From assembly GCA_002633005.1 (NCBI GenBank), contig NMRA01000312.1, forward strand, positions 329,850 through 393,849: a stretch of DNA of 64,000 nucleotides, given 5' to 3'. A program made the translations under genes and the position numbers. This document shows positions 1 through 64,000 of this stretch, piece after piece (the stretch's first letter is position 1; every line of letters starts with the position of its first letter). The notes beneath the pieces are model-generated. The model did not search any database and was not told where the DNA came from. It saw nothing but the letters and a program-made list of their open reading frames with translations. The stretch comes from Phoronis australis. Its lineage: Eukaryota; Animalia; Phoronida.

Positions 1-90
1 TTGTGTGACTATAAGCAGGGTTCACAAAGAACTACTTTCACTGACCTTGCACGTCAATTTCAAAAGACCTATTGTGTGTGAACTATGTGA
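1..90. repeat. Dispersed repeat fragment; inverted copy at ~32470-32590
   Basis: gttcacaaagaactactttcactgaccttgcacgtcaatttcaaaagacctatt matches the reverse complement of 32488-32555 with scattered mismatches. Confidence 0.7.
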
Positions 91-351
91 GACTTCTGAG
101 CTTAAAATGGAAAAGAATAAAAGAAGCAGATTTAGGGGGGGAGGGGACATAACCAAAGAAGGGAAAAGAAAAAACAACGCGAGGATGCCACTTTCAAGAC
201 TTATGCGGACATTTCTCCTCTAAAAATTGTGGTCTGGGTTCCTCCCTTACAACACCTTTGACCTCATCACAAATACTGTCTTCAAGAAAAGAACGGTGCA
301 ACAATTCAAAGCCCTTCAAATCCTGTCTTGCTGAAATGTCTCGACAGTTAA

Positions 352-1762
352 GGTTATCTCCAACCTTATTTAGTGGCCTCCATTCTAACTTGTATATCAA
401 AAAAACTAAGCTTTGTCAACTAGTAAAAGTATATATTTTCTGAAATAACAAAGACCAGGAAATATATATATATATACATATCCTTTTTATATTTATAAGC
501 CATTATTATTTTTGAACGTAAAAACCTTTTTTAAGTCAAAATTTCATTTTTAAGAAAGGTACATTCATACCAAAATAACCCCTCGGTCGATTTTAATGCA
601 ACCTTTTTTTATTAAAAACTTCACCAGTTACATCAAAAACACTGTTAGGAATTTTCGATTAGTCTGTTCGTTTGGTTTCTTAGACAAATCAACTCATAAA
701 ATGTAGGGTATTGAAGTCATGTCCGTCTTTGTCACATTACGCAAAAACTTGGCCTTTATATCAAAAATCCTAACAGCGTTTTTGATGACTAAATATTATG
801 TTTGGGAAGTTTCAGCGAAATCCATCTGGCCGTTTTCGAGAACTAAGTGTTCCTAAGTTCAAACAAAGTTGATTTGCCAAAGCCGAGAAAAAGGCAATTA
901 AACTGGGACAAGTGAAAATCTCAAAGTCTTCGGTTAACTATTCGGTGAAAACTTGTTTTCGGTACACACAACCTATACAACCTAACTATGTTAGCTATTT
1001 CAACGTTCACTCGCAATGTCAACTGAGTTTGCAGTGCGTAACTAACTTAATTATCATTAAAACCTCAAATAGACGTATTGTTCCCAGCCAACTTTTACTG
1101 TTGTTTACGCCCTACTTTCTAAGTAGCTGGACACAGTTCATAGCCTGTACACGTCACGTGCTGGGAGACTGATACGAAACTAAGTAAGAAATGGATTACA
1201 AAAATCGAATCGGTGGTTAAAGTATGTCGTTAGCATGAGATCGAACATCGAAATATCAACTTAATAATTGAATTAAGGAATTAGGGTGAGGATTTATCTC
1301 TTTTCACAACTTTCTGTGTTCATGACCACAGAGGCCTGAGGCGACTCGTAGCATTCGTTTTCAATGCCAATGGTCGTATGCATGTAGACGCACAACTCCC
1401 TTAAGATCAAAACTTCGTTTTGTCTTTGTTTTCCCTCGCACCATTCCATCATAAGTACACCTCGTTGGCTCAATGTTATGGCGACTGTGAATGAAAGGAC
1501 TGAGGGTATATTAAGCTGTTCTGTACCTGGTGGGAGATTCGATTTAATTGAAAGCCCTTTAACCTTTGACCTTGGATAAGTAGTAAACATATATCCAGGA
1601 GGTTGTGCGGTTCCAAGGTGGTTCTGCTAAATCTTTTTTTTTCGCTATGCGGTACATATTTTGTATTTGAAGTTCCCCGAGAATGAAGATAAGGTATTTT
1701 GCTAGACACAAGTGAAATATTGTAGAAATGGCCAATTTTTATGAATAAGGTTGGAGATAACC
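352..1762. mobile_element. Non-autonomous TTAA-targeting DNA transposon (Kolobok-like)
   Basis: Perfect 19-bp TIR GGTTATCTCCAACCTTATT at 352 and its reverse complement ending at 1762; TTAA on both flanks (348-351, 1763-1766); GG..CC termini fit the Kolobok RR..YY rule. Confidence 0.8.
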
Positions 1763-1944
1763 TTAAAAAGCTGCATAGTTGTGTCAGGTAGCCCATACAT
1801 TTTCAACCATTATAAAACGTTATTCTTGAATACAATATTAATCATGGTTACTATGCCAGAAGTTTGAGTGGGACAAAAGTGTATTCACTTTAATTCTTTT
1901 TCACTTGCCTTAAACAACCCATCACATTATGCTGTGTACTTTAC

Positions 1945-2154
1945 CTGATCAGCCAACCATAACTCGGTTCCACTAAATGTCTTCCACCGGCGTGGTACTC
2001 GCTTCTTAGAATGTTTCAGTTCCTTCAGTTCAACTGAGTGTCGTGCCGTCTGGGCCTGTGTCAACAGATGATTCACTTCCTGCATAAGCAGACGATGTCT
2101 CAGGGTCTCAATGGCATGGTTACGCTCCAGGATTCCAAGCTTAAGATCCTTCAC
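1945..2154 (-). CDS. Gene A (uncharacterised coiled-coil protein), coding exon 7 (VKDLKLGILERNH...ELWLADQ)
   Basis: tttttgtcag acceptor, CAG|gtaaag donor, 210 nt, phase 0-0; reading through the donor gives a stop at 1927, so the true 3' end is unresolved. Confidence 0.75.
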
Positions 2155-2618
2155 CTGACAAAAATAAGGACACCATGATCTTAAAGTATAAGCATCAACA
2201 CTTCAAAAATTTGATTGGTTGACTGACAGATTGATTAAAACTAAGGCTCTAAAGGTTAAAACACCCAACCTTGTTGCCAACAAACTTAAAACAAAAACAC
2301 TTAGTCTAGTCAATACAAAGAAAGAAAGAAAAAACAAGACTGGATACGAAATGATTATTATGGTAAAAAAGATTGAATTGATTTTTTTCTGACACGCGGC
2401 AATTATGAGTTTACAGCAAATACAAAAGGCAAAACATGAGTCGCGTAAACAAGTGTCAAACTTAAGTGCATCTGAGCAGTACGGAAACAAGCCATTCAAA
2501 AGTGAAAATCGAAGGTCGAGCTTTCAGTCAAACATAGGCATTAACCAGAATGGATTCGGTACTTTCTTGTTTGTTGGACATGTTATGTGGGATACATTTC
2601 AACAAAACATGAACTCAC

Positions 2619-2780
2619 GTGTTCGTTAAGTTTCGTCACATAGCCCTGCATGTGATCAATGTGACTGCATGGTGGGGGGTTCGTCAACTCCTGTGAAACG
2701 TTGGCTCGCATGTCTTGCAGTGCCTGCAGGAGTTCAGTCTCCTTCAAACAATGTTTGGTCTGCGATACGTCTGCCTCAGT
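2619..2780 (-). CDS. Gene A coding exon 6 (TEADVSQTKHCLKE...YVTKLNEH)
   Basis: atttccag acceptor, gtgagt donor, 162 nt, phase 0-0, open frame. Confidence 0.8.
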
Positions 2781-3189
2781 CTGGAAATATTTTACAACAG
2801 CTTGTACTGTGCAGCTTACAAACAGATGAAATGTCTGCACAATGCAATCATTCAAGTAGTCGCATAGCACCTTTATCCTACCGGCCCCTGCATTTAGGTG
2901 AAAGCATCCTGTTCCCACTTTATTCAGGCACTAAAAAGAGGACCCTTTCTTTGATAACACCTTATAGCAACTATCAAGTTGTCTGTTCCTAATTGCCTTT
3001 GCACACTGCAGCTTAACACGCGTGACAATTCCACAATGCAAGAATACAAACTTATTGGTGTTTCGTTACACAAAACACTCACGAGACACTTGCGGTGAGA
3101 AATCTGGGCTTGTAGAATAGAAATAGCATTTTTACTTTACGTTAGTAGTTTGCTTTCATTATTCAAAAGCCTCACCATCTAATCATTTC

Positions 3190-3552
3190 AGTGCTCACCA
3201 CTTTGCAAGTCAAGTTAGTTACAGCACACATCACGAATATTTGCCCAACGAAAAATAATTAGGCCAGACGGCTACTTTGTGAAAAGCACGGCCAAAGATT
3301 CGTGATGTGTACCAAGCTTACTTGCAAAACACTTGCACGAAAGTTTGTCTAACATTTCGACAAAATAGCCGACTGGTCGCTAATTTTTTGCCGGACACAC
3401 ATTCATGATGTGTGCTATACCGAGCTTACTTGGAAAACTCTTACACAAAACTTTGTCTGACATTCCGCAAAATAGCTGACTGGTCGATAATTTTTCATCG
3501 GACAAATATTTGTGATGAGTGCTGTACCAAGTTCACTTACAAAACACTTGCT
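3190..3552. repeat. Degenerate fold-back repeat: ~115-bp units, one inverted relative to 2-3 direct copies
   Basis: 3220-3290 is the reverse complement of 3462-3530; direct copies at ~3300-3415 and ~3415-3550. Confidence 0.55.
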
Positions 3553-3838
3553 TCTCCGTCACATTTGGTGAGGTCATGCTTGATCTTTCTTTTCATTTGA
3601 AAAATTTTGCACAGCGATGCTCGATTTCTCACAAGTAATGTGCTCTACGGAACGTTTCAATCCTCCAGTTGTGACCACATTTGAAGGGTTACAATGCCCA
3701 AACATCCCAGAAGCCGTATTGTTGCAAGTATGGGCATCTTGAGCAGGGTAATTTTGCGAAAATTTTTTTTGCTTACTCCAATAATAACCTTGCCATATGA
3801 TCAAGCAAGTGACTGCTTATAACATTACCCAATTATAC

Positions 3839-4079
3839 CTCGAGTCTTTTCTTCTCTGCCGCCAGGGAATCCCCATACTCTTGCAGTTCAAGGACTCTCT
3901 TCCACAGTTCGTTCACGGACAGGGACAAGTTAAGCATATCTGGTGACACGGGTCTGCGGGACCTTTCCAGTTCCTCCGTGTTCTGCTGGAGTCGCTCGAT
4001 CTCTTCTTGCAGACGCAGGACATCTGCATCCCTGCCCTGCAGTTGCAGGCTTAATTCTGAATTCTTGTGTTCTAATATA
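3839..4079 (-). CDS. Gene A coding exon 5, coiled-coil (ILEHKNSELSLQLQGRDADVLRLQEEIERLQQ...AAEKKRLE)
   Basis: ttttcttgcag acceptor, GAG|gtata donor, 241 nt, phase 2-0, heptad L/E/Q pattern; this frame is not shown in the ORF track. Confidence 0.85.
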
Positions 4080-4463
4080 CTGCAAGAAAATGCAAAAGAC
4101 TTGAATTACGATGAATGCAAACAAGCTGATTGCAATACACCAAGTAATAAACAAAGTTTAGTGAACAACTTATTTTTCAAAAAGTAATTCTAGTCAAACG
4201 ACAGGAATGCAGAATTTTCAACTTCAACTTACTCATATAACTATTTTGAGTCAAAAACAAAGATGTCATGACCAAAAGCCATGTTAATGCACCTTGTCCA
4301 TTTAGAGATCAGACAAAAAATTCACAGTAAGAGATCCAAAAAGAGTGAGGATTGCTTTAATGATTACTTTTTAATAGAAACACAGCCCCAGAAATTGCTT
4401 CCACAATGAATATATCTAGGTTCTCATTTATTCTCTTGCATACATTCACTAGTACAGCTGAGG

Positions 4464-4516
4464 TCAGAGGAGTAGGAGACACTTTTGTGCAATGCTCGAC
4501 TGTCTACCAGTAAAGC
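4464..4516 (-). mobile_element. Body of a tRNA-derived SINE, separated from its head (6859-6930) by an insertion
   Basis: tcagaggagtaggagacac...gtaaagc aligns with the uninterrupted copy at 63569-63693. Confidence 0.7.
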
Positions 4517-6858
4517 CAGGCTTCGACATAATGAGCTGCAGGTTGCATTTGCGACCTGAAATTTGGAAATGCAAGCTGAGATTTTTGTCAGCTCGTATCA
4601 AGTCGCAAAATGCGACCTGGAATTTCCAACGAATGCGAGCGGAGTTTTTACTCTTTTCGGCAGATACCTGGCAAATGTAAAGCAACTCTTGTTAATCCGA
4701 CCATTATTTGGTTGCTGCCAAATCCAAGTTCAAAAGAACACTAACCTAGAACAGCCCTCCTGATGACTTGTAAGCAAGTCGCGTGAACATGGGATATGCA
4801 GAATCGATCTTTGATGCATTTCATTGGCTAACATTTTCGGCCACTTTTGCAAATTTCCGGATTCGCCGAAGAAAGTTTTGGGTAACTGCATAAAACGTGA
4901 TAAAACGTCACCAAACAGCGGTGTTTCTACTAATTCGTAAGTGATCAATTTACCAAACTTTGTGGTGGACAAATATGTTGATATATGCATGCCACTATTG
5001 AATACAATTATTTTTCGCGTAAGATGTCCTTATTTCATGTACCAAATATCCACGACAATATCCCTGATATTGCACTGTGGCACTGGTCAGTCCCGTTGTT
5101 AGCGCGCAAGTGGTCCCGGCAGACAATCGTGACTTACAGATGTGAGTCTCGTTTTTATCGCACAAGACAGCCAAAGTGAAAATAACCCAATTAATCGCCA
5201 AACGACGGCCACGTCTTTACTTTCAGTTGCCAAGAAATTCTCAAACCCTTTACTTGTTTCTGGGGCTACGTGCATGAATTGTCTTTCACACGTTGTTGCC
5301 AACGTAAAGTGTAAGCCTACTCCAGCAATTCAAGTGTGTGAACTCACGCGTGCGCACCAGTTCAAAGCTGCACATCAAAAGAGAACAGTGCTAAATGAAA
5401 GAGTGTACCGGCTTGGCTCTGTTAAGCACCCGGGTGCCAGTGGTTTATTTGAAAATGAACCCATAGATTCCCAGCGGTAATAAAAGACCCGAAGCCTTAC
5501 GGTATTCCCCGGGACCGATATAACCCAGAACCAATATTTTCCTGTCCCCATGTTTCCCAAGGTCAGGGTTCCCAGTAAACCCTATATTCTATGCCCGTAG
5601 CCAGCTATTGCAACTGAACAGGTAGTAGATGCAAAATCGTGGTTAGCAAACTTTTATATAATACAACCCCCCGCGGGCAACTTTTGCTCCCCAGACCACC
5701 GTTGCTGTAAAATTTCAGACTCCAATACAAAAAATCTTGTTCCGGCTGAAGCGGGCAATTAAAAACAAAATTATTTCAGGTGGCTAAAAAGGTACAGTGT
5801 AGGTGGTAACGATATAGAAAAAGTCACCCCAACTATATGGAGTCTGCCTCGCAAAATGGTATTATTAGAACGTTTCTTACCATTGCAGTCTTAATATCTA
5901 ATTACAGCACACTCAGGTTAATGACTATGCTCACGCACAAGCCTTCTCCTTACCTTTGAAGTGTTTCATAATAAGCGCTCACTGATCTAATAAGCGTTCC
6001 CCCTCAACTTTTGAGAATTTCCAATTAAGCGCCCACAGCTCAGGCTAGCGCCCATCATAGCACATTACAATTGACACGCAGCCTATATGGTGTGTCACTC
6101 TCATTTTACACAACAAATTCAGTTTTCAAAAAACATCTTTTCTCAATATATAAAAACTAAATCCCGGCTTTGTTTTGCTATTCATTTCATGGAAAACTAA
6201 TTGTTGAGTACGTAAACAGCATATGTACCACATTTTTGTAGTGAAATTTGCACTGAATTGTTCCAGCACATCCAAATAGGTCATTCGGTTAGGGCATCGT
6301 TTCACAGACTTTTTTTCGACTGATGTTTTTCAAACGTAGAGTTAAGTTGCAAAATTTGGGCTGCAAACAAAAAGTGGAGGGAATTTGCACTCTGAATTAG
6401 TTTGAACCTTTAACGACTTTGATGACAGCTGCCAGTAGCAGGTCAGACCCAGGGAAATCCCGGATACTTTTTTTAATAGGCATTTTCTCGCTTTTCACAT
6501 CGCAAACTTCGCTACTCGAATGCATGAGTCACTTAGAGAGCACTGATTCAAGTTTCACGTCGGCAACTTGGTTTGCGCTCCAGAGCCTTTCAATGGCGGT
6601 CGTGAAGAACAGTAACGTCGCTCCTGCATGAACAAAGTCAATTTTGCGATCTGCAATTTGTGAGTATTTAATGCTGCAGGTAAGAGCATAATCTAAAAAT
6701 TTTCACGATCATCTAAAAATCTATTTTGGCGCGTATAAATGCCGTGAAAATTTTGCGACCTGGCATTTATGAATGTGAGCTGGATTTTGAAAATGTGACC
6801 TGGGATTTTGACTAGGTCGCAAAATGCGACCTGGCAATTTTAATAGCGCCGAGCCCTG
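4517..6858. mobile_element. Non-autonomous hAT-like element with CAGG TIRs and a 5-bp TSD (hAT5-like); contains nested fragments
   Basis: Left end caggcttcgacata...caggttgcatttgcgacct versus reverse-complemented right end cagggctcggcgct...caggtcgcattttgcgacct; AAAGC duplicated at 4512-4516 and 6859-6863; repeated tgcgacctg subterminal motifs. Confidence 0.75.
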
Positions 6859-6930
6859 AAAGCCAAGATTCGAACCCGGGTCTCCCAAAAGACAGTGCGG
6901 AGCTCAAACCACTGAGCCACACTGTCTCTT
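6859..6930 (-). mobile_element. tRNA-derived SINE head (Pol III A and B boxes)
   Basis: Minus strand reads TGGCTCAGTGG (A box) ... GGTTCGAATC (B box); same family as 63569-63693. Confidence 0.75.
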
Positions 6931-7146
6931 GAAAGCTACACAAGGTGTAAACAGTTAAACAGCAATTTAAAGTCTTTTTAAGGTAAGTATTAGCAAGTTA
7001 AGTTTTCTTATTGTTATATGACAACAGTCAGGTTGAGTACTAACATTGATTGCTCCCACGAGTAGTTTTGCAACTGCATGCAAAACTTTGTTTATTGTAG
7101 TCGGATTTTTACTATGACTTTGTCACGGGACATGACAGACTTTTAC

Positions 7147-7780
7147 CTGAATGAGTCGAGCCGACTGTCAATACTGGTGGTCTCGTCCACCAATTCCTTT
7201 TTTGATTGGCTGAGAATGGTCTCCTCCACATCCAAGTAAGGATTGACACCGATGCCTTCTGGCGTCACATCATGGTCGAAACTGAAGCTCTTGGTCATTG
7301 AGTCTTTGACCGTTGTCCACTGGTTGTCACTGCTGACAAAGCCTTTCTTGATCTCCCATTCTCGGAGACGTTTGGCAAACTCATCTGACAGTCGATCCAC
7401 TGAAGGATCGCTGCTATCCAGTGATTCCTGCTTATTCCGTTTCTTGTTTTTGTTCCGCATGAGCGGATGGTCTCTGGTCTGCTTCGGTTTATCTTTTTTC
7501 TGTTTTTGTTTCGGTTGCGTCGTGTTTGTTTTCTCTTTCTCCGCCTCGCTTTTACGATCCAGCGACTGACTTCGTTCGCCTTTTTGTTTTTGATATTTCT
7601 TCCGTTCCCAATCTTCTAGTTTACGGCTAAAGCTTTCACTCAGATTTTTCTGCAAGTCCTCAATATTCGTTGGCAGCTGGTCAGCAAACGATGCACGTGC
7701 CACAGGGTTTGCTCCAGGAGACGAGGGGGCACTGAAATCACGCCTCGGCGAACGAGGACTTCTCGATAATCTGTTGATTG
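7147..7780 (-). CDS. Gene A coding exon 4 (K/E/Q-rich, two F-x-x-[KR]L-x-[ED]WE motifs)
   Basis: tgtctttcag acceptor, AG|gtaaaa donor, 634 nt, phase 1-2; overlaps ORF 7143-7703. Confidence 0.85.
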
Positions 7781-8304
7781 CTGAAAGACAGTAGCTGTGT
7801 GATGCGACAGTGTCTAACTGTTAAGATTCTCTTTAACCTTCAAAATCAGAGCATTTAAAGCACATTTCTTCTTCTAGCATTTGAAAGGTGAAAGCAAAAC
7901 CATGGTAATAAAAGCTACACTGAAATATGAAACAGTAACACACACAAAACTAGTAGTTTTGGACAAAAGCTAGAAGGAAAATTTTAAAAACAACAGGTCA
8001 GCATTGTTTTTGTGTTAAACTTGAATCCTGGGATTGTGGCTTTTTGCAATAACATCAGACTTCAGAGAATAAATGCATTTGGAATAAAATCTGCAAGCCG
8101 TTCAACAAGCTAGAACCATAGCAATCATAAAACCTCCATCCTATCCAAGGACAAAACATATTCTGTAAGGCAGCATTTGAATAAAAAACTAAAAATTAAC
8201 AACAAATAATATAAAGTGCAAAGGAAATCACAAACAAAAAATAATCAAGTTTAAGGAAATTTACAAATTCTATTTTTATGAAATTGTATTCAGTAGAAAC
8301 ATAC

Positions 8305-8412
8305 CTTTTCCTTTGATCCTTTCCCATTCCTCCATCTTCTTGGCGAAGTCGTCGCTGATATTTGCGTGAAGCGAGTCAATATGAGTGAAGTTTTCGGCAG
8401 AATCTATAATAT
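8305..8412 (-). CDS. Gene A coding exon 3 (IIDSAENFTHIDSLHANISDDFAKKMEEWERIKGK)
   Basis: ttttgtatag acceptor, G|gtatg donor, 108 nt, phase 1-1. Confidence 0.8.
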
Positions 8413-8544
8413 CTATACAAAACAAAAATGAGACCAACTAAGTCAAGCTCTGAACAATAAAACTGTCTTGCGACTTCCCAAAACTGGATTGAGATGGTCA
8501 TGCAATCTAAAATCTCTTGATCTATTTACGCTAGCTTACATGTA

Positions 8545-8705
8545 TTTATTTTGGCATGACGTTTCGGCCAATCACTTGTCTGGTCTTCTTCAGGCAAGGG
8601 TATCTGATACACTCATCGAATCGACACTTACTGGTGGAGAGCGGGCTTTGAACCTGGGACCTTTCAGTTGTCAGTGTAGCACTCTCCCAAAAGCTGTGCT
8701 GATGC
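8545..8705 (-). mobile_element. tRNA-headed short element with a Penelope-type minimal hammerhead ribozyme core
   Basis: Minus strand: degenerate A box, GAAAGGTCCCAGGTTCAAAGCCC (B box/T arm), then CTGAAGA-A-GACCAG-loop-TTGGCC-GAAA-CGTC, then AATAAA. Confidence 0.55.
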
Positions 8706-10106
8706 CAATAGGCCAAGAAATTTTAAACATGATGTTAAAAACATGAATCTTGAAGACCGCTTTCAGTCGTGAGAAATAAAAGACCATTTCCACTAATATG
8801 TGGCAGGCAAATTTTGATAGAACATCCCTTTCATAACTGGAAGCATTTTTTAGCCTACCTGCATGTCAACGCCGAGAATGGTCTGGTGTAGATAGAAATT
8901 GTTTTCTATTCTAGAATGTAAATTTTTGACATATCTTGTTCAGTCGAGTAACCTGCAGGGATATTCCTGACCAGGTTTGAACCTGTGCCCTTAGGGTGCA
9001 CCTGATGATAAAAGTGCTTTTTTTCAAAAAGTTGTGCCTAGCAGACTTTGTCTAATTAAAGTGGTAACATATAGAACAGAAACCCCGAGGGCAATCGAAA
9101 TAAGAACTGTTATCAGACTGGCTGTAAGTTTACTTGAACCTTGCATTTTTGGAAGATGCGCTTGGGGGAGAACTGTTGCAATGTACTTGGGCCTTTTTAT
9201 TTTTTTGTGCGCTAATGGTACAATGGCACAGTCTAGGAATATCCCTGAACCTGGTATGTACAATAATTTGTGTTTTAAGTCATGTCCGCACTAGGAATAA
9301 CCCTATAAAAACTTGACCCCGTTCAATCTAGCCTCAACACTGCACACTCTAAACCCTAAACCCTGAGATAAATATGGCGCAAAAATGATTAGACACCCTA
9401 TGAGTATATTTGGTAACTGAGCAAGTTCACATCTGGCAATATACTGCATTGTCTGTAGATGTGTCCACACTACAATGTGTGCAGGAGCAAGCTACCATAC
9501 GAGATACCCTACCGTAATATTGAATGGTATAATTCAAAAACACCAATGTTAAACTCATATATCTCCTGAAAGCTGAGGCCAGAAAACAATCATTAACATT
9601 TTTGTGTGTATTTAGTATTTACCGGAAATTCATAAGAGGGTAACTAAATCTGTTCTCCCTTAGGAAACTGCAAATTGACCTTCAAAAGACACCACTAAAC
9701 TAACCGTGAAAGGTGAATGCGATGATTACCCTACGATTCTTGCAGAAAATAACCTCAACCATAAAACACATGAAGGGTCATCTATTCCAGTAACTCACAT
9801 GCTCTTTCCAAGTTTTATTCAGATGAACGATATTTTTAGCTTCCAGTAAACAAAACCTTCTTATGACACAGATGAAATAGCAAATGTTCATTAATACATT
9901 TTTGAAGAGCCAAACATCTGAAACCACTGACAGCCACTGAAAGTTTTTTTAAGGAAAAAATACATTCCCTGAAGATACACAACCAAGCTAAATTTCATCA
10001 AGCTTGGTCAAGTGTACTACTTGAATGTTTCTTATTTCATTTTTTCTCTTAGCTTGAACTTTCTTTCTCACTAACCATCACACATATAGCTTGAAAAGAA
10101 TAATTA

Positions 10107-10260
10107 CCATACTCATCCCGGTTATCGCCCATGCTCGGCTTACCGCCCACCCCATTTTTTAGATTCCCAATTTAAGCGCCCTGGGCGGTAGGTAGTACTC
10201 CGCCCCTCAGGCGATAATTCTCCAAAATCCACTGGGGCTCTAGATAACGGGGGATAATGA
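10107..10260. mobile_element. Degenerate small MITE (Tc1/pogo-like, taagcgccc family); related fragments at ~5950-6060, ~17540 and ~28486-28530
   Basis: Imperfect inverted ends (catcccggttatc / gataacggggat) and shared taagcgccc/gggcgctta motifs. Confidence 0.4.
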
Positions 10261-13053
10261 CTTCGCCATGTAATAATCTATATTTATCTTGAGTTTGCAA
10301 AAAAAGAATGGAAAATGTAAAAAATATAATTTTGAGTTTTATTTTGAGCACAAAGATTAGACCTCGGGTCCTGCTCACTCACATGACCACAGAGCCAATG
10401 TAGCAAACTCAGTGTGTCTAGTACAGGCTAGCAAGGTTGAGCTAGTATGGAACCTTGAATGGAGATGGCTCAAAAAGCTCAAATATTGGCCAGCATTGAA
10501 TAAGGTTGCCTAGTTTTCAGCTTGATTACTCCTGCCAGTGAGGATTAATCATGCTTGATGAATTTAAGGTTGTGGAGCAGCATGGTTTTTGCCTGTTTTC
10601 AGTGTTGAAATCTTTTCAGAACCTCTTCTAAGAGGACTCTTGAGTATTTAGCAGCCGACCAGTCTCATCCAATATACAGCACAACATTAAGGTCAACTTT
10701 AATGAGATTGTTGTAAGAGTAACTTCTTAACCTCGAAGGGATTTTTTTTTCGAAACCAATATGGCAGCTACCCTAGTGTAGCAAACACTAAGTTGAAAAG
10801 ATTTCCTTTGACAGGCAGAGTTTAAGTGGAGAAAATTAATTTTCCATTAACCACTCTATAAGCTGATAAAAAAACAAAGTTATATCCAACATAGGGTAGT
10901 AGAGGTGAAAACTACATAGAGCTATAAACTTTAAGACCCGCTTAGACTACCAGCAGCAGAAGATAATTTCATTAAAATTCCACAAGCAGGCCAACCCAAA
11001 CACTAAAAGTTTGCCATCTCATTGCCATGGCAACTATTAGTAACTGGCAATATAAAGAGAATTGGGAGATGGGGCAGTTCAATGCTCTTTTCAGCAGACC
11101 TGTTCATGTTCAAGCAGAGATGTTCATTTTCAAGCAACTTGTTCATGTTCAAGCAACGTGGTCATGCATGGAGTAGACATGTTAACATTTTAATGATGTT
11201 TTTAACAGAATAGTTGCTAGATTGCTTTCTGACACGTTTTGCTTGAACAGAAAATGCACTCCCTAGGTCACTAACTAGAAATGGCTACAGATGCATGGTG
11301 TGCAATTTGGACTGGCAAAACTAGCATAAAAACTTAATGGGGTTAATTGACACAATCTTAGAAACATAAATTAAAAAACCTTTCGTAAAACTTTGAACTG
11401 GTTTCTTTTGAAGAGAATTAATTTTTACACTGATTATCAATTGTTGGAGTCCGGTGACACGGTATGCTGCCAAGTGCCCTATCCATAATGGTGTAAGCAA
11501 AGAGCCCTCCTTGGAGGTAACTTAATAGGACTTCTCTGATCACTGCTTACCTTGGGGCAAACCAAAATGAATACTCAATTACTCGTCACTTGACTAGACA
11601 ATTAATTTCAAGATGTCCACATTCATAATTGCTTCTGCCTTAAAGCAACTTTATGCTGTATCATATCCCTTCTACACGTTGAAGTTATCAGTAAAATATT
11701 GAGACTGAAATATTGGAAAAGGTTAGAATTGATTGGCCAATTTAAAATATTTTGTGCAAAACCCAGAACATAACTTAACACCATCTGTGATGAACCTTAG
11801 TTTAAAACAGCACAAAGGCAGTTTTTGTTTTGAGATCTAGCATTTTGAATATCATGCCACTTCCTAGTATATCATTGAAAATCATTGTTATTTAGGGTTT
11901 ACATGTCGTTTGATCTGACAACTGATCACATGTTCACTCTGCCAAATGAAAAAAACACATGTGAAGGCTGCTTTGCTATTGTCCTCCCCAAGTCTAGTTC
12001 TGCCTCCTTCAGCTCGCATGATTTGTGATTAGGTTTTGTTAGCTCAGGGTGATCACACATGGTTGGATAGAATATTATCAGCAGTCTTGCAAATTAATGC
12101 AAGCTAATTACTTATAGGACGACTGATAGGACCCTCAGAGAATGTTCATTTCAATCCACAGGTCTGACTTCTGGTAAGACATATCCTAACAGCCTTCTCA
12201 TACAAATTCCACAATTAGTGAATGTAGTGTTTCACTTTTTCAAAAAGTTTACACTTTTTAACACAAACCGACACCAAAGATACTAATAAATACAGATAAA
12301 TTAAGCATGACTCTTCAAATATCAGGAAAAGAAATCAGACCTTCCCATGCTGTTAGGATTTGACGGCACTGATGCTACGCTAAACTCCACTGTATTTAAT
12401 TGTTAGATAGAGAAAATACGGAGAAATGACGTAAGCAGTACAAGAAGAGAACATGTTCAGGAAATCTGAGAGTGTGAGAAAGGTTACCAGCCATGGGCAG
12501 CCATTAATAAAGTACATGGTGTGCAGCCCTGCAGGTTATCAGGGTGTGAGCATTAATTAGCAGCAGACGTCCAAACAGACTGGGATTCTGGAAAGACACT
12601 AATCAATCCAGCCAGACACAAACATACACCCACAGCCAGCAAGATTATTTGTATTGAATTCAGTTCAAAAAGCGAATGAACAGATTCTGACTTAGTGAGG
12701 CACGTGCGGGAAACAAACTCTGCTTTCAAAAGCAATTACTTTTATTTTGTACAGTTAGCTTTAGGTTTGTAACTCCGTGATCACGTTTTACTTTGCATGT
12801 TCTAATCAGCAAAGATCTCCACTTAAGCACACATGCACAAGCAGATGGCAACATACAACATGCAACAGTTACACACAAAATACATGTCTGCCAATTAGAC
12901 ATCGTCTGATTAGGACAGGGCAGCATTCATAAGCCAAGTTTCTTAACCCCACAAAATCACACCGAGCAAACGGGCAAATGTATGCTTGAGACCTTACTAG
13001 TATAACCTTGCAAAATGGCATCCACGAATTGGTCAGCATGGTTGAAATGATGT

Positions 13054-13133
13054 ATTATGGGATAGAATTCATGAATTATGGGATAGAATTCATGAATTAT
13101 AGGATAGAATTCATGAATTATGGGATAGAATTC
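13054..13133. repeat. Minisatellite, 21-bp unit x ~3.8
   Basis: attatgggatagaattcatga repeated. Confidence 0.9.
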
Positions 13134-13633
13134 GCTGTTTTTGTTTTCATTCCATAATCAGATTTCTTGCCATAAGTACACACCTAATGCTCTGGTCTGC
13201 AGAACGCAGCCCAGATGTATACCTGAAAATATTTGAAAAGTTGCAAAATATCGTTTATTAGTATTGCTTACCAGCATCACTTTTATAATCAAATTTTTAC
13301 TGCCTGTCATGGCCAAAATCTAACACTGACTATGGACAGCAGAGCTACAAATTTCCATTTAATTTACCATGATAATCCCACCTTCTCACCGTACTTCCTG
13401 GCTGAACAGAATCTTTTCTTATGATTACTCTAGCCACCATTAATTTATGTGTCAAAAATGTAACAACTATTTTCATTGGTTTCAACACCTCAATTTTCAA
13501 AAGATCAAGTTTTTTGTGAAATAAAATTTTCCAAGTTCAGATTTGGTTCAAGGGAAGGAAGCAACTAAAAACAACAGAATTAAAAAGACACCTGAGACTA
13601 GTCATGCCATGTATTCTATGAAAGTTAATTTAC

Positions 13634-14110
13634 CTGTGCTATGAATGGTGATCAGCTGGGGAGATACCTTAGACTTTCGCAGGAGTAGTGGCGAGCCATG
13701 GGGACTAGCCTGTAAGCTCTGCCACTTGGCCTTAGGGGTGTGGGGTGAGTGGGGAGGGGTGGAGTTAGCCTGGCCCACCGGGGCACTCTTCCGATTAGTC
13801 GCCAAAGAAGGGGACTGGCGGGGTGAGTTAGGAGACGCCGCCACCGGAACAGGGGTAGCTTGGGTGGCTTCAGAAGACTTAGATGTGTCTGCAGGAACCG
13901 AAACCATCAGGGAACCATCAATGAGGGGAGGACTACAGGTTAGGTGCTCATCAGACCGTGACCGTGCCAGCTGATTTAGGTCATCACCATCTTTAGATTT
14001 ACCCCATGACTTCCGCTTTAGACTGTCTTTGCGCGTGTGCAGGATGTCACGCACACGGCCCCAGGCCTTGCGACCCGTTTTCTTGCTGTCGATATGCAGT
14101 GAGGTGGTGC
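13634..14110 (-). CDS. Gene A coding exon 2 (KAWGRVRDILHTRKDSLKRK, followed by an S/P-rich region)
   Basis: ttttcacag acceptor, G|gtaaat donor, 477 nt, phase 1-1; within ORF 13602-14162. Confidence 0.85.
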
Positions 14111-14588
14111 CTGTGAAAAAGTGCTGTGAGTGACAACAAGAAACGATACCTGTGGATTTCAAAAGAAACGGAAGAAATCATGCAGTGAAAAATCAGCTGA
14201 TTATAGTCAGAGAAATGCTGCAGAACCACCAGTGTTGAAATTAAGTTCCTTATCAAAAATCAGAAAGCTGCTGGCAGCACATCAGGGCTGCGTTCCACGA
14301 ACTTCCATCTACGAAACACTTTCTACGAGAAATATTGTCTTACAGAACAGAAGCAATGTGTTCACCTACAGTATGCTTCCATTACAAAACATTACAGCCT
14401 CGCCAAGCAATCATTTTTGGGGTGGCCATTTTGTTACTTAGTGCATGCTACGTAGTAAGGTCTGAGCTTACTCATACAACACAAGTAAGCCTTTCACCCG
14501 TGTAATCGCACCATTGATTTTACACAGAGCTGGCATTTGGAACGTAACCCTGATAAGCATTTGAAAGATGTTTTGGTTGTGAAGCATC

Positions 14589-16392
14589 AACAAGAGCAAC
14601 GCAGAGCGTTGAAATGCACCCACGAATTCATCGCAAATGGTGTGCTCTTAGGGTTGTTTATTTGTGTCATAAAAATGGCCACTAGATGGCGCAAAAACGT
14701 ACAATCCATCCGAAAATGGGAACATGTCTATAGCTTCTTTACTATGAAGCTATTCACCAAATTTCATAGACATCTGTCACGGAACTTCAGAGAAACAAAG
14801 GAAAACATAATAAAATTAAATTACCACTAGGGGGCACAGTGTTCATGAAAGTAGTCCTTGTCTGTTGCTAGCTTCATATAAATACACTTACTTAAAATTT
14901 AATAAAGATCCAGCAGTAGGTTTAGGAGATGCTGCTATGGGCGTAAAACAAAACAAAACTGCCACCAGGAGGTGCCACAATAGTCAAGGTCGTCATCGTC
15001 AACCATCCTCTTCACACAGAGAACATAAACACCAAGTTTCAAAACCATCCTTAGAATGATTTGGTTGATAGAGGTGTGGACGCCAAAAAGCAGACTCGAA
15101 AACAGCAAAAATGGCCACTAGGCAGCGCAAAATACCTCGATTCCATCCAACAATGGGAGGATAGCGTCATCTCACCAATAGATGTCTGTATTCAAAATTT
15201 TATGTTGAGTACCCTCGAAGATAGAAAAGTAAACGTAAAATCTAAAATTGCCACCATGGGGCACACCAGTAGTCAGATCCATCAGAAAGTCATCGTTGTT
15301 CCTTGTCAACATCATATAAATAGTTTTTAAATTTAGTAAAGATCCTGCAACGGTTTAAGTGATACAGCAATGGGCGCAAAAAAAACGAAACTGTCACTAG
15401 GAGGCGCCACAGTTGTTGAAGTCATTGGAAAATCACCGTCAGCCATCCATTTCATAGAAAAAACATTCATGCCAATTTTCACAATCATGAAAGTGATTTG
15501 GTTGAGGGGTGGACGCCAAAAAACACACTCGAAAACAGTAAAAATGACCACTAGGTGGCACAAACTAAGTCGAATCCATCTGAAAATGAAAAGATAGCGT
15601 CACCACACTAACAGAAGCCTGTACCCCAAATTTTTTGAAAATACATTGAGAACCTTTGAAGAAACAGAGGTTAACGTAAAAAACTAACACTGCCACCAGG
15701 GGGCACACCAGTGGTCAAATCCGTCCGAAAGTAGTCGTCGTCCTTTGTCAACATCATACAAATGCACTTGCTAAATTTAGTAAAGATCCTACAGACGGTT
15801 TAGGAGATGCAGCCATAGGCGCATAAAAAACAAAGCTGCCACCAGGAGGCGCCTCAGTCGTCGAAATCATCGGAAAATCATCGTCAGCCGTCCTCTTCAT
15901 AGTAAGAACATACATGCCAATTTCCACAATCATCCTTAGAGCGGTTTGGTTGATAGAGTGGTGGACGCCTAAAAACAGACTCGAAAACAGTAAAAATGGC
16001 CACTAGGTGGCGCAAATTACGTCGAATCTACACGAAAACGAAAGGATAGCGTCATCTCACTAATAGATGCCTACATGCCAAATTTTATGAAAATACACTG
16101 AAGACCTTTGAAGATATTGATTAAGCGTAAAAAACTAAAATTGTCACTAGGGGGCACGCCGGTGGTCGGATCCGTCCAAAAGTTCACTCATGCCATCCCA
16201 TCCATGAAAGGAACAAATGTGCAAAATTTCATGAACATAGGTCAAACGGTTTTGGAGTTAGAGCAGTGGACGCCGGATGCCGGACGGACGCCGGACGGAC
16301 GCCGCCTGGACGGACAGACGCCGCCCGAGCGGATGGACGAACAGAGATGACGGCATAATGCGTCCACATATAAATTTGTGGGCAAATAAAAA
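14589..16392 (-). mobile_element. Helentron-associated non-autonomous element (DINE-1/HINE-like) with an internal tandem array of ~145-bp monomers in ~440-bp trimers
   Basis: Minus-strand order: T-run, subTIR plus partial IR (tgcccacaaatttatatgtggacgca), GTCY microsatellite (16268-16340), tandem repeats, subTIR gtgggtgcat, stem-loop CAACGC/GCGTTG, terminal CTCTTGTT; no TSD. Confidence 0.8.
14679..16157 (+). promoter_or_regulatory. Array of 11 co-oriented CTCF-consensus motifs (binding unproven)
   Basis: Motifs of the form [C/T]CAC[C/T]AG[A/G]NGG[C/T][A/G]C, some with 1-2 mismatches, start at 14679, 14824, 14962, 15115, 15251, 15394, 15548, 15693, 15839, 16000 and 16144. Confidence 0.65.
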
Positions 16393-16716
16393 ATTGACGG
16401 ACTTCTTTGAAACCACTGGAGTCATTAGGGAATGAATCAAGAAAATTAAGTCCTCAGACCAGAGTTTTGGCAGCTACTAAGAATATGACAGTAAACAAAT
16501 TAATAAAACGATACAAAAAACAAAAATTGGTTAATTGCGTAACCAAGAAAGATTCACAACATTACGAAACCTCAGTGAAATGTGCCATTTCCACTGTAGA
16601 ACATGATCAAATTGGCGACTGGTCCTTCGTTTTGGCCCCTAAGGTCTAACAATTACTGCAAGATACAGTGTATTCTGCCACTTTTCAACCCTTTCTCATG
16701 CCCACCACAAGCCAGA

Positions 16717-16783
16717 CACTAAGACCTCAGGCACTAAGACCTCAGGCACTAAGACCTCAGGCACTAAGACCTCAGGCACTAAG
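16717..16783. repeat. Minisatellite, 15-bp unit x ~4.5
   Basis: cactaagacctcagg repeated. Confidence 0.9.
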
Positions 16784-18962
16784 GCTCTGACACAGCTTGC
16801 TAGTTCATCCTCTCCTGCAGTAGTCAAGAAATTGAAAGTGAGAGTTCTCCTGTGTTACCATGTAATTATGCCATAAGATGATGGAATTTTATCAGGAACA
16901 TGGATACTGACAACAAATTAACACTGGTAGTATGAACACAATTCACATCAAATACCCATGATGTCCCGTAATTTCTATGCATGGATTCCCCTCTTATTGG
17001 AAGAAACAAAACCCTCAGCATGAACGTTTTTTTGCATTAATTAAACCAAGCCCAGTGAACAGTTCAGTCAAGTGATATTTCAAAGTACAGCAAGCACTCG
17101 ATTGCAATTATGGATGTCAGAAAGGCAATCAGAGCAGAAGTTATCTTAAGAAGGTCATTCAGTGCTGTTTGAAGAAGGCACTCCAGGGATTTTTTTCTAA
17201 TTAGAAGCGTTTGCACTCCTCTAAAATAAAACATGCAGGCAAATACAAGAAACTACTGTAATAATTGTCCCCACAGTAATTCATCAAGAGCAATCTCGAT
17301 GCACGAGTCAACACAGGACACATATTTTTCATCCATAGAATTTTTCAAATGTTTTCCCACTAAGATCAATGCTTTGTTCAAATTTGGTCAGGGGATGAAG
17401 TAAGCAGCTCCACATCACAGTAAATAGGTGGATTTAACAATGAAGCCCCCTTGCCTACTGAAATTTTCCATAGTTAAGCCCACCGGCATGTATTCAGCAA
17501 ATGAAAATTTTCAGGCATTTTAGTAACACTAAATAAATGCCCGGGCGTTTATTTGAAAAAGGGAGGGGTGTAATCTTAAAGTCATAGTTTTGGTTACGCA
17601 AATGCCAGCATGGACTGAATACACTTGGCCTAGATTAAGAGGTTTCTTGACTGTGTTTTTAAATTATTATTTTAAATATTAAACGCATAGTTTGCCCACA
17701 CTTTCTTTGATTTTGTAAATGACAATTGCTCTACAAAACTGAATTTGAGACTAAAAGTCGAAGCTGAGTTGGCTTTTAAGAGTAAATTTTCTGAATAGAC
17801 ACTTGACGCCAGAAGATGTAATACCAAATAAACCCCCATGGATGTTTATTCGGCATAATTTTCTGAATGAATGCCCATTGGCATTTCATCAGGTGGAAAA
17901 TCCTGGTAGCTAGGTACAGAGGGAACGCTCACTTCTGGTGTCCATCGAAGTTATCAGCAGGGGTCACTGCTGTGACAATGGTGAAGGTCATATTACGCCA
18001 CCTTGTGGTAACATCCATGACAATAGCATCATCTAGCGAAAACTCCAACGAAACTAATGGGAGTGTTCAAGTTAACTTGACAATTTATGTGGATGCTTCA
18101 CTAGTCCTCAATTTAAATTGATGTGAAAATGCCTTTAGACTTCCCTTTTTCTATGACTAGCTCGAAATTAAGATTGATATAGAGAACTTTAATTCAATCC
18201 ACTGAAAGAAGAAATAGACAAGGCCAGGGAGCCTAAATTTCAGAAAGTTGGTTTTTAGTTTTTTTTTTACTTTTCACAGCTTTCCCTTTTTCTATTGCTA
18301 GGTCAGAGTTAAGACCAACACGAAGAGAATTTTAATTCAACCTACTATTAAAATACCACACAGCAATTTCTTTTAACGAAATACAGACAAGACCACAAGA
18401 CCTAAACTTCAGAAAGCTTTTTCCTCATCTTTTTTTTCAAGTGTTCAAAGATGACAGGAAGAACTGCAGGATATGGTTATGCAACAATGTCTACCGGTAC
18501 TTAAATGGCTGCTTAAAACTGGCAGTGGTAATTAAAAATTAGGCCAACAGGTAAAACAGTTTTCTAAGCGGCTATAAACCAGCCTTATTTTCTGAAAGTA
18601 GAAAGCCTGGTAAGTTTGATTTTTGATTTTTTACCAATCTGCCAAAAAACTGGGTCATGTAACTGTGTCTTTTTAGTAAAATCTAATGAAAAATGAAGGT
18701 ATATTGACAGCAAAACAATGATATAATTAATAAATACTGCAATATCATCCAATTTCATTTGATATAAATATTCCAAGATTCAATCTCCAAAATGCTGTTG
18801 TAGTTTTCTAAATTATCATTTCGTTTTTGCTATAGACAAGCTTTAAATTTTTTCAAGAAAATCGTAAAAGCCATACATTTGATAGCTGCATGCAAAAGTG
18901 CAACATTTTACAAACAATTCAAAAAGCCATTATGGAGAACAGTGCATAGAGCATAGTACCAG

Positions 18963-19078
18963 TCTGGGTAACGTTCATGTGAATTCTGGGTAACGTTCAC
19001 ATGAATTCTGGGTTAAACGTTCACATGAATTCTGGGTTAAACGTTCACGTGAATTCTGGGTAATGTTCACGTGAATTC
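18963..19078. repeat. Minisatellite, 22-24-bp unit x ~5, adjoining a degenerate copy of the ~40600 transposon family
   Basis: ctgggtaacgttcacgtgaatt repeated; 19080-19155 matches the reverse complement of 40600-40680. Confidence 0.85.
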
Positions 19079-19686
19079 AACGAGCCATTTCTGAGATACG
19101 ATTTTCCAAACTTAGCAAAACTTGAACATTTTTCCAGAGTCCTACAAACCCTTACTACTCATTCCGTACTAGGATTAGAGATGATTCCCGGAACTGAAAA
19201 GAACTCGCGGATTGTTATTGCTTGAGATAACCGCTGGCTTGTCACAGCCTGTCATTTTATGTGACAAGCATAGTGTCCAGCACTGACAACCTGTCAGTTC
19301 TTTTATAGCCTATAGTTATCAATCCTCAGCTAAGTAAAACCAATATTATAACGGAAAATGGTCTGTATAATTTTTTGCTGGCTAAAAGGGTATTCATTGC
19401 CGCTTTTAAGATTTAGATTATATTGTACAGCAAACATATAAACAAACTTGGACCACAAAAACAAAAATATAGCCACTGAGGTTAATAGTACAAAACCAAA
19501 TGGAATTTAAACTAACAGTTCATTCCCTTTAGTTTTCATTGGTGCAAACAATATTGACACAGATACATTTAGTGGCATAGTTAAAATCATGTCTCCTTCA
19601 ACTTACAATTCAAGCAGAACACAATTCAAGCAGAACACAGTTATCTGATTGAAAGGGTTTAAGCTATAGTTTTAGTTTGAACTCAC

Positions 19687-20842
19687 CTTGTTCTAGGTTC
19701 ATATCCATGACAAGCTGTTCCCCTTCACTAGGTGGTGCTGAAAGACCTGTTGGCGGTGACACTGCCGTTGGTGATGTCTTGCTCGCCGACAAGTCCATCA
19801 GGTACACTTCTTGTTTCTCAATACTTTCATCGCTGCTCATGTTCGACTCCTTCACCCACTCCGGAGGCCCCATCCAAACGCCGAAATAGGGGTCTTCATC
19901 AACTATTGCTGACAAATCGACCGTCTTCGATCGTTTGCGGTTATCCTTTGGTGGTTCGTCGATTGCGTCCACAGACTCCATCTTGTTTGGTGAAAATACT
20001 TTCTTCATGTGATCCCACTTGGTAAACTTTTTTAGTCTTGCTTTGGCTTCCACAAGTTTCTGTTTGTCAATGAGGCGGTTGACGCCATGTTTTTTGTAAT
20101 CTAATATTCCAGTGAATTCTGACGAATCCGACGTGTAGATGGAAGCACTAAGAACATCAATCGAGTCCATCGATTGACTACGCTTGCGGCTAATTCCCAT
20201 CGCCGTCTCTTCAGTGGACTTATCAGGCGACGGCAAATCAGCACTGGTATCGAAATCCAGACCAGACAGCCTGCCATGTTTTGCTCCGGGTTTTCTAGCG
20301 TCTTTAGCTTCGTCTTTATTGCGACCAGCTTCTAAGTGTTCTTTAGAGTGGATTCCATGTTTTATTGCTGGCCACGTACCACCCTTATCCACTTCCATAT
20401 CAAAGGAGGCGAGATCAAATTCCCCACTGAGATTCAGCAACTCAAACCGAGCCTTCATCAATGACTTGGTATCCTCCAAATACGTACATCGTTTCTTCAA
20501 CCGCGTGTTTTCGTCTCTCAACTGCGCCAACTGTTCCATCAGCCGACACAAGTTGTCCAGGTGGTCCAGACCGACGCTAACACGGTTTGGGTTCGGACTC
20601 ATGCTGAGTGACCTTGCTGGCGGAAAGTGGGGGCTACGTGGTGTTGGCGGATGCTGACAAAGATGGTGGAACGCTTTCTCTGTCTCCTCGAAGTTGCTCA
20701 TTACTAAACTTTGACATCGTTTCTCCGGCTCATCATTGACTATTGCGATAGTTAGCGTTGGTCGTGAGGTCAGTGGCTTCTTTTGTATGGCCGAGTCAAT
20801 TGGTTCAGTCGTATTTTCTGTCATCACTTTCACACTGGTCAT
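19687..20842 (-). CDS. Gene A first coding exon (MTSVKVMTE...GLDHLDNLCRLMEQLAQLRDENTRLKKRCTYLE...LEQ)
   Basis: 392-aa ORF; the acceptor ttttattttgcag places the exon start at 20885, with an in-frame TAA just before the ATG at 20842; G|gtgagt donor at 19686, phase 1 matches the next exon; short coiled-coil. Confidence 0.85.
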
Positions 20843-23818
20843 TTTGATTTACTCCAAAGCACTCACAGAAATCACAAACTCATCTCTGCAAAATAAAAAA
20901 TAAAAAAATGAAATCTGATTCTTTAACTAAAACTGTTCATTCCTTAGATCCAACAACATCACAGTGCAGGGAACAGATGATTCGACTGTTCACTTATGAT
21001 CCATCCAAAAAGTGACCGAGAAAACATACTTCTCCTAAGGTTAACTATAAAAAGTTGAGGGAAAGATTTTCCATAATGCATGATCATCTAATGATTACAA
21101 CACACAGCAGAAAACTTTGATTTTACATTGCTGGAAACTTCTAAAAGAAATCATAAGTTCATCAACCAGTTGTCAAAGATAGGACCTGAACTGCTACCCT
21201 GAATTGCATTGCTTTTTAAATGAAAGCACACAGAAGAGTGATGCATGGTGAAATCAAATGAAAATTTAGAAGTGAGGTACTAAGACGATGAAATTGAGAA
21301 CAACAATAACCATGACCCTAATGGTTATAACACAAATGCACAGCAAATGGTAAACCATTAAACGTGCATTGAGGAATAAGGCAATAAAAAACAGTCATCA
21401 CATTTCATTCCACCAAGTAAAAATGCCCCCTCCCCCTAACAATATACAGCACAAACTTATAGGTTGAAACACAACTTCATACAAGGTTACATGCTTATCA
21501 ACATCAGTTCCTAATCAAAACTTTGCCAACAAAATCAAACAATAAATTAAAACACCTTGCAAATAGCATTTCCATGACCTCAGGCAGAAGTTGATCTTAT
21601 ACAAGGAAAACATTCTCAAGCCAGGAGAGAAAACGTTTACACAAAATAAATGTCAAGTGGGTAAGTAAACCAGATAAAGCACTTGATCCTAAAAACATCT
21701 CCTACAGAAGAAATAAACTTCAAGTTTCCAGCAGGATAAATGCCATAAAACAAAAATGCATGTCCTGGGGACAGAAGACCTAATCACTTGACCTGGAAGG
21801 CTGCGTAAATTTCACCCAAATAACTGACAGGTATCACAGCTAGCAACAGCCCATAACAAGCTTACCATGAGACATCTTTAATATTGGCTTGGGCGATTTA
21901 CAAAACACATGGGTTTCAACTGCAGGCAACCCAATGTCTACGTCATTCCAAAATTTCAAACACCTTAATGCGTTCAGCAGTAACTTCCAAGCGTTATGAC
22001 CAAAATTGACCTGAACTGAGCAAATAAAATGATCAGGTGCGCATAATGTACAGGCAAATGAAAACTACCTACAAGGTAAATTTAAACTCAGTGGTTCAAC
22101 AGATTGGAAACACAAAAATTTCTAATTTATTTTCAAAGGAAATTCAGACTTTTGAAAGAAACTTACACAAGAAACCTGAGGGCTGCATTCTGCTGGTGGA
22201 AGACACTAGTGAAAAAGTACGTAGATGTGCACAAGCCTTTGAGAGATATCGCAATGCATTACAAATGAAGCATGTGTTGTTATTTGTGAGTGTCTTAGGT
22301 CTATGTAATGGTCTCCTAAATAACAAACAGATAGCAGCTCCACCTTGTGAGTTTTGAAGTTAACCATAAAATCAAGTTCAGACAGAATTGATATTCAAAC
22401 AACTTTCATTGAATGGCCTTGCCGTAGTCACTTTGTGTATTTTCTCACCTGTGTGACATGTCAGCCTATGGCAAAGTTTTACCGAATTAGGACACACTCA
22501 GTGGCGAACAATTGAAAACTAATTTTCTGATTTTTCCAAGAAAGATATGAGATCTTTACTGAAGATACAACCAGATATTTTGAAAATTGGTCGTTCACAA
22601 GAATTGGTTAAAAGTGTTCATAGTTGTCTCTTGTAATGATGATAAAAAATGAGAAAATTCCTGACAAGGATTATTTGAACATGTCTCGCTCAACTAACTA
22701 AATGCCTCCTAGTAAGTAATTTTCTCGTTTTTTAAGTTCACAAGAATGTTGGAAGCACTTAAAAAATGAAAAAAGCCAAGTTTGACAAAAATATTACTTT
22801 TTAAATTTGTCCAAAATTGGTGAGAATTTACCATTACATTCTGTTGATTTTTTATATTTTTATCAAACAAACTTAACTTTTCTATTTGATAAATCAGAAA
22901 GTTCAAAGATCAGAGTAATTTTTCAAACGTCTTTGACTGGTGATCTTTTGAAGAATGCATTTGCCTGGAGAGGAATACAAACCATGAACAAACCATGAAC
23001 AAAACATGTTCATATCTTGCCACCTTGACAAGCAAAAGCAAAATCAACATACTTTCATAAAATCATGTTCTACACCTGACCACATAACTTCCACACTAAA
23101 CCGTTGATATCTTAGAAATTAACATTAATGAATGCTTCAAAATAAGATTTCTCTTGCACGCAGTCGTAGTAAAAACCATAGAAGTGACAAAAGTGGCTAA
23201 CAAAGGAATTCTGAACAGAAAGAAAACATTTGAGCAGTCAAGGGCAAGAATTCCACCAACTTCAGAGAAATCCATGAAATGCTCGGTAAGGGTATCCAGT
23301 GGAAGCACGGCATCAATGTGAGAGGGGTTAAAGACCAGCTAAGACTCAGGCACAGATTGACACAAGTGCATCGACACCTGCAGATGCAGATTCAATTTTT
23401 ATCACCTGTAATGAATCAGTACCAGCATATTGTGTTTTTTGATTATTTTAAGTCTGTGTTTGATATTGAACAAATGTATACTCGAACATTCGGAATAAAT
23501 ACATCCGTGTGATTTTATTACAAATCGCCAATTCTCGCTGTTGTCTCCCAGAGATTCGCTGAAATCAAGGCCAGTGTCTTTGCCATTTAAAAAGCCTTAA
23601 AAGTACTCAGCTGTATAAAACCTGTTGCACATAACTGAGCCGCAGAGCATTCACCTGCAACAGAGCGTGCTAATGCTAATTTCTGTCTTATTTTTCTTCT
23701 GATCAAGAATGTCCCTTTAAGTACAAGCACTACTTATAAATAATTTACGGTACATTGTATTGTGTGGCAGACCATCAAAAGGTCAGATACGTAGCTACAG
23801 ACGCTTGTGTGTCAAGGT

Positions 23819-23858
23819 CACACACACACACATAGACACACACACACACACACACATA

Positions 23859-23890
<32 letters not shown>
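23819..23890. repeat. (CA)n microsatellite, interrupted
   Basis: Direct reading. Confidence 0.95.
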
Positions 23891-23892
<2 letters not shown>

Positions 23893-24913
23893 CATAAAGA
23901 GAGAAACTAACTATGAGATAACTTGTAAATTATTCATAGTGCAGACTATGAATCAAGACACCATAACTCCCAATTACTTGGTTCTGATCTGATTTTTATT
24001 CAAAAAAACGGCACAACGATTAGGAATTCTCTAACAGAAACTGGCTCAAGCCATGTCACATTTGTTTCCTTTCGATTTAAAGACCAGAGCCCACAACATT
24101 TTTTGGCATATTACATCAGAGGTTAACAATAAAACTCTGTGCAGTTTTAAGTTAACGTTCACCAAATTATATGAATCAGTTCTACCTGCAAATAGTTGTT
24201 AAAAGTGGAAATGAAAATGTTTGCCAAAAGAGTTACACAGCTACCTTTCATGTGGCTTTATACAAAAATCACAACTTCATCACCAAATGTAGGCAGGTGC
24301 AGATTATCTTTTATCCCATACGCGTTGAATCTGTCGAGGGAAATACCGCCATGTAATAAAGTTTTCCGTATTCACCTCCCGCACTACTTCAACAGTGACC
24401 TCTGACATGGAAAGTTCAAAAGGTAGGTCAATATCTACTCGACGTCTTCAGCTGGTTCGATCATCAAACTTTCCGAATATAGTTTAAAGTAATACAGTTG
24501 CAGCAATGTAACTTACACTCCACAGGCAACCAGGCCCTAAACGTAAAATCTGGAACAAAACTGTTAATTATAAGACACTTATGTCTCACGGTTTTCAATT
24601 TCTGAATACTATATCGTCTGCAACTCAGGCGCAGATTCCCAGGAAACTAAAATATCAAATATTGTTGTTTTTTAACCAATTCCACGAGATGTTACAAGTT
24701 CACTGCACAGTTGCCGTTGTTTTCATTTGTTACGTTTTTTCAAGAAATAAATCGTTGCTTTTAATACTGTTTCTTTTACAAGAGAAAACTTGCAACCTAA
24801 CGCGTAGGTACATACATATAGGGTGTGATCCGCCATATGAACAGTCTGAGTGAAGTATTTGAAAAATCTGCAGAAAAAATGTAAGAAACTTAGGAATTCG
24901 AAGCGCATGGGAT

Positions 24914-25035
24914 AAATACAAAACGTACCTCGATTGATGTACATGAAGTAATATCCCACTCGACCTAATTCCGCAGAATAATGTCTCGTGGTATATTACT
25001 TCATGTATGCCACTCTCGGTACGTATTGTGTATTT
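24914..25035. repeat. Imperfect ~50-bp-arm inverted repeat (possible Crypton-like terminal palindrome)
   Basis: aaatacaaaacgtacc...catgaagtaatat pairs with atattacttcatg...ggtacgtattgtgtattt. Confidence 0.65.
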
Positions 25036-27024
25036 CTTTTAAAGCAGTCATGCACAATGGTCAAAATGACACATGCAAGATCCAAATGACTTTTTCCTTA
25101 TCCAAATTTGCACAAAATAAACAAACTAGATAAACTGTTACAGATTTCAATTGAAGGCAAATATTTGATGATACTGTATTAATTCGTTCAACAAACAATG
25201 AAATCTTATGAGGACACACCATTCAGAAGAAAACTGGGAAAATAGAAATTGCTAACAACTTCTAAATTTCATTAAAATATGATCCGTTTGTCTTTTACAT
25301 GAGCTTTCAACAAAAAATAACTCATAAATTTGTTTAAGAGACATTCCCTCAGCCCCAGAGACTAAATATCAAAAGGGTTCATTTAACTTCGCAGTCTCAA
25401 AATTTGAGATTGCCAGCACATGATACGAGAGGGCCAGTTGCTAGGAGAATGAGCCAACCTAGTTGGAATGGATAGCTCTTTGTTTCTTACTTAGGCAAAA
25501 AAAATTCCACCATGGAATAGAACAGTTCCAGACATTATGTTGTGTGACTGAGAAACCTACCATTGTCTACGAATTTGGGCTTCAGCTGTTAAGCATGGTA
25601 AGACGGAAATTGATAGGCCTTTTAACTGCAAATATATATGGCTCATTCAAACATGGATAATTTGCTAATTTTAAATACCCTCAATTTTGAGTGTAAAATA
25701 CATCCTAATGCCCATCTAATTATTTTTTTCCAAACTGACTCTTTTTAACATTGTTTTGAAAGTTAATTATATGCAAGGAAATCACCACAAATACTTTGAG
25801 AATCTGAACAAAGAACTGGCATAGTTCAGATTACAAATAAATAACTATTACAAGACATACTAGCGAAAACAATAACAGAGAACAGTAAACTGAGAAGTTA
25901 TGATAACAATAGAGAAACAGGCAACAGTACAAAATATTTTGGTAACCTATATAATTGGCAAAAGCCAAGTGACCGAAACTGACATACCCAACATTTTGTG
26001 GTGACTACCAGAGTTATTTTGATCACTTTTGCAAATGTGCTATACATGAATGTATTATAGCATATAGTAGGAGGGTAGCAACAGGCTCTTGTAATCCAAT
26101 TGGTTGAACACACAGCAGCCCTGTCTGGTAACAATTTGAATGTACACTCTCTGAAACGGACACTATGTCTGCCGATCATCTGCAGAACAACAAGAAATAA
26201 TTGCCAAAACTGATGGATATTCAGTTTTGAATCGCTTCTAACGTTGTCGTGAATGCCCACAAAATCTGAAAACATCATTCCGTGGTAGCTACAGAATACA
26301 ACTTAAAGACAGATAAAGCCTTTGTTTTGCGATTATTACCTTTAATGAGAAAAAATATCATCTCACTTGTGGGCAATACTTGTGTCCTAAATTGGTGAGA
26401 TTTTACCATAAGTAACGATTGAGAAGCAGTGGAACAAGCCATGCCATGGACAGTATGCATCCAGCATGGGGTTGTAATGTGAAGACATGCTACGATAGGG
26501 GTCCATGTATGATATGCAGTGAGATGAGGCAGGATTTGCTACCACCATACCTAAGAATCCTACAGAGCAACCCTATGCAATAATTAATGAAAATTCAAGC
26601 ACTGGCCCAGAAGACAAAGCTTCACTCAATCAAAGGTTAGAAACTGCTTGGTTGTACTGTACGCCTACGTGATCAACAGGTAAATCTATTTTATTGGGAA
26701 TCTAAGTACAGAATAACTAATTCAACCTAGGAACCAATATACCATTTTGGTTCCTAGATTAAATCAACAGTTTTTCAATTGTGTTGCCCTGTTGGCTAAA
26801 AGATGTCATGTATTTCTGATCAAATCTGTTAGCCGGTTCCAGCTGTCGCACCGATTAGACCAGCCGCGGTTGTCTGATTCACTGGTTCAGGGATATATCC
26901 AGATTTCAAAACCCTGCTCGCCAGCTGGGCGAGTGAGCCAGAAAATCTACTCGCCCAGTCCGAAATTCAGTCGCCCAGCCATTTGCGTCTGTCACACAAA
27001 CTTGCTGCCTGAGGGTCAATAAAA

Positions 27025-27300
27025 ATCATCGTTAGGTGCCTAAATACCAAATTTTGTGAAAATCCGTTCAGGACTTTTGAACACACAGAGGTAAACGTAA
27101 AAAACTAAAATTGTCACTAGGGGGCACACCGGTAGTCGGATCCGTCAGAAAGTTCGCTCATGCTGTCCCACGTACAAAATTTCATGAACATACATCAAGG
27201 CGTTTTGGAGATAAAGTAGCAGACGCAGGACGGATGCCGGACGGACGGACTGAGACGACGGCATAATGCGTCCATATATAAATGTGTGGGCGCATAAAAA
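27025..27300 (-). mobile_element. Truncated second copy of the DINE-1/HINE-like element with one CTCF-like motif (27114)
   Basis: Closely matches 16060-16392, including tcactagggggcac, the ggac microsatellite and the gcataatgcgtcca...gtgggcgcataaaaa end. Confidence 0.85.
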
Positions 27301-27301
27301 C

Positions 27302-27634
27302 TGAGCAACAACCGATCCGCGTTGTTTTGTCTCCTGCCTACCGAACCCAAACACACTAGGCACAACGTCTGACTTAATACTCAGTCTCTTTTTCTGTCCT
27401 GGCATGAGCCGACATTCGATCGTCAATGAAATCACTGTAGACGAAATTCAGGCCACAGACATGGAGAAGTTTCACGGCCTCATACTTAATTGGTATTACG
27501 GCGTGCTTTTCATTCTTCACTACCGCGAACTACTTCCGAAGCATTGTGTGCTCTCGAGGAAATCAAAAAAACGATATACCTGCTTTCCTCATAGCTTCAT
27601 AGTTCGCACAAGCGGGAACGATACACCACTCCAT
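27302..27634 (-). pseudogene. Degenerate THAP zinc-finger (transposase N-terminus) relic, probably from a Kolobok element ending at 27806
   Basis: Manual translation MEWCIVPACANYEAMRKAGISFF*FPREHTMLRK*FAVV...VCGLNF...(frameshift)RLSIKSDVVPSVF fits the THAP pattern C-x4-C...FP...W...C-x2-HF...AVPTIF; cct|ttaa end at 27804-27810. Confidence 0.7.
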
Positions 27635-29107
27635 AGCGGCACTCACTCTGCAGAAGAACCACTGACGTCGCTGAGTCGTTTCTCACCTTCCTCACAGGTT
27701 AAGGCGACACCTCTCGGCGAGGTGAGCTTGACCGTATACCAGGAGATGTGGATATAGACCGAATAAGATGGTAAAAAAGACTAATTAAATCGGGTGGCAT
27801 TCTCCTTTAAGTTTTCAAAATAGCGTACTTAAGATTTTTAAGCTCCTGTGGAGTCGGGATTAACCGAAGTCCAAATCTGGACTAGATCGCACCCCGCAAC
27901 AAGTGAAAAATCTGGACGAACACACATGTTGTTGTCGCGTGACGTTTGTTTTGAAGTTAATAAGCAGGTGTGCACCGAGTGAGCGAGCGCGTGCGTGTCA
28001 TCAGAGTTCATTTGCCAGAGTCGGTAGCAGGCCTACATACTAACATATATGTGGGCCCTAGCGCACGCTTCTTGGCCACGTGCTCATTAACACTGGTCAA
28101 ATTTCGATTCGCGGTTTTTATGTGTACAAAAGTAATCTGCATTCCTGTTGAGGGAGTTAGAGCTGTACGGGAAAGATACAATGCAATCCCATTGACAAGT
28201 ACACTGCGTCTGTTCGAAAGACCTGGCCATAGTGGGACACGTTCCTTGCAAGATCAGCAGAACTTTTGCGTTCTTTTTGAAGTGTACAGCCACGGCTAAA
28301 TACAGACATGGCTCATGGTCTAGAAATTCCGTGCACAATGATTTTCAGGACTGTCGGATATTATTGATAAATTGAAGACATTACTGTAGAATTTTAGGAC
28401 TGTAGGTAAGGCATTTTTCGCATATGTACACGCTCATGTAATGGACTTTTATTTTAGCGAAGTCTGAAAACGAGTGCGAGGGGTCGCTTATAGGGGCATG
28501 GGCGCTTATACTGTAGGACGAATGTTACTATTTATAAAATAATTTTGGCTAAAATGACATTGTACTGTACATTACAATAAGAAATCAGTTCCAAGAATAA
28601 TGGTATTTCATTTGCTTCGAGCACATGGACCGGTCTTCCACCTTTCCAGTCTTTTCTTCGTTTCGGACTAGTCCAGAAATTCCTTTGTGCACAACCATAC
28701 CCTGCGTTCTTTTGTCTAGACGAATCGCGTAACGGGTGACATATACTGAATCGGTAGAATCGCACTGTGCCAATGTTTACTGCCATAGCACCGACACGCA
28801 GACTAAACTGAACCTTAAATTCATGATAAAAACAGCAAAAGGAGGAGAAAATTTATTCATGTTCACCTGGGAAACGATAGTGTTTTTGTGCTCTGAAAAT
28901 TCGCTCGCCACCTGGACGACCGGCAAGTCAACTTCTACTTGCCCAGCACCATTTTTGCTCTCACTGGCGACTGGGCGAGTGGCTAAGTATATCCCTGCAG
29001 GCTAGTCCACTGCAGTTTAAGACTACAGTCCTGTCCACACACAGTCTACCCCAGAACAACTTGCACTAGTTCAACTTATCTTACTTTTAAGTGGAGCATC
29101 CACACAC

Positions 29108-29250
29108 CATGGGTGGCGCAGCACTGAAAAAAGTGGGAGCTATAGCCCCCCAGCCCCCCTGTGGTGCACCGCCCATAGACCATGGGCAGCGCACACTGAA
29201 AAAAGTGAGGGCTATGGCCCCCCCAGCCCCCTGTAGGTGCGCTGCCCATG
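29108..29250. mobile_element. Two tandem ~72-bp mini-MITEs with catggg...cccat inverted ends
   Basis: Direct duplication of catggg..gcgca..ctgaaaaaagtg..gctat..cccccagccccc..tgc..gcccat. Confidence 0.6.
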
Positions 29251-31949
29251 CTAACAAATATCTGATGACCAGGGTAAGGTGGAAGTTATCGCTCTGTGAG
29301 AGACCATGAACCCCAGCTCATAATTACTTCCGCCCAAGCCCACTTTTGCAGTCACACAGCAATTACAAGAAGCGCAAGTTATCCTAAAACAAGTTACCCC
29401 ACCTCAATTATGTGAAGTAATGTCACAAGTGGGGTAAGTAGCGCTTGTTTGAATAGTGTCCAGACGGCACTCAAACCTAGCAACATCTCGTTCCAGGAGT
29501 AACTTGTTCTAAGGTAAGTCTGTGTGTTGATGACACCTATGTACCACCTTAGTGAGCAGTCTGGGTATTTCATCAAACATCTAAAAACTATAGATTTTAA
29601 CCCAGTTGAACTAAGATGCTTGCAAAATTCGATTTTTGACTTTTTAAACATCTGCATTTAATTAGATCATGTGACCATGATTTTTACTAGAGTTTAGCAA
29701 GCTTTTGAAAAATGTAACAATAAGTGTTTTTCTTCAGAAAGTCTAGAGCTTCAACTTTTGCCATAGGTGGAGTCCATTTAATGTCGCACAAGGTGACAAC
29801 CTACTTTTACCTCTGCAAACACCTGGTAATCACTTTGTCATCTACCACTTCTAATAATCAGCAACTTCACACGTCAACACTGTCAGCTTCTTTAGCAAAA
29901 TGGACAAATGTACAGTCTAACTGTGCAGTGCAGTACATTGCAATCCCCATCAACTATCATATTGGAGTACTCCAGTGCAGCACACTTAAGTGTCACTGGC
30001 GTAAATCTGGGTATCAAAAATCATGCCTTCCAGGTCCAGTGGAAAACGCAAAATGCCAGCAGGCTGAACTGGCTGAATTACAGCCAGTGCAAATAGCTTA
30101 GTTTTTAGTTAATTTACACAAAATTGCTCTGACCTTTACTGCACTGTCTATGAAGCATGGGCACTGATGGCCAAGAAATGTCAAGTAGTTGGCTCAATAG
30201 CAACTGAGTATCACAGTTTCAAAGCACATCCAAGAGAATGTTTTCAAGTGTTTTCCAAAGTAGCAGGAGACAAATTGGTAGTAGACTATACCCTCAAATT
30301 TGTTTCTATTTTAGACATTCTAATCAGTAGAGGGTAGTGTCTGTGACAGATTACTATATTTAGAAACTTATTTCTTCTCATGGGTGTGTGTATTTGTAAC
30401 AAATATAATGGGAAATCTGAAGCCATATAGCTGTTTATTTTATTTCATAACTACTTTGTGAATTATGCACCATCAGGTCAAGTTACATTCCGCCATGTAT
30501 AGCTAGCTATGAAAATCAAATTAGGCCTTTTGCTCTCATAAAATCAGTCTAATAATAATAGTCCATACCATGATAAAATTCTATTTCCTTCCAATGAGGT
30601 TGGCCAACTCACCAACTTGAAAATGGCAGTGTACGTACCCATTGCTTATGGCTTGAGTTGGAAATGGAAATTGAGTCCTGTTATGGTAAGGAGTATCAAG
30701 AGACGATTTTAAGTGACTACAAGACCTAGTTTGATTTTCGTATTTTTAGCCAGGGTAAAATGAAGCTTTAACTATACAATTTTTCAAGTTTGTCACAGAA
30801 AGCAGCACTAGATCTAGGAGTCCAGTAAGTTTATACGACCCTCAGGAAACCCGACAAAAAATCAGGAAAAATGCATCACCGTCACAAAACAGTGCTACCA
30901 AAGTCAGTAATGACACCAAGGTGAATAATGTGGGCAAAATGTCAGAGATTATGTGGTAACAAAGATGATTTACAATGTCCAAAAACACACCCAGTCATCA
31001 CACATAAGCTGTGTGTAAACAGTGACCAGGAAGTATACACAATGGGAAGCTCTACCTCAAGGGGCTATTTGATCAGCTAATAGGATTAGTACTCACCAGA
31101 ACTCAACTTGCCTGATCCTATTGGTGTAGAACCAGGTGGTCAGTCAGAGCTGTTAAACCAGACAAGTTCTTGCCCTGTGTTATTACTGCCAAATATCTCT
31201 CCCAGCAAAACTATGACATTATCCAAAGTACTGTTGTTATTACATTAGTGGAGTGTTTTTATTGTAAGTGAGGGGTGAAAAATCAAGGCTAAGATTTGAT
31301 GAGTTGTAATCATGACAACAAAAAATAAACCAGCTATGCGGTTAAACCACACACATGGAATGCATAGAATTGATGGTAAACATGACCAATCCTACTGCCA
31401 AGCATGTATCAAGATGCAAGTCATTTGCATGTGTTTGTTCCAAGCTACAAAAGTGTTAATCTTTAGCATTCCAAAGTTTTTCAACAGGAAACTGAAGAGA
31501 ACCAACTTTTATGAAACAGCAAAAACCTTAAGAACCTGAACATGCCCACCCACTTGGTACATGGCTTAACGTAAATTGAGAGTGGTAAACCAACTTGGTT
31601 AACAATCTACTCACTATAAACCAACTTGGTTAAAAGAATCAATCTTCTCTCAATGAAGAATACTTACCGCCATAACTGCAAACTTATTATTAAGTCGGAA
31701 CTGAAAGTTTGTATAAGACATATCTTTGATATAGATGTACTTTGTTTTGATAATCATTTCTGAACAGTTTCAAAACACAAAACCACAAAATAATGTCTTC
31801 AACTAAATTAATGGACGTGAAATAGTGTTGCCATCATACACTGAACTTAAACATCTGAGATGAAACGTGGGATGAGTCAAAGTAAGAGTAAAAACCAGTG
31901 GACATTTTGAGCTTGGAGGGGACAACTAGTTCACATGGTGGCTTACAGC

Positions 31950-32407
31950 GCTTTCCCACTAGAGGTGAAGTTTCGCCTATAGTGGGAAAGGTTAACTCTA
32001 CCAGTTAATCTGTAAGCAAAGCTTCGCTGCAAATAGTAGGATTCACAAGCGAAGCTTCGATACTCACCTCGGTGTAGTGGGAAACGTCAGAGTGAAACTT
32101 CTATGACATTATCCATAGAGGTCGCGGCAACGATATAGGAACACGAAAGACTCACGCAAAACGTGTTCTTTGTTATTGTAGTGTCACAGACGTGCTCTTA
32201 AAGAAGGCATGTAGATAAAAAAGAATACACACCTGATAAAGAATGACACTGATCATTTTCATAAACACTGGTAAAAGACGGGAGAACAATTTTCAATTAG
32301 TCTCGAAGCCACCACTCAATATTTGCTTGAGAGAAAGAACGAACTGAGTCATTAGGTGTTAACATTTATGACTGAATCGCCATCAAGCGATATCAAGTGG
32401 GAAAAGC
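31950..32407. mobile_element. Degenerate MITE (Harbinger-like)
   Basis: gctttcccact at the left and agtgggaaaagc at the right; internal agtgggaaa and cgaagcttcg repeats. Confidence 0.45.
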
Positions 32408-33171
32408 AAGCGAAGTTTTGGCGAAGCTGCGGTAAACCAAAGCTCCCCTAATGGCAAAGCACCTTAGTTTTGTAATCATGAGTGTCTGTTCACACAAAAT
32501 AGGCCTTTTGAAATTGACATACAAAGTCAGTGAAAGCAGTTTTTTGTGAACTCTGCAAGTGTTGGACTGTGTAACTAAACACACACTAACAAAGGGTATA
32601 TGGTCCTGCCTAAGAAGATAATTGTTTTATTACCCCGTATCGAAGCTGAATAGCTGAGCCTGGAATGATAACCAAGGATGAACCTTCATTCGGGAAGGAC
32701 GAACCCAAAAAATAGGCAAGACAAACAAAATATGTAATAGATGTATTGAGAAAGCACATCCTTTGTTTGTGTATTTATTAGCATGACAATCAATCTTGCA
32801 TAGAAAGCTACTGTGAGGTATGGGTGATCAATGCAAATCTTTCCATGAGCGGGTTTCTTCCTTACCAGAATAGCTTTCGTGAAAGCAGGGCCTACATAAC
32901 TTCAGTGACATGACACAACACACCAACCCTCATAATTTTTCCTTTTTAATGGCAATGATGTCTTGAAGTTTTAATTAAATTACCCATGCTACTAGTGTAC
33001 CCCGTTCGCAACTGGGAAACAAAGTAACTTGTGCAAAACGTTTTGCAAATATTAGTTCAAAATTCCTATTTGCCAGGGATATCTCTACTATAAACCTATA
33101 ATCCTCTCCTGCCTAATTCCTGAAGGTCAATGTACCCATCATCATAAGGCAACACAAGTACAATGCCAGCA

Positions 33172-33289
33172 ATTTGTTAAAGATCAGTGAACTATTTGTT
33201 AAAGACCAGTGAACTATTTGTTAAAGACCAGTGAGCTATTTGTTAAAGACTAGTGAGCTATTTGTTAAAGACCAGTGAGCTATTTGTTT
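33172..33289. repeat. Minisatellite, 22-bp unit x ~5
   Basis: tttgttaaagaccagtga[a/g]cta repeated. Confidence 0.9.
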
Positions 33290-35983
33290 AAAATGCTCAT
33301 TGAGAAACATGAAGTTGACCTATCTTCTAAACTGATCCAAACAGTTGAGCTTCTATCATCTGCATAGGTTTTCTTAACTGATCTCTAGATTGTAGCGATG
33401 CGATGCGATGCGACACCAAAGCTTTCAGTTGTGTCAAACATCATTTTTATCTTTTTTCAATAAGTAACAACCAGTTACACATTAGAAAAACTTAACAATT
33501 CAATTTAAAATAAACAACTTTCTAAACCAGCAGTAGTATTATTTTCGCCAGCATAAACAGTAACTCTATTGGCTGCACATGACTGACCGGTTCCTCCAGG
33601 TCAAGCACATATAACTGATTGACTAAGCTGCAAGTCTGTCATCGAGAACCAATCATATGTCATAGTCAGTTCACCCAACAGAACCGGCAAAGTCATTCAA
33701 GTGAAGCCATTGATATATTGAATTTCTTATCATATTTTTCAGAACTGATTGACCTCTATGTAACCTTGAACAATTGACCTGAAGAATAATTGGTATTACC
33801 ATCAGATAACCTACAAAATGCTTCACTCCCTTTCGTCAGTTCATTAAAATAGTATGTCTTTGTATTTACGGTAGGTTCAAGCACAGGAAAAGCACATTTT
33901 TCATTCTGATAACATTAAAGGGGTTGTAGAACCACCTTGCGGCTGTGGCTGTAGATCTATCAGGCGGCTGTGGCTGTAGATCTACCAGGCGGCTGTAGAT
34001 CCACCTTGCCACTGTAGATCTACCTTGAGTCACAAAAACTAACTTTTGATGAAGACGACTATTCCTTATGAAAATTGGTCCCAAAATTTTCCATACTAAC
34101 ATTGAAGAGAACCAATGGTTTGTTATTGCTTCATAATGACACAAGGGTCCGGTATAAGCATGGCTTGTCGCAGCGGGTGATTTCACTTGTGCCATGCACG
34201 CCCAAGCAATAACAAAGCAGCAGCTTGTTCCCCCAAGCCGAGAACCTACTTCCCATCTGAGTTAGCGGACATCAGTTTTATAACTGTAAGTACTCTAAAT
34301 CAAAAGTAAGTTTCTTGACAGAATGAGGGTTTATGGCCGCTTTAAAATACATAAAGTGAATGTTAGAATTCTTGTAGAAATCGAACAGTAAACCAATCCG
34401 GGTAAAAGAAACAAACGGGGCCATCCAACCCATTGACAAAATTTGATGTTCTTAAAGAATGAAATTTGACTCTGAAATGTTAGCTCAAGCACGAAAAATA
34501 GACGAAAATGCTATAACCATTAAATTAATGTCACTTAAGAAATCAATTATGTTGTGTAGAACTAATAAAACGCGCCATTCTACCGTCTGCATCCATCAAA
34601 TTGTAAAAACCAACACAGCATGTTTCAAATGATGTGTCAAAACTCAAATCTAATACCTAAAAACATCCATTCTGAATCCCTTAAATTTCTTAATGAAATA
34701 TTTACGATTTGTAAGCACAATTGTACTATACCCATTGGCACAGAGAACATCTTATTAACCAAAAGTGCACAGTTTTTAAATTGAATTTACTCTAAATTCT
34801 CAAGAGTATCATCATTTCTTTACCTGGACTTGGTAAGTATCCTCCACAAACAGAAATGCTTCAGAAATGTTCTCACTATCTCCACATCCACGCGTGCTGA
34901 CCTCACAGGAATCCACACAAATCGGTTTTCAAAACAAAACACACTTTACTAATCTACCACTTACAAAACCCATCCTCAAAACAAGAATGGTAAACAGGCG
35001 CACACATATACATGGTATACAGTTGAACTACAGTGAGGCACAAAGCACCTGCTCTGGATCTTCTCTGTCAAGTAATTACAGTAAAATTTGATGAAATCAG
35101 GCCAGCAACAACTACAGGGATTTTACCCAGAGAATCCAATGGCTGCAGGAGCTGGAAATAGATAGCCTCAGCTGAACTTCACCAGTGCATCAGGACTGTG
35201 GGTTTAAACATTCTTCACATGGTTCAAGTGTTAACTAGAGGGTATTGCCAGAAGAATTGGGTATTTAAAAGGTCAGAGGTCAGAGAGTAAATGCTTTTTT
35301 ATAACTGTAGCTGATTATGTCAGCATGTGGATAGATGCAACACACCTGTGGCCCAGGCTGGTTATGTAATTGTGAGGTTACTACAAGCATGGTCCAGTTG
35401 GATGTGGATATTTGCAAGTAATGACAGGTCAAATTGTAAAGAATGACAGAGCATTGCAAAAAAGTCAAGTGATTTAATTCCGAGTAAAAGCGAGTGAATT
35501 TGAGCAGTTAAAGAGTCTCATAAAATTGTGAATATTCAAATGCAGCACTAATTTACAAACAACTCTAGGTCCTAAAAGTGCGCCACAAACCAGTCCAGAA
35601 CCAGTTGCATTACAATCAGATACTGCAAATTTCATTCAATGTGTATTTTTATTATATAATTCCTATTCTATTGTGTCCAACAGTTATTCATTTGTGATTA
35701 AGCATGATCCACATGTTTATATTCTTGCATAGTTCTGCTATGGTGCACAAGCCATTGGAAAGGTTGAAAAATTTCTAAAAAGTTTCACCTGTGCAGAGTC
35801 ATTACGGTCACATTATGACAATAATTTTTCTAGCTGTTATTGTCATTGCTGTTGTTATGATGCGACTAATTCACTCCCAAGTGTACATAATTCACGACAT
35901 TGACTGTTGTTCCAATGATTTTTTTTGATCAGCTAACTAACACTTTCATCAGTAGGCATACTCTACATAATCAAGCACTTTAA

Positions 35984-36465
35984 CTGAACCTAGTCTTGAC
36001 TGTTCACTGTGTGTAATATTCTGAACCCAGTCTTGACTGTTAGCTGTGTGTAATATTCTGAACCCAGTCTTGACTGTTAGCTGTGTGTAATATTCTGAAC
36101 CTAGTCTTGACTGTTAGCTGTGTGTAATATTCTGAACCTAGTCTTGACTGTTCACTGTGTGTAATATTCTGAACCCAGTCTTGACTGTTCACTGTGTGTA
36201 ATATTCTGAACCCAGTCTTGACTGTTCACTGTGTGTAATATTCTGAACACAGTCTTGACTGTTCACTGTGTGTAATATTCTGAACACAGTCTTGACTGTT
36301 CACTGTGTGTAATATTCTGAACCCAGTCTTGACTGTTCACTGTGTGTAATATTCTGAACCCAGTCTTGACTGTTAGCTGTGTGTAATATTCTGAACCTAG
36401 TTTTGACTGTTCACTGTGTGTAATATTCTGAAAACAGTCTTGACTGTTATTGTGTACTATTCTGA
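35984..36465. repeat. Minisatellite, 37-bp unit x ~13
   Basis: ctgaacccagtcttgactgttcactgtgtgtaatatt repeated with few variants. Confidence 0.95.
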
Positions 36466-39344
36466 GAATTTCCAACAAAATAAATGTAGATTAGGGTTAA
36501 AGTTAGAAGACAAGATACTTAACACCTGACTGGTAAATTGCTAAATTCTGGATTTCTGGATTTGTCACAGAGGGGTGCTAATCTACATTTTAAATAGGGG
36601 AAGGGGGTATGGCAGGAAAATTAGATTATCCACAAATTTAGACAGTAGACACCATTATTTTGTAGCGGTTAATTCCATAAACTTAAAGCAAAAATGAAAT
36701 TTAAACATTTAAAACCGTTCTCTAGATTTTGTAGTTTGAAAAGAGAAACTTTTGTAGAATTCCAAACTCTGGAAGTAAACCTTTTTGTACAAGAGGGAAG
36801 TTGCACACCCCCTGCTGTTCATCCTCATCTCTACGAACCATTCATGTTCCAAGACCACAGGACTGTCCAGTAATTTATAACATCCATCTATATACCCCAT
36901 TGTGCTTTTAGTCATTTCCTCAATGTTGACTGTTTCCATTAAGGGAGGACAAGGGCACATACATTGCCCCAAACACCAAGAGGTTTGTTGATGAAATACT
37001 TTGGAATCTAAACAAAAGCTGTAATTGAGGACACATTGAAAAAACATCTGGTCTTGGAGTTTGATGTTCCATTACGGTAAAAAATCTCCAGTTTGGTGGA
37101 AAAATAATTATTTCACTCAAGGTTGTAGCTTGCACCAATTGACATTACTTTTGATGAACTTCCAAACTTATTTTCAGATCCTGTAAAAACTTGAGATACG
37201 TAATTCAAAAATTACCCATGCGCCAAATTTTAGAATCAGGTAAATTCAATTTGGATTTTGGTGTCCCAAATTTTGAAGACTACCGAACTAGAGAATTTTT
37301 ACCATGCATGCATAATTCAAGATTTGCATATTTGTAATTTGCTTTTGAGAACTGCATAATATGAAATCACAAATACCAAAAATAAAAATGGTTTAACAGA
37401 TTTCGATAATAAAGTGTGAAAATGTCAATTTTGAAAAATAAGCATGAAAATTATTCACTACCACCTCATCTTTTTGAATTCTCCGGGACAAAACATTCGC
37501 CAAATTTACTGAAGGTGTTCCTTTTTCTGAGTTCTTAATGAAATCCCCAACATGTAATGTTCAATTGCTTGAGAGTATCCATGCCTTTTTTAGTTTAAAT
37601 AGGATCTATGGGCATTCACACAACCATGCCCACAACAGTATGCAATCACTTAAAATAGTGGCACACTGTCAGCTTGTGAACTATCCCACTCAAAACAGGA
37701 GCCATAGATGATTATTAATTAAGCCCAACTTAACACCAGGTAGAATCATACACTTGAGTGCACAGTAGGCCTTTAATGGTCTGAAGTTAATGGCTCTCAT
37801 TAACCTGGGATACTTCAAATTTAAGCAGCCCCTGGAAAGTCTGCACTCCGTTCTAAACCGTCAGTTAAAGTTCTAAACCGTCAGTTACCAGATTTCTAAC
37901 AAAAAGAAACTCTGTGCACGCACAGGTAATTTTCAATTTATTTCACCCAAAAATAATTCCCAAAACTGTCATTTTGCTTGAAATAGAAATTTCACCAAAT
38001 TTTGTTTTATGATACAACTACACAGTTCATACTAGGTCAGTAAAAGTATAACATTTTCTTGATATTTACTTTTGAGAAGAAATTTGACAAAACAGAATTT
38101 CACTTGTCAGCCATGTTTGTGTGCTATATATGTGAACAATTACCGCACCATTTAACGGCCAAGACACTTCAACTTTTAAAAAAGCAATTTAAGCTGGACT
38201 ACATGGTGATCTTGCAATATTGAAGGTTTCGAAAAAATTGTGAGACAATTTAAATGCTGGAAAGTATTACCTAGTAGATCTGAGTTACTAGGAAAAATAA
38301 TTGTCATCAAACAACAGGATATAACAGCCGTACAATCATCAAATGTTACTCTGACGAGTCCATCAAGGTGAGAAGCTTTGAATCGGTAGTGTTGACAATA
38401 TGACCAAGTATGATAAGGACTATTTGATGAGATTTAAGGTATGACATAGCAAGTGATAAGATGTGTGGGAGGGTGGCCTCGTGCAGACTTACTGGGGCCA
38501 CTCAATTGCCCTGGAGTACTCTAAAACAACTGATAGCGGCCAACAACATAGGAATCCGTAGTGAATTTTACGTTGACCTTTTGCACGATTACTGTCCCTA
38601 AAGACCATTGATGAATAATGTGATATACATGAGAATTTCCTTCCTAAATTGAATAATTCTTACCACAGCTAAAATGACTCGACTGTTTCCCTGCTTTCTT
38701 AGTTTATTGTACGTCCTCATATAGTGATAAACACATTAAAAATGTATGTATCCTCTAGAAGATGAAATGCAATTTTTTCTTTCAAACAACTATCGTTGAG
38801 GTCGAGTGAAGAGTTTCGCAGTGATGGCAATAAACGCTAGTATATATGTGGGTGCATAAAAATAGAAACTTGAATTACCTTTGACTTTAAGACGCCTTTG
38901 AAACTGAACCTTGCCCAAATCTGAAAACTTCTCCAGCTAACTAATTGGCCAGACTTTACAGCAGCAACAAACAAGTTGAATGTTTCTGGAAAGACGGGTT
39001 TGCAAATCCCATTGGTAGCTTCTTTCCAGGTGGTCCACAGATTTTGCACTCATCACTATCTAGACAATAATTGGTTGATGAAATGGGCGTGATATTTATG
39101 ATCAAATCAAGGAATCAGAGGTAAACAAATACGGCAAACGTGACTTAGAACCTCTCTGCAAATTAATGCCATGACACCATGCTTGAAAAACAACATTCGC
39201 AAAAATCAACAGAGTACATTTTCCAAGTTTGCTGGCCTGTTCTTTGAAACTTCCTGATGTTACAACTACGTACAGAAGGCAACAAGTCTACTCTGCAATT
39301 TCAGAACAGCTGACTTCGCGAGTTCACTGTTTGCGGCACCCACG

Positions 39345-39384
<40 letters not shown>
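39345..39384. repeat. (CA)n microsatellite
   Basis: Direct reading. Confidence 0.95.
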
Positions 39385-39385
<1 letters not shown>

Positions 39386-40599
39386 TGGTACATAGAACTT
39401 CTGTACTTAAAAGTAAAACAAAAAAATAAAGCAAAGTAGCTGATAAATCGATCACTGTCAGTCATTCTGTATTGGCTGTGCAAAGAATCACACAATTGGC
39501 AAATTGACAACACAGTAAGGGACTGTGCACATTTATTGGTGATTTTCCCCAAGTATATTACAATGTATAGAGAGGGTGAGGACTGCAACTAGTGTACACC
39601 TTTTGGGTGACAGGAAAAGAGAATGTTTTTAGTGTTTTCTCATAAAAATGGCAATAACTGGGAAGAGTCTCTAACAATATTGTTACCATATACATGTGTT
39701 CCCAAACAAGGCAAAGTTGTGGATCTCTAGTTAACATAAAAAATCTGTGAAATTTCATCGACCTTTTACAAACTGGACGACATTGAGTTACAGTATAAAC
39801 TTTGATTTGAATAATTTTAAGTTACATGGGACCCTGTGTACAAGTCTGCACATTTAGCCAGATATCTAGTAAAATCTAGAAATTTGGTCAGTAAAAGTAC
39901 ATGCTTTTGGAAGTAGACAGCCTGTAGATTTTGATTTTAACTTTAAACCAATTTGTCATTAACCGGGCCACTTGACCATATCTTTTTAGTAAAATTTTGA
40001 AAACAAAAAAGATATGTGTCAGTAACATAACACAACTGCATATGATTCATCTATTCAAGACGATACCTCAAAATTATTGTTACAATTTTCTTAAAGATCA
40101 CTTCACTTTCGTTTCAGGCAACTTGTGTTTTATCATAAAAATCAAGAAAGCTTTATTTGATAGACCCTCATGCATGCTTTAAAAACACTTCTGAGCAGTG
40201 TTTTGGAAAACAGAGCATAAAGCACGGTATCTGAAATATTCATATGAATCCGATTTCACAATTCTTAGGCACGGTAAAATACGACTAATTTCAGACAAAA
40301 CTAATTGCCAAAATTGCTCTTCTTTCATACGCAATGTTTCTAACTTTGTTGCGAGTATCTACATTATAGCTACAGTTTAGACCTTCAACACGGAAGAGCG
40401 CTATCAGTTTGGTGAGGGGGGGCATATGTTTCAAAGGAAGAGTAACAAAAGAAATTTTCATTTGTCGCCCACACTGTCCTAAAGTAGTGAGACTGTACCT
40501 CATGTTACAAAGTAAGAAAAATTTGGACATTTGTTTCTAGGAGCCTTCATAACCTCAACCAGAAGAGTTGATAATTGAAATGCAAAAATATAGCTTTAA

Positions 40600-41098
40600 G
40601 GTTACGCAGGACCCTTGATCGAAAAATGGCCAATTTGGCAAACTTTGCAACATCGTATCTCAGAAATGGCTGATCGCGTTCATGTGAAACTTTCATACAC
40701 TATGTTTTAAATGCATTGTTTGTCAATAGGAATTGTTTTTTTAAAAAATCCACTCTGGTATGAGGGGCTATAAAAACAGGTTCTTTAGGATTTTTATGAA
40801 AAAACTCAAAAAGGAAAAGATCCTTTAGAAAACTGTAATGGTATTTTTGAGATTGTATCTTGTACAAACTTGGACACATTCGATGCTGTTGTTTGGCTGC
40901 GGATGTGCCCTTATTTTGCAAAATTTTACTAAAAACACACGGCTACGTGACCAAGTTAATGGCAGACTGGTGTAAAGTCACAAATCAAATTCTACAGGCT
41001 TTCTACTTTCACTTTCACAAACTTTACTTTTACAGACTTAAAACATAAAGTTTGGTTTGGCGAGCTAAACCGACAAGTCATAAGGCCTTACATAACTT
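40600..41098. mobile_element. Old TTAA-flanked (Kolobok-like) MITE
   Basis: ttaaggttacgcaggaccctt left end, degenerate inverted right end; related reverse copy near 19080-19155. Confidence 0.4.
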
Positions 41099-42855
41099 TG
41101 AAAAGTTCATCACAACTTGCACAAATTTACGCGTGCACAAAACTCACCTTGAATGTCGCTGTTGTATGGTGTGAAGACGAATAATCGAAAGATACTACTG
41201 AGAACCCAACAGTGCGGGCTCCTAAGGCGACGCAGACAAGGACTGTTCTTCACCTGTGGACCTATCAGTGACCACTGTGCCCTTATCTTGAAAACCTATA
41301 ATAAAGTAATCACCAGGTGAGAGACAGGGTGATTAACACACTGTGCATGCCATACCACCAGAGAAGTCAGTTGAGAAAGGTTCTTTACAATCCCCTTGCC
41401 TAGTTCCAAGAATATTTATTGTGGTTTAGGAGCAGGCAATATAGATGAGTCACTCCAAAGACACAAGCACGAAATCCATTTAACCCAGTGCAAAAATTAT
41501 ACAAGGAATTTTCACAAAATTTATTAAAGCCTTGCTCAGTTGAATGAGTCAGGGTGTTGTTGTATAGGAAATGACATCCATTCATCCATTCTTCCATTCA
41601 AAAGACAATTTCACAAACCAGACATCAAAATCCCATTGATCTAAATTGAAAGCCTCAGGGTGTGAATTTAGCCTTAGCTTGGGTGCAAAATAATCACATT
41701 GGCCAACTTCGCTTCTAGACTTTGAAACAAAAAGAATAGGAAATGATATGTGCTTCGAGTATGTTAAAGATATGGAAATCTTAAATAAACTTCTTTGGTT
41801 TACCCTGTAGTTCACATTCTAAAAGCAAGAAGCCAAAATATGTATGTGTATTGAACACTTTTGTGTATAGAGTCTGATTTGGAAGCACTTTCTTCTCTTG
41901 AGAATATCTCTGGAAGGAGAAAAACGATCATATACACACTACGCTAATCCTTTTGCTCCTCAAAGACGTGACCTAGAAACTGAAAAGTTCCATGAACTGC
42001 TAAGAATTCCGACATTACAAAGAAGTGTTTAAAAACAGGATTACATGGAATCCATAAATGTTCAGGCCAACACAGACAGTAGAAAACCAGGTAAATCAAC
42101 ACCTCTGTTGCCATGGAGAGTCCGGTACCATGACAACAAGAGGATGGTTACACCACACACAGCAGGCTTTGGTTTAACTTTTACAGCTACCTTGGCATTC
42201 CACAGTAGAAAAACAGAATTTGTTTACAATGTAAATAACATTGTGCAAGGTTAGTCCATCAGCCAGTAGAAGATGGACTCAAGCGCCAGTCATCAGTGAA
42301 ATAATTTCTCTTCCCACTGGTAAGGCATTTACACCACATCTGGTTTCTCAATTTTAGCAAAGAAGAGGAACCCTAGCTCCAAAGAATGCAGTTTCCTGCA
42401 ACAGCACCATTGAGGTGAAATCACAGGCTTATATGTCCTCCACTCCTTCACACACTTCCTTATCTATAATAACCTGAAATCCTGAATTATATTTAGTGAC
42501 AGTACACAATGGGTGGTATCTATCAAACTTTCCTATGATTACAAGATCCATGAAAAAGATCATCTTTACAAACCTGAAAATCAGCGTGGGAATGGAAACA
42601 GAAATACCATTGAAGAGAAAGAAAATTCATGCAAATTCATTGCAATTTGAAGCTTAAACACAAATTTAAAACTCAATTAAAACCTGTTGTTTCATCAATG
42701 TGAAAGTAAGTGCTAAAGAATTTGCGGTATGAACAAACAGGGGTCACTTCCATGAATTGAGTTATTAATTTAGCATTGTTTAGAGGTGACACCATACTTA
42801 AACACAAACTGACAAACACAGGTCATAAATAATGTAGCGGGGGGGGGGGGGGGGG

Positions 42856-42878
42856 NNNNNNNNNNNNNNNNNNNNNNN
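42856..42878. other. Assembly gap (23 N) preceded by poly-G
   Basis: Direct reading. Confidence 1.
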
Positions 42879-45800
42879 TGGTAACTATATGTCGACGTGA
42901 CAACAATGTATTTTTATCAGTGCAAAAATGTTATACGCACTGTAATTTACAGGTGGATTGCCACTCGATTTTAATGAAAACAATACTGTTTTGTATCCAA
43001 TGTCATTCATTGTGCATGTTGTCATTTTAATTTTAACTTTATTTCTGTTTCTGTTGACAAAGGAAATTATGACATCCGAAAATTTCACTTGATCCATTCT
43101 TGTTGTTTTATTTACCTATTATTGAGACTATGTCTGTTACTGGGTTCCATTCAAGTGACGAAAATATTGAGTACAGATCCCTTTTGGAACCAAAGAACCG
43201 TACACCTTGCACACCAAGGTGCAGTTCTTTGGTTTCAAAAGGGAACTTTACTCAATATTTTCATATATTATATTATATTATACTGTCTGTAAAGCCACAT
43301 TTCCACGGGGGGGGGGGGTCACTTGACGCGCGAACAGTTGTTTGGAGGGTAAGTATGACTGTAAACATGACTAGCACTGACCACACTGACCAAGTTGACA
43401 CCACGGAGGCCATTTTCACAGATTTGAGAGGAAGAGCAAGTTGCACTCAATTAGTTGCTCCAGTGTCAAACACAAACTGGGGGAAGGCAGAAGGGATCAT
43501 CTCTGTTACACTTGCGCCATAGCGTATATATACAGGTGATTCGCTGGCATTCTATGTGGTTTGAACTATCCCTATTGTCTATGTGAGCATGATTCTTCAT
43601 CGAAATGACATGTTGATGCAGTTTGAGATCTAATGTCGTGTAAATTCGACTAAAGTGGAGCAACTCATGCCATGACTAAATGACTATTGTTCCTCGTGTA
43701 AAAATGTTTTATCACTCATAACTTGTGTGGAAACATACTGACACTGTCATAATTTTTTTAAAAGTACCTAAAAATAAAGTATTTCTGAGTTCTTAAATTT
43801 GTGTTTTCTGAGTCACCTGTCTCTGACATATGGTATGGAGTCCAACAAATCTGGCCAAAGATGATCCAGAGTTCTTCTAGATCAACTTGTTGGCAATTAT
43901 TAAAGTGTGACTAGGAAGGGGTAGATTTATGAAGGCTGGTTTTAGTTGCAAAGCCATGTTACACCAGGACAGAGCAGCCTATTGTGACTGCATAACCTGA
44001 AATTTCAATGACACAATTCTTCCATTGATATCCTGGAGTCCTTTACTCTTGACAAAACATTATAAAGACATAAATTTTAAGACATCATAAAAGCAAGGTT
44101 ACATTAAAAGAAAATTACACATCTTTTATCTCAAGAACCTTGTAAACTCATTAAAATACTCCCCTTAAGCAGAAACAGTTTTACAAAGAAAGTCAAAGTA
44201 GGTTGAAGAAATTGTTGACAGCCTATCAAGCACTGATGTGAAAATGAAATGTGGGACTCAGATACAAAAGAAATTCAAAGCAAGTTGTCTAGAGCACGTA
44301 TCACCATTATGTACACATAAGCAAACCAATCATACCCTGGGGTAAAAATCCAACAATCTAAAGGTCCTTTTATACTAACTTAACTTTGGCGTGAGCAGAA
44401 CACTTGATGTTCTCCATACCCGATTCTGTATTTAACTGCATCAAAGTAAATGGTAGGTGACGTCATTATTGAAGTAATCGCAGGTGTAGCGCTGATGCAT
44501 AGCATGCACGATAACATTTTTTTAATGTGACAATTTGAGTGCTAATTGACATAAAACTTATCTAATTTGATTGGTCATTATTCGAGCAAAATATAAGCAA
44601 CTATTAGTGACAACACTGCCCCTTAATTGTTGATGATAACAGTGGCACCTGGCGATAACTTCAATAATACCGGAAGTTGATCATTCATACCGCACCACAG
44701 CGTCCACGCTTCGCTGTTAAATCCACCTGTTAGTTACAAAGATAAATGGCACTGTTAACTTCAATCCAGGACTGAAGTTAACCATTCATACTAACCACAA
44801 CTCCCCAAAACAGCAACGCTTCAACAGGGCCTTAAGAAAATACTAGACAAGACTTATGTGGTGTACCATAGGCAGATTAAGGGAAACAACTCCTCACCCC
44901 CACCCCCTGCAGTCAACATTGGCTGTTAATAAACAGGGAAATAGAAAAAATCCGAGTAAATTTTGATTCTACAGTCAATTGTATACAAGTCTTCACACGG
45001 ATGAGGCGTGCCAAAAAGGGTTGAAGCATCTGCTGCTGAGGGCTGACAGTTGGGCTTTTCACAGTGTCCTGAAGTTGGATAAAAAACCTATTGTGTTCAA
45101 GAATTTAAATATGGTTTGTTTTAGCCAAAGGCAAGTATGATTGTAGTCATGAGCAGTCTTATATGTATGTATAACTACTGTAGGCCTACTTAGAAGTTCG
45201 AAGAATTTTATAAAATATATCATTTTTATGCAGTTTTAAATCATGGTTTAATCAAAATTTAAGAAACAGAGTACATAAACTTAATTGATTTACATCTTTA
45301 ATTTTGAGTAAATAATTGGTTTTATTCAATTGACTAGTTTGAGAAAAAGAAATAAAACAAAACGTTTCAAGTACAAAGCACACGCCTGTGGTACAAAGTA
45401 GCCTATGAGTGTTTTAAAAATGTCCAAGAATATCGGCACAAGAGCGTTTCATTGAGATTTTAAAAAAATATCAAAAGTATCAGTACTACCACTAGGCACT
45501 ACTGGCAGACTGGCAACCAATGTTTGGAATACTTGTTGTAAACAACCAAACAAAAAGTGACAGAGATCAACCACCAAGAAAACACTTTGAAACCGATGTA
45601 CCGCTAGCCTACTTCTCACAGTCAAAACAAATTCCCTGTAGACGGCATTATTTACAAACTCGCAGTACAGCATTTGTTAAATTTTCAAGTCTAAGAAATA
45701 GCCTACGTGTGTTAAACAATTCGGGAATCCCCCCTGGCAGTACACTTAGGTTACAGTACCAGTTTTCACGCAGATGATTGAGGCGAGTTAAACATGTTAA

Positions 45801-45954
45801 ACCAGTTTTACGAAGAGAACTCCCCTATATCTCGAACCGCACAGATTTTTAAAGATAGTGGTCAGTTAAATGGTAGACCTAATGGACTAAATTATTCTTC
45901 CGAGATCGAGAATGCAGAGAAATAGGCGAAAACGATGGTCAGCAAGTTACTTAC

Positions 45955-46200
45955 CCCGTAAAGTTTTAATTGTGATTTACAGGCAGGCCGTCTGTTGCTC
46001 GCATCATCGAGCAGTGATCGTTCTCTGAAGCTCTGGTCAGCCTCATTTACACGTGTTATTTATTACAACAAGCACTTGTCGAGTTCAAAATGATCGAATT
46101 CCAAAAATGGCGCGCCGTGTCAGATTGACTCCTGGCGTTCATCCTGAAAACTAGTCTAATTAAAATCGGCCTGATCTTGCCGTGTGTTACGTAATGAACT
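45955..46200 (-). promoter_or_regulatory. Probable promoter / non-coding first exon of gene A
   Basis: Consensus donor G|gtaagt at 45954, locally CpG-rich, YY1-type AAAATGGCG at 46104 and TTACGTAA at ~46187; the link to gene A is inferred. Confidence 0.45.
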
Positions 46201-46749
46201 CCTCGGTGCATTGCTCGGGTTCTCGCACTGAGTAACTAGAATTCGAAAGAGCATCAAATCTCATTAAAGCAGAAAAATATGTTGAGATTAGGCCTAAACT
46301 AATTTCAAAGCGCCAATAAACTCGCGTTCCATCGAGGAAACAATCTTCTGATTTAGCACACTTACCGCTACGATAAAATTGATCTCAACTTGTCTCGGTT
46401 CGAATGAAAATAGAAGTGTTAGGCCTATTCTCTCTCTTGTTAGCACGACTCAAGCAACAACAAGCTGTCATTTCTTAACAAATTAATATATCACGCCTAT
46501 TTTGGCTAAGGGACAAAAGTTAAGACAAATTTCATAACGGCAAGTGATCAGTAAATCAAATTGTTTTTTGTGACGGAAAGCATGTTTGTAACCGTTTAAA
46601 TTTTTCCCTTACACGTGACAGCATAGGCCTAGGTCTACGCGCAACTCAAGTATTTGCAATCTGAAAAAAGACAAGATTGACGACCTTTTAACTGTATTGA
46701 CAAAGTATTTAGTTACACCAAACATGACAAATGACTGACGTGCCCATCC

Positions 46750-46903
46750 CAGGGGCGGATCCAGGGATTTTGAGTTAGGGGGGGCCAGGACAGAGTATTA
46801 GCCAGGATTTTGCCCTTCAGACATTCGCACCCTCGAACCAAATGTAATCTGGGAGAATTTTAGGGGGGCCATGGCCCCTTGGCCCCCTCTAAATCCGCCA
46901 CTG
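46750..46903. mobile_element. Small hAT-like MITE
   Basis: TIR caggggcggat / atccgccactg; flanks catcc/caccc (4 of 5 match). Confidence 0.7.
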
Positions 46904-48292
46904 CACCCTGAGGTGGATTCAGGGTCAGGGACCCCTCCCCCCGTTATGCACATGACAACAAACGGTATAGTGGTACTCCTCATAGATCCTCCAGACGTGT
47001 ACCTCAGAGGAGAGAGTGTAGTACCAGTTGCACTACATCTGTATTTACATGCCGCACTCAGTCAGTCCATGCAATAAGATATTGATTTTCGATAAATATT
47101 AAAAAATAACAACTGGGAATGCCCGTATCTGCACCCCTTGAAGGTAGCCTACGGGTAAATTTTCGATAAATTTTCTGAGAAAGTGGTCGCAATGGGGACA
47201 TTCTTCGTCTTGCGTTACAATTACTTGGCATCGGCTCCGAAAATGCGCCATTAAACTAACGTGCAACATACTGAGTGCAATTAGTAAAGAAATGATTTGT
47301 GCTTTGTTAGTGGACCTTATAAGCCAGTTTCGTTGGTGTTGCCGATTTCCTGAATGTGACAATGCACATAAATTCTAACCTGTTTTGGGGATTCTCAGTT
47401 ATACTATTTTGAATTCCCGTGATTAGTTTCAACATGTGACCCCTCACAGCGCAGTCCACGCTTTCTCGTGACTGTTGGGCACGGGACAACGAGAACTCAT
47501 TGGCACGGGATACCAGCATGACGAAGTACAGTGTCTCATGTTTGAATGATTTGCCAAAGATTATTTTTTGTGGTGTTTGTCCGCTAAAACTGCTCATCAA
47601 AGAAAAAACATCTTTCAGGCTGATTACAAGCATTTGCCTCAACCTTTTCAGTCGCACGTACCCACTCGTTTGGGAAAAGCGCCCTGGTCGGGTTCATTTT
47701 TTGGTTTTCGCCTCCCGTAAGTTTTCCCACATTTCGCATTCACTACCTAAGCCAACATTAGGAGAAGTGTTATTTTATCAGGACTTGGAATGACCAATGA
47801 CCATAGTTATATTTATCTCATTGGCAATGACCAATGACAAAAAGAGGAAAATTTTCCAGGTGATGTATCGTTCCACAAATAAATAGTCTTGTCTGATAGA
47901 AATATTTTTTTGTGTTGTAAAATTTAACTGAAATATACGTTTTTGCACGAATAAAGTCAAAATAATGATAAAAATGAGACAAAAAAGAGGAAACTGGAGG
48001 AAATAGAAACACGAAACAGGAAATCCTCTTAAAAATAAAAAAATTCCAAGCCGTCTTTTGGACACAAATGGGCGCAACTGTGGAAATTCCGGTCCAGGTA
48101 AATTTTGTGAAAAAATCTTGCAACACTGTCACAAGACATAACATTGTCTCAAAGTATTTTAGCCGGTTTTAGCTTAAAAACAATGGCCTTGAAAGTTGAA
48201 GAAAAAAACGGAATAATTGAAAAATATGAGTGTCCAAAGGTGTACCCACACTCCAAATAAAAATATCATGTGCTCACCCAGTCTAAAACATA

Positions 48293-48491
48293 GGGGGGCG
48301 GGCTCGAATTTTTTGGTATGCGGACTTTTTACTGAAAGAAAACAACGAGGACTAAAATAAAAATGGGGCCACTAGGTTCAGGCCTGAGAATTGCGTACAT
48401 CCGCGCCGACTTTCCGTGGATTTTGTCTCGTTTACTCGGACTTTTTATTTCAATGAGGCGGACTTTTCTGCCCAATTCGCTCGAGCCCCCC
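48293..48491. mobile_element. Small MITE with gggctcga/tcgagccc inverted ends and repeated cggactttt motifs
   Basis: Direct reading of the ends and four internal cggacttt-like motifs. Confidence 0.5.
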
Positions 48492-51145
48492 TCGGTGCGC
48501 CCATGATTATTGGTTTAATAATGTAAGAACAAAACTTAAATTCATAAAAATGATGAGAAAAACCGTTGTATTAACGTGGCGAGACTGTTATCTGCCTTTG
48601 CACGCCCTTCTCGTATTTCAAGTACCATTGGCACAGCCTTCTCCAAAACTGAGTAGGTTGATTGTATACTGTGCACGTGCCAACTTTCACAAGGTATAAA
48701 CAAATGTAACCATATTTCAGCAACGTTTTTAACTGCACGGTAGGACCTGCCGCACTAAATTTGACATGCGGGCGTTACACTGAAATGTTGGTAGTTTTTT
48801 GGGACATCCTATAAGATAATATAACCATTACTATCATCCTCCTCGCAAGAGATAGTTAATACTAGAAATTGGTGATAGTGCTCAAACAAAAAAACCCACA
48901 AAATTATAAACAAATTTTATATTTTTAGAAAAGATGTACAAAACAGTTATTAAAGAAATTTAAATTTCAACAGGTATGTAGTCCACCTACGGCTTGACAA
49001 TGAGTAATCTCTTCAACTACCAAATCACAACTCTAGTACTTAAAATAATGCATTTCCTAATCCCTACGTTCTGTAAATACCATAGTACTAACATAAACAC
49101 ACAGCAGACACACTATCTCACTATCTGTTGTATCTAAGCAAACTCTCATTAATGCACAAGGCCATCACCTTTCGAAACTTTCTTTTACAGTTGAGACTAC
49201 TACTGACAAATCACAACTTTTCACTGAGCTCTAGTGGTTTTCAAAAATGACGATTTTTTGAAGGAAAGGGGAATTCAAATGAAAACAAGGCTGTCTCTAT
49301 CCAAAAAATGAATAGTTGAAGAAATGTATTCAAATTCTTTGTAAATCGTCTGATACAAATGACTGAGACAGAATTAAAACATCAAGTTAGCATCTCAGGA
49401 GAGAAATTGCAGATACTTTTTGTACAATGTGTTTGATAAAACAGATGAAGCACGACTTATGGCTGATGCCCAGATGTGTGAAAGATAGTGCGATGTCTGG
49501 GGTCCGTTTCATGAAAAGTGACTTAGGTCAGAAATTTAGCTTTGCACTCCACACATCTATTTATGAAATCTCACTATAGCAAAAATTCAGTTTCAGACTG
49601 CAGTACACATAACTGGTAATTACTGAAATAATTTCTATAAATTATGTCTAGAGCCTGATTTTTTCAGCAATGGTGAAGTGGGACAGGAAGACCAAATTTC
49701 TGTCTTGAGTCACTTTCATCACACAGACCCATGGTGTGTTCGCCTTGCTGGGTCGTTGACTGCACCTTGCCGCCCTCCAGACATCCAGGCACTGTGTTGT
49801 TGCCATGGGTTTGACATACTACAGAACGAGCCAAAAGTATTCAGACAAAATGACCCAGAATCCCCTCATCGTGGTGCAGAAGCTGAATTGGTCAGAGTAA
49901 ACTACCCCCACGATCAAGGATGAAGAGAAATTAACAGGAAAATAGTAAGGTTGTTAAGTCATTCTTTGATTAGAATTTTGCTGACATAACAATATCAGTC
50001 ATTTTTGTAAATAGAATTAGCGGTCATGGTACAGAAATTATATTTTGTCTAATTACTTGTCTTCTACTGCATGCGTAACCCATAGTGTATTCAATGAAAA
50101 AAATTCACAGTAACAATAAAGCCTAAGGAGGTAATCAGTGCGGAAATGCAAAAAAAATCAAATAAATCAGTTCCAACCAGATCACAATATTTCATCCAAG
50201 TACAACGTAATCCAACTTATCTGAAGGGTCAATAGTACCAGAACAGCCATACAACCGAACTTTCTCAAACTTGAACAAAAATCTAACTTGTGCATGTCCA
50301 ATTTACCAAAGTTCTACTTTACTACACGCTTCTGGAAAATGTTCACCCTCACTGCTAAACTAATATGCATAACCTAGCACTGCAGCTAAACTAAACCAAA
50401 CCTCTACTATTCCTTGATATATTATTAAATATAGCACTCGTAGTTATCAAACTTATCATATAACAATTCATAAACATATGTATAAAGGTATATACAACAA
50501 ACTAATAAATACAAAGGACTACCTTTTGTCATTGTACCATAATGAATTCAAAACCAACAAATACGGGAGGAAATTTAGAATAACACAAAATAAAATCACG
50601 AATCCTAAACTTTGAGACCCTAGGCTTTGTCATAAGTTGAATTTACGGCACCTAACACAGTACGGTGACAGTGACCAGTTGTCATCAAAACGATCTATTG
50701 AAATTAGGCAACCTCCTAAAGACACTAATACCCTGGCATTACCACAGAATACCCATACATAAGTTTGTAAAATTAAATGTTCCAAAAATATCAGAGATGT
50801 ATGTATAGAATTCAGGGGCCAGTTTTATCAAATGTCGTAAGTCTGGTCACAGACAAGACAGTTGTCAGTCATTATTGCAATGACGATGCTGCATTTCTGT
50901 TTAAGCATACTGATTGTTACTGATGTAATTGTGACCTAAGTTCGCATTGAAGTTGAACGCCCACCTCCATATCATATTTTATTGAATTGTTCGCCAATGA
51001 AAATTCAATATACAATAATCTTAGTGAAGACCCGACTTATGACATCAGTTAAAACATGAAGTGAAGTATTGTACAACATATCTTCCTGAGGAAATACTAA
51101 CAAATCTCTAAGTATTTTAAAGGCAAACATCTGCATTGCCGATTC

Positions 51146-51585
51146 CTATGAAGACTTGACATATATCTTATTGTCGTTACCAATCTCACTTGTACTTTTT
51201 CGTTTCACTTTGGCTTCGCTGACTGCATTTGATGACGATGTTGACGGAACAGGTGATTGCCTGCTACTACTTTGTCTTGTGACTCGCGTTCTTGCTGATC
51301 CCTGAGATGGACTAGCGCAAAATGTAAACAATGAGGTGTTCGCCATGTTGTCAATGCATCGTTCATTGTCCTGAGAATTGTCGTCTGAAGCAAACACGTC
51401 GCTGTCAATATGCGAGCGATGTCTCGTCCTCTTGGTGACAAATGATGTCATCGACAACTTGTCGCTTGACGATTTGGTTGACGTGCTGCCAGTTTTAATG
51501 CCGCTGTCCTCCATAAACGAGTAACTAGGGAGATTGTTGTCATGGCGATCATTACACCACAGACTGCTGAGATCAGGATCTTCGT
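51146..51585 (-). CDS. CCNF: Cyclin F terminal coding exon (S/T-rich PEST-like tail, stop at 51146)
   Basis: ttttatttcag acceptor, phase 1, open to TAG. Confidence 0.8.
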
Positions 51586-52633
51586 CTGAAATAAAAGTTA
51601 CTTACAATAACATAACCATGTGCGTAATATTTAAGATTACAATTGTTAAATTGGTGACACTGCAGTATTTTATGCACTAAATATAAAGGATAAAGTAGGA
51701 TTTCAAATAATATACAATTCACATTCTAAAATGAATTAGTTCTAATAAGGCAGTAAAGGTTAACATGGGCTGGAAGTTTTGTGGTGTAAGAAAATAATGA
51801 GATTTTGCATTTTGGGAACAGATGTTAGATGTGATTAGATCATCAAATATTGACAGAGCTTGATACAAATTTGATCAGACAGAGATTACAGTGATGCACA
51901 TATTTTGGCAGAAAAGTTGTTCAACTCTTTTTGACCAAATTAGAATAATAGCCATACTGGTAATGATTGAGGTTGCTAGGTAAAGAAAGTTACATGACGA
52001 CCATTCCAAGGCAAAAACTCCCTTAAATTGGGCAAATAAAAGAATGATATTCGTTATCGAACAAAATTCCACGGTACAGTTGGTTGAGTTCATGCACTTG
52101 GCCATTCAGATGAGTTGGATTTCACCTTATTTGAATAAATTTCTTAAGCTGCTTGAATCTGACTTAATATGCGAGTCTTATTTCTCATTTTAATCAGGAT
52201 TGGTCAGAAGCAAGACAAGACAGAAACCAACAGGAAACGAAGCATGCCACAATCACAGAAAGGCTTTAAACCTCATTTAACATGGTTTAGCGGGCTAAGA
52301 AACGAAAACAAAATCAGACAGTCATAAAAGTGGTCTCATAATAATCATTGCCATGATAGGATTATATTTCCATTACCAACAAAAACAGTGATACAATCAG
52401 TAACTTAAGAAAACGCTTCAAAGTTTATTTGGGTGGGACAACCATAAACTTGTGGATTCAAAAATGCCATTTGTATGCATTGACTGTGGCTTCATTGCCG
52501 CCCACTCGTTTGACAATAATTCCAAGAGTGAATGAGCATGTTTTAAGACCCTAAAGCGTTTTTAAAAATCCAACTGCGACAACTAAACAGGGGTACCGTG
52601 CAGCTTCAAATAACACGTGATCAGACAACATAC

Positions 52634-52767
52634 CTTCAAAATCCATAACGGTCTCATCTGCGTCTTCCTTGTCGCCGTCGTAGCCAGACATGAAAGAATC
52701 ATTCAACAGATCATTGCATTCCAACGTGGGCGTGCCAGCCAGTTCACGATCAGCTACTCCATCGCTT
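52634..52767 (-). CDS. CCNF: Cyclin F exon (GTPTLE...SGYDGDKED)
   Basis: ggttgcag acceptor, gtatgt donor, 134 nt; resembles vertebrate cyclin F TPT...SGYEGDQE. Confidence 0.85.
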
Positions 52768-53213
52768 CTGCAACCAATCAACACCACATGACATCCTAAG
52801 CAGGAAATATTAAAAGGCTACCTCACTCAAACTGAGCATGGAGGTCAGCTGACCAATCCATGTGTTGAAGTATTTTAAACTGAACAACTCCTAACTAAAA
52901 ACGTTTTGTCAAAAAATATTTCGACCCCTTGCTTTTATAAACGTGTTCCAACTTTTTTCTTTTCTCTTATTGAACGTGACATCTGCACCTGGGACACAGT
53001 TGGGTATTGCTAGAGACTATGCTCGGCGCATACAAGAATCAGCCTGATCTCAAGTCATAATGAACTGTCAGTAGTACCCGCACTCACAGAAATTACTTCA
53101 AGAGTGGTGATCCCCCATGCCCAAGAATCTTGGATATCCATGTGCGGTGGTTAAGTCAAAATGATGATGTTGAGAAATTGACTGTCTGTTAAGCACAATA
53201 AAGAACTACTCAC

Positions 53214-53347
53214 CTGTCGTGATGCTTCATACGGGATGACGGTGACATGATAAGATGCTTCGTATTCATACGCCCCCAAGACCGATTCACATAGTCACAG
53301 CTGAACTCCATACCAAATAGTTGCGTCAGCACCTTTTTCTCCACTCC
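53214..53347 (-). CDS. CCNF: Cyclin F exon (GVEKKVLTQLFG...MSPSSRMKHHD)
   Basis: ttttag acceptor, gtgagt donor, 134 nt, phase 0-2 bridges the neighbouring exons. Confidence 0.75.
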
Positions 53348-53979
53348 CTAAAACAAATAAATACCTCGTATAAAGCATTAACTAATTACCAATATTAGAT
53401 CTCTATTCATTCAGGATTCAAATTGCTATAGTGCCATATTCAATCAATAAGCATGTGTACCTTGATAAGCACACAGAGTATTTTTGCAGGTGCACTCACC
53501 ACACAAAAAACTGCACAGGGATACATTTTATCAAAGGTCACAAGTCTGGTCTGAGCTTGGAAGATCGTAACTTTATTAAAATTTTATGCAGCTTGTGAAG
53601 GCAGCTGTTTTAGCACGAATATGAAAAGTTATCAACTTTATGTCAGTTGCAAAATTTTTGCTCTTCTAAACAAACGGAGTGCAGTATTTATTACAAATTC
53701 TCTACGACTGTGTTTGTTGTGACCAGACTCAGGGTCATTAATAAATTGGAACCGAGATATGTATAACACAGGCTTTTGGCTGATGTTCAGCTAGACATGC
53801 TGTTTTAAAATGCATCTTTGGAGAATCGAATATGTCAATGTGTTCTGTGGCTGAAAATCAACACCTAAGTAAAAATTAGGATACAGCATTCCTTTCCATG
53901 TCGACTTCTGAAAACTGCTTCAGTGTGGTGATATAGTAGCAATGTGAGAGTAATTTGTTTACAATGACATAAAGCCCAC

Positions 53980-54079
53980 CTGAACTTCAGCAACACTGTT
54001 AAATTTCTCATCACTGTAGCGTGTTTTGACTGCTTGCAGCTTTACATCTCGGTGATCAACCATTGGTCCAACAACATAA
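53980..54079 (-). CDS. CCNF: Cyclin F exon (DHRDVKLQAVKTRYSDEKF)
   Basis: Splice sites, 100 nt; resembles human DYRQVSLTAVKQRFEDKRY. Confidence 0.9.
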
Positions 54080-55111
54080 CTGCAAATTGAACAAAGGTCA
54101 AATCCATAGAATTCAAGACTACAGCAAGCCAACTGATGACATACACGTATTGAGTTTGTTTCAAACACACAGAAATTTCCACTGCAGAAATGTCATAAAG
54201 ATAAGAGCTAGCACAACTGAATTAGGTACTTCCAGATGAAGCAGAAAAATGAATAAATGCACCTACAGAACAACTGACGGATGAAAAATGCAACTTTTTA
54301 TCAAAAACTGAGAAAGTTGTGCCACAAGAAGCAAAAATCAAAGTTTAGTTCACTGAATTATATATCCAAAAACTTCAAAGCACTCAGTGTTAAATACCGA
54401 CCTAGTGATTACGTTCAGACAATAGAGATGAAAATGGCAGATGTGTGCTTTGTGGTCATTGTTGCTAGATTCTATGACGTAGTATTTTAAGGTGTTATTA
54501 GTGAAATATTGTATGGGTAACGTTGCAAAGCGTGGCATCAACAACCAGTCGTTTAATTCCAATTTCAGACAAAACAAAAACAAACCCCGAGCAGACCCAA
54601 CCCATTACTTCAGACTTCATAGCACCATTCGTTATTCACATACCACACAAATTGTTGGTAAATTTCAGGGCAAGATTAGGGTATCTCATTATTTATGGAT
54701 CATCGCACGCACATGACCAGAGAGCCATACACTGGTGGACAGTGTATAACTTCCCTAGACACACTAATTTGGATCATGCTCTATGAATATAACAAGAGAT
54801 TCACAAACACTTTCCCTTAGACCTAATTGCCCTCAAATACATTTAAACTCAAGTCACAAGTGTGACGTATCGTTTTGAATAGTTTTTCTCCTTGAATTAA
54901 GAACACGTCAATAAGTGACTTTAATTTCAAAATAAAATGTGCCATTTCAGTTGATTAGTTTTTTGACAGGTCAGTCAGCAGAATTTGGACTCGGTTACAA
55001 AGCCAATAATCCTCTGAGTGCGAATACTGACTCTCCTTGTAAAGTGCGCTGCTACCCAGTTTTCATTCACCAGATGGCAATATAAAGAACAATAGCATTA
55101 GCATGACTCAC

Positions 55112-55380
55112 CATCTGCCATGGAGCAACACACAACAGTCCATGAGAGCATGCAGATTGTATCCAGTGAACTGGCACATTACATCCGGCCACGGTTCATG
55201 GCTTAGCGTGAGCCGAGCCAAAAGGACGCAAGAGGCAGCGATTTGCGAGAATGAGAAGCTATCGACGACAGTAAGCTCAAGTAGAGACATCTCGCACAGA
55301 TACTCGGAAAGATGTTGCGTCTTTGCATTGCAAGATGACAACTCACAGAATAGTTTGACATAATCGAGTATTGTGGGTAC
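55112..55380 (-). CDS. CCNF: Cyclin F exon, cyclin C-terminal fold (VPTILDY...HLSEYLCEMSLL...PW...TGY)
   Basis: Splice sites, 269 nt, strong cyclin_C similarity. Confidence 0.92.
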
Positions 55381-55724
55381 CTGAAAAATTACAACGAGCA
55401 ATAGTTTTAGAGACTAAACTTGTAATTGAATGTAAGACAAACTGTCACCGTCATGCACTGTTATAACTGAGTGCAAGAATTACATTATGCAATGCAAAAT
55501 CGTAGTACCAGGGTGCTCTTTTTGGAAAAGGATAATTTTTCAACAATTGAAGTTTGAAGTTAAACTTGCACCAAAAAATGTCATCAATTTAGGATCCAAG
55601 ATGGCGGACAAGTGAAAAGATGTTTTATTTTCATAAAAGATATATAGTGCAAAATAGATGTTAAATATCTTTTTTGTTCTGTACCAAAGTAACCATCAGA
55701 CAATGCTTTGAGAAGTTGTGTTCA

Positions 55725-56294
55725 GGGCTGTACCAGCAAAATCTGTGTGGGAGGGGGGGGAAGGCAACTGAAATAAAAATTTATGGGTGGTTGCGTTTGA
55801 CTTAAATTCAAAATGGCTGGTGGTCATACTTCAAAAAAAATTTAAATTTACAGGTCGTTGTTGTTTCATTGGGCCATAAATGTTTGATGGTGGGTAATTT
55901 TAGTAAATTTTATAAACAATCTGCACAGAATCAAAAACTGAAACAAAAATGCAACTTGCAAAGAGCTCCGACTTTTTCACTCCCTCCGATCTCCTCATCG
56001 GCATGCCCATAACACCATTTAACCACAGGTTCTCGAATTTCTCGATGGCTAATAACCATATATAAAAAACATATGTTTTCTTAGTAATGAATGACGTTAG
56101 TGGTGATGGAGGAACAGATAAACTCAAGCGCCTGTGCAGTCAACCACAAGAACAAAAAAAAATTACGGGTGGTTGCATTTCAAACTTATAAAAAATTACG
56201 GGTGGTAGGCTGAAGAAATAAATGAAAAATATGGGTGGTGGGTGCGAAAAAAGGTGCCTTCCCCCCTCCCATACAGATTTTACTGGAACAGCCC
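55725..56294. mobile_element. PIF/Harbinger-like MITE, copy 1
   Basis: ~30-bp TIR GGGCTGT[A/T]CCAG[C/T]AAAATCTGT[G/A]TGGGAGGGG; 3-bp TSD TCA. Confidence 0.9.
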
Positions 56295-56468
56295 TCAATC
56301 AGAATAATGTTGAAAGCCTTTGAAAAATGAAAAAAGTAAATTTTGGCAATAAAGTTTGCCCGAAGCTTTACTGTTCAAAACGTTGAACGTTTAATGGGCA
56401 GGTGTTTCTGACTTTACTACAGTAAAATCGGAAAAAATAGCAGAGTTAGAACAACAATACAAAAATAA

Positions 56469-56580
56469 AAATAAAACGACAAGCGTCGATACCAAAATAT
56501 ATTAAAATACTCCCCATTTTTCGCTTGAAACATGGGGAATATTTTAATGTATCTTAGTACCGACACTCGTTGTTTTATTT
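56469..56580. repeat. Inverted repeat/hairpin with ~49-bp arms
   Basis: aaataaaacgacaagcgtcgatacc...tccccat pairs with atgggga...gtaccgacactcgttgttttattt; 8 mismatches, all transitions. Confidence 0.85.
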
Positions 56581-56847
56581 TTACTAGTTTTACTACTTTA
56601 TATTCTTATCTGTCGGTAACTGCACGGCACGCCAGCATCTATTTGAGTTATTTATTAACATAAAAATGGAACACATTTAGTCTCCATGATGTACACTCAT
56701 ATAATGTAAACACCAAACTCTGCAGGCTTCCCACCTTCAACAAAATATTTATTTTTACTTTTACTGTCAGTTAAAATTAAGTCTTGTAGATGTTTGACTG
56801 AATGCACACTTGTCAATAAGGCTCTACATAACATTCCTAGCACGACT

Positions 56848-56958
56848 TTCTATTGAGACGACATCACTCACACTTCTATTGAGACGACATCACTCACACT
56901 TCTATTGAGACGACATCACTCACACTTCAATTGAGACGACATCACTCACACTTCTATT
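56848..56958. repeat. Minisatellite, 26-bp unit x ~4
   Basis: ttctattgagacgacatcactcacac repeated. Confidence 0.9.
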
Positions 56959-56980
56959 CTCGCAATGGTGTGACCCTTAC

Positions 56981-57104
56981 CCTGATTTTCCCTTTGAGCA
57001 CTGATATGATTTCACCCATCATCCTGACAACATCCTCGTATTTGTAAGTATTGTCAGTGAGCCAGGCAGCCTCTCGTATCGTGATTATGTCTTTGTTGAT
57101 AAGT
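56981..57104 (-). CDS. CCNF: Cyclin F exon (LINKDIITIREAAWLTDNTYKYEDVVRMMGEIISVLKGKIR)
   Basis: Splice sites, 124 nt; near-identical to human TIREAVWLTDNTYKYEDLVRMMGEI; absent from the ORF track. Confidence 0.95.
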
Positions 57105-57743
57105 CTGAAAGAAATGAGTCATATTGAAAGCACTGCCAAAAATCCAACACCTCAATCCTGGTCATGAACTACAGTCATAGCACAAGCAAGAAGATATTAA
57201 TTCATTACCAAAACAAATGACATCTAAACCCCACTAAATTTCGAGTTTTTGACAATGGTTCAAAAGAAGAGAAGATGAGACAGTCAGTAAAAAATTAGAT
57301 AAATAAGCCTAGTCCTTGCACATGTTTGAAAATATAACTTTTGTCCTCGGTCTTAATATCAGATGCTTGAGGCGCATTCCCCAGACGCGAGAAACTTGTG
57401 AGAAAAGCAAGTCTGATCATTCACTTTGCTTTTAATGCATGGCAATATCTCGCATCGCATGATCTTGCTTTTCTGACTTCAGGACCGTGCTGGCGTGCTC
57501 TACAGACCACAGCCATGTTTTAAAGCAGTCACCAGCTGACAGTTCTCCTCAAGTCCACAGATTATTATTGAACTGAGTAAGGAATAGTATTAAGGTGGCC
57601 TAAATGATAACTTATGTGCTTTGACAGAAAGTCAGTATACACAGTAATTCACTTTCCACAAGAGTCATCATCTTTCCATTTTTCAAGAGCTGATTACTTT
57701 GTGGCAAATTACCAAATATTGTTTTATGGCATCTACAGTATAA

Positions 57744-58130
57744 ACCAGGGCCCGGTCTTTAATCTTTGTACTCGAAACGAAATTATTTTTGGCAATTTCT
57801 CTGCTCTTTTTGTACAAACTCAAGATAAGTGGTTATCAGACTGCTCAAATACATTATAGTTTATGCATATGAACTTCTAGTCCAAATATTCACTTGAAGA
57901 TCCTTATATTCGTGCTACCAACTCGAGTAAAAACTCGAAATTTTTTAGTTCAAACTCGAACATTTAGTTTTAATGTTGAATTTGTCAACTGCAAACTAGG
58001 GCTAATAAATCATCCACGTAAGTCATTATGTAATAGACACTTATCTTGAGTTCGCACAAAAGAAGATTAAAAAATGCCAAACATTATTTTGAGTTCCAGT
58101 TAGAGTAAAAAGATTCGAGACTGGGCCCTG
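57744..58130. mobile_element. MITE (Harbinger-like); partial relative at ~10260-10372
   Basis: ccagggcccggtctttaatctttgtactc / gagtaaaaagattcgagactgggccctgg inverted ends. Confidence 0.7.
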
Positions 58131-58302
58131 GCCAATCATATACTAAACAAAAAATTGTAAATCTCTGTTCTTGTGGACAAATCTTACAAAATAAAATTTA
58201 CCCTGCCCAAAATCCTGAAGAATTGCCGCAACACATATGTGTCAATAACTACTTGAAAGAAGTATGCAAGCAAAAACACTGCTTCAAAAAGACTACAGTT
58301 AC

Positions 58303-58467
58303 CTAGAACAGAGCACCATAGCAGCAACCCCCAGCAGTTGTAGTTTAGTTCTCGGTACAGGGTGGCATAGAAGGAAGCGGTCAACCACACTGATGGCTGT
58401 GTGCAAGGTTAGACTAGAAAAGTCCTTCATACCAGCGACCTCTACCAGCCAGTCGACAAGAATGTAC
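58303..58467 (-). CDS. CCNF: Cyclin F exon, cyclin box (YILVDWLVEVAGMKDF...LQLLGVAAMVLCS)
   Basis: Splice sites, 165 nt; completes the cyclin F MRYIL patch. Confidence 0.97.
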
Positions 58468-58573
58468 CTGTAGGTTAATTGACATCTTTTATTTGTTATG
58501 AGTTCACGCAACACGCTGTACTAGAAAGAAAGTGGCAAAAATTTAGTTGACAATATAGATCTAAATTTCCTTA

Positions 58574-59655
58574 GGGCTGTTCCAGTAAAATCTGTATGGG
58601 AGGGGTGGAAGGCACCTTTTTTTCGCACCCACCACCCATACTTTTCATTTATTTCTTCAGCCTACCACCCGTAATTGTTTATAAGTTTGAAATGCAACCA
58701 CCCGTAATTTTTTTTTTGTTCTTGTGGTTGACTGCACAGGCGCTTGAGTTTATCTGTTCCTCCATCACGCAGGGCTTGGAATGACCAGTGACAAAAAACG
58801 TGGAAACTTTTATGGTCCAAATCACGCGCACTAGCCAGCCTTGAAATGGTCGATGTGAACCCGTCCCCGACAAATATCGGGAGGACTAAAAAAAAAACGT
58901 TACCACCATCAGTAGCATGCGTCTGCGTCCTTTTGGGTCGCCCATCGACTCCCAATCCACACACTTTTGGCTGCAGAGCCGTAGTATTTGTCGCCGCGGT
59001 TTACAGTAACGCGAGACGCCATTGAAAATCCCACCACGCTATCCCAGATGCCCCGGCAATGTTGACAATTTACGTTCCTCCGAAACATAAAGAGCAACTT
59101 CCACTTTTCGAGGTGAACGTCGTCTGCAACGCCGCGGTAAGAAAGGAATTTGCCGCGGAAATTTTATATCAAATCCGATTTTTTTACGCGGAAATATAAT
59201 AAAATGCGCGGAAAGAACATTTGAAAAAAGCGGAAATCGGCGTTTCCGCGGAAAACTCCAAGCCCTGATCACCACTAACGTCATTCATTACTAAGAACAC
59301 ATATGTTTCTTATATATGGTTATTAGCCATCAAGAAATTCGAGCACCTGAGTGTGGTTAACTGGTGTTATGGGCATGTCGATGAGGAGATCGGAGGGAGT
59401 GAAAAAGTCTGAGCATTTTGCAAGTTGCATTTTTGTTTCAGTTTTTGATTTTGTGCGGATAGTTTATAAAATTTACTAAAGTTACCCAGCATCAAACATT
59501 TATGGCCCAATGAAACAACAACGACATGTAAATTTTTATTTTTTTGAAGTACGACCACCAGCCATTTTGAATTTAAATCAAATGCAAACACCCATACATT
59601 TTTATTTCCGTTGCCTTCCCCCTCCCCTCCCACACAGATTTTGCTGGAACAGCCC
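58574..59655. mobile_element. PIF/Harbinger-like MITE, copy 2 (inverted relative to copy 1), carrying a nested insertion
   Basis: Same TIRs, 3-bp TSD TTA; sequence is the reverse complement of 55725-56294 apart from the insert. Confidence 0.9.
58770..59267. mobile_element. Nested hAT-like MITE (CAGGGCTTGGA TIRs)
   Basis: Absent from copy 1 (empty site ctccatcaccactaacg); flanks atcacg/atcacc; repeated cgcggaaa motifs. Confidence 0.85.
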
Positions 59656-59785
59656 TTAAACTTTTGAGCAGAAATAGAAATCTGCACGGCGTACAAATTA
59701 TGTGATCACTTCACCACATCAATGGTGTGTTGCAGTCATGAACCACATTCATATGCTTTAAAACTAAAACCATTGTATTACGTAC

Positions 59786-60015
59786 CTCATGGAATGTGTC
59801 AGCTCAGAGCTTCTACGAAAGACATTGGATAGTTGCAGAGCTTTCGAGGACTGGACAAACTCTCTGACAGTAGACGCAGCCAGCTCGGCAGAGATACCTC
59901 CCAGAGCTCCTGCAGCGTACGAATTACACAGAGCGAGACGAGCCTCAGTGTGCCCAAAACTGGCAATGTCACGTAAACAACGAATGCACTCGAGTTGACC
60001 GGCCTTGTCAAGCAC
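59786..60015 (-). CDS. CCNF: Cyclin F exon (LECIRCLRDIASFGHTEARLAL...LTHSMR)
   Basis: Splice sites, 230 nt; resembles human FRKLRDYAAKGCWEAQLSL...LNDTMR. Confidence 0.92.
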
Positions 60016-60615
60016 CTGCGGAACCAAACTAAAGTAGATTAGGCATTTTCATTAAATTTCTGAAAGCCTTTTACAGCGGTTGCCAAGCCACGTTCTGCAC
60101 TTTTGATATAAATCACTTACCGCTAAGAAATTGGTCTCAACTTCGTTACTCAAGCATTTTTGGGTTTGCAAAGAACTGATGGTTTCTTATTCCTTGAGAC
60201 CATACTCAACACATAAAATGACCTGCCATGACAAGCCAGCTTGTAGAGCCTGGTTTCATGCAAAATTCAACTGCCAGTTCTTTTGAAGCCTTGAAATTTC
60301 TTCCAATTTGACTGAGGAACAATTTGAGACCAATTTCATAATTGTAAGCAGTATAAATCAAATGTTGGTTTTTGCGATAAAAGATGGGTCTATATCATCT
60401 TTAAATCATTTCAGATTCATTTCAAGACAGTACATCCAACAGAGAAATTCCTGGCAATTGACTAACTGAAACCAATTTCAATTCAAATGAAAAATAAGAC
60501 TGCCATAAAGTTTTGAAAAAGCAAATACCCCTGTGACAAAAGTTGATGTTTTTAACACCAGAACATGGTTAATAGAGACTTTAAGAAAACATCGCAGAAT
60601 CAGTATTCAACCTAC

Positions 60616-60771
60616 CATAGACTTTCTCTTATGCTCCCACAGTAGATAGGCCGTGTCTGAACATTTGCAACTCGACGCCCTCTCCAAGTAGGTTATTGCC
60701 TCTTTCTGTTGTTCGTCTCCAAGAAGTAGAAGGATTTGCACAACGCATGATAATACTGAGTTATTCTCATC
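60616..60771 (-). CDS. CCNF: Cyclin F exon (DENNSVLSC...AYLLWEHKRKSM)
   Basis: Splice sites, 156 nt, phase 0-0; YLLWE conserved. Confidence 0.88.
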
Positions 60772-61047
60772 CTGAAAAATGATAAAATATATCTCCAATA
60801 AGGGTTGTTCAAGCAAAACCTGTACCTGAGGAGAAAAGGCACATTTTTTACCCCACCCTATTTTTGTCTTAGTTGCCTCACAGTTTTTAATTACTTCAGA
60901 ATGAAAGAATCCATATTTTTGCATTCAAACAAGACAATTGTTCATTTTTGGCACTGGTAATATTTGCTGAACATTGAATTGTAATGCAGTGTGTTAATTG
61001 CAATCACAGTTCCTGAAACAATTGCGATAAACTGGATAATTCTATAC

Positions 61048-61238
61048 CTGTAAACAAGATTTTTTCATCTTGTTGAAGACATATTCCTTACAGCAAGCAC
61101 CGTTTAGAGACCACGGAGGTCGAATAAACAACCAAGTGAAAGACGACACATTAGGAGTCAGTAGCTCTGCCTCACAGAACATGGCTGCCGCTCGATCACC
61201 GTTGATTGTCATGAGTTCACCGCCTACTGACTCGGGTA
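61048..61238 (-). CDS. CCNF: Cyclin F exon (FTWLFIRPPWSLNGACCK)
   Basis: Splice sites, 191 nt; diagnostic WLFIRPPWS...CCK motif. Confidence 0.95.
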
Positions 61239-61780
61239 CTGAAATAATGAGGACATTAAAGGTAGATAGTCAACCAAATTGTGGAATATTTAGAGTGATA
61301 TTGATAGAAAAACATAAAACAAGAAAGGCAAGTAACCAGGCTTGCCCAGTTTGCACACTTCTCAACAGTCGATTGAAAATATTGAGTTTTAAGTCTCAAA
61401 ATGTCGCAATGCAAATAATAAATGTAAGCCAGCAGCTACCAGAATTGTTGCAAAACAGCATTCAAAATATCTCCCTAGGGTCTATTGGGTATGTTTTAAA
61501 TAACACTAGTTTCTGATGGAGATAAAATGTGGATACTGTACAGTTAAACAGCCATGTTTTCAAAATTAACAAAAAAATAAAAAATATGCTAAAAGTCAGA
61601 TAGCTGGGTCCTTAATCACAATTGATTTGAGCACCAGTTACTTTCACTGAGAGCAACTGGTTTGCAAATCACTTTTAAATCAAGGACCCACATATATGAT
61701 TATTACCTGAAACATTATAAAAAGAAACAATTTACTATGTATAAATTTAAAATGTAGACAAAATACTTAATTTTACTTAC

Positions 61781-61848
61781 AGCCCTCACTATAAAGATAA
61801 GCCACTCCAAGTTTTAGTAAAGCTTCAACATTGCCTGCTTCAGCCGCC
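61781..61848 (-). CDS. CCNF: Cyclin F exon (AAEAGNVEALLKLGVAYLYSEG)
   Basis: Splice sites, 68 nt; resembles human AAEKGNFEAAVKLGIAYLYNEG. Confidence 0.95.
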
Positions 61849-61941
61849 CTAAAAAGTGAAAGAATTTGAAGGTCAGCTTAAAATTTTTTTGACAAGTGAG
61901 TCTCAATGAATGTTCATCTTTTTGGAAACAATGGTGCACTA

Positions 61942-62366
61942 AAGTGCCGTTTACACTAACAAAGTTGACACGGATCAGCTGACACGGAACAAGTTGTTCC
62001 AGTGTGTAAACGGACTGACACGGAGCAAATTGACACCACGGTGACAAATTTTTGCCGCCCCTTTGTGAGGTAGAGCAATTTGCGCCCGAACATCTTGCGC
62101 CGTGTCAATTATAAGTCTAAACGTGAAACTGGAGCAAGGTAGAAAGGATCATCTCTACTGCGCTTGGGCAATGACCTACGTACAGGTTCTTTGTCTCTGC
62201 AAATCTCGTCATTTGTAAACCTGCGCATGTGCGATCCAGTCTCTCCAGCCTGCAATTTCCATCTTGCCACGGTTAGTGACTTGTGTGTGTAAACGGCCGC
62301 TTGACACGGGTCAGTTTGCTCCGTGTCAGTTGCGCCGGGCCAAAAGTTGATGTCTAAACGGGACTT
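61942..62366. mobile_element. MITE with tgacacgg subterminal repeats; older relative at ~43290-43540
   Basis: aagtgccgtttacac / tgtctaaacgggactt inverted ends. Confidence 0.65.
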
Positions 62367-62682
62367 ATGTGGGATGAATTGGAAAGCAATAGCACTGACT
62401 GGTGACTAAAACCACAAACTACCTGACAACACTTTCAGTGTGAATGATAACAATTTCATAACAGTTACAACTATAAAAAAGAGTTACTATGCAAATTAGT
62501 TGGTCTGAACACAGCTCAAGTATTTACAAGTAATAAACCTGGTCACTGACTGACACTGAGCCATTTTCACCACAATGCAAATGACTAGTGCTCGGCAGGG
62601 GTCGGACCCCCTCATTTATCTGAACAAAACCTTATCATATATACATCAGCACGTATCTATCATCATAATATGATGTGCTTAC

Positions 62683-62789
62683 TTTTCAAAATGCCTTATG
62701 TTTGAGCTGTTTGGCCAAGTGTCGTAAAAGTTGACGTTGGACCAAAGGATGGAATTGCTGTTGATGAGCTCATTAAAGTGGGAATGTAC
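62683..62789 (-). CDS. CCNF: Cyclin F exon (VHSHFNELINSNSILW...WPNSSNIRHFE)
   Basis: Splice sites, 107 nt; C-terminal half of the F-box. Confidence 0.92.
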
Positions 62790-62913
62790 CTAGAAATAAA
62801 GTAATTAATAATATTACAATCTAGAAGTAAAGTAATTAATAATATTACAATCTAGAAGTAAAGTAATTAATAATATTACAATCTAGAAATAAAGTAATTA
62901 ATAATATTACAAT
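62790..62913. repeat. 31-bp x 4 tandem repeat that includes the CCNF splice acceptor
   Basis: ctagaa[a/g]taaagtaattaataatattacaat at 62790, 62821, 62852 and 62883. Confidence 0.95.
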
Positions 62914-63200
62914 CAATGAATGATGAATGAACACGACACAAGAATTGGCATTTTTGTTATACTCATCTAGAAGCAGAGTAAAAAAGACAATTAATAACAG
63001 GACAGTGTAGAAAATTCCACATGCCGCCAGCAGAACCCGGGCCACTGTCGTGAGACTAAAACGTCCAAACCGTTTGACCAAGAGCCCAATTGCCAAGAGA
63101 TTTAGATCTAAGGTTTTATAATACGACTCTACGTCACACCCTGAATTCACACGTCGCAACAACAGTGAACTATCAAGATAATTTCAAAACGATAACTAAC

Positions 63201-63373
63201 TGCTTTCATAGAGAGTAGATCCTTAACATGTAACTCCCGAAGCAAAAGGAGCTGCAGTTCTTCTGGCAGGGACCAGATGGTGACATCACTCCGAGTGCGA
63301 GGTTTCACTCGAGTTGCAAATGGGGATAGACACTGGAACTGGTGCTGGACATTCGAAGAAAAGTTCTGCAGAA
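63201..63373 (-). CDS. CCNF: Cyclin F F-box exon (TIWSLPEELQLLLLRELHVKDLLSMKA); start exon not found in the window
   Basis: ccttacag acceptor, gttagt donor, 173 nt, phase 1-0; F-box LPEE motif. Confidence 0.9.
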
Positions 63374-63568
63374 CTGTAAGGAAATACAAACACAAACGTT
63401 AAGTCTCCTGTTCCTGAGTCTGAGAGGACGCATGTGAAAATTATCATACTTTTCCTTCTCTTCTTTACTCTTAACACTCTTTTTCTTTCTCTTCTTTACA
63501 CTTCTGAACAGAAGTGGTTTTCATTCTCTCCCTTGCATACATTCATTCACTCACGAGTCAGATCAAGC

Positions 63569-63693
63569 TCAGAGGAGTAGGAAACACTTGCAATGCTCCA
63601 CTTAAATGTCTGCCTGTAAAGCCAGGGTTTGAACCCGTGTCTCTCAAACGGGAGTCCAGAGCTCAAACCAGGGTCCAGGGCCACACTGTCTCT
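63569..63693 (-). mobile_element. tRNA-derived SINE, uninterrupted copy
   Basis: B box GGTTCAAACCC on the minus strand; collinear with 4464-4516 plus 6859-6930. Confidence 0.7.
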
Positions 63694-64000
63694 TACGGTA
63701 ATGAAACTTAAAAGTTTGTCTACATTCCGGCAATTTTCCCTAACCCATAACTTACCCAGGTACAAGACACCTCCGAACTTGGGAGTTGGACAAAATCAAA
63801 TCAACCTACTAAAACTAATCTCCTAACATCTAAGTCCAACAGTCAGTAAAACGGTTTGACTAGAAATGAATTGAAGAGATATAAGTGCAATGCTTTTTTA
63901 TCTGGAATAGAAAATATTTTATATTCGAGTAAGTCTGCCACAGACGGTGACTGACCATTTGAACCGGTGAGTTGAATTCCTCAAACCGTTACCGTCACTC

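Follow-up and report, generated by a model that had tools for sequence, protein, structure and literature searches.

A HINE from Phoronis australis carrying a periodic array of co-oriented CTCF-type motifs

The locus described here raises the question of whether a rolling-circle transposon can carry a directional array of sites for the host protein CTCF through a genome and, if so, for whose benefit such an array would be kept. The window, by which we mean the whole stretch of DNA analysed (64,000 nucleotides of Phoronis australis contig NMRA01000312.1, positions 329,850 to 393,849), had been annotated from its letters in a preliminary description with a Helentron/DINE-1-like element at 14589..16392, located in an intron of a gene termed gene A and carrying eleven CTCF motifs on one strand.

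Anatomy, abundance and genomic setting of the element

The Helentron/DINE-1-like identity was borne out, as the terminal anatomy agrees in each point with the published definition of a HINE. Based on its sequence, the element at 14589-16393 is classified as a non-autonomous Helentron (HINE) and a member of a HINE family with the following features:

14589..16393, minus strand: whole HINE copy, 5' end at the right and 3' end at the left, recognised by terminal anatomy, read breakpoints and depth
16388..16393, minus strand: 5' terminal T run (an A run on the plus strand); the other flank carries no matching target-site duplication
16378..16387, minus strand: 5' subterminal inverted repeat (subTIR), with two differences from the version in the second copy
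16358..16367, minus strand: short inverted repeat of the DINE-1 type, pairing with the 5' subTIR 10 bases away
16268..16354, minus strand: degenerate GTCC/GTCY-type microsatellite, preceding the central tandem repeats on the element strand
14625..16260, no strand assigned: central higher-order tandem repeat with monomer types A, B and C of ~145 bp each and a unit of ~440-450 bp
14614..14623, minus strand: 3' subTIR, identical at 9/10 positions to the 5' subTIR of the second copy
14597..14611, minus strand: 3' palindrome with a perfect 6-bp stem and a 3-base loop, 8 bases from the end
27033..27300, minus strand: second, 3'-truncated copy of the same HINE family, in the same orientation, with an intact 5' end, no 3' end and one CTCF-type core at 27114

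The subTIRs, which are paired as in other HINEs and identical at 7/10 positions within the main copy, are 10 bp long and thus slightly shorter than the 11-15 bp of published HINEs, and the position of the 3' palindrome lies within the HINE range of 8-35 bp. The hairpin formed by the 5' subTIR and the short inverted repeat folds in both copies, with -4.5 kcal/mol in the main copy and -5.1 kcal/mol in the second copy, which is absent from the preliminary description. The 3' end terminates in TT and the 5' end in the T run and, because the two flanks are unrelated to each other, the insertion occurred without target-site duplication; reads of other loci likewise run on into T-rich flanks on the element strand. 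Only two stop-to-stop frames, of 113 and 91 amino acids, overlap the element, which appears to be non-coding and is interspersed like other HINEs, and a search of 14000-17000 against Rfam gave no match. A MITE with true terminal inverted repeats, a SINE and a plain satellite were excluded, as the ends consist of subterminal repeats and hairpins and the unit is interspersed.

The ends could be fixed because reads with mixed flanks break there: the three RNA runs have 275-306 such reads each with a break at 14589, 100-161 with one at 14590 (flank agreement 0.38-0.53) and 116-192 with one at 27300. Together with the A run at the right, these breaks place the limits given previously within one base of the actual ends. 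The genome-wide abundance of the family was confirmed by the mixed flanks and by DNA depth. In one DNA run of the same organism, contig depth over the element was, at 92% likeness, ~1,700-7,400 times the single-copy background, rising to as much as 16,000 times at 80%; as summed contig depth is not a copy number, we state the number of copies as roughly thousands only. At 20 of 216 places, the window copy has a letter other than that of the family majority. Two other high-copy repeats lie at 10068-10734 and 24075-25408, with a contig depth of 33,000-65,000 compared to ~50, and a 37-bp minisatellite with 13 copies and 94% matches is found at 35984-36465.

Gene A extends over 20755-1963 on the minus strand, encodes a large uncharacterised coiled-coil protein related to Haliotis rubra XP_046581969 and is expressed in two of the three RNA runs. 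Its alignment with the Haliotis protein consists of four collinear pieces at E < 1e-6 and one weak piece, two of which are the coding exons next to the element:

19979..20755, minus strand: gene A coding exon upstream of the element, 35% identical to residues 126-366 of XP_046581969, covered by RNA
13941..14090, minus strand: gene A coding exon downstream of the element, 48% identical to residues 549-597 of XP_046581969, ~500 bp from the element 3' end, covered by RNA

The intronic position claimed for the element is supported by this homology, because the pieces at 20755-19979 and 14090-13941 flank it with coding sequence on both sides. No splice junction across the element is found among the 15 joints listed of 440, all of which stem from repeats. 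The big exon of gene A was linked to DUF4657/C8orf58-like clusters (0.94), which we regard as a lead only.

The window also contains a cyclin F gene at 63323-52617 on the minus strand, in at least 11 pieces and with ~51% identity to the cyclin F of oysters, its best match. The C-terminal cyclin domain was the sole Pfam domain named at the cut-off among seven window pieces, and the cyclin exon had no match in a word-index search among longer proteins but one in the full HMMER search. In a tree of 19 rows, none of them from a flatworm or a cnidarian, the window gene groups with molluscs and two further proteins (95/93), apart from deuterostomes and Priapulus. CTCF orthologues are described for molluscs, annelids and rotifers and were lost in flatworms (PMC10658182), and CTCF is given as the commonest motif in the open chromatin of an annelid, in a vertebrate-like form (PMC7854359). 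Judged by this clade placement, the host probably belongs to the spiralians and is likely to have a CTCF orthologue. The introns of the cyclin F gene hold inverted duplicated segments with 92-97% identity, at 55721-56298 and 58573-59659.

The CTCF-type array and its retention

Each of the eleven 14-base motifs listed in the preliminary description was present once in the element and on the plus strand. The spacing of 136-161 bp and the presence of one motif per monomer (11/11) were found as described:

14679..16157, plus strand: array of 11 CTCF-type cores in one orientation, with an A tract in front of each
14679, 14824, 14962, 15115, 15251, 15394, 15548, 15693, 15839, 16000 and 16144, plus strand: starts of the CTCF-type cores

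The monomers follow each other in the order ABC ABC ABC AB, and Tandem Repeats Finder reported a period of 452 with 3.0 copies and 77% matches at 14874-16183. The period of ~145 bp is, by comparison with published families, ordinary for HINE repeats and not a feature of CTCF: monomers of 138-181 bp are given for oyster HINEs (PMC7492417) and core repeats of 156 bp for those of a clam (PMC3879986).

For scoring we used a reconstruction of the CTCF matrix JASPAR MA0139.1 rather than the database entry. With this matrix, the scan against shuffles proposed previously was positive, with 12/12 sites at p values from 9e-10 to 3e-6. The element gave 16 matches (13 on the plus strand and 3 on the minus strand, the latter overlapping the same sites). 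Dinucleotide shuffling, repeated 1000 times, left 0.61 matches on average and never more than 6, and p 1e-5 was attained by 17 of 3300 monomers after shuffling. In the 64-kb window, the best 10 of the 49 matches are all sites of the HINE family. An optional second CTCF module upstream, with the motif and spacing that we take it to have, was not found in the columns -17 to -4, which are occupied by the A tract. A convergent pair of CTCF-type sites (17951 on the plus strand and 18011 on the minus strand; 15.7 and 16.6 bits), 60 bp apart, lies in a moderately repeated stretch of the same intron. The eleven cores descend from one monomer and are not independent, i.e. they represent a strong match of single origin and, for this reason, the real evidence lies in their retention.

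The motif had been described as retained in three strongly diverged monomer types. This was supported by a between-type identity of 429/560 (77%) in the motif versus 2162/5200 (42%) elsewhere, a comparison in motif-centred windows that is biased towards the motif, and by an identity within types of 182/210 (87%) versus 1267/1965 (65%). The neighbouring A tract, taken over 14 columns, equals the motif in conservation, and a second conserved block, reaching 0.64, lies 21-38 bases behind it. Measured against the reconstructed matrix, the conservation of the columns tracks their information content (rho 0.59, p 0.008) and the core variants observed are milder than random ones (p 0.04).

The comparison of motif and flank conservation within the family, also proposed previously, gave a divided answer. 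Reads and contigs were aligned to 15650-15890 at 80% likeness and, with the edges dropped, 15660-15875 was kept, which covers two of the eleven motifs. Thirty-five places vary in at least 20% of the records, two of them in the two motifs and both at the C/T position. None of the 20 fixed motif positions varies, compared to 33 of 188 flank positions (p 0.026), but the difference is lost if all 28 motif positions are counted (2/28, p 0.13). A control restricted to G/C positions gave p 0.047, and contig depth falls over one of the two motifs. Among the 40 differences listed, of 551 in a larger family alignment, 22 fall within the element, and motifs account for 4; three of the latter (15123, 15124 and 15394) restore the consensus where the window copy departs from it, and the fourth is the C/T position. 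Because of these alleles, we conclude that the transposing lineage holds stronger motifs than the window copy, which points to selection in this lineage at least as much as at the present locus. In the window copy itself, 5 of 110 fixed core positions have changed compared to 10.5 expected from the divergence of the flanks (p 0.04), which fits selection before insertion but also selection for the host at this locus. These conservation tests are partly dependent on each other and range from p 0.008 to 0.047 across several, with 0.13 if degenerate positions are counted. Taken together, the results show that the CTCF-type motif is selectively kept at the positions that CTCF reads, while the rest of the repeats diverges.

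The motif in other repeats and the transcription of the family

In the supplement on oyster HINE repeats (7,151 arrays in 13 clusters, at most 400 characters per entry), 142 occurrences in total were counted for four 7-base halves of the motif and 3 for six 9-base words, compared to the ~280 or more occurrences that one motif per monomer would yield in even the smallest cluster. As exact words, the CTCF motif is thus absent from the 13 clusters and, because of this absence, the CTCF-type motif is, as judged from these words, not a general transposition signal of HINEs. In one supplement on the oyster satellitome, six words gave one match, which is not a motif.

A scan with two motifs returned 66 loci (1 viral, 51 metagenome and 14 prokaryote-genome loci), of which 19 were read by eye. 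The scans selected for the motif, had no scrambled-motif control and also hit prokaryote repeats, so that the loci are to be taken as leads. Twenty-eight of the 66 have a GC content of at most 50%, and 25 of these 28 are tandem repeats around the motif. The viral locus was rejected as a relative, being a 39-bp repeat within an open frame, and the prokaryote-genome loci, 12 of 14 of which have at least 59% GC, were taken as chance matches in tandem repeats. No close relative of the element was found among the 66 loci: only L005 and L042 matched it in BLAST, over 26 bp at the motif. These two (352-1320 and 382-1057, respectively) belong to an unrelated, HINE-like 146-bp family with a near-perfect CTCF core in each monomer and a long 5' hairpin of -18.9 kcal/mol. 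Further unrelated families with a period of 146-158 bp and one CTCF-type core per unit, but without identified element ends, are represented by L013/L016, L034, L041, L030/L007 and L037. Eight metagenome contigs (L014, L020, L022, L027, L029, L032, L043 and L044) carry a minisatellite of 38-bp units, most of which include a CTCF-type core; L029 has 17 pattern matches, L002 carries a 37-bp version and L019 a 31+161-bp version. The flanks of the motif in these families are unrelated or faintly similar to the window monomers (z at most 3.2 compared to 18-34 within families). In L005 and L029, an end with microsatellite and hairpin is visible, and the strand of the motif relative to this end is the same as in the window. 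The downstream microsatellite of L041 is part of a separate short element and was left out of the orientation count.

RNA of the family was 25-65 times commoner in the sense direction of the element, which is also the direction of the gene A exons, than in antisense (92% likeness; 14070-16737 and 26743-27399), and 42 and 139 times commoner at 80% likeness in the one place checked, compared to a strand ratio of 0.7-1.1 for the neighbouring repeat, all on three samples of one study. Oligo-dT mispriming was excluded as the cause, as the RNA is the U-rich strand. Because the bias was also seen in one run with almost no signal from gene A, and because the reads at the intact 5' end of the second copy enter from many different upstream flanks, it reflects many loci. 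One possibility is that almost every transcribed copy runs in the direction of its host, which would mean either insertion targeted to the displaced strand or purging of oppositely oriented copies, and the motifs would then have a fixed polarity relative to genes. The other is that the element, in addition, drives transcripts of its own. In the oyster assembly, HINEs are reported in both orientations (PMC7492417).

Possible roles of the array and known systems

CTCF probably binds the array. We tentatively favour the explanation, at somewhat below even probability, that the HINE array recruits host CTCF mainly for the benefit of the element, in that it keeps the copies open and unsilenced. An autonomous Helentron would provide the Rep/helicase that moves the element by rolling-circle transposition into T-rich sites. 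An ancestral monomer with one CTCF core would have been multiplied by tandem amplification, and while monomers A, B and C diverged, the core would have been kept by selection acting on those copies that transpose further. With CTCF bound every ~145 bp, no room would be left for a nucleosome between the bound proteins, so that the copy would stay open, shielded from silencing and accessible to the transposase. Effects on the host, such as local insulation, accessibility and polymerase pausing, would be by-products, and these would have a fixed polarity in so far as transcribed copies appear co-oriented with transcripts. The element may thereby take advantage of a protein which is essential to the host and not easily altered by it.

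In the model of a mobile directional insulator, raised in the preliminary description, CTCF on the array would block cohesin loop extrusion from one side, insertions would act as boundaries and some of them would be kept by the host. This role seems doubtful to us. By the vertebrate convention, the motifs point to the element 5' end and to the gene A promoter, and the cores are strong, co-oriented and, in the window copy, less changed than their flanks, but thousands of strong barriers, many of them intronic, would be costly. Moreover, Shi et al. are said to have found in 2023 that loops in Xenopus sperm are Helitron-marked and that their anchors lack CTCF. CTCF orientation is reported to organise human domains, but human boundaries are enriched in divergent clusters, with same-direction clusters being merely the commonest class (PMC7422557). 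Further support comes from the lamprey, in which hAT and LTR elements carry CTCF sites confirmed by ChIP (PMC5504073), and from amphioxus boundaries, which are described as rich in CTCF motifs, with convergent pairs slightly in excess (PMC10013865). Against it, squid boundaries have a CCCTC-like motif but no directionality in one Hi-C study and Drosophila CTCF acts at few loci (PMC10658182), and the motifs of Dimorphilus are mostly single, at promoters and without directional arrangement (PMC7854359). The step from motif to directional loop-extrusion barrier, which builds on vertebrate data, is the weakest one, because CTCF directionality is not established in spiralians. If, on the other hand, the array were a neutral passenger, i.e. 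a CTCF-like word picked up on a single occasion and multiplied through tandem amplification and transposition, CTCF might bind but nothing would select for it. The single origin of the 11 sites, the conserved block behind the motif, the p values of 0.02-0.05 in several tests and the low-variability blocks often seen in HINE monomers (oyster, PMC7492417; clam, PMC3879986) are in line with this explanation. We nevertheless regard it as unlikely, as the monomer types are 42% identical outside the motif, within which the fixed positions are nevertheless kept and variation falls on the degenerate ones, as the family test agrees with retention, and as unrelated repeat families bear the same motif.

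CTCF binding is predicted from sequence, and a different binder, either the Helentron's own Rep/helicase or another host zinc-finger protein with a similar preference, would also account for a retained motif; the fixed orientation of the motif to the element ends in the three families with a visible end is what a transposition signal would show. This is improbable in our view, considering the 13 oyster clusters without the motif, the match of the degenerate positions to those of CTCF in the reconstructed matrix, the termini as published HINE signals (PMC4067079) and an array orientation that is in any case fixed in all oyster HINEs (PMC7492417). Lastly, the array may be promoter-like or mechanical, as an open, A-tract-rich region from which sense transcripts start or which acts as a bendable barrier in the manner of the Helitron-derived PATCs of C. 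elegans, and with CTCF in a secondary role. The sense bias of the RNA agrees with this, as do spiralian CTCF motifs at promoters (PMC7854359), oyster Helitron satellites named as bendable (bioRxiv 10.64898/2026.08.08.743475) and an AA/TT power near 9.8 bp above that of 72 of 74 other window segments, albeit in a periodicity test that is inflated by the tandem copies and has controls on a coarser grid. As the reads that enter the 5' end from mixed upstream flanks are unlike those of an internal promoter, and just two start places are among those listed, one at 15569 with 13 molecules, we consider this highly improbable.

Recruitment of CTCF for the element's own benefit therefore remains our preferred, if tentative, explanation. 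A more far-reaching reading is distinctly unlikely: Helentron-type elements in several invertebrate phyla would have made polarised CTCF arrays independently, and in the present host the family would lie almost always sense to transcription units and form a strand-locked boundary system, with thousands of clusters facing the promoters of host genes and supplying most strong CTCF sites. Outside vertebrates, and above all in the barely studied spiralians (PMC10658182), the present family would be a natural experiment on CTCF directionality, with its thousands of copies, its strong sites in one orientation, of which a copy has up to 11, and its presumably polymorphic insertions. As the family gives the 10 strongest of the 49 matches in the window, what is said about boundaries in such genomes on the basis of motifs may largely concern one transposon.

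The element shares its architecture with HINE/DINE-1 (PMC4067079), Cg_HINE of the Pacific oyster (PMC7492417) and DTC84 and the pearl elements of bivalves (PMC3879986): a 5' subTIR with inverted repeat, a GTCY-type microsatellite, central repeats of ~140-180 bp, a 3' subTIR with palindrome, T-flanked ends without duplication and a high copy number. It differs from known HINEs in that the central repeat is a higher-order unit of three monomers with one CTCF-type core in each; CTCF is not mentioned in the consulted parts of that literature (PMC4067079, PMC7492417, PMC3879986). Rolling-circle spread of repeated sites for one host factor is likewise described for Caenorhabditis Helitrons with heat shock elements, where the factor is HSF-1 and both binding and gene activation were demonstrated, in contrast to the present motif, which is known from its sequence (PMC6927752). 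Helitron minisatellites of C. elegans are described as mechanical barriers (PATCs); these repeats are likewise tied to chromatin barriers and often intronic, but act through DNA mechanics in an animal without CTCF (bioRxiv 10.64898/2026.08.08.743475). Transposons also supply CTCF motifs genome-wide in the case of lamprey hAT-Tip100 #274 and LTR elements and of mammalian retroelements, which are vertebrate, ChIP-confirmed and of the cut-and-paste or retro type, with no tandem array mentioned in the text consulted, whereas the present element is a rolling-circle element of an invertebrate with 11 sites per copy (PMC5504073).

In searches of the open full-text literature, assessed mostly on the level of listed records, a periodic CTCF array in a Helentron or HINE was not encountered. 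Each half of the arrangement is known, namely transposon-borne CTCF sites and Helitron-borne arrays of binding sites, and what appears to be new is their combination. Tandem repeats with many sites for CTCF or its paralogue are found in the DXZ4 and FIRRE macrosatellites and in the SVA repeats bound by BORIS, all of which are mammalian and either fixed loci or a retrotransposon rather than rolling-circle elements. In the gypsy insulator of Drosophila, ~12 tightly packed Su(Hw) sites lie in an LTR retrotransposon and insulation is proven. Like gypsy, the element described here carries clustered sites for an insulator protein in mobile form, but it differs in the protein, in the class of element and in the packing of the sites, which lie ~145 bp apart, and by this comparison it would work at most like a mobile insulator of the gypsy type.
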